Positions 1 to 64,000 of a DNA stretch of 64,000 nucleotides are shown here, piece after piece. Under the pieces are notes generated by a model. It worked only from the letters and a program-made list of their open reading frames with translations, was not told where the DNA came from and ran no database searches. This stretch comes from Isurus oxyrinchus. Its lineage: Eukaryota. How positions within the stretch are numbered: position 1 is the first letter of the stretch; each line of letters opens with the position of its first letter. The position numbers were made by a program, and so were the translations under genes. The stretch is taken from NCBI GenBank assembly GCA_026770705.1, contig JANJGN010000008.1, positions 162,316,001 through 162,380,000 on the forward strand. Direction: 5' to 3'.

Positions 1-17
1 CCTGTGGCACCAACCTA

Positions 18-240
18 AAGTGGGCACAGGAGTTTTCCCAGTTTATTGGCCAATATTTATCCCTCAACCAACACCTACAAACAGGTTATGTGGTCACAAA
101 CACTATTTGTGGGACCTTGCTGTGTGCAAGTTGGGTACAAAAATGACTTACACTTCACAAGTGCTTCATTTGGCTGTGAAACACTTTGGAATGTCCAGAG
201 GTCATGATAAGTGCTCTATATAAATTCAAGCTCATTCTTT
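18..240 (+). mobile_element. DeuSINE (SacSINE1-like) fragment: Deu core plus L2-type tail
   Basis: Core motifs GGAGTTTTCCC..TGGCCAATATTTATCCCTCAACCAAC..TTTGTGGGACCTTGCTGTGTGCAA and tail ACTTCA..TTGGCTGTGAAACACTTTGG..TGCTCTATATAAATTCAAG; homologous to 16935-17354. Confidence 0.65.
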
Positions 241-1729
241 CCTAAAGAGTTTTCTTAAAGAGTTGGCTAAGGTCATAAGAAGATAATTTTTGCAATGTGT
301 CTGATTTACAATTTAAACTTTATCTGATGTCACCCTGATTTTTGAGACTTTCCAGCTCTTCCAGAAGTGGTCTACTTGCAAAGCCTCTGATCATACCAAG
401 GGCAACATTTTTAGGATAAGTTCTGGACTAAGTTCCAGTGAGTCGTGCTTGAAGGGGGATGGGTGGGAGACAGTGCCACAAAACTATGTGTCAAATCTCC
501 ACCCTGCGTTTTCTTTGAAAGAAACTTCAGGGTACGAGTAATAAAGTTGCCTTTTGTTGCTCGTACCTTTTAAAATACACATATAATACAATAACTAACT
601 GGAGCAATGTGCCAGAATAGGGAACAGAGTGGCTGACTTCAGGAGCATTCAAAAGAAGGACATTTGGATTCTGAACTGGGACAGTTAAAATGCTAGAGGA
701 GTGAGCTTCAATGAGCACACAATACCAAACTGATAACATGGATAAACCTTAGATTTTATAATGTTCCTTACATCCAAGCTATCTGGTTATTTCTATTCAA
801 CTGTGCCTGTAACTCTCATTACTACAATTGAAATCAAATTCTGAAATATTTCCAAAACAAAGGCAAAATGGCAAGAGTATCCTTCGATTCTGAAGGCACA
901 GAGGAGTAGGCAATAGCCACAAAAACATGATCATCACAAGTCAAACTACAAAGAGTTCCTTGCTTCATGACAAGTGCAATGTGGTGGGAGGGAATGATGC
1001 TATCTGATCAGACTTTACACAATGTGCCTCTGGAAACCTAAGAATAAAACCTCCTGGGACAGGAAATCGCTGAAGCTTCGCTTACAGACATCACTACCAC
1101 CAGACTGTGCTGAAAGCAGAGAGTACAGCCTCTCAAGTGGACTCTAGGGCCTTTCTTGGAACGTGATGCAAGGTGGGCAAAACACATTTGGCTACAGAGC
1201 TCTTAATAAAATAATTCTCAATTTCCATGGTCTCTGATGCCAGCTAGTCATGCAGGATTTTTTGGATCCCAGGGCTCCTTATTAGAAAGGTTAAGGTTGC
1301 AAACTTGAAACTAAACTATCAGTTTCACACAATTCTTTGAATTAAGATAGCATTTTCTCTGGCACTTGTCCAACCTTGCTCAAGACTCCTTCACTGCTAG
1401 GTGCAGGACTCTCCATCGGAGTGTTAGGTACCTAAAAGCAAATTATTTGGAGAGGATTTAATATTGGGTGGGCTAATTGTGGGTGACATACAAATCTTTG
1501 AAGCAAAAAGCTCACATTAATGACCACCAAGCAAGTTCCAGCTGTTTGTTTTTTCCTGTCAATTCTGATGTGCAGCTCCATACTACACATTGATCACAGA
1601 CAGCACAGGGAAGTAATATTTTCCTTTGGCGGGTCCACCTCACATTAGGTCTTCCTCTTGACTTTATTCAGTGGCAGAAAGATGGTTCAAGAAGACCATC
1701 TTTAAAAACACTGAATGAATTTGGAGAAA

Positions 1730-2536
1730 TGTAGTGGATGGATATATATTTTTCATTACGTGATGAAATTCGTAACTTGCAAGTTGTTTTCTGCACTGAC
1801 CGTGATCTCAAAGCCTGGGGTTTTTTCTTGAGACAGTCCCCAATTGTTAAAGAAACCAATATTCCAGGTTTCTGGGAGGGGGTTGTAAATTGGAGTTCCT
1901 GTCTGTGACATCAGACCTCTGAGAAATCAGCCTGCGACTTAGGTTGTTAGGGAGACAGAAGGTGGGAGGTCAAATTTCAGCCAGTGATCAGAACAGGCAC
2001 AGATTTTCAGCAGGATAAGAACAGTCAATAGCTGTGGAGAAGCTTCTGTGTGTGAGACAGCTAAAGGAAGGAAGTTGTGGTGCTGCTGGGAGAAGACCAG
2101 AAAGGTTAGTTTCATTAGCAGAGCTGAGAAGGATCCAGGAAGGTATCCTTTTGGTGGATATTGCACACATGGAACCTGTGTAGTTAAACTGCTGTTGGAT
2201 GGGACTTTGTGCCAAATTCCTGTGTAAATTAAGGAACTGAACTTTACTTGGGAAGAACAGAGGTTTGAAGAACTCTGTAGCTGAGACTAATGCCATATAT
2301 GCTGAAGGGACAATTGAAGAAATGAGAGAGATCTATCTTTGTATCAACTGTTTAAAGCATAATGTGCGGTTTCTACTGAATACAATTTGTCTGGTAATTC
2401 AAATGTAATATATGTTGATTTCAGTTTGATCATTACAGTAAAAGCATTAAAAAGTGAAATCTTGTCTATTGCTTTCATCTGTTGGGGTTATTTGGGAAAT
2501 TTGTTTTTTACATTATTGGTCTCCGTAGAGATTGTC
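1730..2536 (+). mobile_element. Degenerate LTR-like sequence, boundaries uncertain
   Basis: Composition and 3' motif (ATTAAAAAGTGAAATCTTGTC...GGTCTCCGTAGAGATTGT) resemble the solo LTRs elsewhere in the window; no TSD found. Confidence 0.3.
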
Positions 2537-2704
2537 GGTTCAGTAACTTATTGCTGATAAATATCTTTTGTCTTACAGAAGACTCAACATATTCAATGTT
2601 GGCTGAAGCAGATAAATATAGTTATTTAATCAACTAGTTTTATCTTCAAATTTTACTGATCCAACTGTGGCTATAATTGTGCGAAATAAAGAGAGCTAAG
2701 TTTT

Positions 2705-3160
2705 AAGTTAAGAGTCAACCGCATTGCTGTGTTTGTGGAGTCACATGTAGGCTAGGCCAGGCCAGGTGAGGATGGCAGATTTCCTTCCCTAAAGGACATT
2801 AGTGACATTAGACATTTACAACAATCAATGATCGTCAACAAAAACAGAATTACCTGGAAAAACTCAGCAGCTCTGGCAGCATCGGCAGAGAAGAAAAGAG
2901 TTGACGTTTCGAGTCCTCATGACCCTTCGACAGAACTGATCAATGATCGTCCATTGTTACTCAGACCATCTTTCAAAAGTGGATTTTATTAATTAATTTT
3001 ATTACTTAATTTATTAGTTGAATTATTGAATTTACTTAATTAATTAACTTTAATTACTAACTAAATTAACTGAATTTAAATTTCATCAACAGCCATGGTG
3101 GGATTTGAACCCATATCACCTAGGCCTCTGGATTACTAGTGATGTTACCATTATTCCATC
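2705..3160 (-). mobile_element. HE1-like tRNA-derived SINE, interrupted by a PLE mini-element
   Basis: Reverse complement of the 4350-4661 SINE: B-box rc GGGATTTGAACCC near 3100 and core GGCAGATTTCCTTCCCTAAAGGACATTAGTGA near 2775. Confidence 0.75.
2837..2938 (-). mobile_element. PLE mini-element (hammerhead-containing terminal repeat only)
   Basis: Near-identical to rc of 32474-32575; 13-bp TSD ATCAATGATCGTC at 2824-2836 and 2939-2951. Confidence 0.9.
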
Positions 3161-3849
3161 ATCTTGCCCAAAACCTGGAGCCTACTATCTACTGAGCCTG
3201 GTTCAATGGAGATTGAAGCCAAGCCTTGAACTATAGGGATTGTCAGTGCTGCTTCATGAGCCAGCTTTTTCCTGATCTTTCCCACGTTAACTTCCACTTG
3301 GTTAAAACATGGGAGTGTTTTTTTATCCCTCTGGGTAAAGTTACTATGAATCACAAAACCAAAGTAAAACTGGTACAGACAAGACACATGTCAGTGAGAT
3401 CAGGAAAAGCTGAAGATGCAACCAAATGACCCGGCGTCATAAGCAAGCAGGAAAACAAACGGTGAAACACATAACACAGTTTTTAAGTGCTGACCAAAGT
3501 CCATCATCCCCCCAATTTCTTACCCAGGCTTGGTTTGACAGTGGTCGGGCGGCAGTTGGGTTGGATAGAGGTACGGCAGCATGATAAATGATACAGATAC
3601 GCAGAAACAATTCTTCCAGAATTGGGGTTAATAAACGAGCGGCTTTATTTGTAACTGTACTGGAAATGTAACGAGTTGTATTAGTGGAACGATTCGGTAC
3701 GGATCAAGGGACACTACTCTGTCACTATACAAATCATTGGCTAGACTGCATCGGGAGTACCTCACCCATGTTTTGGTCCCCTCACACGCTGGATGATATA
3801 GTTGGATGATATAGCGAGCTGGAAGAATGATTCCTAATTACTCAGATAA

Positions 3850-4290
3850 AGCTGGATGTATTTACTTTAGAGCAGTGTAAACCAGGAGGTGAACTGATAA
3901 ACGTACATAAAGTAATTCAAGGGCTGGACTGTGGCCTTTTGGTAGATTATTTCAATTTGAGAGGTTAAAGGGGACCAGGGATTTGCATTCAAACTAGTCA
4001 TGCCTTCAGGGTGGAGCTGAGCTAGTTTTTGGCTGTGGCACAGGTTGTATCACATAAAAGTGGATTGTTAGTCAACGTACATGGGGCCAATGTGATGTCC
4101 TTGAATGCTTTCAATTGTCTGTAGGGATCAAAGAGGAATTCTCCAATTTTTTCCATCCTTGGCCATGGCGTATTTTCTGGGATTTTTTTGCCTAAGTATC
4201 AAGTCACGATGCCCCAGGTAACTTTAGTATGTGACAGGCTTGGTGGAATGGATAGTCTTTTCCTGACCACCTTTTCTGTTTGTTGGTAAC
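3850..4290 (+). mobile_element. Old CR1-like LINE 3' fragment
   Basis: Degenerate LFTLEQ..RGELINVHKVIQGLD-like coding remnant and CR1-type 3' end; partly repeated at 4698-4897. Confidence 0.45.
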
Positions 4291-4349
4291 AGGCCCTACA
4301 CATGCCAGGTAGATGGAAAATGGCAGTGGATAAGAGAAATGCCCTTAAA

Positions 4350-4661
4350 GGGGAGGTGGTGGTGTAGTGGTATTGTCACTAGGTTAGTAATCCAGAGACC
4401 CAGAGTAATGCTCTGGGGACCTGGGTTCAAATCCCAGTTCAATAAAAATCTGGAATTAAAAGCCATGATCATGAATCCATTATCAATTGTTGTAAAAACC
4501 CATCTGGTTCACTAAGGGAAGGAAATCTGCTGTCCTTACCCTCATGTGACTCCAGACCCAGAGTAATATGGTAACTCTTATATGTCCTCAAGAGCAATTA
4601 GGGATGGGCAATAATTGCTGGCCTCACCAGTGACACCCATATCCCAAGAACAAATAAATAA
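4350..4661 (+). mobile_element. HE1-like tRNA-derived SINE
   Basis: A-box GGTGGTGTAGTGG and B-box GGGTTCAAATCCC; 3' tail GCAATTAGGGATGGGCAATAATTGCTGGCC shared with the LINE 3' ends at ~12735 and ~30355. Confidence 0.85.
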
Positions 4662-5908
4662 GAAAATGGACATGTATAGGCCAGTTGTTTACATTTTAAA
4701 TAAACATGTAGAAAATAATTAAAGGGCTGGATTGCAGCTGATCGATAGATAACTTTAATTTGAGAGATTAGAGGAGACCAGGACATTTAAGCAACACATG
4801 CCTTGAGGATGGAGCTGATCTGGCTTTTGGATGAGGCACAGGATGCATCACATAAAAGTGGATCGATCATTAACGCACATATGGCCATTAATGTAATTTC
4901 TAAGAATATGCATAAGAATATGGTTCAGTGGTGCAATGATTCTGATTAAAATGAACTGTCAGATAAAGTCATTCAAAACATTAAAGGAAAACAATGATCA
5001 TTCCTTGTTCTGAGGTTTTATGCTTGCAAAGTAAGTCATGGAAAATAGGCAGGTGTACTTTCTGAAGCAAGATAGCCTATCTCCTGGATAGTCTAAGATT
5101 CTACATCGGGCTCAGAAACATTGGCAGGATTCAGGGATCATAGAAGTCTATTGGGGAGAATGAGAGTCTGGGGTTTCAAGTTATTATGTCAGTGGAATCA
5201 TACCACAGACGGAACTCAAGGTTCTCCTGTTTGGCAATTGGCAACTTTAAAATGTTTTGAAGTTAATGGCAGGTCTTCTTGCCAGCCAGCAGAATGCAAA
5301 AGCTTTGAATTAATCTTAGAGAAGGAATAAAACACCCTGCTTCAAAATCAAGGTGGTAACAATGGGAAAAGGGGAGAAGTTAATATGACAGTGAGTTACA
5401 CATTAAAATCCAAACCTTCATTACAAAGACTGACTCAATTACAATCTTGTGTAGGAAGAGGCAACTATGCTGATAGAAACAAAGTCGATCACATTCTGGC
5501 CTGAAAAGTCAAAATAAAAGACAGTGAGCTTCACAAATATTTAACAAGTTAGAATAATGGGAAACCATTCAGGCTAACAGTATAAAGCTTTTGAGAATTA
5601 TTAGGATCTGGAAAAAGGAAATGAAACAAATCAGCAAGAAATTGACAGTAAAACATCTCTCATCCTCTACATATACCACAAATGAAAAAGGGATGACCAA
5701 GATAGAGGGACAGACAGATAGTGACCACAGCATCGATGTCAAGCTGGCATTGATGAAGTCAGGTTTGACAGCACAGCAAGTAATCCAATGATTCCTAAGA
5801 ATCGCAGTGAAGAAATTCAAGAGAATGGGAATAAGCACCTTCTCTTGATGGATGAGATGGTTTTAGCTAACTGGGGAAGGCTGCTTTTACTGCCCATCAG
5901 TAAGGCTG

Positions 5909-6515
5909 AAACTGGAGGAACAGTACCTCATCTTCCGACTAGGCACTTTACAGCATTCCAGACTTTTAGATCATGACCTCTCTCCTCCATCCTTATCCCC
6001 TTTCCGATCCCCCCTTTTTTTTTCCAATAATTTATATAGATTTTTCTTTTCCCACCGATTTCCATTATTTTTAAATGTATTTTCATACATTGTTTTATCT
6101 CTACCTTTTAGCTTATTCCGATCCCTTCCCTTCACCCCGCCCCACCCCCACTAGGGCTATCTGTACCTTGCTTGTCCGGCTTTCTACTCTTAATTAGCAC
6201 ATTCCTTAGATAATGTCCCCACCTTCAACATCTCTTTGTCCTTTTGTCTATGACATCTTTTGGTTATCTCCACCTATCACTGGCCCTCTATCCAGCTCTA
6301 CCTGTCCCACCACCCACCGCACCCCCCCCCCCCCAACCTTAATCCAGCTTATATTTCACCTCTTTTCTATTTTTCCTTAGTTCTGTTGAAGAGTCATTCG
6401 GACTCGAAATGTTAACTGTGTTCCTCTCCGCAGTTGCTGCCAGACCTGTTGAGTTTTTCCAGGTATTTTTATTTTTGTTTTGGATTGCCAGTATCCGCAG
6501 TTTTTTGCTTTTATA
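5909..6515 (+). mobile_element. 5'-truncated PLE, older subfamily: GIY-YIG C-terminus, 3' region, hammerhead and tail
   Basis: Starts with KLEEQYLIFRLGTLQ coding sequence, colinear with 31993-32582; hammerhead at 6379-6417 with stem II GAGUC/GACUC. Confidence 0.85.
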
Positions 6516-7448
6516 TAAAATAGCTGGCTGGCTAGTCATTATCTCATCTGAATCTCTTCAGTTCATGGCTGGGTTACAAAGATATCATTCTGTTGACTCA
6601 AGTGTCATTGAAGGTTAACTTTAAAATGGACCCAAGTGCTGTCCTGAGTGTAATACATAACCCTTAGGTGAGACAGGTCTCGAAGTGATTACATTTTACT
6701 TGCAGGCACTTAACTTCAGCAATACCTTAGAAATTACAAATGTTATTGGATGGGCAGAATTCTGTGTTAAGGACCTTGTCTATCTTCAAAGGCTAATAGC
6801 TCTGTGCATATACAGTTCCAATTATTTGCCTCCCGCTCAACAGCTTTTTGGATGATTCGAGCTATTGTTTCATCCGCAACTTTGACAACATACCAAAGAA
6901 TAGCTTCACTAGTTTGGCAAGGGCAACTAAGTGGCAATGCCAAGCCTAGTTTTCAAATGCGACAGCTGCTTTTCCCATTGAGTTCAAATGTACATTGAAA
7001 TGTGCTTCGCCAGTTATGAAGAGGATCCATTCAACATCTAATGCTTAGGTTTCATTGTTGTCGCAATAGCTTTCGGAAGTAAGGGTGCTTTACAACCAAC
7101 CTGATGCACTTTTCAGTCTAGGATGAATGTTAATGTGTTGCCACTAAAAGAAAGCTTTTGATTCCTTATTTCTTTCTCCTCTGTTTTTGTTTTAAAACAG
7201 ATTCACTTAAAGTAATTAGTGGCACTAGGTGTAACAAAAGCATGTAAAGGGAAGGTCCCAGACTCTGACATGTAGGCTCCTTGCAGTCAAGTACTTACAA
7301 GTGCAATTATTTTAGACAATCAATAATGTACAGTAGTGAATTTTTGAACAGAACTTCACTTCAGTCTTAGTATTTCTTGCATCTAAATACTCACATTTTC
7401 AAGCTAATTGTGAGTTAAACCATTTATGTCAAGCACTATTATAGATGT

Positions 7449-7580
7449 AAGCTAAAAGCAAAAAACTGAGGATGCTGGAAATCCAAAACAAAAACAAAAA
7501 TACCTGGAAAATCTCAGCAGGTCTGGCAGCATCTGCGGAGAGGAACACAGTTAACGTTTCGAATCCCAATGACCCTTCAA
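7449..7580 (-). mobile_element. PLE terminal-repeat fragment with tail
   Basis: rc of the PLE repeat (GGATGCTGGAAATCC...CTCAGCAGGTCTGGCAGCATC...AACGTTTCGA); followed by rearranged pieces to ~7695; possible TSD TATAGATGT at 7440-7448 and 7696-7704. Confidence 0.75.
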
Positions 7581-7827
7581 ACCCCTTCTGTTCAAGGAAT
7601 GCCTACCTTGAAGAAGTATTGCTCTTCTCTCCATCAGGATTTTCATATCTCTCTTTTGCCTTGTTCTCTACTTGTCCCACCCCCGCTTAAACCACTATAG
7701 ATGTTGCTGACTGACAGGATTTGTGAGGATCTGATTGGGTCCACTAAGCTATGTCAAATGAAAGAAATAAAAAAGGCACCCAGCCAATTTACATGCAGTT
7801 TCAGGATGTGTAAAAAGAAACCCTTAC

Positions 7828-7851
7828 CTGCATTAACCCAGTTGCACTAGC
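7828..7851 (-). CDS. Candidate 24-nt microexon of an unidentified host gene (phase 0: ASATGLMQ)
   Basis: Minus strand: ttgcttttcttactttcttaccag|GCTAGTGCAACTGGGTTAATGCAG|gtaagg. Only one frame is open, with upstream TGC and a TGCATG ~30 nt downstream. Confidence 0.55.
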
Positions 7852-8008
7852 CTGGTAAGAAAGTAAGAAAAGCAATACTTTCATATTTCCACAAAATGGC
7901 CATTTTTAAGATACCTTTTTAAGTGGGCTGAACATCTTAATGTATCAGTGTACTATGTGTTAATGAACTGGGATCTGGATTTTGGCTTGCCAATTACTGA
8001 GGCAAGGA

Positions 8009-8221
8009 TTAAAAACAGAGAATGCTGGAAAAATCTCAGCAGGTCTGGCAGCATGTGTGGAGAGAGAAACTGAATGAACTGTGTGAATCATTCCAAAGAA
8101 AAGTCATATGTAGTCAAAACGTTAACTCTGTTTCTCCACAGATGCTGCCAGACCTACTGAGTTTTTCTAGCATTTTATGCTTTTATATCAGATTTCCAGC
8201 ATTTGCAGTGTTTTGCTTTAT
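8009..8221. mobile_element. Old PLE inverted-pair insertion
   Basis: rc arm ~8011-8070 and forward arm ~8090-8221; 16-bp TSD ATTACTGAGG(C/T)AAGGA at 7993-8008 and 8222-8237. Confidence 0.8.
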
Positions 8222-8782
8222 ATTACTGAGGTAAGGAAGGTTTGTCAGTGAACCGTACCAAACTTGTGCTTCTAGTAGCAAATATTACTGAACGTGTAAT
8301 TGTCTTTTATAGCAACCCACTCACTTTACCTGGTTTGGTTATCATGCAAGTTGTTATTTTAAAACTGCAAGGGTGTGTGCAGCCAAGAACATTTTGAAGG
8401 GAATAGGAAAAAGCAATGTTCTTGAAAAAATAACTTTTGTTTATTGCACATGTTCAAATCGCTATCACCACTGCTTATCAATCACCATTATATAGATTTT
8501 TCTTTCCCACCTATTTCCATTATCTTTAAATATTTTTAAATCTTTTATGCTCTCCCCACCCTCCACTAGAGCTATACCTTGGGTGCCCTACCATCCATTC
8601 TTAATTAGCACATTCGTTTAGATAATATCACCAACTTTAACACCTGTGTTCTTTTGTTCTATTGTTGTTGACATCTTTTGATGATCTGCTTCTATCACTG
8701 CTTGTTTGTCCCTACAACCACACCCCCCTCCACTTCTCTCTCTCTCTCCGCCCCCCCCCACCCCCACACACCTTAAACCAGC

Positions 8783-8822
8783 TTATATTTCAACTCTTTC
8801 TTGGACTCGAACTCAAGTTCTG
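8783..8822 (+). promoter_or_regulatory. Putative PLE core promoter (TATA-like TTATATTT plus Inr-like site at the hammerhead 5' end)
   Basis: TTATATTT lies 26-33 nt upstream of AGTTCTG; other copies read TTAGTTC (6377) and CTAGTTC (28055), matching Inr YYANWYY; mini-elements begin here. Confidence 0.4.
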
Positions 8823-8854
8823 TCGAAGGGTCATGAGGACTCGAAACGTCAACT
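8816..8854 (+). ncRNA. Minimal type I hammerhead ribozyme, variant core (representative copy)
   Basis: AGUU-CUGUCGA-A-GGGUC-AUGAG-GACUC-GAAAC-GUC/AACU: stem I AGUU/AACU, stem II GGGUC/GACUC, loopless palindromic stem III ACGU, predicted cleavage after C8850. Further copies at 6379, 10962, 28057, 28173, 32474, 51561 (+) and ~2899, ~26014, ~27686, ~30629 (-). Confidence 0.75.
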
Positions 8855-10664
8855 CTTTTCTTCTCCGCCGATGCTGCCAGACCTGCTGAGTTTTTCCAGG
8901 TAATTCTGTTATTGTTTACCATTTTTTGTAGCTATTTCAAATGCAAATGTTACTTTTATACATTAGTAGTATTTTACAAAGCAATTAAAGGGCAATTTTT
9001 GGGATTGTGTCAGGTTTTGGAAATCAGTTGCCCTTTATTTTGTACCAGAGGTCTGCTAATCAAATGACCTGTCAATGGTCCTTGTCTCTTAATTTTGCAC
9101 ATGAAAAGGAACCAGTTGCATCACAATGATACCAAAAGAGGCATGGATCCTCCCTTCCCTCCTCATGGGGGGGAGCCAACACCACCAGCAGGGCGATTAC
9201 CACCAGAAATCATGAACTCCCAACAACTGTCTAGGTTGATAAAATAAGCCCCTGCCAATCACTGCAACAATTCAGCGTTGTTTGCGACAGAGCCAGCACA
9301 AGAGCAAACTCACCTCCATGGCAAGTGCTGAAACTCCCAAAGTTACCAGGGGCTGAAATTCCAAATACAAAACGTATTGTTTGTAATTTTAACACTGGGA
9401 AGTATTTATTTTCAAGAGCTGTAGGAAGAACTTCTGGCAATTGATTCTGTCATTTATTGACAGCTGCGTTGGTTAAGTGGACGTATCAGTAAAGAAACAC
9501 TGGCGCACTTGCTCTAAGCACTCTCAGGAAACTATCTCTTGGGAATAATCGGAAGACACAAAACTTTTGTTTATCCTGTATTAATTCATGACAGTACGTG
9601 AAATGTAGACATTCTGAAAGAGTGGAAAACCCCAACAATAAATCACCTACATGCCAATTCAAGTCTCTTTGGTGGCACATTCTGTGTATGCATTCCATTT
9701 ATTGGCTAATTAAGTTGATGGCAAATGGCACTGGAGTGTTTGAGGACTGCTGCTGTGATTACTAACTGACTTCCACTTGACAGAAGGCTAATAAAAATGA
9801 AAGGCTTTAAATTCTCCAGGTAATTAGCACAGCACTCTTAAAAACCTACAATGATTGTTAATGAATAAAGAAAAAAAGGCCCATTATACAAATAACTTTC
9901 CAAAGACTGCTTTTATTTATGCTTTACCAAAAACACTAACAATAGAGAGACAGCAAAATAAATCTAGAAGTGTTTCATAATTTAAAATTAAATTTAACAT
10001 CTCACAGTGTAAGAGTAACTTGAAGTAACAGACTTCATCGTACAACCAGTCACTTATTATCAAATAGGCAACTGTGGCATTTGGTGTTCCATTGCAAAAC
10101 AATTTATATTAAATGGCTGTTTTTAAAGCGAGAACTAATTGTGAGAAAGGTCATGGGAGATTATAGACATTTAGTCAGCACAATGGGCCATTCCCTTTGA
10201 TAGTTCTCGAAAGCTGCTACTGAAGTTAATTCCACGCTTGGAATCCAGGTCCCAGTGGACATAACCCCACAATGAGAGACCACCCTCACTTCAGCACAAC
10301 TGCACAAAATGAAATCCTGCAACCTGTGTCAATCTAATACCCCATTCATACCATAGCAGTCACATTGGAGAGCACGTCATTGCATGTGGAGGAGTACGCC
10401 TGCTGATGAAATCACTCACACTTTCTAGTGATTTAATAAGTGGTGGCTGAATGAAGCGATTGTTTTATTGACTTGGCTGGCATTTGCTCCCATTGAAAAT
10501 TGGTAATGAAATGCTGAATAATAGATGAGAGAGAACCGGATACCACATTTTCACAGGAGAGTATAATCTTAGGCTAAATTAAGATGCATTTACAGTGGGA
10601 GTCCCATTGGATCTTGCCTTTCCCCCATCCCTCCCTCCTTACCCCATCTCCCCCATAACAACCC

Positions 10665-12807
10665 CCTGGATCAATCCTGGTTCAATGAAGAGTGCGGGGG
10701 GTGGGGGGGTGGGGGGGGGGGACATGCCAGGAGCAGCACCAGACAAACCTAAAAATGAGGCGTCAACCTGGTGAAGCTACAACACTGGGCTACTTGCATG
10801 TCAAACAGCGAAAGTAGCAAGTTATGGACAGAGCTAAGCGATCCCACAACTAACAGATCAGGTCCAAGCTCTGCAGTCCTGCCACATCCAGTCGTGAATG
10901 GTGGTGACAAATTAATCAACTCACTGGAGGAGGAGGCATCACAAATATCCCCATCCTCAACGTTCTGTTGAAGGGTCATGAGGACTCGAAACGTCAACTC
11001 TTTTCTTCTCCGCCGATGCTGCCAGACCTGCTGAGTTTTTCCTGGTAATTCTGTTTTTGTTCCCCATCCTCAATGATGGAGGAGCCCAGCACATCAGTGC
11101 AAAAGATAAGGCTGAAGCATTTGCTACAATCTTCAGCCAGAAGTGCCGAATGGATGATCCATCTTGGCCTCCTCCGGAGGTCCCCAGCATCACAGATGCC
11201 AGTCTTTAACCAATTCGATTCACTCCACGTCAAGAAATTGCAGAAGGCGCTGGATACTGCAAAGGCTATGGGCCCTGACGATATTCCAGCAATAGTACTG
11301 AAGACTTGTGCTCCAGAACTTACTGCACCCCTAGCCAAGCTGTGTCAGTACAGCTACAACACTGGCATCTACCCAGTTATGTGGAAAATTGTCCAGGTAT
11401 GTCCTGCACACAAAAAGCAGGACAAATCCAACCTGACCAATTACTGTCCCATTTGTTTACTCTCGATCATCAGTAAACTACTGGAAGGGGTCATCAACAG
11501 TGTTATCAAGTGGCACTTGCTTAGCAATAACTTGCTCACTGATGCCCAGTTTGGGTTCCACCAGGGTCACTCAGCTCCTGACCTCACTACAGCCTTGATT
11601 CAAACATGGACAAAAGAACTGAACTCTCAAGGTGAGGTGAGAGTGACTGCCCTTGACATCAAGGCCGCATTTGACCGAGTGTGGCATCAAGGAGCCCTAG
11701 CAAAACTAGAGTCACTGGGAATCAAAGGAAGACTTTCCGCTGGTTGAAGTCATACCTAGAACAAAGGAAGATGGTTGTGGTTGTTGGAGATCAGTCATCT
11801 CAGCTCCAGGACATGACTGCAGGAGTTCCTCAGGGTAGTGTCCGAGGTCCAACCATCTTCAGCTGCTTCATCAATGACCTTCCTTCCGTCATAAGGTCAG
11901 AAGTGGGGATGTTCGCTGATGATTGCACAATGTTCAGCACCATTTGCGACTCCTCAGATACTGAAGCATGTCAAAATGCAGCAGGATCCGGACAATATCC
12001 AGGCTTGGGCTGACAAGTGGTAAATAACATTCATGCCACACAAGTGCCAGGCAATGACCATCTCCAACAAGAGAAAATCTAACCATCACCCCTTGACGTT
12101 CAATAACATTACCATCACTGAATCCACCACTGTCAATATCCTGGGGCGTTACCATTGACCAGAAACTGAACTGAACGAGCCATATAAATACTGTGGCTAC
12201 AACAGCAGGTCAGAGGCTAGGAATCCTACGATGAGTAACTCATGTTCTGGCTCCCCAAAATCTGTCCATGATCTACAAGGCACAAGTCAGGAGTGTGATG
12301 GAATGCTCCCCACCTGCCTGGATGAGTGCAGCTCCCACAGCACTCAAGAAGCTTGACACTGTCCAGGCCACACAGCCCACTTGATTGGCACCACATCCAC
12401 AAACATTCACTCCCTCCACCACCGACGCAACTTAGCAGCAGTGTGTACCATCTACAAGATGCACTGCAGGAATTCACCAAGGCTCCTTAGACAGCACCTT
12501 CCAAACCCACGACCTCTACCATCTAAAAGGACAATGGCAGCAGATAGATGGGAACACCACCACTTGGAAGTTCCCCTCCAAGTCACTCACTATCCTGACT
12601 TGGAAATATGTCACCGTTCCTTCACTGTCGCTGGGTCAAAATCCTGGAACTCCCTCCCTAACAGCACTGAGGGTCTACCTACGCCACAGGGACTGCAGTG
12701 GTTCAAGAAGGCAGCTCACCAGCAACTTCTCAAGGGCAACTAGGGATGGGCAATAAATGCTGGCCTGGCCAGCGAAGCCCACATCCCTTGAATGAATAAA
12801 AAAAAAA
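10665..12807 (+). mobile_element. HER1-like non-LTR retrotransposon (CR1/L2 group), 5'-truncated, frameshifted RT
   Basis: ORFs 11073-11747 (KAMGPDDIP, QFGF, LDIKAAFDRVWH) and 11681-12013 (GVPQGSV, FADD); ends GAATGAATAAAAAAAAA. Confidence 0.92.
10961..11060 (+). mobile_element. PLE mini-element nested in the LINE
   Basis: 13-bp TSD TCCCCATCCTCAA at 10948-10960 and 11061-11073; starts at hammerhead stem I. Confidence 0.9.
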
Positions 12808-13079
12808 CCAAAAGACGGTGTCAATGGTGAAACGCTACGTGCTAATCCTTCAGCCCCAATCTCCCTGCCTCCCACAGGGGGACCTCACTTTGTGCTGCAG
12901 GGACTTAGAAGCTTGGATAAGAATTGGACAAAACTTATCCAGCTAGTTGTTCAATTTTTGACCTTCTGCTAATAGTCAAGAACAGTTTTTTTCTGCTACC
13001 TGGTTAGCTTGATTCACAAGACAATTAAAATGAGACTAGTCAAACTCACCTGAGTGCTGACTGAGAAATATTCCACTCC

Positions 13080-13718
13080 GAGGCTGGAATCTTACAACCC
13101 CCTGGGTGACAGGTGGGCTGAAGGGGTCTGTAAAGTTGGGCGTACGCCAGCAGCACCGTTCTGGGCACCTACCCATGCCTGCTGAAATTTTACCAGCAAC
13201 CCTGGAGGTGTTAGATGGCCCACTTCCCCTTGGGCCAAGTGAGGTCCTTAAGCGGCCTACAAATGGCCAGTTAAGACCTTCCTCTACCATTGCAAGGATT
13301 ATTTCCAGCAGTGGGGAGGCTGGCACTGTGCCCAGCCAGGCAGATGAAACCTGGAGGACTGGTGGCCGGGCAAGGGAAGACCGCCTTTTTTGGGCCTTTG
13401 TGTCACTGGAGGCCGCCCCCACCCCGCCAACCCACCACACATCACGTTTCCTCTCCCACCATGCCCTGTCAACTCTGATGCTTCCCCCCCACCACCCTCA
13501 CCACATCCTGCCAGCCTGGCCCCAGTGAGACCCTGGACTTTTGTCTGGGTTGCATCGCTTTGCTTCCCCCCTCTTTGTTCCAGCAATGGCCACCTCACCT
13601 GGTGGCGCTGCTGGGACACGAGAGCTGCCATCACTCTGGCTGCAGGGTGAGCCGGCCAAGCGGAAGCAGACCTGCCCCCGGACTTTATGCCCCCACTCCC
13701 AAGGTAAAGCTCGGCACC
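13080..13718. mobile_element. Degenerate GC-rich non-autonomous DNA transposon (Harbinger-like MITE)
   Basis: GC-rich island with degenerate TIR-like ends (AGGCTGGAATCTTAC / GTAAAGCTCGGCAC); internal similarity to 62760-62950. Confidence 0.45.
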
Positions 13719-16700
13719 TGGCTTCATCATTCAGTTTTGTAAACATGCGACAAATGTGAGAGAAATTGTCATGACCTTGATGCTTGGGAGGATGTTTGCT
13801 CACTGGAGCTGGTTTGCAGATCAGCCATGATCTTATTGACAGGTGGAACAGGTCGAAAAGGCCTACTCCTGCTTTGACCTTTTTATCAATTTGGCTTTCT
13901 TAACAATTTCGAACACTGATTCTTGTTTTGCGAAGGCAGAATACACATGTTGAGTGACATTTTATGAAGCACTTTAACATTCAGCAGCCTTCACAGTTAC
14001 TTCTCTCAAGTCATAAATCAATTTTTGTATTCTCTATGTATTAATCTGAATTCATGTGTGATTTAGGAAATTGACAACCTAATTAATTTAGACAAAGGAC
14101 AGTAGCAAATGAAGCCGGGTTATAGAGTGAATCTGCTCAATTGGAAATCCTTACTAAGTAAATAACCATCATAAAATAACCTAAAGTGAAGTAAAACATT
14201 GTTGCAGATGGAATGTAACCCAGACCAAGACCAGTTATCAATCATGAGTTCCATTGTCAGAAGTGAGCTGTAGCCAGCATAAAACAGGCATACAGATCAT
14301 GATAGAATATTTCATCCAAATCGAGAAACTTAACTGTAAAGTTGTGCAAATCCACTGATTTCAGAAGTGTCTGCATTTCAGATCTAGGGATAATGCAGCC
14401 AATTAAAACCAGATAGGTATCTCCAAAATTATTGTTCCTCACTACATCACTGTCAAGACTTTTTGGTTAATAGGCAAGTTATGTTTCTTTAATTCAATAG
14501 CGTGCCTAATATTTACTTTCCAAACAGGGTTACTTCAGGAGTACTGTAGCAAAAAGAAAACAGGAAGTTTTCAAAATAAGTTGTAACTTTACAATAAAAA
14601 CCCAAACAAATATAATTATCTTCAAAATATCTGCACTCAGAATTAAGCATCAGAAACATTTATGGCAGAGACGGAGAGAGGGAGGGACAGAGAGAGAAAG
14701 AAAGAGATATGGAAGCAGGGAGATAATGTTTAAGTGATTACAACACTGTCCTCTCTAGCAGGGAATGATTGATGGGGACAATAAAACAAATAACTATGCT
14801 ACAAAGTGCAAATCTGGCCTTGAGAATACAGTGTAAATATCCCTGGGCTACTAATTACTATAATCTGTTAGAAGGATGTATTAGCGGATGTTTTCAGAGG
14901 CAGATAACGTGTTGAAAACCTCAAACTCCAACTGACGTAAGAACGTTTTTTGTTTTTTGTTGATATTGTAGGGTGAAGACCTTTGTATAATGTGCATCCT
15001 TCACACCACATAGATACTGCAGGGAAAACAGATTATACCTTATCCACCTTGGAGGAGAAACAATCAACTTTACTGTTCAGCTGCACCCATTTCAGTTTCT
15101 CCTGTCATCTGATAGAGCAGCAGGATGAGGCAGGGGATTTTTGCATTGACAAATTTTGAAGAGCACAGAAGAAGGCCATTCAGCCCAGCAGCGCCATGCT
15201 GGCACCCCTCTTCACCTAACCCCTTCAACATATCGCATTCCTTTTTCCCTCATGTGCATATCTCATTTCTTGTTGAATGTATCCGTGCCATTCGCCTCAA
15301 CTACTCCTTGTGGTTTCAAGTTCCACAATTCCAGCCACTTTCTTGGTAAAGATATTCTCACTATATATATATATATGTGGCAGATTATGTTAGAATGAAA
15401 CATGTTAGAATGTACTTTCCTTCTGCTTAAACTAAACTTTCCAGTGTGCTCAAAAACTGCTATTTCATTACTTTGGAAAAAGCTGATGAGCGCAAATCAT
15501 GTAATAATTTATAACTATGTGTATAAAGCAGAAGTCATAAAATTATGAACTTAATTCCATGTAAAGTCCTTTCTTTCCAAGTATCTTCACAGAAAACTTT
15601 AAATAAAAACGTGCTTTTTCTTTGGAATTGTGACCCAGGACTGGATTTCACATGCTTTGAATTCAGAAGATAAAATGATTACAAAGATACCCATCAATGC
15701 AGAATATCAGCAATGATAAAGTGCCACAAATAAGGACAACATCCTGATTTCGCTGCTTAAAAATTTCAAATTTGTCATTTACTGGGGCAGTTGGAAGGTA
15801 GATAGATTGTTACTATATTCCCCACAGTTATTTTAACCTTGGCCGATTTTTCTCTTGCAACTGTTTATCCAGATGTGAAGTAATCATTAAACAGCTGCAT
15901 GCAATTAGTTCAGGTGAAGCAGCCAACAAAGCTTCAAATCCACGTAGCACTTGGAAGGACAGAAGAAAGAAATTGGAATTTTATTGAAGGTTCATTACGC
16001 ACAGTCTCTCCCAAAATAAAAGCGGCAGACAGACTGGATGCTACACTGCAAATTTTCTATTATGATTATTCAAAGGAAGTAGTTTTCGTGCCAAAATACC
16101 ATGCTTGAAGAGGACTATGCCATTGTGCCTGCTCATAACCTGGAAGCTGACTCTGCAAAATTCGGAAATAATACTCCAAGCTTACAAGTACCAGATGAAC
16201 CACACCTGGTGAACATCATTAGCAAATTAGCACTTATTCGTAAAGGCCAGAACGTTTACCTCTCTTGATCTCTTCCTCTTGGTATTATGTAAGACCCAAT
16301 TGCTATTTTAGTCAGTGAACCCCCAAGATGAAGTCAATTGTGGGCTACCAAAAGGCGGAGAGTGGCATTAGGTGAACTGCTCCTTCGGAGAACCAGCACT
16401 GATACATTGGGCCGAATGCCCCCTTCTGCGCTGTGCCTATTCTATGATTAATTTTGTCACTCATTAGGAACCTATACAAAAGTACAATTTGATTTCGATG
16501 TATTCCCCTTTTCCATATCCTATTTATTTGGGTTTTAGCATAACTGATGGATCACACTAATTTATTGTTCCCAATATTGAACTGATTAAAAATGATAACA
16601 TAATGTTTCAAAGTTCATTTGCATAAACACTTATTTTTCTTCCAATATGGAACATTCTTTTATATGCTACCATCATCATATAAATGTAAGCAGCATTATT

Positions 16701-16934
16701 ACCCTTTCCAATACAATCAGTCTGGTGAAGCTTGGTGGGATGCGAACTGTGTTAGGTATAAGCTCTATTCAAACACATCTGATGAGCAAGTACAACCTTA
16801 TCCTTACCTAATTCTCCAATATGTTTTTTCAGTCCCCACTCACTCGCTGCAATGGAGCCAAGCTTCCCATGAGGGTTATATTAGCTGGCACGCTAAAAAC
16901 AAGATCCCTCAAGCTAATAATCCCTACACCAAAT

Positions 16935-17354
16935 GCATAACGTGCCACGTCTCAAGCCAGAATGTTAGGGACTCAAGTCTCACTCCAGAGCCTTGAGCAC
17001 AGAATCTAAACCGACAGTGCAGTAACTCAGGAAGAGTGGCACAATTGGAGATCCCATCTTTCCAAGGCCCCATCTCAGGTGGATGTAAAACATCCCATGG
17101 AGGTATTTCAAGGGAGCAAGGGAGTTTTCCCTCAGTTCTGGCCCACATTTATCCATTTACCAGCATTACTAACACAGATTATCTAGTTAATATCACACCA
17201 CTACCTGGGGACATTGCCATGTGCCAGCTGACTGCACTGGTTTCCTACAGTACAATATTGACTACACTTCAAAAGCACTTAATTGACTGTAAAGCGCTTT
17301 GGGACTTCCTGAGGTTGTGGAATGCACGATAGAAGTGCAAATTCCCTTCTTTTG
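16935..17354 (+). mobile_element. DeuSINE (SacSINE1-like), near full length
   Basis: Degenerate B-box GGGACTCAAGTCTCACTCC, Deu core GGATGTAAAACATCCCATGG..GGGAGTTTTCCC, L2-type tail CTGTAAAGCGCTTTGGGAC. Confidence 0.7.
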
Positions 17355-18439
17355 GTGTTGTCTCATTTATATTGCAGCATTACTGTCAAAATTCAGGGTG
17401 CCACCTATAGCAGCACTAAAAGATAAATTCAGCACCTAGTGTTTCATACAAACTTAATTGAGCAAAAGGCGCCCCAGTGAATCAGTTACTGTAAAAGATT
17501 GGTGAAAGAATTTAGCTGTCCAGATTAATCATAAGTTTTTTTAAAAATGATGTAATTAATTCGAGCACTATAAGCACTGGCTGTGCTTAAATAAACAAAC
17601 AGATTGTTTAAACAAAAAAAGAACTTATTAAGACTTTAAACTTTATCCGCAGCTAAATGATGCCAGCGGATGTTTTTTTTGCCAGTGTGACATTGGAGTG
17701 AACAAGCTAACAGGGTCTCCACTGCCAAACTCATGCCAAAGCACAAGCTATGCCAGGGAAACTCTGGCATGAACCTGGTAATGTAAACCGTGCAAAATGA
17801 GTTTGCTCTTATGAGCTAAGTGCTGCTCCATTACACAGAAGAGTGCCTGGCCCAATGTGATGAAAAGGGACATCATTCTTCTAAGTTGCTTTCAGCTAAA
17901 ACACTTTGAGCAGGGCAGTTAATCCTTGTGTTAGTCAAGATTTCAAAACTCTCAACAATTAAAAACAAAGATTTATGCCTTAAACATGAGGGTTTCATCT
18001 TTGACATTCTCCTGCCTATTTACAAAGTCTGTGAGAAACCTATACTGAAAAATTTAGTTTTAACTTTTGAAAGTATTCCCCTGGCCTGCAGTACTTAGTT
18101 TTTAATATGAATTTCAGGAATTATATAAACAGACTAAAAACTAATCCGAGGGGACAGGCTGAAGACTTTCCAATTGATCTCAAATGTAAACTAAAGAAGG
18201 AGACTGTCTCTTCAAATGTATTACTTTGAAACAGCAATGGCAGCGACAGCTGTGGTATTAATAAAAGGCGCATTATGGATAACATCAAAGCAGATGTAAA
18301 TACAAAACAATTCTGTTGTATTTATATCACACGGAAGTGCTTTAAATGTAAGTTGTCGTGTGTGTCTTGGTTCCAAGTGCTGGAATCCGTCCCATTGACC
18401 AAAGGCGGTCAGCAACTGATTGGCATAAATCATAACTGT

Positions 18440-19095
18440 AACTTATGAACATGCGAATTAGGAGCAGGAATAGGCTGATCGACCCCTCGAGCCTACTCTG
18501 CCATTCAACAAGGTCATGGCTGATCTCATTGTAACCTCAATCCCACCTTCCTGCCTACCCCCAATAACCTTTCACCCCCTTGCTTATCAAGCATTCATCT
18601 AGCTCTGCCTTAAAATTATTCAAAGATTCTGCTTCTACCACCTTTTGAGGAAGAGAGTTCCAAAGACTCATGACCCTATGAAAAAATTTCTCCTCACCTG
18701 TCTTAAATGAGCAACCCTTTATTTTAAAACAGTGACCCTTATTTCTAGATTCTTCCAAAAGAGCAAACATCCTCTCCGCATCCACTCTGTCAAGACCCCT
18801 CAGGATCGCAAAGGTTTCAATTAAGTCGCCTTTCACTCTTCCAACTCCAGTGGATACAAGCCAAACCTGTCCAGCCTTTCCTCATAAGACATCTTGCCCA
18901 TTCCTGGCATTAGTCTAGTTAACCTTCTCTAAACTGCTTTCAATGTATTTACATCTTTCCTTAAATAAGGAGACCATTATTGTACACAATAATCCAGATG
19001 TGGTCTCACCAGTGCCCTGGACAACTGAAGCATAACCTCCCTACTTTTGTAATCAATTCCTCTCACAATAAACGATAACATTCTATTAGATTTCT
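18440..19095 (-). mobile_element. CR1 LINE 3' fragment
   Basis: ORF 18555-18836 (KGDLIETFAILRGLDRVDAERMF...RVMSLWNSLP) is the CR1 ORF2 C-terminus; CR1 3' UTR near 18450. Confidence 0.9.
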
Positions 19096-19209
19096 GGCTG
19101 TAAACCATCCTCAGATGGCCACAGAAGACCCATACAGGTGAGAAATGGGGAAAATGAAACTATTGATGGTTCCCCCTGCCTACAGCTTCCTGCTTCCAGG
19201 TCTATTCAG

Positions 19210-19540
19210 CTTAAGCCAGTTACAGCCACTCTTGCCTCTACGCCAGAAGGTTGCGGGTTCACGTACTTGTCCACTTGGGTTTGGAAAGGCTGTATTGTTG
19301 GAGCTGATCATCAACAGATAAGATAATATACCAAGGTCTTTTCTCCCTGCTTTTGGTTTTCAAATGGATTTGAAGACGCCATAGCATAATGTGAGGAACA
19401 GCAGGCTGCTTAGCCCCTTTCCTGCCAAGATTGCTTCCCCAATTAACACCTCCAAAAACCGGTCAACTGCCTCATTCATGATTATTTGTGGGATCTTGCT
19501 GTGCACCAAACAACTACAGTCCTTGCCTACCTGAGAATTT
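19210..19540 (+). mobile_element. Degenerate DeuSINE-like copy
   Basis: CACTCTTGCCTC..CAGAAGGTTGCGGGTTCA head; TTTGTGGGATCTTGCTGTGCAC core. Confidence 0.5.
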
Positions 19541-19789
19541 AGTGTGTTAATTACACATTAATTGTTTTCAATTATATGCAGGCTGTGGGCATTAATTGGG
19601 CACATATAAAGAAGAATTTACTGAAGCTGTGATTAAGTTAGGAGGTGTATGATGTAATCTTTCACTCTGGGAATAAATGTTAGACTAAGTAAAGTTTGGC
19701 TCCCATACTATCTTTCACCAACTAGCTTTCCTGATTGTAACACACTGTACTTCAGAATAGTTCAATGTTTACAAGCGAGGTATTTGGAC

Positions 19790-20150
19790 ACCCCCCAATG
19801 GTCTGTAGTTCTTCACCCACACAATCAATCTTCATACGTGAACACGGACAATGAGTGTCAGCAGGTTATTTGTGGAGGGTGTCATAATCATGGTATTCCT
19901 TGTGAAGGTGAAAGTTGCCATAGTCCTAGCTCTGCCTTAAAATTATTCAAAGATTCTGCTGTTCTCTCATTAGAGAGTTATGATTGGCAGTGAGTTTAAC
20001 TTGATGATCACCCCATCTCAGGTGAGGTGTATGCTTGAAAAGGTGGGGCCTTCATGGATGACTTCAGCCAGTATGGGAATTGAACACGCGCTGTTGGCAT
20101 AACTCTGCATTACAAACCAGGCATCCAGCCAACTGAGCTAACCAACCCCA
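19790..20150 (-). mobile_element. tRNA-derived SINE containing a 35-nt captured CR1 piece
   Basis: rc tRNA head GGGAATTGAAC...CAACTGAGCTAACC at 20075-20143. Confidence 0.55.
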
Positions 20151-20229
20151 AACTCTTGTACTTGCCAGGCATATACACAGGAGACAATTGGGATCACTGT
20201 ATAGCACTCAGAAACACCTGATATTTCCT

Positions 20230-21375
20230 TAAACTATTAATGTGCTCTGGGTTCTGTCTAACCCAGTATGTAAGAAGCCCATCAAGGGTGGATTCACCAC
20301 AGGAAATGGTAATGGGGAATGAATAGGAGCAGGTAAGAGAAGTAAAGGTAGGGGAACATTTAGACAATAGTGACCATAACACAATATGGATTAGGGTAAT
20401 AACTGAGAAAGCAAGCATCATGAAGTACAGGGTAACAGATTTCAGAAATCCAATTTTTAGGGTCTGGAATATAACATAGGAAAATAAATGGCCATCATCG
20501 TTTGTCAATGATGTAGAACAACAATGGAAACATTTGAAAAGGTCCTCAGAGTCCAGGAAAAATATATTCCACAAAGAATAAAGGATGAATAAAGGCATAA
20601 GGGAAAAATTGAGGCTAAGGAAAGGGACATACAATAAGTACATAGATCACAGAGGACAGCATGACCAGGAAGAATTTGAAGAGACGAGGAGAGAATTTAA
20701 AAAATAGGAAAGCAAGGAAGAATGCTGAAATTAAATTATTAAGGAACACAAAACAAAATAGTTATTTATCTGCCTGCAGAATATTTTAAGAAAGGAAAGT
20801 TGGGATGGAAATAGGGCCACAAAGGGATGGACAGAATAAAGTCATAGGCTTCAATAGCAAAATGGCAGACATATTAAATAATTATTTTGTTCCAGTATTT
20901 GCCGGAGAGGTGGATCAGGTGGACATGGCACCGTAAGATGAGATTAGAAGTCATATAATAGCAATTAAAATAAAATAAAATTAAACTAACCAAACTTTTA
21001 AGAGGGCAATTTCTAAATTTGCACATGACACCAAATTGGGGGGATATTTAACACTGAAGAGGGCTGAAACAAAATGCAAGACCACAATAATAAGCTTGCA
21101 GGATGGGTAAATGAATTCCATCACAGAGGAATTTGAGATATTACATTTTGCTGACTCAAGTAAGGAGCTCACATATTACTAGGAACATAAGAATCTAACT
21201 GGGATAGAAGAATAAAGGGATCTCAGAGTACTGATACACAAATCACTGTAAGTAGTGGCACACATTAATGAGGCCATAAAACTACATGACAAGAACTAGG
21301 ATTTATTTCTCGAGGGATATAACGAACAGTAGAGAAGTTGTGCAAAACTTGTATCAAACCATGATTAGATTATAT
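20230..21375 (+). mobile_element. Old fragmented CR1 ORF2 remnant
   Basis: Remnants EHLDNSDHN (20355), DFRNPIF, SKFAHDTKLGG (21012) and RDLRVLIHKSL. Confidence 0.7.
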
Positions 21376-21399
21376 CTAAAACTATGTCCCTACAAACAA

Positions 21400-21526
21400 T
21401 GTAAAAGCAAAATACTGCGGATGCTGGAAATCTGAAACAAAAACAGAAAATGCTGGAAAAACCCAGCAGGTCTAACAGCATCTGTGCGGAGAAAAACAGA
21501 GCTAACGTGTCAAGTCCGTATGACCT
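21400..21526 (-). mobile_element. PLE terminal-repeat fragment, older subfamily
   Basis: rc of the repeat with tail; TSD TACAAACAA at 21391-21399 and 21527-21535. Confidence 0.8.
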
Positions 21527-22769
21527 TACAAACAAATAGGGCACATCACAGCAGAAAATAATGAAAGTGCTGTAAAGTGCTTTGAGACGCCCGGCGGTCA
21601 TGAAAGTGCTACATAAATGCAAGCCTTTCTTTGGAACCCACCAACAGTTATCGTTCGTAGCACTGTCTGGCCTGATTTCACTTCACAGGACTGCTACGAA
21701 CGGAAGTTTATTTTATACTTCAAATAGAAATACTTGAAGCAAAAGAAATAACTATATGGGCACGTAGAATTATTTTAACAGAATTTTCCCTGAAGCTGTA
21801 CTGCATGAACCGGACCCTCTGGTCACACTGGAACTGTGCGCTATTCATCTCCCCCACTCATTATGTCAAGAAAAAAAAACTGAATCCAGCAAGATCCGGC
21901 TGTCTATTGACTGTAAAAAAAAACACAGAAATTTAAAGAATGCATTCCTGGGTTCCACATTTTCCAACACCAAAAGACAGATGTTACGTGTGAATCCTCT
22001 GTGCAGCACACTTTTTATCACTGTTCCGCCCTTTATTTCTAAGGTGTGCACAAAGGCATGTTTATAGCATTGGCACAATATCATGCCTACCCATCTCACC
22101 TGTCACTCATTTCAATAAATTCTTCTCAGATAAAATCATTTGCATCAAAGCTTAGCGGAAAAGCAGATGAGTAATTCTGATCTCATAGTTGGCCCTTCTC
22201 AGGAAACAAAGAGGGTGTCAAAAAGATTGAAGAGTTTTGTTCATATCTGTGAACGTATAGCTCGAGGTATTCAACTACGAGTTAGTCTCTGTTTGTTTTC
22301 ATACACGCGGATGCTATTTTTTTTACAACTATTCGGGGGGTTTTTTTGTGGCTGGGATGGGGAAGGGGTTCTCCACCCTCTCCTCTCTCCTGGAGGCAAA
22401 CAATTCCATGGATATGTATGGTCCTTCAGTACCTCAAGGAAAGGGGTTTTCCTTGTTTTATGTGTGGGTACATATGAAACTGATAGGCTGAGAAAGACCA
22501 GCAGGCCCATCGGACTGCCCAACACTGCCTCCACCCCACCCCTCTCACCTCCCAAACATGATGACTGGACGTGTTCCACACACTGAAGCAATGTAATCTC
22601 CTGGGACAGACAAAATAAAAGTTAGGGACAAACCTCGGGCCAAAAAGGGGAAAATATACTTTGGGAAAACCCCTCTCCGGATCCCTCACGGGATCAACTC
22701 CTATCCAGGCAATCACATGGAAAGAGCCACCGCCAAGGACACTTGGGTCTGAATCTTCTGGTTGGCTTG

Positions 22770-23370
22770 TGGGGGTGGGCCCCACTGACCGATGCGTAAA
22801 ATGACACTCATTGACCTCAGGTGTGCGTCCCCACGGTATCATTCCCATCTTTAGTTCGGTGCGCGCGCACTGGAGTCGGCTGCGCGAAAGTCAATTGAAA
22901 TCATTAACAGGGCTGCCCATTCAACCTTAAGGTTGGCGGGCGTGAAAGAGCGCAGGCGGCCTTCGCATTTCTCGTGAAACCTCATCCACAGGCGGGATGA
23001 GGTTTCATGAAGGCTTTATAAATTAAATTAAAAAATTTTTTACTGAAACACAAACATGTCCCAGCTCATGTGACACCGTCACATGAGGGGACATGTTGGA
23101 GTCATTTTTTAAATTTTTCTTTCCATTTTTCACGACGAAATTAATCTCCCTGAGGTAGTTCTGTGCATCAGGGAAGACTTCTGCGCTCTTTTGCACGCAT
23201 ACGCAAATGAGTGCAGGCATTGTCTCCCTCCTCCCCTCGCCCACACAGGGAACGCTGAGCACTTCCCAGTGTGCGCCACGCTGGGTGGGCCTTAATTGGC
23301 CCGCCCACGTAAAATGGCGGCGCACAGCCAATTGCGGGCGCCGATCGGCTGCGTGCCCGTCCACGCCCAT
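22770..23370 (+). mobile_element. Multi-hairpin GC-rich MITE, copy 1
   Basis: Colinear with 47880-48453 and rc of 52082-52784; internal hairpins at 22972-23010, 23053-23097, ~23144-23175 and 23283-23306. Confidence 0.75.
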
Positions 23371-24619
23371 TCACCCACTCCCCTTGTTCTCTGTATGATG
23401 CAATCTCTGAGCCAGATCTCTCTTGAAGGCAGGTACACAGAGTCAATGTCAATGCCTTTCAGAAGTGCACAATCCTTTGGGAAAAGATCAAATACATCCA
23501 GTCTATTCCTACTCTGACATAGCGTGAACATTTAAATGCTTCACCAATCAAGGGCCCTGCTGCTCACATTCTCACCAACATCCATCCAAGCACAGTTTTA
23601 AGAATGGGTCATTGGTTAGTAACCAGGGGCAGTTGGAATCTGGCTGGTTTTACCCTGCCTTCAACGCAGGGCCATTGAAACCAATTATCATCAGCGGCTG
23701 CCCCAACAGAGATCAGCCCATTCAGCACATAACCAGGGCAGTGATCACAAGTCGATTAAGACAAGGACGGAAAACCCCTTGAGGCAAAACTTCAATCCCT
23801 TCTATTTGGCAACAATCACACTCCCAGAGGATCATAGTGATTCAACCTGTGGTGGTTTCGTGTAAGTGCGGCTGTGCCTGTGTGTGAAAATGATAGTCCG
23901 ACTGAAAGAGTTCCCTTCGTTTTTAAAAAATGACAATGGTTGCACTTTTCGTTCCATGACTCAGTCCTTAAAGTGCTTTTTGTGTCTGTCAAAGCTGTTT
24001 GACATTTACAAGGGCTGTTCTTCACTCCAGGTTTTTCTTCAACACTCCCGCCAGTTGCAGTTTCAGATTTGGAGGAGGTCAGTGCACGATGAGCAATAGC
24101 CACAAAATAATAAGTCGCTTATTTTTTTCTCCCTTCCTTCGGGTGTGGACATCACATGCTGGGGTTCAAATTATGGGAGCTCGAATCTTCAACTTAACAG
24201 TCCCCAACCTTTTTAAACAGTCCCAGGTTTATTCCTAATTACGGCTATGGTTAATTTCTACCAAGAAAACAATGTTGGCGAGATCCCCGATTCTGAATTG
24301 AACTCTGTCCGCTGGGAGTGTGTGTTGGCCACGTCTACCTTAAACCCTAAGCTCAGCTGTTTTTGCCCAGACTAGAAAACGTTTCACAGTTAAGAGATTT
24401 AGTGCATTCTGAACGCATGACAAGGGTACAGGAAATTCCCAAGTGCAGGAAATATCCAAGAGGCTCAACAAACCAGTTGAGACTTTTTAAACTTGTCTCA
24501 ATGCTGGGCCTATACACCACACAGTTTCAGTGAGTTGGCCACTGGGGGAGGACTCAACACCTGGCTTCATTGTCCTCAGGGCTCAGATTGGGATCAGGTT
24601 TGGGAGTGATATTATAATA

Positions 24620-24733
24620 ATAACAAAAAGCAGAAAACAGTATAAAAACAGAAAATGCTGGAAAAACTCAGCAGGTCTGGCAGCATCTGTGGAGAGAGAA
24701 ACAGGGTTAATGCTTGACTCTTCTTCAGAGCTG
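24620..24733 (-). mobile_element. Old PLE terminal-repeat fragment with canonical hammerhead core start
   Basis: rc reads CAGCT-CTGAAGA-A-GAGTC... with the 3' half of the ribozyme deleted, followed by the PLE repeat body. Confidence 0.7.
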
Positions 24734-24789
24734 AGAACGATGCTGTCATGTACGCACTGATGCACAGCTAAAACTGCTGCACCATAACT

Positions 24790-25180
24790 GTGGCCTTAAT
24801 CTTGGTAGGTCTTGTTTTTAAAATTCTCAACCTTGTCTTCAAATCTCTCCCTATCTGTAACCTTCTCCAGTTCCACAACTCTGAGACATCTCTGCTCCTT
24901 CAAATTTGGCCTCTTGTACGTTCCCAATTTTTATTGCTCCACCATTGGTGGTCATGCCTTTAGCTGGCTGGGCCCTAAGCTCTGAAATTCAATCTCTAAA
25001 CCTCTCCCACCCTCTACCCCATTTGTCTCCTATAAGACGCTCCTTAAAACCTACTTCTTTGATCACACTTTTGGCCATCATCTTATGTGGCTCCATGCCA
25101 AAGTTTGCTCTATAACACCCCTGTGAAGTACCTTGGGATATTTTATTACATTAAAGTTTCTATTTAAATATAAGCTGTTG
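24790..25180 (+). mobile_element. L2-like LINE 3' fragment
   Basis: FKILNLVFKSL-like remnant, LLKTYFFD motif and tail TGTGAAGTACCTTGGGATATTTTATTACATTAAAG...AAATATAAGCTGTTG. Confidence 0.65.
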
Positions 25181-25955
25181 TAGAACAAGAGGATATTTTT
25201 CAAAGTTTAATACCTTCTCACATAGTACTGTGAGAAGATCCCAACAGATCAGAGTACCAAACTAAAGGATTCTGCTTTCCAAAACCCCCCCCAGCCAAAT
25301 TCTTGCCAATATTTACAAACTTGTTTTAGGCCTCAGTAAAAGGAATTCAACCTTAAATGTTCAAGAGATACCTAGTCGTAAACAAAAGCTTTGTTTCTGA
25401 GCTCTAAATTCTAGTTGCCGGAGACATGATAAAGACATGCTCATGGTCTGCTTCAATCAACACCATCAAGTGAAGTCAAACAGCAAAGCATCACTGAAAC
25501 AGATGAACATGCACCAGCCCTCAATAACATAAAGATGATGACATCGCAAGTCAAGGGTTGAAAACTGCTTTTTGTAATGGATTCTATTTCTTGGCAACTA
25601 AATGTCATTTATCTAATGCTGCTGCTTTTACTATTGCGAACATTCTAAATCTAAGTTTACTCATGCATTGTTTTCGTTGTTACTGTATACTGTAGGTAGA
25701 GCATCATCAAGGCAGTCAAATATTCACAATTAGAGAATCCGAAAGGATGTCTTTAAAGCTATTGATGTGCTTGACATCTGCAGAAAGTTAAGGCACCTCC
25801 CCATCACTAAATATGTGGCCAAGATATTTTACTGACTTGTTTTCTTATGCAATCTACACTAATGTTTCAATGAACCCTGCTCTCCCGCATCCTGCACCCA
25901 GAGCTGTTCCTTCCAGTTTTTGGCTAGCCTACTGAAAAGTACAAGAAGCCACTAC

Positions 25956-26175
25956 AAAAAGAGAATTACCTGGAAAAACTCAGCAGGTCTGGCAGCATCA
26001 GCGGAGAAGAAAAGAGTTGATGTTTCGAGTCCTCTTGACCCTTCCACAGAACAGGTCATGAGGACTCGAAACGTCAACTCTTTTCTTCTCCGCCGATGCT
26101 GCCAGACCTGCTGAGTTTTTCCAGGTAATTTTGTTTTTGTTTTGGTTTTCCAGCATCCGCAGTTTTTTGTTTTTA
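25956..26175. mobile_element. Young PLE inverted-pair insertion
   Basis: rc arm 25956-26052 and forward arm 26054-26175; 15-bp TSD ACAAGAAGCCACTAC at 25941-25955 and 26176-26190. Confidence 0.92.
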
Positions 26176-26790
26176 ACAAGAAGCCACTACTACATCAGCA
26201 ACTCGTTTCCAATGGATTAGAATAGAATTCAATTACATTGTAACTGATAGTTAGAAGCTGCATTGTGAAACAATTAAGCGTTAACCCACTTTCTGTCAAA
26301 ACTTGCAACAATACAGTTGCTTTCAAATCCAATTGCTAATTGTGGAAATGGGGCACCAGTAGAAATAATCAATGAACTTTGTCCTGCTGTGAATCTAACC
26401 TGCATCAAATAAGCATACAATACGTACAATATGTTCTGTTCTAAATCAACCTGCGAGGTGTTCTTGTATTGACTGGATGCCATTTTGAACAAATATGGAA
26501 AAACAAGAAACAGAAATATTCTACGTAATTCTGTGTAAAATCTACAGCAGCAATATGCAAGGTTGTGTACAAATGAGCAATAAATTAGATGAATAGGTGG
26601 GTCATGTTCTGTTATCCTCTTCATTGAAAACCAAAGAATGAGTTGATGGATGACGGTGGGGGTAAAGGGCTTTTTGCCCCTAGAAAGCTACAACTCTACT
26701 ACAAAATTTCTTTATATACCGTAATGCAAAAAGGGGTTACCAACAGACCAACCACCCATTCCCTCTTTGGTTGACCAAAGTGCTACTCAC

Positions 26791-26822
26791 CTTCTGACCA
26801 GTTGATTCATCAACACTCCTAC
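26791..26822 (-). CDS. Candidate 32-nt exon (xRSVDESTGQK in phase 1-0, or VGVLMNQLVR) or recursive-splice exon
   Basis: Minus strand: cactgccttttacag|GTAGGAGTGTTGATGAATCAACTGGTCAGAAG|gtgagt, with consensus splice sites in unique sequence. Confidence 0.4.
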
Positions 26823-27584
26823 CTGTAAAAGGCAGTGTTTGGAGATAGCACCAACATATTTCTACTAACACTTGAGGCCTCACTACAGGGACAATGCCTT
26901 CTACTTTTGACTTCTATACTACAAAACGTCCAATACACAGGATTGAGATTCCAGTGCAAAGCCCTAAAGTCAATCCCATGCCTTATCCAAGGTAGTGGAA
27001 CTCACAGCCCATTAAGAGCATCGCAGTATTTATAGACAGGTTGGTAGTGGATTTCAAATTCAATTAGCTTTAACATAAACATGGCAACAATAGCTTGATT
27101 ACTGCCCTTGGCTCAAAATGTGAGGCAGCTGGTACAATAGGCATCTGACCTAATCCAAATCACATTATTTCAGTTCTGCGTGAACATTTTATTCAAACAT
27201 GAGAAAGGTTCTTTCATTTACAGGTAATTGATAGAAGCAAACTTTTATGGCTCCCAATAAACGTCAGATTGAGAGAAGTGTTTTGTTAAGGGTGATGTTC
27301 AGACGGATGGACACAGTCACATGCTGTTTAACAATTTTACTCACTGCAAATTGGTAACCTGTGTGAACATACCGAGGGCTCAAACAAAACTTTGAACTGG
27401 TCAATGGTTAATAACAAACATCTTTAACTTATTATCTCCAAGAATGAATGCCTAAAAATAAGACAAGATATCAGTTATTTTGATCTGCTTTTTCCAATTT
27501 TCCTAACACTTCCCACATGGTCAGTTCTGTTGCTATGCACCAATGGGGCACATGCCACACAGATAACAAACTGCAGAAAATACA

Positions 27585-28157
27585 GAGATAAAAACAAAAA
27601 AACTGCGGATGCTGGAAATCCAAAACAAAAACAGAATTACCTGGAAAAACTCAGCAGGTCTGGCAGCATCGGCAGAGAAGAAAAGAGTTGACATTTCAAG
27701 TCCTCATGACCCTTCGACAGAACTACAGAACTAGGTGAATCCAAGGAAGGGGTGAAATATAAGCTGGTTTAAGGTGTGTGTGTGTGGGGGAGAGAAGTGG
27801 AGGTGGGGGTGTGGTTGTAGGGACAATAAGCTGGTTTAAGGTGTGTGTATGGGGGGGGTGGGTTGGATGGGGAGAGAGAAGTGGAGGGGGAGGTGTGGTT
27901 GTAGGGACAAGCAAGCAGTGATATCACTGCTTGCTTGTTCCTACAACCACACACCCCCCCACTTCTCTCCCCCCACCCAACTCCCCCCCCCCCCCCCCCC
28001 ACCACACACACACACCTTAAACCAGCTTATATTTCACCCCTTCCTTGGATTCACCTAGTTCTGTCGAAGGGTCATGAGGACTCGAAACGTCAACTCTTTT
28101 CTTCTCCGCCGATGCTGCCAGACCTGCTGAGTTTTTCCAGGTAATTCTGTTTTTGTA
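27585..28157. mobile_element. Spacerless palindromic PLE insertion
   Basis: Centre AAGCAAGCAGTGAT|ATCACTGCTTGCTT at 27922/27923; TSD GCAGAAAATACA at 27573-27584 and 28158-28169. Confidence 0.9.
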
Positions 28158-28170
28158 GCAGAAAATACAT

Positions 28171-28271
28171 TCAGTTCTGTTGAAGGATCATGAGGACTCG
28201 AAACATCAACTCTTTTCTTCTCCGCCGATGCTGCCAGACCTGTTGAGTTTTTCCAGGTAATTCTGTTTTTG
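28171..28271 (+). mobile_element. PLE mini-element in tandem behind the palindrome
   Basis: Flanked by TTGTAGCAGAAAATACAT at 28153-28170 and 28272-28289. Confidence 0.85.
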
Positions 28272-28689
28272 TTGTAGCAGAAAATACATCTTTGGTGCAG
28301 GACCCACTAACTCATGAATGTCATGCAGAAGGAGTGACATTGGCTTCCTTCACTGCTATCCAAATGTACCTGAAACCACCTTGATTTTTTTTTAAGGGAT
28401 TAAATGCTTCATCTTTCACATATCATTGGGTTGCTTTGAAATAATCCTTTCAATATAGAGGTGGGGCATTGCAGAACCCATTGTTGCTGTTCACAGTAAG
28501 CTGCATAGTCAAACAGAAATGAAAGAAGGGAGGAGAGAAAGCTCAGGATTGAGATGAACAGAGACAAACCAGGAACAAAGTAGGAGCAATAAACAAAGAG
28601 AAGAACACCACAAACAAAGGAAAGAGTATCAGGATTGAAAATATGGACTGCAACAATAAAAAGATGAGAGAGCAAGCATGTTGGACTGG

Positions 28690-29075
28690 AGAAATTAAAT
28701 AGCCTAGGGCCTTTTTCTCCAGAAAACCGAAGACTGTGGTTGACCTGATAGAGGTGTTTAAGACTATGAAAGATTGGGTAGATGTGGAGAAGTTTCTACT
28801 TCTGGGGAGACTGAAACTAGAGGCTATAAATGCAAGATAGTGACTGTCTTATGTGGGAGATTCAGGAGAAATTTCTTTACCCAGAAAAGGGTTGAATGCA
28901 GAATTTGCTACCATAAGGAATAGCTGAGGTGAATAGTACAGATGTCTTTAGGGGGAGAAAGAAATAGAAGGGCATGTTGATGGGGTTGGATGAAAAAGTG
29001 CGAGAGGAAGATCACCTGGAACATAGGTGTTGGCATGGATGTGATGGATTGAATGTCCTGCTCTTGTGCTGTAAA
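28690..29075 (+). mobile_element. Old CR1 3' fragment
   Basis: LGLFSPEN..DLIEVFKTMK remnant and AATTTCTTTACCCAGA motif. Confidence 0.65.
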
Positions 29076-29865
29076 TACTGAGCAAACTTGGTAAATTCCA
29101 TGAATTGGATCACGGAGAAGGTGATGTAACATTCCAGGAAAAGCTCTAACCCACTCAAGTGGATTAACCTGGAGGTTTTTTTTTAACTTGAATATAACGC
29201 TGTTTACCCAAAGGTAGCAGAAATTGATTTTTCCTATCATAAAGTGAATTAGAACTGGATATTAAAAAAAAGTAGTAGATTCCCACTGAGATAAAAAGAA
29301 AATGGAATCGTTCTTCTCGTCTGTTTTATCCAAAGGAACGTTGGTGCGAGGTTGCGGCTTTACAGGATCAGCTGTGGAGGATTTAAACACATGGCAGTTC
29401 ACCCGCTTCCCTTTATTTGATTTCTTCCTCGTAGGAAAGCTCCTCATGCTGCAAGATGGTGCACTTTTCACAGGCCAACCTTTTCAGTTTTGCATCTGCA
29501 AGGTTTTGCTCTGCAAGGTTATTTTAAAGTGTTACGTTGCATACCAGCCTCTCAAAAGCAACATCACTCACAAAAGAGAATTCGATTCCCTTCACCTTAT
29601 CTATCTATAGTCACATACTTGTATTACGAAAGCATTTACCGTGATATGATTGATACCCTTTAATGGCCAGAAGCGAGTGATCATTCATCACCCAGCAGGT
29701 CAGTTCCTCAGGGATTTTGAGCTGCTTTTACATAAGAAGAGTTCAGCTGTCAACAAATACTCGTTCTCCTGCCATCAGCCACACTTGCAAATATAATTGG
29801 TCTGGTCTTCATTGTGTCATGGGAGAAAAGACATTTTTTTTTCTCTTGTATGAATTGCTGTCGAC

Positions 29866-30433
29866 TTACTCCCCAAAGCCTGTCCACCATCTACAAGGCA
29901 CAAGTCAGGAGTGTGATGGAATACTCTCCACTTGCCTGGAATGAGTGCAGCTCCCACAACTCTCAAGGAGCTCAACGCCATCCAGGACAAAGCAGCCCAC
30001 TTGATTGGCACCCCATCCACAAACATTCACTCCCTCCACCACCGACACACAGTAGCAGCAGTGTGTACCATCTACAAGATGCACTGCAGGAACTCACAAA
30101 GCCTCCTTAGGCAGCACCTTCCAAACCCACGACCGCTACCATCTAGAAGGACAAGGGTAACAGACACACAGAAAAGCCACCACATGGAATATCCCCTCTA
30201 AACCACACACCATCCTGACTTGGAACTATATCGCCGTTCCTTCACTGTCATTGGGCCAAAATCCTGGAACTCCCTTCCTAACAGCACTGTGGGTGTACCT
30301 ACACCACATGGACTGCAACAGTTCAGGAAGGCAGCTCATCACCACCTTCTCAAGGGCAATTAGGGATGGGCAATAAATGTTGGCCTAACTAACGAGCCAA
30401 AGATGCTGACACCCCATGAGTGAACGAAAAAAA
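29866..30433 (+). mobile_element. HER1-like LINE 3' fragment
   Basis: Colinear with 12250-12807 (IHSLHHRHTVAAVCTIYKMHC); same 3' tail. Confidence 0.9.
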
Positions 30434-31075
30434 GATAAAGGGGTGGAATTCGCATTGCCAAATTCTGGCCCATGCCCCCTCCACCTTTAACTGTCAGTCA
30501 GTCATTTTACCCAACTCCAATATATATAAAAACAAAAAAACTGCGGATGCTGGAAATCCAAAACAAAAACAAAAACAGAATTACCTGGAAAAACTCAGCA
30601 GGTCTGGCAACATCGGCGGAGAAGAAAAGAGTTGACGTTTCGAGTCCTCATGACCCTTCGACAGAACTTGAGTTCGAGTCCAAGAAAGAGTTGAAATATA
30701 AGCTGGTTTAAGGTGTGTGTGTGGGGGGCGGAGAGATAGAGAGAGAGAGAGGTGGGGGCGGGGGTGTGGTTGTAGGGACAAACAAGCAGTGATAGAAGCA
30801 GATCATCAAAAGATGTCAGCAACAATGGTACAAAAGAACACATAGGTGTTAAAGTTAAAGTTGGTGATATTATCTAAATGAATGTGCTAATTAAGAATGG
30901 ATGGTAGGGCACTCAAGGTATAGCTCTAGTGGGGGTGTTTTTTTTTAAAAATAATGGAAATAGATGGGAAAAGGAAAATCTTTATAATTTAATGGAGGAA
31001 CAACACCTCATCTTCCGACTAGGCACTTTACAGCCTTCCGGACTGAATATTGAATTCAACAACTTTAGGTCGTGA

Positions 31076-31577
31076 ATCGGCATTCCGTAGGAATCGCTCC
31101 CTCCGGGACACCCTGGTCCACTCCTCCATCACCCCCTACTCCTCAACCCCCTCCTATGGCACCACCCCATGCCCACGCAAAAGATGTAACACCTGCCCCT
31201 TCACTTCCTCTCTCCTCACCGTCCAAGGGCCCAAACACTCCTTTCAAGTGAAGCAGCATTTCACTTGCATTTCCCCCAACTTAGTCTACTGCATTCGTTG
31301 CTCCCAATGTGGTCTCCTCTACATTGGAGAGATCAAACGTAAACTGGGCGACCGCTTTGCAGAACACCTGCGGTCTGTCCGCAAGAATGACCCAAACCTC
31401 CCTGTCGCTTGCTATTTTAACACTCCACCCTGCTCTCTTGCCCACATGTTTGTCCTTGGCTTGCTGCATTGTTCCAGTGAAGCCCAACGCAAACTGGAGG
31501 AACAACACCTCATCTTCCGACTAGGCACTTTACAGCCTTCCGGACTGAATATTGAATTCAACAACTTTAGGTCGTGA
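31076..31577 (+). CDS. PLE GIY-YIG endonuclease domain, copy 1 (no RT, no ATG)
   Basis: AFRR..SLRDTLV, Cys linker CPRKRCNTC (Neptune-type), VYCIRCSQC..YIGE, RFAEH, EQHLI..L.GLN. Confidence 0.85.
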
Positions 31578-32079
31578 ATCGGCATTCCGTAGGGATCGCT
31601 CCCTCCGGGACACCCTGGTCCACTCCTCCATCACCCCCTACTCCTCAACCCCCTCCTATGGCACCACCCCATGCCCACGCAAAAGATGTAACACCTGCCC
31701 CTTCACTTCCTCTCTCCTCACCGTCCAAGGGCCCAAATACTCCTTTCAAGTGAAGCAGCATTTCACTTGCATTTCCCCCAACTTAGTCTACTGCATTCGT
31801 TGCTCCCAATGTGGTCTCCTCTATATTGGAGAGACCAAACGTAAACTGGGCGACCGCTTTGCAGAACACCTGCGGTCTGTCCGCAAGAATGACCCAAACC
31901 TCCCTGTCGCTTGCTATTTTAACACTCCACCCTGCTCTCTTGCCCACATGTCTGACCTTGGCTTGCTGCATTGTTCCAGTGAAGCCCAACGCAAACTGGA
32001 GGAACAACACCTCATCTTCCGACTAGGCACTTTACAGCCTTCCGGACTGAATATTGAATTCAATAACTTTAGGTCGTGA
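31578..32079 (+). CDS. PLE GIY-YIG endonuclease domain, copy 2
   Basis: About 7 substitutions from copy 1 over 502 nt; YIGETKR motif intact; followed by the native 3' region. Confidence 0.85.
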
Positions 32080-34369
32080 GCTCCCTCCCCCATCCCCACC
32101 CCCTTTCTGTTTCCCCCTTCCTTTTTTTTCCAATAAATTATAAAGATTTTCCTTTTCCCACCTATTTCCATTATTTAAAAAAAAAATTAAAAAAAAACAC
32201 CCCCACTAGAGCTGTACCTTGAGTGCCCTACCATCCATTCTTAATTAGCACATTCGTTTAGATAATATCACCAACTTTAACTTTAACACCTATGTGTTCT
32301 TTTGTACCATTGATGCTGACATCTTTTGATGATCTGCTTCTATCACTGCTTGTTTGTCCCTACAACCACACCCCCCACCTCTCACTCTCTCTCGCTCTGT
32401 CTCTCCGCCCCCCCCCCCCACACACACACCTTAAACCAGCTTATATTTCAACTCTTTCTTGGACTCGAAATCAAGTTCTGTCGAAGGGTCATGAGGACTC
32501 GAAACGTCAACTCTTTTCTTCTCCGCCGATGCTGCCAGACCTGCTGAGTTTTTCCAGGTAGTTCTGTTTTTGTTTTTGTTATCCAACTCCAATATTCTTA
32601 TAATTAATTAAAAAAGGATATTCAAAGGAAGTGACAAAAAAAAAAAATCATTTTTCTTTTATTGCCCCTATGACTTCTTCCCCCCTCCCCATGGGCTGCT
32701 CGGAGAGTAACTCAGGGATTAAGTTTTAATTCCTGGAGGCTCCAGGACAACCTGGAGGGTTGGCAGCTCTAGGCACATCTAAAGGTGAAGGATGGGGAGG
32801 CAGCCATTGTCCAGATTTGGTTAACTTTAGCAAAGCACAGCTGCAGCTTCTTCCGACACGCGTCGCTGCCACAGACTCACAATGGCAACACAGTTATGGT
32901 CGCAATTAGCAGGTTCAAAGAAAATTGAGTAAATTATTTGCAGTCAGCTTTGGCCGAGCGCCGACATCCCAAATTGGCTGACCTCAAAGTGAGGGACGCA
33001 TGAGCCGTTCTGACCGATCACTGGCTCAGCCGCTGTCTATGCCCCACTTATATCTGAAGTCAGTGATGTACTCCCAGCGCTATTAGATCTTGTTGAACAG
33101 CTGAAGCTCAGTTAAAAAGCATCTCCCTTAATGTGCAAAGTAGTTCTGTCATAACTGGAACATTCTGTCAAGTTCAAACACACGCATGGATTAAATCTTA
33201 CCAGCAAGTATGTAACACTAAACAACAGGATTGACGCTAGGACAGGTTTGTAGTCCTAATCCCTCGTTATATCCTTATCTGCATCATTCCACCTTTTGCA
33301 CCCACTACACTGTGATGAAGTGAAGTAGAACAAAATAAACCAGCAGGACACATCAGGACAGGTTATAAAAGTGGCTGGGGTTAGACTGTGAAAAAGTGAA
33401 GTTGCACAGAACAGAGCAGAGGTCTGTTTGTTTGAAAGGCACACTGCTTCAGGTGGAGTGGATTTCAGACCCCTGATACATTCCTGGAATGCAGTGAATT
33501 TTCATGCTGCACAAGGTTTATGAAACATCCACGTAAATGGGAACGAGAACCCCTGCCTGCAACTGATTCTGACAAAAGGCTGTATATGCTTTGCTTCCAC
33601 AATGAAATATGGTTGAAGCTTTATTGGATCACCCTAATGTATGTGAAACCTTTTTCCATTTGATTACCCTCATTCAGCCAAAATACAACTGCGCTGCTCC
33701 GCAGGAAGGTAACTTGAAATGAAAGAACTTACAGTAACTCTACCCATTGGTTTGCTTATGATTCTGTCAGTTACGGGAGCTATGTGGATTCATTTAAAGC
33801 CTTAAGCACCTTCACTTTCCTGGTGAAGTCAAACATAATTTGCCTCCAAGAAGGTTAATCGTGCAGCATTTTTGGATTGGAAGTGAAGCCATTCAAGCGC
33901 CAATCACTGGAATCTCAGCAGGGTTGCACTTGGAACACTCATCGCCATATTCAGGGGTCCCTCAATTCGAGGATGACATCAGCTCAGGGTCTTTGGAGGG
34001 GGGGAGGCGGGGGGGGGGGCGGGTGTGGTCGATGACTTACCTCGGGGGATGGATCTGCCACAAGTATCAATCTGACCCTCTGTTCCCATCCAACCTCATG
34101 GCCAAAGCGCAACTTCACTCCTGATTTCTTTGCGTGTTGAAGCAGCCAAGTATAACCAGCAGTGCCATATATTCTGGATCACCAGTGGGCACGGATTCTG
34201 CCACTAGTGCCTGCATACAGGAACCCATTCAGTAGGCCCATTCAGCCCTTCGAACTTACTCTCTATTCAATTAGACCATGGCTGATGAGATTAAAAGGCT
34301 TGAACTGAGTTTCAAGACATTGAATCCACCCTTTTTTTAAATCGCACTTCTTCTTTCCAGAAGATCATC

Positions 34370-35820
34370 TACAGCAACTTGTATTTGATGTATTTAACAT
34401 AGGAAATGTGCTTCAGGGTGTTTCGCAGAGGCCCAGATAGTAAACCGGAGAGATTAGGAGGGATGACCAAATGGTAAAGCAAAGATGGATTTTTAAGGCA
34501 GTTCTCAAAGGAAGAGGTGGTGGTGGTGGTGGCGGAGTTAGTGGAATGATTGCCTGAGTCTATGCCCAGAAGCTACAAAGTGACATATAAGTTAAGTGAG
34601 TGGGCAAAGAGCTGGCAAATAGAGTAGCATGTGGGCAAATGTGAAATTGTCCATTTTGGCAGAAAGAATAAAAAAAGAAGCATATTATCTAAATGGTGAG
34701 AGATTCAGAGGGATCTGGGTGTCCTGGTGCATGAATCACAAAAGGCTAATATGCAGGTGCAGCAAGTCATTAGGAAAGCTAATAGAATGTTGCCATTTAT
34801 TGCGAGGAGAATTGATTACAAAAGTAGGGGGGTTATGCTTCAGCTGTACAGGGCACTGGTGAGACCACGTCTGGAGTACTGTGTACAGTATTGGTCTCCT
34901 TATTTAAGGAAAGATGTAAATGCATTAGTAGCAGCTCAGAGAAGATTTACTAGACTAATACCAGGAATGGGTGGGTTGTGTTATGAGGAAAGGTTAGGCT
35001 TGTATCCACTGCAGTTAAGAAGAGAAGAGGTGACTTGATCGAAACCTTTAAGATCCTGAGAGGCTTTGACAGAATGGATTTAGAGAGGATGTTTCCTCTT
35101 GTGGGAGAATCTAGAATTAGGGGTCACAGTTTAAAATTAAGGGGTCGCTCATTTAAGACAGAAAGTTTTCCTCAGGGGGTCATGAGTCTTTGGAACTCTT
35201 TTCCTCAAAAGGCAGTGGAAGCAGAGTCTTTGAATATTTTTAGGGCAGAACTACATAGATGCTTGATTAACAAGGGGTGGTGAAAATTTATCAGGGGTTG
35301 GCAGGAGGTTACAATGGGATCAGCCATGATCTTATTTTACTGAATGGCAAAGCGGCCTGCTCCTTCTCCTAGTCCATGTGTTCATGTGTTCAAGGTATAG
35401 GGTCGATTGAATGATTGTCAGAGCGTATGGCCTAGGGGCCTGAAGGTGCAGACGCCAGTGGAAGGGCCAAGGGAAAGAGGACAGCAAAGAGCTGCAGGAG
35501 TCAGTGAAATGTGAAGTCTGGATAAGGTTACAGAGATAGTGATGGGCATACTTATAGCTTCAAACACAGCGTGAAGATTTCAAATTTGAGATGGAGAGTG
35601 AGGAGCTAATGTAGGTCAGTGAGAACAGCGGCAATTGGTGAGCAGACTATGGTGTGCCATAGCATACGGGCAGCAGAGTTTTGGATGAGCTGAAGTTTAT
35701 GGAGCATGGAGAACAGGCGGCCAGCCAAGAGAGTGGAACCGAGCCTAGAGATAACAAGGGCATGATTGAGGGGGTTACATCAGCAGATGTCTCAAGGCAG
35801 GGGTGGAGGTAGGCAATGTT
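34370..35820 (-). mobile_element. Old L2-like fragment split by a CR1 insertion
   Basis: rc tail CAGCAACTTGTATTT...TTTAACATAGG at 34372; L2-like sequence resumes after ~35420. Confidence 0.5.
34565..35390 (+). mobile_element. CR1 LINE 3' fragment
   Basis: ORFs 34727-35038 (LYRALVRPRLEYCVQYWSP..QRRFTRLIPG) and 35035-35283; CR1 3' UTR. Confidence 0.92.
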
Positions 35821-36559
35821 CAAACGTTTCCATTAGCAAATGAAAATAATTGTGTGTTTGTATCTTCGTCTTTTGTGTAAAACATTGCCAGTAGTGAAAC
35901 ATTTATGGACATATCAGTCACACTTCAGGCACCACAAATACAGTTGAGTTGGAAATATTTTGAGGAAAACCAGCCATTTCTAATCCTTAGAGAAACTTCC
36001 CTAGCAACAGAGGGTGCCCTCTCAGTGACCTCTGGCTATCTCTAAGAGCAATTAACCTCCTAGTGAGCTCAAAATACTCAGTTACAACACTAAGATTGTG
36101 TGGTCTTAAATCAGAGGGGTTACCATGCACACAAAGGCACCTTAGCAACATAATAAGATATAATTATGCACTACAAGAAATATATTCCTCTCCTTATAAG
36201 ATAACATATTCTCTGGCTTAACCATAACTACGTCATAGATAGTCCACTAGTATTAACTCAACTATAAAACACAAGCTCCTTTAAATGGGAAAATGATATA
36301 ACTTATTTTAATACGAATAAAACTACAATGCAAGGCGGCTCACAGGGTTTTTATTGCCAGTGCAGCGCTGATTGCTTATGTGAAAAATTGTGCACCAAGG
36401 CAATTCATTTGAACAGTTCTTGGGATTGAAAGTCAGCCATATAATAGAAATTCTAAACACTACAATCAAAATTGAAATCTGTTTCTACCCACAAAACAAA
36501 TCACAATAACTGGACACAAAATCTGTTCGAGCAGGGAATTTCCAACTTCGAGTGCAACA

Positions 36560-37045
36560 CAATAGTAACTTGTACTTTAACTTAGTGGGTCATCCCTGCG
36601 TCGCTTCCCAAGGGTGAGAGTGAACAAAAACACTTCAGGGGATAATAGGACAGGGGACTGAAAGCTTGGTCAACAAGGTAAATTTTAAGGAGCGTCTTGG
36701 AGGAGAGATCGAGGGAGATAGGTAGAAAGTCAGGGGGGTTTAGGAGGGAGTTACAAGCTTTTGGTCCGAGCCAGTTGACAGCAAGGAGCGATTAAAATTG
36801 CAGATGTACTAAAGGCCAGAATGGGTGGAGCACAGAGGTCTTGGGAGGATTGTTGGACTGGTGGAAATTACAGAGATAGGGAGGGGCGAAGCCACAGAGG
36901 GATTTTAAAATCAAGGCATTGCCAGACCAGGAGCTAAAGTAGGACAGTGAACAGAGGGATGATGGGTGTGTGGGATGGAGCAGAGATTTGGACGAGCTAA
37001 AGTTTACAGAGGGTGCGTAGTAGGGGGCCAGCCAAGAGAGCATTG
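36560..37045 (-). mobile_element. Old L2-like 3' fragment
   Basis: Similar to 61683-62010 (CTGAAAGCTTGGTC..TTTTAAGGAGC); rc LKSLCGFAPPYL remnant. Confidence 0.55.
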
Positions 37046-37926
37046 GAATAGTCCAGTCTAGACTATTTTACAGGCGTACAAATAATCTGCTGTGTGGCTT
37101 TTCAGGACGAACAACTGTGAACATTTCTGGCTCAATTATTCCTTAATTAGTGCTGGAGCTCACAAAATCCCAGACAAAATTTTCAGATTACACCATTGCC
37201 TCCGAGGGTAGTTCTACAATAATGTCATGTGGACATGTGCCAGTTTTAACCTCATGTGGGAACTGCAACTTAATTGCTTCTTGAACCAATGCCTGCTGCT
37301 GTTCACCAGGGACACACCAGTTGGATTAGCAGCTGCGCACTGGTTAACAAAACCATTCAGGTTGCTGCTGCCCGAACTTTGTTACATGATACGAGTTAAA
37401 AGGTAATGAAAACATTCCCCCTTGAGGTGTAGGAGTCTGTCCCATACTCTGTTATACATAGTGCTGGTTGCCTGATCGGGATTACATGGTGGAAACCCAG
37501 TCCAGCTTTGTAGGTGCCTTAATGAATACTATTTCATAAGGTATTTTCATTCCCCGAAGTTTCAGTTAATGATACGATTATGCACTGTACGTACTAACGT
37601 CAAAAGAATGAAGGCAATTGTACTGCAATTTAGCAGCAGTAATAACTTAAAACCTATTATGGAGCTGCACCTACAGCATCATCCACCCAGTGTTCTTCAT
37701 GCCAGCAACCATCTCACCTGGTATTCACCTTGGCATGAAACCAGTCTGTTTCTAGGAATTTACCTGGGGAGGGCGGCGGGGCAGGGGGAGGCGGGGGGTG
37801 GGGGGGGGGGGTGGTGTACAGATACACGATACACAAAATAGCAGATGGTCTAAGGGATAAATTACAGATTCACATGAGATTCCTTAGGTATTTTGGAACC
37901 CGATCAATGTTAAGAGTTCAGGTTTG

Positions 37927-38725
37927 TTACCTTCACCACTGAAGGTTGGCGGTGATAATGTTTTCATCCTTGACAGTCTGTTTGTCTGCAAACAATATAT
38001 CTCAAAAAAATTAACGGACGGATTTCAAAGAAACTTAGCACACAGGTAAGGTATGACCCAAGGGTGAATGATTAGTTTTTGGCAAGGATGTGGATCTGGA
38101 TCCTGGGATTTTTTCAAAGGACCCACTAATATCGGGAGATAGGGTGAACTGACTTTTTTATTTAAGGATGTTGGGGGTTGTTTGATTTAGAATGTTGTTG
38201 ATTGTTTCAGAATGTTGTGGATCATCTCAGCTGCTGTGGTGGAATTTGTCACAGCTGTCAAAATGTGAACAGAGTTTTCAGGGCAGGTTGTTGGATGTTG
38301 ATTGGCCTGAAGCCTCCTCAGTGAAATAAAAGCTCCCTTTTCAGCTTTGTAATTACAGAGCAAGGAGTCTTGTGATGCAGTGGTCCTCCTCCTGGGCCAG
38401 AAGCTCCAGGTCCAAGTCCCACCTCAGGACTTAATGACCACGGAAGATACATTCAGAACGTGGCCAAACAGCCGATAAACCCCTTCAATATGCCTCATGG
38501 CAGGCGGCAAGAGCGGGGGGTCTTCTGGTCAGCGGTACTGTGAAGGCAATGGCAAACCACTGCCCTACTTTGCCAAGCATAATCACGGAGCAATCCAATG
38601 GAACTCCATGGTCACCAATGCCCTCTTAGGGCATCAATCAGGCAGGGAAAGTGCTCAGAAAGAGTGGTGTAATTGTAATAATGTTGTATAAATACAGGTT
38701 TGTGCTCTACTGAGTACCTTCTTCA
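37927..38725 (+). mobile_element. Helentron-associated (HINE/DINE-1-like) non-autonomous element, interrupted by a SINE
   Basis: 5' TTACCTTCACC..ATGTTTTCATC..GTCTGTTTGTCTG..CTCAAAAA..ACGGATTTC..GAAACTT..GGATCTGGATC; 3' AGGTTTGTGCTCTACTGAGTAC short hairpin. Architecture recalled from fish HINEs. Confidence 0.55.
38365..38650 (+). mobile_element. tRNA-derived SINE with RTE/BovB-type tail
   Basis: Head GTGATGCAGTGG..GGTCCAAGTCCCACC; tail GAAGGCAATGGCAAACCACTGCCCTACTTTGCCAAG resembles Bov-A/Sauria-SINE tails. Confidence 0.5.
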
Positions 38726-38848
38726 CTTGTTTCTAATTGATATAAGCTGAGTCGCTAAAAAACTTATTTAAACTTTGTACATTAAAAGAAAAATATTCCA
38801 TAATATCAAAATCACTGGCATGACAGGGACAAAACATAGTTTGGTTAC

Positions 38849-38863
38849 CTTTCTACCTTCAGC
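38849..38863 (-). other. Weak 15-nt microexon candidate (AEGRK)
   Basis: Minus strand: cttttttttattgattacttgctttcag|GCTGAAGGTAGAAAG|gtaacc. Confidence 0.25.
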
Positions 38864-40142
38864 CTGAAAGCAAGTAATCAATAAAAAAAAGAGTACAGGG
38901 CCTCAGTGAAATGACTCTTCCTTCTTCTCTCCACCCCCTGAAGGCACCTATTTCCTTCCTGGGTATTACAGGTGCCACACATACCCCCCAGCATCCAGAG
39001 TGGCAATTATTCATGCATGGGAGCCTTTGACAATGTCAGCAGATTGTTTGACCAAAGCGGCCATTAGAGTCAACTCAACCCTATCCTATCCTCACATATC
39101 CTTCCAACCAGCACTGCTGGATAATGATCAGGAGTAGGAATCCCTGATCCTGGGGTATTGAGACTAATGTAGCTAAGATCGGCCAGTGCCATTGATTAGG
39201 CCTGAACCCGGGACCTTTGCAGTCAGTATTTCTGGGTTACTCACATGAGTGAAGTTTCCCAGTGGTCAAGGGACATTCTTATTGTAAGAATTAATATCCT
39301 GAACTAATACCCGGTCTTCTTTTAACAAAAACTTCACGATTTAACAGTTCCCAGGCCCTGGCACAAGGAAAGCTGTTCCGATCGATTCTGCCAATCAGTT
39401 CCTGCTATCTCAGTAGCTTCTGATTTTTAAATAAATGTCCAGTCTACTTGCTGCCTGTAAATAGCTACAGCCTTGTTAATCATTAACAATTTCTTACAAC
39501 AGATGCAGAGCAGAAAGTGAAATTACATGAGCATAAACATGGATAGGTCTAGTCATTTTAGAGGGAAAGGTAATTTGAATGTTTAATACTGAAAAATAAA
39601 CACGCTTCATTTTTGACTCTGTTGCTTTCTTTTCAGCTTCCACACCAACTTGTAACACGTTCTGTGCATCAATGAGCCTGCAATTAAGACTATTTGGTAT
39701 TTAAAATAGCAGTTTTTAATTATTAAATGCCGCTCCCAATTGCATTTGGGGTCTCCTGCAATGTTGACTTCTTTGTCTCTGTTCAGTCATAATGCTCCAT
39801 TCATGGATTTCTTCCAACCTTTCTCCCACGTGTGGACTTTGATAATACTTACTCGCTGTTCTTTGCTGTATCTTCCAGCAGTGCATGTTACATGGTTGTC
39901 AAATTTAGGCGATATGCAGATAATGATAACTTCTCTGGAATTGCTGATGAACTTCGCCATTATTCCACACGTCCTGTGAAATTTATTATGTAATAAATGG
40001 GAAGAATCGTTGAAATATTCTGTGTGGCAGAAATTAAAAAATAAGAACCTGCTGTGTTTATCCAAGCACCTTCATTTTCAGCTTTTCAGTTACATCATTA
40101 AAATGGAAGCTTGTTAATTTATAAAGGGGCAGTGCTCTACAG

Positions 40143-40510
40143 AAGATCCGGAGGACATGCTACAAGGAATGTTGTGGCACCAGCCCCACAAGATTACCCA
40201 GTACAAGAAGGGAAAAGATTCCTTATACACACAGGATAAGATGCATTATGACAGAAAGCAGAGTGGCTATGGTGGACAGACAAAGCCGATATTTCGGAAA
40301 AAGGCTCAGGCCACAAAGAAGTTTGTGCCGAGCCTGGAGTGTGTGGAGCCCAACTGTCGATCGAAGAGAATGCTGGCCATCAAGAGGTGCAAGCATTTTG
40401 AACTAGGTGGAGACAAGAGGAGGAAGGGCCTAGTCATCCAGTTCAAAGCTGCATCCTTTGTGTTCTTTGGAGTGTACATTCACAATAAAATTAATTAAAG
40501 TTAAAAAAAA
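40143..40510 (+). pseudogene. RPL36A: Processed pseudogene of ribosomal protein eL42
   Basis: Intronless [69 protein letters not shown]. The N-terminus is frameshifted near 40175, the stop is mutated to AAA, with AATAAA at 40484-40489 and A8 at 40503-40510. Confidence 0.95.
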
Positions 40511-43500
40511 CCCAAATAATTACTGTTAACTTGTGAGGCATGGCAAAGATTTTCAGAGGTACTTATTTAGCAAGACTTCAATTAACATCACAAAGATCTC
40601 TTTCTTTCACTCAAGAGGCAGCCTGAGACATCAGCCATTTTTAATCAAATATCTTTTGCTTTTAACTAAGAGCCAGAGTTTATTGGGTTAATACATGCAC
40701 TGTAAGAGCTATATGACCCTCTTGAGGGACTGAAGCCCTCTCGCAATGATATCAGTGCAAAATTAGTACATATGCCAAATGGGGTTGAGGTGCTTCATGG
40801 AAAGGAAGCATGAATAGTTCTAAGATCAGAGAAAAGAGACCAGCAACAGAGTGAGTGACATACCATAGCAAAACGCATCGACAGAACCCACCTTAAACAC
40901 ACATTGCTTATCTGCCATCATGACAAACAACAAACTCAAAGTGAACAGGCAAAAAACCTTCTAGCTTCATTCATAATTTCTCCAGAGTTCTGTTGAATCT
41001 ATAAAATTGTTTTTTGGAATTGGTAAATCCTGGTGCAGAATTTTCCTACTTTCCCACAAAATTCCATACTCGATCAACACTTTTAATCCCAGAGAATGAT
41101 TGAGACTTTTATTTTGAAAGTCACACAGAGCAGGCAAAGGGGTAAGTCAAGCACAAAGGTTGATAGACCTCATGGCTATATAACGAGTGGATAATTTCAG
41201 TGCGATTAAAGCTGCTGTTTTACTACTAAGGACCACTTCATATCTGTACACAGTATTGCTCAATTGATAGATCCAAGTTTTACCTCTAGCTGCCGCTCAG
41301 CTAAACTCAAGAGTAACACAGCTCTTTGCAAATGTTTCTTTAGTTTTTTGTAAGCTTAGCTTCACACCTGTCTGGAATTATGTCATCTGTACAGTCACGG
41401 TCTCTTTCGCGAGCACAAATTAGCTTCATAGTTACTTAAAATTAATAATCTTCCAATCATCATTGGGTGTTTTTGATGCAATAATGCCAGTTACTAATCC
41501 TTCAGGGAGATAAAAATCACAGATTGGCAGCACAGAATCCACTGGGCACCATCATCAACCTTGGCCGATATTGGCAGTTGATAAAACGGGCAAAGAAAAG
41601 GAACATCATCAACACTTTCAAGCATTTCAGCTTTAAAAAAATCACAGTAGACCTACAGTGATTTCAAGGCCATAATCTATGGGGGGATCTACATAGGCAA
41701 TTGCATCTTGCCTAAGCTGCAGTCTCCTGATTGATTTGACCTGTGATGCTGTCTGAACGCCTCAATAAGGTCACGGCCTTGTAAATCACTCCCACCTATC
41801 TGTGAGTTCCATCACAGCCTCTAGCGCTTTGTGCGTTTAAGGTGAACCAAGTTACCCAGCATGATTCAAGCATGCCCCTGGAACAGAGCCTGTGATGAGA
41901 TGAACAACTACGGGCAAGTAACATAGTCCGAGAGACTGCAGAGAATCCCAAGTAAAATGCCATTTTAAATTGACCCTGAGATAGGACAAGCATTTCTCAA
42001 GGAAATAGCTTATTACTTTTAAAACATCCTTTGATTTAAAAATGCAACATTCCAACTGAATTACATTCAGAGTTTTCAAATCCACCAGTTAGTTGACCCA
42101 TATATTTTAAGTGCAATTGCTTCCCCTTCGTTTTGCTAATAATTGACCAACAGAAAAGAATAATCCTTTAAACTCACAAAACTCGATAGGCTTTTTCCTG
42201 CTCCTGTTCTGCAGGGAGGTCCGAGCATCAAGAGAGGACAATTTAGCGATTACCAACTGACCTGGGGCATTACTAACAACAGTAATTTTCTCGCTAATTG
42301 GGCACATTTCAAGACAGTAGACAGCAAAGTCAAAACTTTCTAGGGCTCGTGTTGAAAATAGTAACAAAGTAGTCTAGATTATTTGAAAACTGTTAAGCAG
42401 CCTGACTACTTTCCAAAACACGCTGCTCACATGATTACAAGGGTAGCAGCATTCTCAAGCTATCCACAACTCTTCCTATTGCCTTAATTAGTCTGTAACA
42501 TTTGACAATCTATATTTATTGCGAGCTTGTTTCTGTCATGTTGTTTAATAAATAAGGCATCTGAGGTCTAAGTGCTTCAATCACGTTTATCTACATTTAT
42601 AGAGCACCTTCGATGTCATAATATATTGCAGATGCCTAATTAGGCTGCAGTAAACCGAATTCAACTGATCCAACGTGCGGAAAAGTTGGGAATAAAACCT
42701 GTAACTGAACAAAGTTATGTATGGCGACCCTGCGCCTGTTATCCCTCACATTTCTGTAGTTTCAACTGAAGTTATAGCAGAAAACAAAGGTTATTCTATC
42801 CCCCCTTACCCCCAGCCCAACTTCCACCCCACATGTGTTGTTAGGTCTCTTGGCTCGTGCGTTTCCCGTCATAATTTTTTGCTTTAACTGCTGGGGAAGG
42901 ACCGCACAAGGATCCTGTTTGCTTTGGTGCATTTCGGGGAGTATTCCTGCACTCCCGGGAAAAAATAATTTAAATCACAGTAACAAGAAAAAGTGAAATA
43001 TTGAAGTGAAGCACATTTACAATAATACCGCCATATGGAAAGAATATGAAATATGAAAATTTTCATTTGAAGATAAAAATTAATGACAGGTATCTACCTC
43101 TTTTATATTCACTTCTCTGCTGCTTATCTCCTTTTGTAAGCCCAGATTCTTGGAGTTATAAATGTCTTTTTGCTCCTCTTCTTTCACGTCCTTACTTTCT
43201 CATTTATATTTTCGCCATTTCGGTTCCCCTCTCCAGTCATAAGAAGCTATTTGCTTGCACATGAAATGGCAGCCAGGGATTGAGTTACATGAACTTGCAT
43301 TGGTGATGCGTGGGTTAAAATCCCATCAACTCACTCTCTGGTGGCTCAAGGGTCCTCGTGCACAAACACACATCAGTGTACAGGACTCTTGCAGGTACCA
43401 AGATTCGCACAAAGGAGTGAGGTACGCACTAGATTTCAACGTGCTCCTTACTTTTGAGTTATATATACATTCTCTTCTGTAGATTGATCTAAATTCAACA

Positions 43501-43732
43501 ATGGTGTTCACAATGTCCCTTAGCTTATCTACGTAAAGGTGCCGGGCAGTGGATTCCTGGAAGCTGCTCCATATAGGAGTACAGAGCGTGTCAGTGTGGT
43601 CTGAATTCCACTCCACCCACACCCCACCCCTCAACCCCCAACCCACCTTCCAAGTACCTCCGAAGCTGCTGGTTTTGTGTTCAAGGTAGCTTCAAAGCTG
43701 ACACAAGTTATGCCAAGGTGATAAATTTACAT

Positions 43733-44605
43733 TGTTACGACCGAGATGGGAGGAATGCACTGTCTGTCTCTAGTCCCACTACTCCACGGGTCATGACATA
43801 TATTTAAATTACTTTTCCGGCTAGCTATACGGCCAAATATATGCTTTTCCTATTAAACTCAGAATGAGCACTTAATGCACAGGTTTCTTCAATAAACAAC
43901 AAAATTATTAGTTTATTGTAAAACCAGACTTGTCCAGTAGAAAGGCATAGCTTATTAACATACAGTATGAAATATGAAAGTATAATAATTACTCTAAATA
44001 CCCTAACTCTCCCACACAACTAAAAAAAATAGAGGAATTCTAAATGTCAAGATGTTAAATATCAAGGGAAGAGGATACATGGTGGTGTCCTTGAAATGGC
44101 ATCTGGGTTATGTGGTTAGTTTCTCAGCACTGGTTTGGGAAACAAACAATGACTCTTGCACTATTTTTTTAGGTGGACTTCGAGGAAAACTTGAAGTCAG
44201 TCAATTTCAGAATGAAGTCTGACTTAGGAGCAACTTCCATTTACTTTTGCTTTGGACTGGGACTGGAACTTCAGGAGTAGCTGTCTTCTTTACCCAAGCA
44301 GTTGACCCTTCTCATTTTCAAAACACAACAGCCTACCAGCTTTTAAACGCAGTTTTCCAAAGCATGGTTTTTTTTTCCCAAAACCATTAACCACCATGTG
44401 ACCCTCTTGTAAACAGTCCACTGGGATCAAGAGGTTTCGAGCTTCTTTAAAACTACTTAATTACCTTTTCTTGTAAAATGCTGCCTTTTCCAGGAACCTT
44501 GCATTAACCCTTTGTGGGTCAGTGTCTTTTAAAAACAGAAATTCTTCCAGAATGTTCTTAGTCCTTGAAGATGGACCATTTTCCGTGATTAATGCATTTA
44601 TGACA
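43733..44605 (-). mobile_element. Solo LTR (Gypsy-like)
   Basis: TGTTACGA...TTATGACA termini; 4-bp TSD ACAT at 43729-43732 and 44606-44609. Confidence 0.75.
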
Positions 44606-44960
44606 ACATGTGTGTGATATGTGCATGGTCTTCTTTAGGGAGACTGACCAACAACAGGTTCACTGCAGTTGGAATATAAAGCAACTCATAGGTATCTGAT
44701 CAAAAACAAATAAAGCATGTGCCAAAGAGCTGCTACTAATACATTTCAGAGGAACTTCATGTAAACAGGGACATATTCACACACTTGCATATTTACTGCA
44801 TTTACACCATTTCAAATGTGAAGTGAGTACAAAGCAGCAGACTCTAGCCATAGTTAGGAAGCTTGGACCATTTCTCATAGTGTTGTTGTACTGGTATGCT
44901 TGTGTGCCATTTAAAAAAAAACAAATAATAAGATTAATAGGGGTCAACATTTCTCACAAC

Positions 44961-45773
44961 TATCATGAAGAGATATTAATTTTTATGTTATTTTTAATTA
45001 TTTTTAAATTGGAATTGTAGTGGGGTCTGTGTCTGTGTGTGCCATTATTGGATCAAAGCCAGCTAGTCTGGGTGCTTTGATGTATAGTAGTTTGAGATGT
45101 TAAAGGGATAAACAGTAAGGAAGATAGAAGGTAAAATGTAAACTTACATGTGTTGAATAAAACATTCAAGAGTGGGAGTAACATCTTGCGCCTAGCTAGA
45201 AGACACCAAGCAATGTGTTTATATTATTAATAAAATTAGTGTGATAAAAACGTATTGTTAGAAGATGTGACATTAAAAGCCTAATGATATAATGGAAATT
45301 TTATATTCGAAGGGGAAGCTAGGTATAAACAGAAATGAGTTTGTGTGTGTAAGTCAGAGGCATTTAAGATCTAACCAGCCTTTAAGCCTACAACTGTGTC
45401 TGCAAAGGAACCAAACTGCAAGGAACCTCATTTTGAATTTGTAAGGTCAAATATGCTTTATCTGGTGTCTGTTTAAAGTCTATGGGTTATTGTTCCCTTG
45501 GTGAAGAATTACCTGGGAGTGATTAATTTGGGGATTGTTTAAAAGTTATTATGGTAGTAAGTTATAGACATGTGTATGTGTTTAATGTGTTGTTAAATTA
45601 ATAAATGTTTAATTTAGTTTCTTATAAAAAACCTCTTGAGGCTCAGTGGTCTTATTCCTGAATTAAGAGCTGCATCTCAAACATACCAATTGAAAATATA
45701 GCTCTTGACAGTTGTTCAAGTTTCCCTCTGGTAGTTAAACAACTCAGCCTTTACTAACTGTTGTATTATAACA
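44961..45773 (+). mobile_element. Solo LTR (Gypsy-like)
   Basis: T(A)TCATGAA...TTATAACA termini, TATAAA near 45324, AATAAA near 45600; 4-bp TSD CAAC at 44957-44960 and 45774-45777. Confidence 0.7.
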
Positions 45774-46623
45774 CAACACTATGTTGAACCATATGCCAAT
45801 GTGTGAAAGGACAGAAAACCTGAGGGAATAATAGTAACTTTGCACTTCAGAGAAAAACAAATAAATATGTGGTCTGGAAATTTTAAGTCATAGTAATTAA
45901 AATCACTTACTGGCTACAATATATAAAAACATTATTTTAGAAAAATCATTGACAAACTATTCTTATCAAATCTATGCAATACATATTCTTCATATTTTCT
46001 ACTTTTTTTTGTTTTGTCTAATTCTACATTGCCCTTTTTGATTCTCCTTCTTAACTAAGCTTTCCATTCCTCTCAAAAATCTTAGTTTTTTTCCTTATTC
46101 TGCGTTTCAGAGTCTGTTGTTTTCCACTGAACTGGAACTCAAACAGTGTGAACTTCAGCGACCAAGTGTGCAGCAAGATTCTCGATGGTCTTACTCACTG
46201 ACAAATTGGTGAGGGAAGGTAGAAATAAAATGAGCAGTGGATGGACTTAGTTAACAATGGGACAAAAAAGAAGGATATGGGTAAGAGGACTTAGTTAACC
46301 GGAACAGGGATAAGATACAATTGAAATAGTAGGAGATACAGTCAGGAGAGAGATCAGAGAGTCACCATTGAATGAGGTAAAACCCAGCAAGAATCCTGAG
46401 AACTAGAACAGACAAGCTGGGGCAGCAGGAAACATAGCCAAGAGGGCCACATATAGCCAGAAGAGCGAGCTCCATTGAGCTCATGCAGGTCCAGTGGAGC
46501 AGCATTTTGCAGAGCAAACTCAGGATGACGCTAAATGAAAGGTGTACGAGTTTGATTTCCCAAATTCTGCTCAGTTTGATCTCTCCTGTAGCGCAGTGAG
46601 ATAAATGAGATGGGACGGGTGGT

Positions 46624-46656
<33 letters not shown>

Positions 46657-47121
46657 GGGGTGGGGGGGGCGGGGTTACAACTTTAAATTTGGTTGGACAT
46701 TGGGCAGGTGTGATGTCACAGCCTGTCCAATGTCACCATTGGGATGCCCAATTGTATTGGGCGGTGATTAAAAACAACAAGCTGCCTTCGCTAAATCATT
46801 AGTGACAGACAGTTCAGCGAACTGGCTCATGGCAGGGCAAGTGAGGGGGAGGAGGTTGGAATGTGGTGGCTTCTTCGAGCTGAGCTAATAGGGACACCCT
46901 ATGGTGTTGGTGGATCAGGGGACACCAGGGAGGCGGGGACGTTTGCAGTGAACAGTCGCAGATGATACGATATTTGTTTATGTGGTTACCGCGCCCAGAA
47001 AAAGGTGAAGGGCTTAATTGTGGTTTTCTTTTGGAGTAGTCTCCAGAGGAGCCTTTAGGAACCATTGGTTGTGCCCACTGTTTGTTTAATTCCATGGGCA
47101 GGACATATGATCCACCCAGTG

Positions 47122-47278
47122 ATCGAGATAGATAGGTTCTTGATTGGTAAGGGGATCAAAGGTTACGGGGAGAAGGCGGGAGAATGGGGTCGAGAAACTT
47201 ATCAGCCATGATTGAATGGCGGAGCAGACGCGATGGGCCGAATGGCCTAATTTCCACTTATGTGTCTTATGCCTTATG
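47122..47278 (+). mobile_element. Short CR1 3' end
   Basis: GAGATAGATAGGTTCTTG..GGGCCGAATGGCCTA..TATGTGTCTTATGCCTTATG tail. Confidence 0.8.
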
Positions 47279-47879
47279 AAAAAGCGAAATCAGTGGTCCT
47301 AATTTCATCAGATATATATGTCATCAGTGCCAACCTTTCCTCTCCAACATCCTTGAATGTATTGTCACTTCCCAAAGGCGTGCTCACCTTTTCCAATTAG
47401 GTGTCTGGTCAAGTCACCATGCTGATATGGCCCTGGTCTAAACCAGGTTCCATATTTTGTGACTGTGACTAGGATAAAGTACAGGCCACCGCACCCCCCC
47501 CCCCCAACCCACCACCACCACCCCCCCCCCCCCCACCCCCGCCCCGCCACATCGCTCCCCTCCTTCTTGACAGGTTTTCCACACAGTTGGGACCACCCCA
47601 TCTTACATCGTTGCCTCTTCCCCTGCCGTCCGGCTGGCTGGGGCTGCAGTCACGTGGGCCAGGTTCTTACTGTCCCTCCTGCCTGGCGGCGTATTTATGG
47701 TCCTGCCAAACTCAATGGAGTTTTAAATGGCTCCGGAGGCGGTGGGGGTGGGGAGAGAGACACGTCACACCGGGGATGTAAAATCCAGGCCGTGATTCCG
47801 TTCTCATCTATCTAATTGCGGCCAGAGGGTCGCATTCTTTGAAAACACGAGGGGTGGGGGGGGTGGGGGGTTTCAGTCA

Positions 47880-48453
47880 CTGTGCAGGGTTGGGCCTGAC
47901 ACGCTGAGGTATAAATTGACGCACGGTGATGTTGGACGTGTGTACCGAGGTCATCGCGCAGTCCCGCGGCATTTCGTTCAGCGGGTATGCGCTGGAGTCG
48001 GCTGCGCGCCCGCCGAAATGTAAACAGCCTATCAGGGCCGTGAACAAAGTAAAGATTGTAATTGTTAGCGCTGCCCGTCCAACCTTAAGGTTGGCAAAAA
48101 GGCCAAGCGGCCTCTGCACGAGCGGGATGAGGTTTCCTCAGGCCTTTATTAAATAAATAAAACTTTTTCCCGAAATATAAAAACACGTCCTCTCTCATGT
48201 GACACCGCCACGTGAGGGGGACATGTTTAAGTACATTTTTTACATCATTTATTTAATTATTTTAATATCGACTCAATCTCCCTGAGGCAGCTCTTTCTGC
48301 CTCTTCCCCCCTGCCCGCTGAGCGCTATGGCACGCGTATCACGCCGGGCGGGCCTTAATTGGCCTGACCGCGTAAAATGGCGTGACCGAGCCGATCGCGG
48401 GCGGCGATTGGCTCCACGAGCGCTCTCGCCCGCTGACTGGAAAATTCAGGGCC
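47880..48453 (+). mobile_element. Multi-hairpin GC-rich MITE, copy 2
   Basis: Shares AACCTTAAGGTT, GATGAGGTTTC and GGCGGGCCTTAATTGGCC with copy 1; ends AAAATTCAGGGCC. Confidence 0.75.
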
Positions 48454-49099
48454 ATGAGAGGCTGCCAACAAACACTCAGCTCTCTTAAATGCACTGGATA
48501 AATATAATTTGCCGTTGCGATATTAAGTGAGGTATCCACCTCTATCAGGCAGGAACACAAGCTACCTATTACCAATCCCCCACCCACTCCAAAACTGCAG
48601 CAGGTATGAAGACAGCGGGAAGTTTTGTGTGTCCCCCCCACCCCCCCACCCCTGCAATTTTTCTCTTACTAATGCCTGGTTGCCAGACGGAATGGAACAG
48701 AAGCGAGACAGAAAAAAAACAGCCGTAGGAAGTTACCAAGGAGCCATGGTTATGTTACAGGGAGGGAGGAGTGCGTAACACCAGCATGGAGCTGTTGGGC
48801 TGAGTGGCCAGCTTCCTGGTGTTAGAGATATAGTATCCTGGAAGCAGGCGGGGATTGGAAGCTCTCTGTGAAGGGGAAAAGAAATTAGAAAGAGAGAGTG
48901 AAGAAAAATGTACTCTCAAGCAATGATAAAACAAAAATAAGAGATTCAGACCAGGAACAAAACTACTGGAAAAGCAGGAGATACAGTCAGGACATGAGGC
49001 ACCTGGGTCAGCACAGGATGACAATCAGAAAGTTGGGTCAGAATGAGGTAAGGTTACTGGAGAAATTGGAGGGAAAAAATGTCACAGGCATTTGACAGA

Positions 49100-49660
49100 T
49101 TGAATCGCAGAATGGTTACAGCACAGAAGAAGGCTATTTGGCGCTCATATCTGGTGCTGGCTCATTGTAGTAACAAGTCAGCTACGCCCACTCTCCACTC
49201 TCTAGCCCTGCCAAAGTTTTACTTTCAGATAATTATCCTTTTGAAAGCCACAATTGAATCTGCCTCCATCACACTCTCAGGCAGTGCATTCCAGATCCTA
49301 ACCGCTTTCTGCATAAAAAAAGTTTTCCCTCACATCACCTCAGGCAGTTCACCTTAAATTGGTGCACTCTGGTTCTCAATCCTTCTGCTAATGGGAGCAG
49401 TTTCTCTGTCCAGACTCCTCATGATCTTGAAAACCTCTTATCAAGTGTCCATTCAACCATCTCTTCTCCAAGGAGAACAGCCCCAGCTTCTCCAATCTAC
49501 CTGTAACTGAAGTCTCTTATCCCTGGAACCATTCTTGTAAATCCTTTCTGCACCCTCACTAAAATCTTGCCTCTTGCCTAAAGCTTAGTGCCCAGAATTG
49601 GACACAATGCTCCAGTTGACATTGAACCAGTGCTTTTTTAAAGGCTCACCATAACTTTAT
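49100..49660 (-). mobile_element. CR1 3' fragment
   Basis: rc motifs CTTCTCCAAGGAGAACAGCCCCAGCTTCTCC and GTGCCCAGAATTGGACACAAT. Confidence 0.75.
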
Positions 49661-50944
49661 TAAAGGGAATTTCTTATGAAAGAAAAACTTTGGCTAGAGT
49701 CCACCATGTTGGAGTAAAACACATTTCACTGGGACTAAGATCAGAGATTCTGAGGGAAATGAATCAGACAAGAGAAAGGTCGACGGTTTCAGGTTCGGGA
49801 CTCTGTTTTTGCTTCTCCAGTCACTGAGGTGTTGATGTACCAACAGCACATAGTCCTGTCGGTGGACATCACTGCTGGCCTGTGTGTCGAACCACAAAGT
49901 GGCAGACTTGAGTAATGCTGTAAAGTATATTTTTCCCCCTCATTCAGGTGCAATTTTCTGTCTCTCCCTCCCTCCCTGGGTGGGGAAACACACTGAAGTA
50001 GAACTGAGTATCAAGTTTAATTTGAGCCTTGAACTTGGCTCTCCTTGCCTGGGTGTCTAATTACCAATGTCCCCAAATAAATACTTATAAACTAAGTGGA
50101 AACGGAGTAATGTTAACAGGAGAACATTTTTCGGTAATGTGAACAATTTACGCATGAGGGGGAGGGAAGAGAATTTGATGATGTCCGCAGGAGTTATCTA
50201 ATTGCTGAAGAAATCTTAATGAGAATTTTGACCTTATAATATCACTACTGTTTATATAGTTCGAAGATAATGACCACTGATTACACTGGAATGAATACTG
50301 TAATGGAAACAGGCAGCATACTTTTCTGCGCATTCACGTTAAATGCACTTATTGTGTTTCGAAGCTGTGTAACCCCACATCCTCCCATTTAGAAACAGGA
50401 AAAAGAATGCACAATGACACTGAACAACTGAAGATCTGACTCAAAAATAGGGCGATTATTCTAAATTATCTTTAATTTAATTTACAGATCCCTTTTTGGT
50501 ATCTTAATTGTCAGGCGCACATATTTATCCCGTTCCCCTACACTGTCCCAGTTTGGATTGCATTCAAGAAAGCATAACTGACATTACAGACTAAGGGATT
50601 GCGTGCAGAGGTGACTGCTTTCCTAGCCAAATCTTGAAGGAGTGCTCCATAAAAGCTTCACAGGAATTTTCTTTCTCTCTCTAAAAACATAAAGACAAAA
50701 TGGTAGTGATTTTGGAGGGGACTTCTGGCAGATTTTCGCTTGGAGATAAGTACGGTGAAATTGCTGCAAGTTAAGAAAGGAGGAGGTGAAAGTGTCAGCG
50801 CAGGGTACGTACCAGTATTTAAGCACTTTGACTGCAGAATCGAGTAATTTAAAGATGCGCTTGCTGATTGCAGTGCGGCCTTATCTAATGAGTGTGTGAA
50901 CAAGCTACTGGAGATATCAGCAGCGGTTTATAGATCAGGAGAGT

Positions 50945-51990
50945 CAGTACAGCACAGAAGGAAGCCATTCAGCTCATCAAATCCATGCCAGCTCTATGTG
51001 GAGCAACACAATTAGTCCCATTGCCCACTCTATTCCCATACCCCCACACGTTTACTTTGCTTAATACCCATCCAATTTCCTTTTGAAATCATTCACCCTC
51101 ATAGGCATCAAGTTCCAGGTCATTACCACTCACTTTGTAAAAGATTTGGTTCTCATGCCCCCTCTGCATGTTTTGCCCAAAAATCCTGAATCTGTGTCCC
51201 CTAATCCCTGTACTATCAGTTAAAAGGAAGAGATTTTCCCTGTCTACCTTATTTAAACCTGTCATAATTTTGTATACCTCTATCAAATTGCCTTTTCTCC
51301 AAGGGGGACAACCCCAGCTTCTCCAGCCTAACCATGTAGCTAACATCTCTCATCTTTAGAACCATTCTGGAAAATCTCCTCTGCACTCTCTCAAGGACCC
51401 TCACATCCTTCCTAAGTTTGGTCACCAGAACTGTATGCAATATACTGGTTGTAGCCCAACCAGCGCCTTATAAAAGGTTCATCATACCCTCCCTGCTTTT
51501 ATATTCAATACCAGTATTTATGAAGCCCAAGATTCCATATGCTTTGTGAACCACTCTCTTAGTTCTGTGGAAAGGTCATGAAGACTTGAAATGTCAACTC
51601 TTTTCTTCTCCGCCGATGCTGCCAGATCTGTTGAGTTTTTCCAGGTAATTCTGTTTTTGTTTTGGATTTCCAGCATCCGCAGTTTTTTGTTTTTAACTCT
51701 CTCAATATGTCCTGTCACCTTCAAAGATTTACGCGTATGACTCCAGATCCCTCGACCCATGCACACTTTTTGGACTGCACCATTAAATCTATATTACTTC
51801 TCCCTATCCCTTCTGCCAAAGCCTCACATTTCTCTTTCATAAATTCCATCTACCAGTTGTCTGCCCATTCTACTGGCCTATTTACATTCTGTTGCAGTCA
51901 ATTGGATCATCTTCACTGTTTGCCACACGCCCAAGTTTCTCGTCATTGGTAGATATGGAAATGTTACGAGGTATTCCAATATCCAAATCA
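50945..51990 (-). mobile_element. CR1 fragment carrying a PLE insertion
   Basis: ORFs LERVQRRFSRM and GNLIEVYKIMTGL. Confidence 0.8.
51560..51695 (+). mobile_element. PLE mini-element with tail
   Basis: Starts TAGTTCTG; TSD ACTCTCT at 51553-51559 and 51696-51702. Confidence 0.85.
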
Positions 51991-52081
51991 GAGTTTGACC
52001 CTAACAGATGTTATTTTGGTTTTTTTTATTCTCTCATAGCTTAGTGGGTAAATTCACTGTGCACAGTCCAGCAGGTCCCAT

Positions 52082-52784
52082 GGGCAGAATTCTCACCCCC
52101 TCGCCCCGTCGGAGGGGGAAGTTGATGGGCCAGCACGTGTGGGCATGCTTCCGATCGGAGGCGTGGCGTCATTTTACATGGGCGGGCCAAATAATGCCCA
52201 CACAGCGTAACGTCCGCAGGGAAGCGCTATGCGCTCCCTGTGTGGGCTGGGGGGGGGGCCTGTTGCCTAAAATCCTAAAATCGAGAGTGCACTCTTTTGC
52301 GTATGCGCACGAAAGAGCGCACTCATCTCCCTGAGGCTAAGTGCAGCCTCAGGGAGATCGCAATATTAAAAATCAGAAGAAGAAAAAAATCCCTTTACAT
52401 GTCCCCTCGTGTGACAATGTCACATGAGTTAAGACACGTTCATAATTTCAACAAAGCTTTATTAAAATTTTTTAAAACCGCCATGAACCTTCATCCCGCT
52501 GGTGGATGAGGTTTCATGTTTTTTCTATTGCCCGCCGGGGCTCCTGGCTGACCAGCCAACCTTAAGGTTGGACGGGCAGGTCCACTAATTACTTTTATTG
52601 ATCTGTCAATGGCCTCAATTGGTCATTGACAGGTTGGCGGGCACGCTGCGCCCCCACCTTCCTGAAAATTTAAATGGGGCGGGGTGATGTCAGGAGTTCT
52701 CCCCTGATGTCACCGCGTGTCATTTTACGTGTCGGCAAGCGGCCTCGCCCCCCCACCCTGCTCGCCGACCGTAAAATCCTGCCC
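52082..52784 (-). mobile_element. Multi-hairpin GC-rich MITE, copy 3, both TIRs present (PIF/Harbinger-like)
   Basis: GGGCAGAATTCT ... AAAATCCTGCCC imperfect TIRs; internal hairpins as in copies 1 and 2. Confidence 0.75.
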
Positions 52785-53283
52785 CTTAGGTTCAATCCCC
52801 ACTCATTAAAGTTGGCTTCAGTGGCTCTGGGATGAGAAAAGAGACAGATAGCAAATTGGGCGACTCTTGTTTAAAGTGCTGGTATCGATCGGCTAGGATA
52901 CTGTCGGCTGTGATACCCGCTCACAAAAAGCACAGCTACTCGTGGGCAATTTCCCAAAAAGTTATCAGCATTCAGGGAGCAACACTCCAGCATTAATCAG
53001 GGCCTTCAGCAGATAAACGATGAACATTGACAGAGGAGAAGGAGGAATATTGTCAGTCAATGCCGCCTGTAAAAGGTCTCACAAATCATTGGGTCAAAGG
53101 AAGGCTTGTAGATAATGTTCAAGATTGGTTTGTGGCACCCAACGGACTGTGAGGGGGAAGGAATGTAATAACAACCACTTACACGAGCTGCTGTATATAC
53201 TGTAATTAGCTCGATACTGCACTCTGAACAAAATGGCATCAGTTGTGTTTTTTCAAATATTTGGCTAGTATTTCTAAATGTTG

Positions 53284-54327
53284 TGTTACGGAGGTGTGTT
53301 GTTTTCAAATGCTAAATTTAAAATTCATCTGGACTCACATATGGACTTTTTTTAAAAGGCAGTTTTAATTTTGAAACAAAGACAGAGATTTATGGTGGTT
53401 GTAGGAGATCACCTGACCTGCACGTGTAAGTTGATCAAGCTTCTGAAAGCTTACAAAGTGGATTACAGATAGGACATGCCCAGGCAACCCTTCTGTGGAA
53501 TTTCACACCTGCTGATGTCAATGATTACTTCAAGAATGGACTGAAACCTAAAATGGCGACCACAATTCGCGTCGCTATATAGCTACATTCCATTTCACCT
53601 GGATGGAGATGGAGAGTCTACAGAGATGATAAATTTTGCAGAGTACACAATCATCCTGGAGAGAGAGAGATCTTGTGATCAAATCCACCTTTTTGAAATG
53701 TCTTTAATTACAAAAGCTCTGCTTGCTTTGCAGCAGTCCGAAGCTGGAGACACCAGCAGCAGAAGGCGGCTTGCCTCTCTCTCCTAACTAAGTTGGACCC
53801 TGTTACTTTACATCAGAATGCAGGCAGCAGACAGAGAAATCCTAAAGACAACTTTGACTTTCAGAGCAGTGTTTCAGGAAAGTAGAAATAACAGCTACAG
53901 CTTTAAACTTAGTTAGCCGAAAACCAAAGCTTTTGGATTGCTACAGCCAGACGAGACAACCACTTACAAACAGTGAACTCTTTATATCTCTGCCTTTTCT
54001 GATCAAGTCTTAACTTGGCCAAAAGTTACCCTTGTTTACTTTGCGACTTGTATTTTTTGCATGTTTGTTTGTGTGCGTGTGTCTGCGCATTGCAATAGTT
54101 GGGATATGTTTACCTTTTGTAATATCTTTACCTGGGTGGGATCTTAGCATTATGGGAGCTACTTGTTTAATGGTCTGACTTAGTTCTTTGCAATCAGCAC
54201 GTAAACAGTCAACTGCATAAACTGAATTGGCACATTCATACCCTTAAGTTTCAAAAATCTGTTACAATCAACAAAGGAGTGGGGCAAGAAGGGGCATCCT
54301 TCCATCCTTCTGCACCTGGTTGCGACA
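53284..54327 (+). mobile_element. LTR followed by a degenerate tRNA-Pro primer-binding site
   Basis: TGTTACGG...TTGCGACA termini; 54334-54360 TGGTGGCTAACTTCCAAGATTTGAACC resembles TGGGGGCTCGTCCGGGATTTGAACC. Confidence 0.6.
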
Positions 54328-55445
54328 GAGCTTTGGTGGCTAACTTCCAAGATTTGAACCTATAGACTTAGCGAGAGAAATTGGAGATGGGAGCTAAAAT
54401 TAATCCCATGACATATGTTCTATTATGGGTTTGTTTTGTGTCTCATTATGAGATCTTGAGGTTTGTATGTTTACACATGAACCATGTAAACATGTTTAAC
54501 CATGTTTAAACATAACATGAACTATGTACAGATCCAGTTACTGCCATGCATGGTGCTGCTCCCATGCAGGTTCCTTCTAGACTGTTCTCTGAGTCTATTA
54601 CCATGTGACTCTATACATCATACCGTGGGCCATATTACTCTCCAGAACCACGTTAACCCTTGCTCTGCTGAGCACTTTTACATTACAATGTAGGCACATA
54701 CAACAAGGTAATTTAAAAAACCCCAACAAATGCCTGGACTTTTAACTTAACGTACATGTCCAAAGCGTCAAGTTAGTTCCTGCCTAGCTCTTCTTCCTCA
54801 AGTTCGGAATAAGAGGCCCACATGCAAAGCTCACCCTAGGGTCAGTCCACTTGAAATCGGGAAACGCAAATCCTGTTCAGCGCTATTTTTATGGGATTTT
54901 GCTCGTGAAAAATCTGGCATATTGGTCTTATTTACAGGAAGATTCCATGTTGCAGTTCATTTGCTGTGGACCAGTGTTTACTGTTTTGCTGTCTAAGTGC
55001 CAAAATTGTACAAAGTGATAGCTTAGTAACATGTTGTTAAGATCAAAACTTATTTGCTGGAATCAACAAATGTATTTTGGTTCTGTTTGCATTGTCTCCA
55101 CAGAACTGACCAAAAAAAATCCATTTAAGGATTTGAAATATGATTCTGGCTTGCTTGGCACTGAACTGACTGTTGACTTGTGTGTTTCATGCAGACGCTT
55201 GATAGATGGAAAGTTTAATGTTGTATAGCATTGTCCACAGATTCATTCCTGAATACATTTTCACCGGCAAACTAGCCCGAGGAAGCAAAGATTTCACTTC
55301 TGTTACCAAACACCTCAGTCTGCACTGGCTCAGGTACGATCTCATAGCTAGCTGCCATTTCGACAGAGTAATAACTACAATCGCAAAACTTTTTACACTG
55401 ATAGTTTCGTCGTATCAGGGATTGAAGTGGACGAATCTACACCAA

Positions 55446-55855
55446 GGGCAGAATTTTACTGGGCCCCCGGGTGGAGGTGAGGGAGGCAGGTGGATGTGTT
55501 TTTTTTTAAATAAAGCACGAAAGGGGGGGGTGGGGCCGGGGGCAAGGAAGGCAGCGCCTTGAGGGCTCCAGTGATTTCCCCCCCTCCCCCCCGAGAGGTT
55601 TTCCTTCCAGTATTCAGCCCTGGATTTAAAAAGAAATTTAACCTGGGCTTCTGTAGTGTCCCAGTCTGCCCAGCCACACGGGTGGCGCCGCTGAGGCTGT
55701 AGGTCCCCTGACTGGGCTGGCAGCTCTCTTGGGATGGGGGGTGGGGGGTGCAGGTTGCCATCTTCAATAGGAAGCTGCAGAGGGAAGGCCAGCCAGTCAC
55801 CCGCATTTCCCACTGATGTTGGACCTTCCGCCCAACTGGCAGAAAAATTCAGGCC
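55446..55855. mobile_element. Harbinger-like MITE
   Basis: GGGCAGAATTTT ... AAAATTCAGGCC TIRs around a GC-rich body. Confidence 0.6.
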
Positions 55856-56241
55856 AGGGAGTTTAGCGAGATGTATAGTGAGGGCGCGGTAGACTTTCAT
55901 CAGGTTAGGGTATCTAGAGATAGTCAGGTAAATGGACATGAGGAACAGATCAGCCATGATTTAACTGAGTAGTGGAAGAGGCTTAAGGGGCTGAACAGCC
56001 TATTCCTGTTCTGAAAGACCTTGACAATGCCTCTTGAAGGTACAGTAGTCACTATGGCCTCAAACCCACAAGATACCACATGGTAGGTGTCAAATTTCAT
56101 TTTTCCACTGCCAATATATACAGTGCAAAAAAGGCACCTTATAGCACAGAGAGAATTTCCATTACAATTTATTATCAACACAGCACATAATTCATCTTAC
56201 ACATTGGGAGGAGAAACAGTGCACACATGGAGAGATTTTAG

Positions 56242-57222
56242 TTTTTTTTATTCATTCACGTGACGTAGGCTTCGCAGGCTGGGCCAGCATTTATTGCTCT
56301 TCCCTAGTTGCCCTTGAGAAGGTGGTGGTGAGCTGCCTTCTTGAACCGCTGAAGTCCATGTGGCGTAGGTACACCCACAGTGCTGTTAAGGAGGGAGTTC
56401 CAGGATTTTGATCCAGTGACAGTGAAGGAATGGTGATATATTTCCAAGTTAGGATGGTGAGTGATTTGGAGGGGAACTTCTACGTGGTGGCGTTCCCATC
56501 TATCTGCTGCCCCTGTCCTTCTAGATGGTAATGGTCATGGGTTTGAAAGGTTCTGTCGAAGGAGCCTTGGTGAATTCCTGCAGTGCATCTTATAGATGGT
56601 ACACACTGCTGCTACTGTGCATCGGTGGTGGAGGGAGTGAATGTTTGTGGATGTGATGCCAATCAAATGGACTGCTTTGTCCTGGACAGTGTCCAGCTTC
56701 TTGAATGTTGTGGGAGCTGCACTCATCCAGGCAAGTGGAGAGTATTCCACCACACCCCTGACTTGTGCCTTGTAGATGGTGGGCAGGCTTTGGGGAATCA
56801 GGAGGTGAGTTACTCATTGCTGGATGCCTAGCCTCTGACCTGCTCTTGTAATCACAGTATTTGTATGGCTGGTCCAGTTCAGTTTCTGGTCAATGGTAAC
56901 CCCCTGGATGTTGATAGTTGGGGATTCAGTGATGGTAATGCCATTGAACATCAAGGGGTGATGGTTAGATTCTCTTTAGATGGAGATGTTCATTGACTGG
57001 CACTTGTGTGGTGCAGATGTTACTTATCACTTGTCAGCCCAAGCCTGGATATTGTCCAGGTCTTGCTGTATTTGGGCATGGACTGCTTCAGTATCTGAAG
57101 AGTCACGAATGGTGCTGAACATTGTGCAATCATCAGCAAACATCCCCACTTCTGACTTTATGATAGAAGGAAGGTCATTGATGAAGCAGCTGAAGATGGT
57201 TGGGCCGAGGACACTACCCTGG
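56242..57222 (-). mobile_element. HER1-like LINE 3' fragment
   Basis: ORF 57027-57278 QGSVLGPTIFSCFINDL..FADD; rc of 11830-12807. Confidence 0.92.
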
Positions 57223-60200
57223 TGATACGAGTATTGTGTGAAATGTTTTAAACAAAACCAGACGCTGTTCAGGCTCACTTTATTTATCCTTCACATTTGC
57301 TGATCTTTCTCCCCACCACATCTGATGTTCTGTTCTACTTTCTCTTGCCAGTTTTCTTCACTCTCCTAATGTAAAACCACAAACCCACGCGTAAGCCGAT
57401 ACCCTCCCTTAGCTTACGAACTATACCTAAAAGAATTTTAACGCAATGTGGAGGAGGTCTTCTGCCCTCTACTGTAATATCTAATTTAAACTGTTGACAT
57501 CTTCATTGCAAGTCGGTTACATATTTCTATGCTGCTGTCAAAAGCAGGGTTTTCCATCACAGTGCTTGCCAAAATCTCAGGGGGCAGTCCACATCCCTTT
57601 AATTAGAGCTGACTGCTGTGACATCACCGCACTGAAGCTTTTCCTTGAGCCCGCCCACTGGTATCTGTGGTGGAGGAAGGAGGCTCTGCAGATTGTACAT
57701 CTGCTTGTGCAGCTCTGGAACAGAAGGAGTGGATAAAAGGAGGTCCCACGCAAGACTTGCCTACGTGCTGCAATTTTACTTGGGAGCTCTCTTCAGAATG
57801 TAAATACATCACACAAGGATCCAGTGTGCCAGTCAGTTTGTCCTCCCCCTGTTATATGCTCAGAACCAAGAAGATGACATGCTGGATTTCAGTGTACTTC
57901 ATGCCAATGCCATGCTGATGTTGCAGATAGCCTGGTGTGTCAGCAAGCCACAACTCTGACAGTGTGCTAACTCACGGCCTTAGACTGCAAGGATTCTCTC
58001 TCTTAGCTCATTTTTACAACAATTTTTTTTTGCAGTAAATAGTGAAGATCAATGGTGTTGCTAACACAAAGGACCTGTTAAGTATCAATAGGGGAGTTCA
58101 GAATAAAATATTATTTAAAAAAAAACTGCCTTTTTGACATTTACTACTTGGAACTGGTACCTGGGCATCAAGCACTTGAAAACCTTTGACAAGAGAGCCA
58201 CAGTGATTTACACAGAGGAGAGATTGGAGTTTCTGGTAACAGTCACTCTGGTGAGATGCTACACTTCACACAAGCATTTTTTCCACTTAAAGAGCAGAGG
58301 CAAGAAAGTTAAGAGAGTAAGGACGACAATACTGGCAACATCAATCTGGTAAGAAAGACTGTTTCAGTATCTCCTAAGACTTACACATTGAGTTTTAAGT
58401 GTCAAATGCAGAAGGAAGCCAATTAAGAGCTGAATGTTTATTTTGTACAGGAAGCATGATCATTACTATTACAAATCAAATTGAGCTGCACTAATATTGA
58501 AGTCCAGACTTTAATGGCCTTCTCTGCAGTCATCTTAAAAAAGAATCAGTAAAACGAAGTCACTTCCTTGTGAAACACTCTTTTTCTTAAATGTAAGATG
58601 ATAATTAGTAATTCATTGTGTAACTTCGGGAGCACAGCAGAAGACAGATCACAGAATATTGTGAGAGTTCTCAGTTTTATCATAACGTTTATGCCTGGTT
58701 CATTGGCCAACAAAATTGGCACCTTCTCTTTGTGTGCTAACTTATATAGCAATTTTTACAGCAGGCTGAAAAAGTTACTTCAGCTAGTTTTTCACACTTT
58801 TTAAAAACACTATTATACTAAAATTGTAGCTACAAGGATCCTAAGGATGAGCCTGAATAGGGATAAAAAAAATTATGTTTCAAAAAGGCAATTGTACTTA
58901 TATTTTAAGGTAACAGACAACAGTGTAAAACTTCTGTGCACAGCATCACTTCACACATATTCCAACTTCTGCTGAAAGATTCAACGAGCTTCATGTATAA
59001 CAAACACAGTTTAATATTGCTGAATTTTTAATATATCCCTTCAAGTACTCAATTGAGCTCCTCAAAGAATAAAATAAGCTTCTATTGAACAAAGTCTGCA
59101 ATAATCAAGGCAGGAGCCTATTTGTTTCAATATGTCTATGATTGGGTTCAATAGAGAGAAATTTGCTTTATAACAGAGTCTCACAGAAAATAAAGTGGAA
59201 CACTAAAGAGACAAAGGATTTTTCTTTCAAAGTGTTTGAAAAGTGCGTTCCAAGTCCTTTCCCACTGATCAGCAGCTTGCCTGTGACAGCAGACTTTAAT
59301 GAGGTGCCCAAGAATGTCAAGAATGCCCAGCTAGCTGATCACTCTTAGGACGCAGTCTCTTGGGTTGGCAGACTCTCCTGACAAAACCTTGGTGTTCAGG
59401 CTTTGAATGAAACAAAAGTTTCTTTCTCCATGGTCACTGTGTGCAGGAGAAGAAGGGAGGAGGCAGGAGGTGGAGAGGGAGAAGTTGGGGGTGGGGTGGG
59501 GGGGGGGGGTGGGGGGGGAGTGAATCACGTCGGACAAGATAGTATCAAACAAACAACAATAGAGAAGGGAGAGAAAAAAAAATCTCTATTTTCTTCCCTC
59601 TATTTGCCTTGTGTACATTAGGAGTTAAATTGGTGGTTTCACCACATGAGACACAGTTTCCACAAGCAGGCTGACGTTGAAAAAAATCTTGGCAAACTCG
59701 ATCGAGTGCTGCTGCTGAACTGAAAGAAAAACAAAGAACGTACAGCAGTTATCTCAGACCCAGGTAACCAATCCACCCCCCACCTCCCCACCTTCCCCCC
59801 TCCCCCCGCCCCCCGCACCAGCAGAACAATATCCAGTGGGGAGGCTGTGTGGGGTGGGCAGTGCAGCCTGGGTCTTTGTTCAAAATCTGATATCACAGAG
59901 AGAAAGAGAGAGAGAGAAAAAAAATCCTTAACCTTATTGTCACAGCCATGCTAAATGCTTGAGCATTTTAAGGGCAGATCAAGTTACCAGCGTTACCTAC
60001 TTACAGCCACGTCCGAATGTGACGGCTGCAGAAACTTTACACAGAAGTGGTCGGAGAGTTTTAAGAACTGTTCTGCGGTAAATACACAAATCAGTTGGAC
60101 TGGAGTGTAGAGTGCCTCAGATCTTCGGTTCCTTTTGCTTGGTTACAGGGTGCAAAGTGTTTGTGATGTTCCACAAACCTTCGTATGCTAGCGCTCAGCA

Positions 60201-61682
60201 GAAGCAGCACTGCTAGTGTGTGGGTTGCAATTTAGGTCATCAAATTTTATTGCAATGTTAGCTGTTAGTGCACATGGTGCTGCCAAAGGGACAGTTTTCA
60301 GAATGACATAAGTTTGTATTTTTTTAAAAAGAAGACCATAAGTACCAATGAGAACAGCTAAAAATTTACTTGGCTAACAACTGATAAACTGTTTTTTTAA
60401 AAAAATCCATTGTTCCAGTGACAGTCGATGCAATGTCCAGTATTTCTCCTTTAAGTGACAAGCAAAAGCTTTAACATGACCTTTCTGGGAGGCCTGCATT
60501 TACTTATCCAAATTCTTGTAGCTAGACAGTGAATCAATTCCTTAGAAAGACTCCAGTTTTAAATTCCAACATGTCATATTGCCCACAGCATAATTCTATC
60601 ACGTGCAATATGCCTTAACTATTCAGTACAATATTATGTACATGAACAAAAAGGAAAATAAGTTGGAACCTTGAACAAAACTCTGTTTACATTACATCAG
60701 GTCTTCATCATAGCAGACTCGACAGTGCAACGCTAACAGATTTCAGCATCTCTCTCCCTTTCTTTTATTACAAACTTCCCACACACTCTGGCTTTGGCTT
60801 TGTTGATCCCGTTGACTTTTTGAAAGGAAACATTAAATCATGCTCGACTTGATCCCAATTCAGGTTCTTCCCCATTTAGATAAACAGCAAATGTTATTGA
60901 CACCAGTCTATACAAGAACAAATGCAGAGCCTGAAATAGTGTACCATGCACACACTGACCACTGCAGGAAGTCATTGGAAGTATCACTCCACAGTGGTGG
61001 TGGAAGAGGAGGCTGTTGTCCTGTTGCTTCTAACGAACAAATGTCATAAAGAAAGAAAGCAAACAGCTCAACCAATTCCACCTTAGAGCATTTACCTATA
61101 CATGAAACTGGATTAGATGTGCAGCTGGACAGGATGGGTCCAAGTAGCACAGGCAGCAGAGCACCTACCCTCCAGGCAACAGATGGCCTCAGATTCAAGT
61201 CAAACAGCAGCAAAGCTGCTTTAAGACTGTTGGCCACTATTGGGTGAAAGTCTCGTTTCTCATTTGGACTATTACATTATGCTAGGACATGCCAACTCGG
61301 GAGTGCAAAGAAGTCTGACACAGTTGGCTCACCTCTTACAATAAGATTACTTCAAGAGTATTGTTCATCAAATGACACAGAGTTATGATGAGATCACGGA
61401 GATTTCTAGAGACCAGGCTAGTCTGCTATGTACTGCACTCTTCCATCCCCCACTATCTGATCACAGCTACACGGTAGCAAATGATTCCTGAGACATCAAC
61501 GGCAGAAAATAAGGAGACGAAGCAAGCAATGAAGGAAATTCAAGACACCCAAATGGACGCTTTGCAAAACATTAATTCAAAGGGAGTTGATTCCAGCAAA
61601 TCCATACCAGGTGATTCGGACTGGTAATACTTTGTCACGATGCACATACAAGGCACCATGCACAACATATAACTGAGGCTTG

Positions 61683-62010
61683 CAACAATAACTAGTATTT
61701 ATATAGCACCTTTAACATAAGAAAGCATCCCAAGGCCCTTCACAAGAATATTAGAAAGCAACATTTGACAAGGAGTCACACGAGGAGATATTGAGGAAGA
61801 TGCTGAAAAGCTTGGTCGAAGGGGTAGGTTTTAAGGAGCACTTTACAGGAGGAAAGCGGGTTAGGGAGGTGGAAGGCTTTAGGGAGGGCCTTCCAGAGCT
61901 TGGGTTCAATGCAGCTGAAGGCAAGGCTGCCAATAGAGGAGTGATTAAAATCAGCAATGCTCAAGAGGCCAGGGTTGGAGGAGCTCAGGTATTGCGGATG
62001 GCTGTCCGGG
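61683..62010 (-). mobile_element. L2-like 3' fragment
   Basis: rc tail CAACAATAACTAGTATTTATATAGCACCTTTAAC; LWKALP..LLKTYPFDQAF remnant. Confidence 0.65.
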
Positions 62011-62709
62011 GGCTGATAGTCCGGGGGCAGGAACGGAGGCGGGAGGTGGGAGAGAAACGAGATAATGATGCAAATTCAAGATCCTTTTCATTTGCCAACT
62101 TCTGCCAGGTTTAGGCTATTTAAAAGTGCAGAATAAGCAGAGTTGCAAACTATTTTGAAGCAAAATTCCTACCGTGTCCAAGGCACTAATTGCGGCTTGG
62201 GTCTGTTTGAGCCGGAATTCTACTTTCAATGTTCCATCTTGTAGGATGCCAATTAATTTCTTTATCCAGAAGAGACTCAGTTACAAACAAGGAGGCAAGA
62301 TAATCATCTAACGGCTGAAAACCTGCCAACAATTCTTCAGAATTATTTTCCAAAGTACACAGGCCGTAGACCAAAAGATGACTGAATTCAAAATGGACAA
62401 AATATTGCCAGGTACCAAGTCCTTTCCAGGAAACCTCAATGTCACCCATTGATTTATTGTGCTTTCTTTCAAAGTGGAAATAAGCAGTTTCTTGTTCACT
62501 AATTACATTTCCCTTGATACAATGTGTTCATAACACACAGCAATGTTCTACAAAAAATAGTTACTAGGCAACTCCCCAAAAACTGCTAGATATCATTAGG
62601 CCTAAATTTTAACTAAAGGTTTTCAGAAAAAAAACAGCCCCAAACCATCGAAGGGAGATATTTAAAGGGTTAGTCACACATAAGCTGAACATGTATTTTG
62701 CCTCTCCTA

Positions 62710-63515
62710 TTCTAGAATTCAATCTTCTGCCCCCATTGGAAGCAAGAAGGGAAGCCGGAGGGCCTGAAAATTTGGTGGGTTAATGTCGGTACCAATGCCC
62801 AATGCCTTCCTGCCTCCACCAGAAGTGTGGGCGGGGAAAACCCCTGGTTGACCTTCCCACCCCTCCTCCACCTGAGACCCATGCGCACTAAATAGCCAAT
62901 GGCCAATTGATGGCTATTTGAGGCCTCTTCCTGCCTCCACTGCAATTTTCTCAGCATCAGGCTGACCTGCTGACACTCGGGCTGTACATCAGTTGGGTGG
63001 GTGGGTGGGTGGGGGGGGGGGGGTGGGATCCATCAATCTGCACTAATCTGTGCATGATCAAGGGCATGGACATGGAGCATGGGGTGGCCGCTGACAGCCA
63101 CTCCCCTGCCCTTGCTTCCAAACCTGCACCCCCCCCCCCCCACCACCCCGACCCCATCTCCCCACGACCGCCACACCACCTCCCCCACCCCGTTACTTAA
63201 CCTTTCTTCTGGGTCCTGGGACTCCGGTGGGTGCTGTTCCGACACCAGCCACATCCTCCTCTGTGGCGCTGTTGATCACAGGAGCGGCCAGCCTCTGACT
63301 GGCCTGCAGCTCTTGGCAGGCAGGACTTCTGCCTCCAGGTACTTGATTCTGGAGGAAGGCTCACTGGTATCCCTGAATCTGCCCGATTGGCATTAGATCC
63401 AGCAGGCCTTCCGAAGAGGAGGCAGCGCGGGATCTTATGCCAGCTCTCAAGCTGACAGGCGAGACCCTTCCCACCAATGGAAGGTTCCACCCCTGGGAGC
63501 AATAATGTTGCCGTC
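62710..63515. mobile_element. Degenerate GC-rich MITE-like element
   Basis: Internal similarity to 13190-13310. Confidence 0.4.
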
Positions 63516-63572
63516 ATATTGATGCAAAGTAAGTTTATTCTGGGCCCCAGCGGAGATTTAATTGCAGGAGTT

Positions 63573-64000
63573 CAACAATAACAACTTGCATTTATATACT
63601 GCCCTTAACTTAGAAAACATCCCATTGTGCTTCACAAAGGAGAAAATGGATATCACGCAGCTATGGGAGTGTTTGGAGAGATGACCAAAATGATGCTCCC
63701 ACGGGTCAGTTTTAATGGTTGGAAGAGAGGTAATGAGGTGGAGGGATTTAGGGAGGTCATTCCAAACAGTAGGGCTGAGGCAGTTGAAGCTTGGGCAACT
63801 GGAGATGGAACGGAGGGGGGAGGGGTGACATGAGAACAGAGTCAGTGAAATGAAGAATATGGACTGGGGAATAAGGTGGAAGGATGCCAGTGAAATGGGC
63901 TAGGTGATAAAGGTAGGTGAGGTCACAGAACCATTTATAGATGAGGTTGAGCTAAGGGGCAAGATTTTAACTCCTATTTCTAAACCTAGGCACTGGCACA
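63573..64000 (-). mobile_element. L2-like 3' fragment
   Basis: rc tail CAACAATAACAACTTGCATTTATATACTGCCCTTAAC. Confidence 0.6.

Follow-up and report, generated by a model that had tools for sequence, protein, structure and literature searches.

A 100- to 140-nt repeat recurs in the 64,000-nt stretch of Isurus oxyrinchus DNA analysed here (the window), and several copies of it begin almost exactly where the first helix of a hammerhead motif begins. The original prediction read these short insertions (minis) as full-length cDNAs of a short, uncleaved RNA that starts at the promoter of a Penelope-like element (PLE), and proposed either a SINE-like unit or integrated products resembling strong-stop DNA. 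What are these insertions, and why do so many of them share one 5′ end?

The minis are the end of a young Penelope-like element

The mini repeat is the end of a young PLE. With +1 taken as the A of the AGTT that begins hammerhead helix I, the 4.98 Gb genome containing the window holds 106,809 exact matches to +58 to +93 and 63,921 to +10 to +51. One locus (L079) presents a 3,324-nt unit in which a leader (+1 to +175) is followed by an ATG at +176 and a 925-aa stop-to-stop frame with similarity to reverse transcriptase (RT) and to GIY-YIG endonuclease (EN). The profile scores of this frame (RVT_1, E = 1.3e-5; GIY-YIG, E = 8.8e-4) both fall under the gathering score, and a fragment in the window clears the GIY-YIG cut-off. 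Because +1 to +175 precedes the open reading frame (ORF), a mini is the 3′ end of one unit and also the 5′ leader of the next.

The features of EN+ PLEs are present, namely a single ORF with RT and C-terminal GIY-YIG, a pseudo-LTR, an inverted truncated arm, a tail at one end and a target site duplication (TSD). Fragments in the window carry a Cys-rich linker, CPRKRCNTC, between RT and EN. A linker of this kind defines the Neptune clade (PMC8557442), and its presence suggests an element of Neptune type, a placement made by motif. Arrays that repeat in tandem every 3.33 kb or so lie at G000:C1 462206/465559/468899 and 78762612-78769295 and are candidate sources of read-through RNA.

Positions +1 to +39 match a minimal type I hammerhead motif in which helices I and II and the GAAA box are present. 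The hammerhead pairs are conserved in about 90% or more of 338 copies, with G-U changed to A-U at one pair in 22. The core is non-canonical in 318 of 345 copies, which have U for A at position 6; the canonical CUGANGA occurs in 19 of 345. Rfam returned no family at gathering score for the mini or its hammerhead, and the folding energies of minis were no better than those of shuffled sequences.

Copies in the window

Four solo minis are present. The one at 2837..2938 (minus strand) extends from -1 to about +101 between the two copies of a 13-nt TSD (2824..2836 and 2939-2951), and contains the minimal hammerhead motif (2899..2937, minus strand; core CUGUCGA instead of CUGANGA, by sequence and descriptor scan) and the leader as far as the first predicted RT-entry site. 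A second, at 10961..11060 (plus), begins at +1 as the variant CGTT, without AG at +1/+2, and also has a 13-nt TSD (10948-10960 and 11061-11073). The third, at 28171..28273 (plus), begins at -2 and has a 16-nt TSD (28155-28170 and 28274-28289) whose target site is that of the adjacent inverted element. The last, at 51560..51695 (plus), reaches from -1 to about +136 and carries a 35-40-nt tail; its TSD is weak, with 7 low-complexity nucleotides where 11-16 nt is the norm in the family.

The original observation was that four of the insertions have TSDs of their own. Of the duplications just listed, those of 13, 13 and 16 nt are clear and the one at 51560 is weak, and the mini at 28171 is not fully independent. 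Its target sequence occurs three times (27574-27587, 28155-28170 and 28274-28289), such that this mini and the inverted element at 27588-28156 share one site and one of them landed inside the TSD of the other. Two further boundaries had also been placed at AGTT. In the head-to-head pair at 25954..26175 (15-nt TSD), the minus arm (25954-26052, +2 to +100) does begin there, and its plus-strand partner (from 26053) runs from about +13 to the tail end. In the old, diverged copy at 24640..24733 (minus; CTGAAGA core) homology stops near helix I, and this boundary is an end of homology only, since no TSD is visible.

Longer copies in the window include an inverted pair of subfamily B at 27588..28156 (+1 at 27724 in one arm, minus, and at 28057 in the other, plus), whose minus arm contains an 8-nt stutter at 27717-27732, just as had been reported. 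A long subfamily-A insertion at 30526..32585 consists of an inverted pseudo-LTR arm (+1 at 30668, minus) and a 3′ UTR with hammerhead (+1 at 32474, plus), and holds GIY-YIG-coding fragments in duplicate (31047-31577 and 31549-32079). Within this one insertion, about 500 nt of the GIY-YIG-coding region are directly duplicated at 30993-32079 (unit positions 2428-2929 twice). A 5′-truncated long copy of subfamily A lies at 8487..8917 (plus, +1 at 8816), and an older long copy of a related subfamily at 5909..6517 (plus, +1 at 6379) has the same TATA-like box upstream. The window also contains LINE-like RT fragments at 11049-12805, 29870-30433 and 56242-57221, which by their motifs we take to resemble CR1/L2; the mini at 10961 sits in one of them. 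A frame at 40118-40498 (plus) resembles ribosomal protein eL42/L36a and is probably a processed pseudogene.

5′ ends accumulate at the start of the hammerhead

Copy ends were mapped in the first 100 matches of a 3′-anchored pattern, which are consecutive copies from 3.4 Mb of one contig. The 5′ ends were called by comparison with real long copies, and genome-wide counts were made by exact patterns. Thirty-one of the 100 copies start between -10 and +10, or 29 after removal of two miscalls (L024) that really reach about -13 and about -26, and 14 start between -2 and +3. The boundary within about 2 nt of AGTT that had been proposed is found in the four window minis (starts at -1, +1, -2 and -1), and the peak for the family is wider. 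The rate of ends is 2.2% per nt in the -10 to +10 interval and 0.21% elsewhere, a ratio of 10.6 (Poisson P = 2e-21) computed with the two miscalls included and with three arm pairs that share an insertion; the rate at the peak is also 7.3 times that of the nearby positions.

Genome-wide nested counts agree. Among 74,935 copies with +1 to +20, 36,322 (48.5%) extend from +1 to -15 in the subfamily-A form, while the next stretch of equal length (15 nt, -15 to -30) is crossed by 35,275 of 43,793 (80.5%). An extension of about 63% is expected across +1 to -15, since 66 of 84 long C-type copies belong to subfamily A, and by arithmetic from the nested counts about 24% of copies, some 18,000 of C type, end within this step. 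If the 29% of the sample is extrapolated to the 106,809 exact matches, there are about 30,000 minis overall.

The pile-up is found in subfamilies whose sequences from -1 to -25 differ. The peak is broad, and microhomology at the junctions blurs ends by 1-2 nt. The claim that ends in the AGTT region are not random truncations is supported. Moreover, none of the 100 copies starts at the predicted ribozyme cut (+33 to +39), which argues that the template was uncleaved RNA, again in keeping with the original prediction.

Mini starts move with an upstream TATA-like box

A TATA-like box, TTATATTT, is a putative promoter element that occurs at 28027..28034 (plus), 22 nt before AGTT in subfamily B, and at 32441..32448 (plus), 25 nt before AGTT in subfamily A. 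The box is common to the subfamilies seen, and the 22-25 nt between it and AGTT vary in sequence. The distance first given for it, 26-33 nt upstream, is right for subfamily A only, and the copy at 28057 has the box at -30 to -23. Among long copies, a 25-nt spacer is found in 66 of 84 of C type; in 44 of 57 of G type and 25 of 30 of T type it measures 22-23 nt.

This natural variation in spacing is accompanied by a shift of the 5′ ends. At least three templated upstream bases are present in 20 of 42 C-type mini insertions compared with 3 of 44 of G or T type (P = 2e-5), in a comparison that dropped five rows (long copies with a damaged box), assigned minis to a class from base +9 alone and drew its C and G sets by different sampling. 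The start is about 3 nt further upstream in the subfamily whose box is 2-3 nt further away. Initiation by RNA polymerase II keeps a fixed distance, about 28-30 nt, from a TATA-like box, and a shift that follows box spacing is what a transcription start set by the promoter predicts. Were the end set by a splice site or by the ribozyme fold, it would stay at AGTT; the observed ends move with the box. Judged from these alignments, the site likely behaves as a promoter-set RNA start, as originally proposed for it, and would be a Pol II start.

In favour of this reading, RNA of the 50 nt upstream is predicted to form no stable structure (-1.5 and -2.3 kcal/mol). Other observations are less favourable. 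The box TATATTTC is a weak TATA, which counts against the promoter reading. Untemplated G, the mark of a cap, is not in excess among TSD-resolved solo minis (2 of 24). Also against it, the promoter of D. virilis Penelope is internal and TATA-less (PMC2377424), helix I in that element marks where an intron ends and not the transcript start (PMC4209133), and a YAG preceded by a pyrimidine tract occurs in the present element too. The RNA data covered were assembled contigs, which displayed no start site, have no interpretable depth and are uninformative here. A putative TATA and initiator were noted earlier in a rotifer pseudo-LTR (PMC3846280).

Two 3′ end sites mark predicted sites of RT entry

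The 3′ ends are bimodal, with 105 of 209 copies ending at +93 to +112, 97 at +123 to +151 and 7 running into the ORF. Minis and long copies divide alike between the two sites (P = 0.44). Head-to-head pairs supply 39 of the 75 minis as their arms, and in 32 of 34 such inverted pairs there is one 3′ end of each kind. In an Anolis element the tail lies between two internal RT start sites. There, DNA synthesis extends both strands of the target, goes ahead without ribozyme cleavage, and keeps its start when the RNA is lengthened 3′ of the sites (PMC11167929). The two 3′ end sites observed here match the two internal starts that bound the Anolis tail, and positions around +100 and +140 are accordingly predicted, by analogy, to be RT entry sites.

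The head-to-head insertions have several further peculiarities. The two arms of a single insertion differ at +9 or +22 in seven cases (L127, L138, L141, L160, L200, L220 and L075), a difference that would stem from the use of two RNA templates or from mutation afterwards. At L105:5090-5295 two inverted arms are separated by about 200 nt of DNA foreign to the element, and 71 nt of likewise captured DNA lie between TSD and mini at L020:1551-1625.

The leader has its sole good splice donor at +85/86, and 2 nt ahead of the ATG (+176) stands an AG that resembles an acceptor. These signals predict an 88-nt 5′-UTR intron (+86 to +173; L079, minus strand) that spans both predicted RT entry sites. The layout resembles that of the D. 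virilis Penelope 5′-UTR intron, which lies 46 nt after the transcript start (PMC2377424). The intron is a prediction only, with 0 matches to intron-less copies against 3,767 intron-side matches, and no spliced joint is seen among the matches listed in assembled RNA contigs. If it is real, copying from the 5′ entry sites would be possible on unspliced RNA only.

The template can be long, and minis are not a separate lineage

Two copies with the mini start are far longer than a mini, L099 running from -1 to +1015 and L073 from -12 to +1096. RNAs that begin at the site can therefore be long, and a short RNA is unneeded. Among 37 copies that contain the ORF start (judged by eye; 39 printed copies less one older family and one cut copy), 20 extend past -40, 5 begin between -12 and +15, 10 within +96 to +143 and 2 elsewhere. 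At least four bases of internal leader follow the tail in 8 of 32 long-tailed minis and in 18 of 78 long copies, some of these bases overlapping the TSD. The distinct short RNA of the original prediction is not borne out by these data.

The ten starts within +96 to +143 (L126, L130, L177, L241, L243, L244, L245, L248, L250 and L257) form a second 5′-end cluster, at the RT entry region. It is tempting to speculate that they represent cDNAs halted at an occupied 5′ entry site.

Whether minis form subfamilies of their own was checked with sequence variants. Minis and long copies contain the C, T and G variants at +9 in equal proportion, and of the 30 variants tested 29 show no bias toward either. 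The exception, +22A, was found in 11 of 82 minis and 1 of 192 long copies of the sample; a test of nearest-neighbour labels also scored above all 300 shuffles. Genome-wide, 3,829 of 6,899 +22A copies (55.5%) reach -12, with 3.3-kb tandem spacing, which indicates that the local bias came from sampling; +22A was rejected both as a mini-only lineage and as a mark of cDNA editing. A mini-only lineage with +9G was rejected as well, 13 of 30 such copies being long by script and three more by eye.

No two of the 43 non-inverted minis share a host flank, the eight pairs with matching flanks having element sequence in common, and host-flank transduction between minis was rejected. Each subfamily tested yields minis and long copies alike. 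Copies are solo or head to head, not tandem units bounded at the cleavage site as in non-LTR retrozymes. With about half of the minis being arms of inverted pairs, a separate SINE-like lineage is not supported.

A model for mini formation and its alternatives

We consider it probable, at roughly 0.7, that minis arise by run-off, as cDNAs that RT makes on ordinary long PLE RNAs by entering their 5′ leader at +100 or +140; these RNAs would start at -4 to +2. This adopts the second option of the original prediction, products like strong-stop DNA, given the start shift and the long copies with the same start. The TATA-like promoter in the upstream pseudo-LTR would start RNA just ahead of the ribozyme. 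Transcribed from a partial tandem, such an RNA would continue across the ORF and on into the downstream pseudo-LTR, which would provide it with two sets of RT entry sites. Entry at the 5′ set would give a run-off cDNA of 100 or 140 nt that halts at the first base of the RNA and is inserted singly, or joined head to head with a cDNA of the other strand; entry at the 3′ set would give long, randomly truncated copies. The minis themselves would be dead ends.

The strongest competitor, which we nevertheless hold to be unlikely, is that transcription starts further upstream and that processing creates the 5′ end of the RNA at +1, for example through a 5′-3′ exonuclease stopping at the protein-bound ribozyme fold, or that RT stops at a protein on the pyrimidine tract. 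Ends do coincide with the first base of helix I, the cap mark is not seen, and the Anolis ribozyme depends for cleavage on a protein of its element, a hint of a protein-RNA complex at this place (PMC11167929). Ends made in this way should be fixed to helix I, yet they shift with the upstream box, though such a shift might also be imitated by a protein bound to the box; RT would already be past the fold on reaching +1, and the upstream RNA is unstructured. A distinct 100-140-nt RNA from the same promoter, without a lineage of its own and formed by promoter-proximal termination or cleavage, would yield the same 5′ ends and spacing shift if capped, and most minis do stop sharply at two sites. Long copies stop at the same two sites, however, long-tailed minis enter the leader about as long copies do (with the TSD overlap mentioned above), same-start copies exceed 1 kb and the Anolis RT required RNA 3′ of its start sites (PMC11167929), making such a template quite improbable.

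Even less can be said for YAG|TTCTG as a 3′ splice site whose ends mark spliced or lariat intermediates. Most subfamilies have a pyrimidine tract and AG there, and the D. virilis intron ends at helix I (PMC4209133), but the ends are not fixed at +3 and usually include templated upstream bases, TSDs mostly adjoin the element with no exon between, no donor scoring at least 4/7 lies within 420 nt upstream, and two minis begin with CGTT and lack the AG; we regard this as very unlikely. At the bottom of the scale are two readings that we judge to have scarcely any chance of being correct. A self-propagating SINE-like or retrozyme-like family with its own source copies could account for solo copies with their own TSDs and for the +22A skew in the sample and its label test, yet the upstream box is missing from minis, +22A is a subfamily like any other, the other 29 variants do not differ, and both the inverted-pair arms and the absence of a common host flank among non-inverted minis speak against it. 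An antisense template, as proposed for rotifer PLEs (PMC3846280), would make +1 the point where RT starts and has in its favour the head-to-head pairs with palindromic junctions found here; it is the 3′ sites that are sharp, being shared by 202 of 209 copies while 5′ ends vary, and in vitro the Anolis RT starts at the tail sites (PMC11167929).

If run-off cDNA formation at the leader is the source of minis, such cDNA might also be transferred. Jump scars, taken as indels of at least 3 nt at -1 to +2, occur in 2 of 202 long copies; stutter is rare, and was rejected as a common scar of jumping. Six same-sense joins connect -2 to -45 to internal positions (L099, L107, L064, L073 and two in L179; a count without a background rate), and a seventh, old and 70% alike, was left out. 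The joins at L099:4480-5660 and L073:3660-5040, for example, link a mini or something close to one with a site inside the ORF. Such joins may be template jumps made at the 5′ end of the RNA, or else skips on tandem RNA. A bolder proposal, which we put forward as doubtful, is that PLEs regularly make target-primed strong-stop cDNA, with entry in the 5′ leader, run-off at the capped end and a jump to the 3′ repeat that would rebuild pseudo-LTR and promoter; minis and internal joins would then be failed transfers, present in tens of thousands.

Relation to known elements

In minus-strand strong-stop DNA of retroviruses and LTR elements, synthesis begins internally and gives a short cDNA that reaches the 5′ end of the RNA, and a repeat could allow its transfer to the 3′ end. 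Minis would differ in that nicked target DNA primes them and they integrate in that form.

The element shares with EN+ PLEs, likely of Neptune type, one ORF for RT and GIY-YIG, partial tandems, an inverted 5′-truncated arm, TSDs, a 30-40-nt tail on one arm and a hammerhead in the pseudo-LTR (PMC8557442, PMC3846280). The available text of these papers describes 5′ truncation and no preferred 5′ end, whereas here a single site accounts for the ends of some three in ten young copies. A search at the level of titles and the openings of abstracts, with most subscription papers outside its reach, found no description of a preferred 5′ end of PLE copies; Fig. S2 of PMC11167929, on genomic coverage, could show such ends. 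The Anolis Poseidon element PAc likewise has two RT start sites that bound the tail downstream of the hammerhead. Its ORF starts within the ribozyme, unlike the ATG at +176 found here, and the text covered describes neither a transcription start nor short run-off insertions (PMC11167929).

In D. virilis Penelope the transcript starts in the upstream pseudo-LTR, as proposed here, and genomic copies keep the 5′-UTR intron; its promoter is internal and TATA-less, in contrast to the TATA-like box upstream of the putative start in the present element (PMC2377424). Helix I of the D. virilis ribozyme is at the intron's 3′ end and the ribozyme follows it (PMC4209133), whereas here the ribozyme lies at the presumed transcript start. 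Metazoan PLE minimal hammerheads have the same short helix I, helix II and palindromic minimal helix III, and many single hammerhead motifs have been attributed to truncated PLEs (PMC4209133). The motif studied here differs in its predominant core, CUGU(C/G/U)GA, and copy ends are not mapped in the available text of that paper. Non-LTR retrozymes are also non-coding, PLE-derived and equipped with a type I hammerhead (bioRxiv 10.64898/2026.07.22.740005; PMC7229834). They are tandem units cut from ribozyme to ribozyme, unlike minis, which are single or head to head and have an uncut ribozyme at the 5′ end (bioRxiv 10.64898/2026.07.22.740005).

Implications

All of the components discussed above were already known; a preferred 5′ end linked to promoter spacing is the part for which the literature search described above found no precedent. 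Minis are a real, non-random by-product of a known element type. This finding bears on how PLEs, whose RT is the closest relative of telomerase RT (PMC8557442), are copied and rebuild their pseudo-LTRs. If our reading is true, genomic copies alone would place a transcription start to within a few bases and make a subfamily-specific prediction for CAGE, and the internal RT start known in vitro would have a large by-product in vivo. Short hammerhead repeats of this kind should then not be annotated as SINEs or retrozymes.

Follow-up and report, generated by a model that had tools for sequence, protein, structure and literature searches.

A minimal hammerhead motif with a pyrimidine at core position 6 in an abundant PLE of the shark Isurus oxyrinchus

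INTRODUCTION

The hammerhead motif at positions 8816–8854 of the window (the whole 64,000-nt stretch of Isurus oxyrinchus DNA that was analysed) has U at core position 6, where the published consensus has A. The locus raises the question of whether a very large family of retroelements carries a working ribozyme, a slowed one, or the remains of one. Minimal hammerheads (min-HHR) have been described in the pseudo-LTRs of metazoan PLEs with the consensus CUGANGAH (Cervera and de la Pena, 2014; PMC4209133), and the parts of the literature covered here call the role of hammerheads in PLEs unclear.

RESULTS

A Minimal Hammerhead with U at Position 6

The motif was read from the sequence and with a descriptor, and has the following parts.

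8816..8854, forward strand: minimal type I hammerhead
8816–8819 (AGTT) and 8851–8854 (AACT), forward strand: stem I
8820–8826, forward strand: core CTGTCGA, with U6 at 8823 and an extra A at 8827
8828–8832 and 8838–8842, forward strand: stem II, GGGTC/GACTC, with a 5-nt loop between the arms
8843–8846, 8847–8848 and 8849–8850, forward strand: GAAA, palindromic CG and U16.1-C17
after 8850, forward strand: cut site, predicted from the motif architecture

This is the anatomy given in the preliminary description (T6 core, extra A, stem II, GAAA-CG-TC, AGTT/AACT). Stems I and II, an extra base after A9, G10.1-C11.1, a loopless palindromic stem III and an NUH site are all present; descriptor and pseudo-LTR context agree that this is the minimal hammerhead of a PLE. 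The canonical CUGANGA core with A6 is absent. An exact 33-mer with U6 occurs 71,369 times in the 4.98-Gb genome, whereas its A6 counterpart occurs 102 times (A6 being confined to older subfamilies) and versions with C or G at position 6 occur 1,568 times; the reversed control gave 0 in each case. At one locus (L014) an apparent A6 revertant owes its A to the target site through microhomology, and the 102 A6 matches thus include some junction artefacts. With position 6 left free, a relaxed descriptor gave 40 matches (35 T, 3 A, 1 C, 1 G) in an 864-kb sample (80 stretches taken at round coordinates, plus the window) and none once the sample was reversed. The motif is therefore not a chance occurrence. 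Exact pattern matches to older U6 forms number 5,928 genome-wide, and those to A6 forms 4,291. Contigs from sequencing runs under four organism labels have T at position 6 and no A at thresholds of 1–5%, a biased comparison in that the contigs were aligned to the young sequence. An Rfam scan of the window returned no hammerhead match at E up to 5; its miRNA matches were inverted pairs of the PLE repeat.

Two earlier statements about variation within the motif held in part. All young copies were said to read CUGUCGA or CUGUUGA: T6 is present in all 11 young or middle copies of the window with a readable core, but N7 is G in two. Stem II was said to vary while keeping its pairing, and GAGTC/GACTC with a different loop does occur at 6391–6405, but the change is one-sided and is not covariation. 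GAGUC to GGGUC turns A-U into G-U on one strand, is not compensatory, and is the single such change in the U6 lineage. Stem II of a more distant A6 subfamily differs yet pairs (by eye, in a few degraded copies).

The Host Element

Other parts and copies of the element in the window are as follows.

8487..8815, forward strand: PLE 3′ UTR/pseudo-LTR upstream of the hammerhead, in a 5′-truncated copy with no ORF; 87% identical to 32137–32575, which comes after the GIY-YIG stop codon
8855..8917, forward strand: tail following the hammerhead; the 3′ ends of inserts fall in clusters at ~99–106 and 125–134 nt from the motif start
31549..32079, forward strand: C-terminal PLE ORF remnant with Cys-rich linker and GIY-YIG, duplicated at 31047–31577; PF01541, E = 1.2e-4, which passes the Pfam cut-off
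32080..32575, forward strand: pseudo-LTR after the ORF remnant; U6 hammerhead at 32474–32512
30567..30988, reverse strand: inverted pseudo-LTR partner within that insertion; contains a U6 hammerhead at 30630–30668
6140..6480, forward strand: copy of an older U6 subfamily with GAGTC stem II and H17 = U; hammerhead at 6379–6417
10962..11061, forward strand: short hammerhead-plus-tail insert beginning at the motif 5′ edge, with a 13-nt target-site duplication
2837..2937, reverse strand: short hammerhead-plus-tail insert beginning at stem I, with a 13-nt target-site duplication
28173..28273, forward strand: short hammerhead-plus-tail insert beginning at stem I, with a target-site duplication
27623..28156, no single strand: inverted pair of U6 copies; hammerheads at 27686–27724 (reverse) and 28057–28095 (forward)
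25954..26142, no single strand: head-to-head inverted pair joined at the hammerhead 5′ edge
51561..51662, forward strand: short U6 copy with N7 = G, beginning at stem I
24644..24732, reverse strand: old A6 relative (CUGAAGA) without the stem II 3′ arm and GAAAC

At locus L032 an intact 918-aa ORF matches PF00078 (E = 6.9e-8) and PF01541 (E = 8.9e-4, short of the Pfam cut-off) and has U6 motifs on both sides. The locus holds three tandem units ~3.35 kb apart that are 99.5% identical. Given the intact ORF with U6 motifs on both sides and the near identity of the units, this very abundant element is an EN+ PLE that has been active recently with U6 hammerheads. A single ORF with RT followed by a C-terminal GIY-YIG domain is the EN+ arrangement, and the tandems of L032, the inverted pairs of the window, the pseudo-LTRs and the tail with its two 3′-end clusters are PLE structures. 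Open frames of 926 aa contain 7 of the 150 scored endonuclease matches. The endonuclease is preceded by a Zn-finger-like Cys linker, CPRKRCNTC. Cys-rich linkers between RT and endonuclease are described for Neptune and Nematis PLEs in the sources covered, and the element is probably of Neptune type, an assignment made by this linker, which Neptune and Nematis have in common. The closest named protein is from bamboo shark (70% identity over RT residues 300–700), in keeping with an elasmobranch host. The AUG of the element lies ~170 nt downstream of the hammerhead, and the tail at 8855–8917 appears to resemble the PLE tail of Frangieh et al. (2024; PMC11167929), as far as that source was covered.

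Several further arrangements were seen. The endonuclease region carries a 502-nt tandem duplication (98.8% identical) within one inverted insertion (30993–32079). Head-to-head inverted pairs are common, both in the window (25954–26142, 27623–28156, 30567–32575) and in the genome-wide listing; their junction often lies only a few bases from the hammerhead 5′ edge, in many cases at a short microhomology. The tail contains an inverted repeat, GATGCTG ... CAGCATC (8870–8917; L032:5612–5680), and a donor-like site, CAG/GTAATT, falls in the same tail region as both 3′-end clusters. Directly after the insert at 10962–11061 lies a different RT-encoding fragment (PF00078; 11049–11747, forward strand, and 11831–12805), with related copies at 29869–30433 and 56242–57221. 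The RT ORF at 11049–11747 was considered as part of the PLE and rejected; it belongs to a different retroelement that a copy interrupts or adjoins.

Position 6 Changed from A to U and Then in Part to C

A profile search placed 113 copies in the 864-kb sample into subfamilies. In a tree of the ORF 3′ end (endonuclease region), built from the 52 of 64 grouped copies with enough overlap and rooted on an old A6 copy, the A6 groups F1–F3 are basal and the U6 groups F4–F7 are nested in one ladder; one U6 copy was placed with F3 at low support. At non-CpG sites, F3 and F4 copies diverge from their majority by ~4–5% and F7 copies by 0.3–2%, and F4 and F7 are separated by dS 0.15 and dN 0.03 over 373 codons. 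Ladder and divergences together argue for a single origin of A6U, well before the present expansion, followed by several U6 masters. We take U6, on these data, to be derived and fixed in the active lineage. The preliminary description had proposed that A6U was derived and then spread, which the genome-wide counts and the nested U6 groups bear out. It had relied on the relative at 24732 (reverse strand). That copy does read CUGAAGA, but its stem II 3′ arm and GAAAC are gone; because it is broken, the direction of the change rests on the genome-wide sample instead. The F3 and F4 motifs differ at position 6 and loop II only, so no compensating change accompanied A6U.

Position 6 later changed again. 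A hand count among the matches listed (100 of the 1,568 with C or G) gave 85 CTGCTGA, 10 CTGCCGA and 5 with G, and the CTGCTGA branch has at least 1,300 exact 33-mer copies (for example at L098, L212 and L232). About one fifth of C6 copies among the matches listed (100 of 1,916) have a common upstream variant of their own, and several other upstream types occur. One or more C6 branches were thus amplified, since the number is far above the point-mutation yield from the rarer TT form and part of the copies share an upstream variant of their own. Several upstream variants of the F6 stage carry the C6 branch, which hints that masters recombined at the motif 5′ edge. No amplified young branch reverted to A; position 6 has moved from one pyrimidine to another, which fits either relaxed constraint or tolerance of a pyrimidine.

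Stem I has a history of its own. The oldest A6 subfamily, F1 (L189, L182, L193), has a C-A mismatch there (AGCT versus AACT), and later subfamilies had this repaired to the better-paired AGTT/AACT before A6U. An A6 side branch, F3b (L184, L186, L202), independently acquired GGGTC and H17 = C, two changes that the U6 lineage also went through at a later stage.

The Rest of the Motif Changed in a Hammerhead-Compatible Pattern

Seven changes outside position 6 were found along the U6 ladder: four in loop II (one CpG decay excluded), N7 U to C, H17 U to C, and the A-U to G-U change in stem II. All seven are compatible with a hammerhead (p = 1e-4 to 8e-4 under a simple model in which 28–36% of possible changes are compatible, applied to majority sequences of small, partly pattern-selected groups of 4 to 51 copies), and none of the ten other invariant core bases changed. 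Of 31 constrained sites 1 changed, compared with 13 of the 36 positions in the flanking sequence next to the motif (Fisher p = 8.5e-4). When ORF synonymous sites (p = 0.15) or the 60-nt tail (p = 0.42) serve as the reference, the difference is not significant. The 7/7 compatible changes and the contrast with the flanks uphold the view that the rest of the motif was kept in a hammerhead-specific pattern, and selection on the fold and remaining core is likely.

The core was also surveyed in bulk with patterns that left it free, so that they would not dictate the result. Hand counts among the matches listed showed variation in the 5′ core at position 6 only (~12 A, 2 C and 1 G; 100 of 6,946) and, in the 3′ core, at CpG sites, including G12 to A in ~29 (100 of 7,114), a frequency of the same order as neighboring CpG decay. 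By eye, the matches listed (100 of 6,946 and 100 of 7,114) contained no amplified change at other core sites.

These data bear on whether the motif is a neutral relic in which all function was lost at A6U and drift is not yet visible. Synonymous divergence of the master lineage since A6U is only 0.15, zero changes in ten core sites has a probability of 0.23, and five changes in 39 nt match the neutral rate. However, all seven changes fall on compatible sites and both flanks turned over fast while the motif held, and we regard a relic as improbable.

Inserts Begin at Stem I, Not at the Cut Site

Insert ends were mapped in 141 copies with a tail from 1.264 Mb of unselected sequence. Among the young U6 copies (n = 66), 26 extend at least 50 nt upstream of stem I, 18 start at −6 to +6 of its first base, 8 start at +7 to +30, and none starts around the cut site (+31 to +39, with the cut at +35). 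Old A6 copies start at −6 to +6 in 18 of 63 cases, although they are degraded and some of these boundaries are artefactual. The pile-up at stem I has p = 3e-7 for young U6 and p = 1e-4 for old A6 copies. Target-site duplications of 8–18 nt adjoin several stem I starts, which indicates that the pieces of 100–130 nt are whole insertions. Inserts of the youngest type often begin 3–6 nt further upstream.

Young copies broken between GAAA and the tail number only 1,454 genome-wide, with no peak at the cut site. Among the matches listed (100 of 1,454), ~12 start exactly there, and the positions three, two and one base further upstream have ~15, 8 and 4 starts, by a hand count that set aside ~13 indel rows and in which several starts are explained by microhomology. 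In the middle subfamilies no excess at the cut site was seen by eye in any of the 92 matches, whether with A6-type or U6-type tails (nine C21 rows among them are one segmental repeat). Because neither type shows an excess, this footprint does not separate A6 from U6. Insertions spanning the cut site had been held to fit attenuation, but spanning is equally the rule in A6 subfamilies and is thus no evidence of it. Because insert 5′ ends lie at the first base of the hammerhead and not at the cut site, the copied RNA templates were probably uncleaved, both before and after A6U.

A possible reason for the pile-up lies just upstream.

8784..8790, forward strand: TATA-like box, 32 nt upstream of stem I; putative core promoter

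The box is kept in the majority sequences of F3–F7. It lies 29–30 nt upstream of stem I in 42 of 44 older U6 copies; 20 of 22 A6 copies have it at 28–31 nt, and 23 of the 24 youngest copies at 32 nt. TATA boxes and initiators each have a consensus, and the spacing between the two is 30 nt. Transcription may therefore start at the first base of the hammerhead. Turnover of the 20–23 nt between box and stem I (8796–8815) far outpaced that of the remaining element, and the youngest subfamily gained a partial duplicate of the stem II 3′ arm (GGACTCGAA) there.

The same features could be read as a splice acceptor, with 8784–8790 as its branch point and the stem I pile-up as its product. In Drosophila virilis Penelope an intron does end at this spot, the 5′ end of helix I, where the shark element has a pyrimidine tract and AG (Schostak et al., 2008; PMC2377424, as far as covered). 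The D. virilis promoter is, however, TATA-less and internal, with a start upstream of the intron, whereas shark inserts begin at stem I, retain the AG and have duplicated target DNA upstream with no common exon. We rank splicing lower than a transcription start. A stop of the RT at stem I is possible. Both elements have hammerhead and promoter in the pseudo-LTR, the shark promoter being putative.

Expected Activity of the U6 Core

Published core mutants, cited from the parts of each study that were covered, suggest a large loss of activity. The kobs of a natural A6C hammerhead is 0.004 per min with 1 mM Mg but 0.3 per min with Mn; in a mouse-gut hammerhead the A6C change lowered the rate ~1e5-fold at 0.3 mM Mg (PMC7151607). 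A saturation mutagenesis study of a further hammerhead found that single changes in the CUGA turn left little activity, which, apart from a C3-G8 swap, could not be restored by any second mutation (PMC9901934). Given this mutagenesis, full activity of the U6 motif is unlikely. Even dimers of minimal PLE hammerheads are reported to be weak cutters. In Anolis the PLE hammerhead needs its protein for cleavage, and this cleavage is dispensable for insertion in vitro, since catalytic mutants still insert (Frangieh et al., 2024; PMC11167929). Naiad PLEs have spread without canonical hammerheads.

Folding predictions with 40 nt of upstream flank gave, for the young subfamilies, hammerhead stems with P ~0–0.01 that lie 5.5–10 kcal/mol above the ensemble. 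Swapping position 6 in silico had no consistent effect on stem formation in 12 natural copies. An upstream hairpin burying G5-U6-C7 was considered as a reason for U6 and rejected; it forms in one young variant only.

One could suppose that U6 is fully tolerated here, for example through rescue by the element's protein or Mn, and works like its A6 ancestor. The lineage flourished after A6U, A6C hammerheads cut well in Mn (PMC7151607), and the pattern of insert ends did not change with A6U. All the mutagenesis cited nevertheless records large losses in Mg, and the F3 and F4 motifs, differing only at position 6 and loop II, reveal nothing that compensates. We find such unimpaired function very doubtful.

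A stronger candidate is that the ribozyme is dead and its 39 nt are kept as the RNA 5′ end, either as a fold bound by the PLE protein or as downstream core-promoter sequence. The templates were apparently uncleaved, position 6 toggles between U and C, tail conservation is about equal to that of the motif, and, in the sources covered, CUGA mutants are poorly active (PMC9901934), Anolis catalytic mutants insert in vitro (PMC11167929) and Naiad elements do without canonical hammerheads. Yet the changes fell where catalysis tolerates them (N7, loop II, H17 to C, the stem II wobble), the ten other invariant core bases did not change, and a promoter element has no evident reason for a hammerhead-compatible pattern. 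Loss of catalysis is a real possibility, though one we lean away from.

DISCUSSION

The reading we prefer, tentatively and with a probability of roughly 45%, is a strongly attenuated ribozyme, possibly dependent on protein or on dimer formation, at the putative 5′ end of the element RNA. Core A6 would have changed to U once and then stayed a pyrimidine, leaving the ribozyme much slower. The TATA-like box would set the transcription start at stem I, making the hammerhead the first 39 nt of the RNA, and the second hammerhead, 3.3 kb downstream in the 3′ pseudo-LTR, could be its dimer partner via the ACGU palindrome. The inserts of 100–130 nt would arise when reverse transcription, beginning in the tail, runs through to the uncut 5′ end. 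Fast cutting would strip the cap upstream of the AUG, so that a slower ribozyme may have been of little cost to the element or even of benefit; the other core bases would be preserved by rare cutting that supplies unit-length or circular templates. A 2026 paper reports, in the part covered, that 5′-UTR hammerhead cleavage can drive cap-independent translation in fungal viruses, which may be a further use of rare cutting.

Attenuation is favored by the predominance of U6 (71,369 versus 102 for A6), the intact ORF flanked by U6 motifs, the nested U6 tree, the seven of seven compatible changes, the residual activity of A6C, the protein-dependent cutting in Anolis and the insert starts at stem I. 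Against it stand the low activity of CUGA mutants, the comparisons with p = 0.15 and 0.42, the rarely predicted hammerhead stems, the lack of a cutting footprint in genomic copies of either U6 or A6 and the indirect placement of the start site. The C6 branch also counts against attenuation, as it reads as relaxed constraint. A bolder version, which we consider unlikely, treats position 6 as a pyrimidine slot in a working hammerhead, with A6 replaced by protein or Mn; the motif would then be a tuned self-decapping or circularizing switch at the first base of a capped RNA, whose slowing let the lineage reach ~100,000 copies.

Minimal PLE hammerheads and a natural A6C core were already known, and the U6 lineage adds to these. 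The following comparisons hold for the parts of each source that were covered. With the min-HHR (PMC4209133) the motif shares its place in both pseudo-LTRs, the short stem I, the extra base after A9, G10.1-C11.1, the loopless palindromic stem III, C-G at 15.2/16.2, the NUH site and the many subfamilies per genome. The sole core change described there is, in contrast, U3-A8, and the surveyed rows of its Figure S3 alignment are all A6, with no cartilaginous fish among them. The hammerhead of phage Bcep176 likewise has a natural pyrimidine at position 6, with low activity in Mg (PMC3088659, PMC7151607), and the C6 side branch has the same core change. That hammerhead is a single intergenic phage motif, whereas here a minimal motif lacking stem III, mainly with U, is present in >70,000 retrotransposon copies. 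Like Poseidon_Ac of Anolis (PAc; PMC11167929), the shark element has a hammerhead near the ORF start, a tail with two 3′-end positions and no ends at the cut site (judged from RNA for PAc and from genomic inserts here). PAc differs in belonging to the Penelope/Poseidon clade and having its start codon inside the motif; in the shark element the AUG is downstream, the Cys-rich linker is that of Neptune/Nematis and the core is altered. The parts covered of Cervera 2014, Perreault 2011, Weinberg 2019, Craig 2021, de la Pena 2017, Liu 2024, Schostak 2008, Frangieh 2024 and a 2026 retrozyme preprint contain no report of A6U, and literature searches returned none. It may have been catalogued earlier, most plausibly in Lünse 2017. 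Beyond the preliminary description, it is new that a C6 branch was amplified and that insert ends pile up at the motif 5′ edge.

The A6, U6 and C6 versions of one motif, arising in a known order and accompanied by intact full-length copies, constitute a natural experiment. Insert ends offer a route to PLE transcript starts from genomes alone. If the U6 motif still cuts, the invariant core is looser than descriptors assume, and very large families escape searches for CUGANGA. Should it fail to cut, the element has retained a ribozyme for a non-catalytic job at the 5′ end of its RNA.
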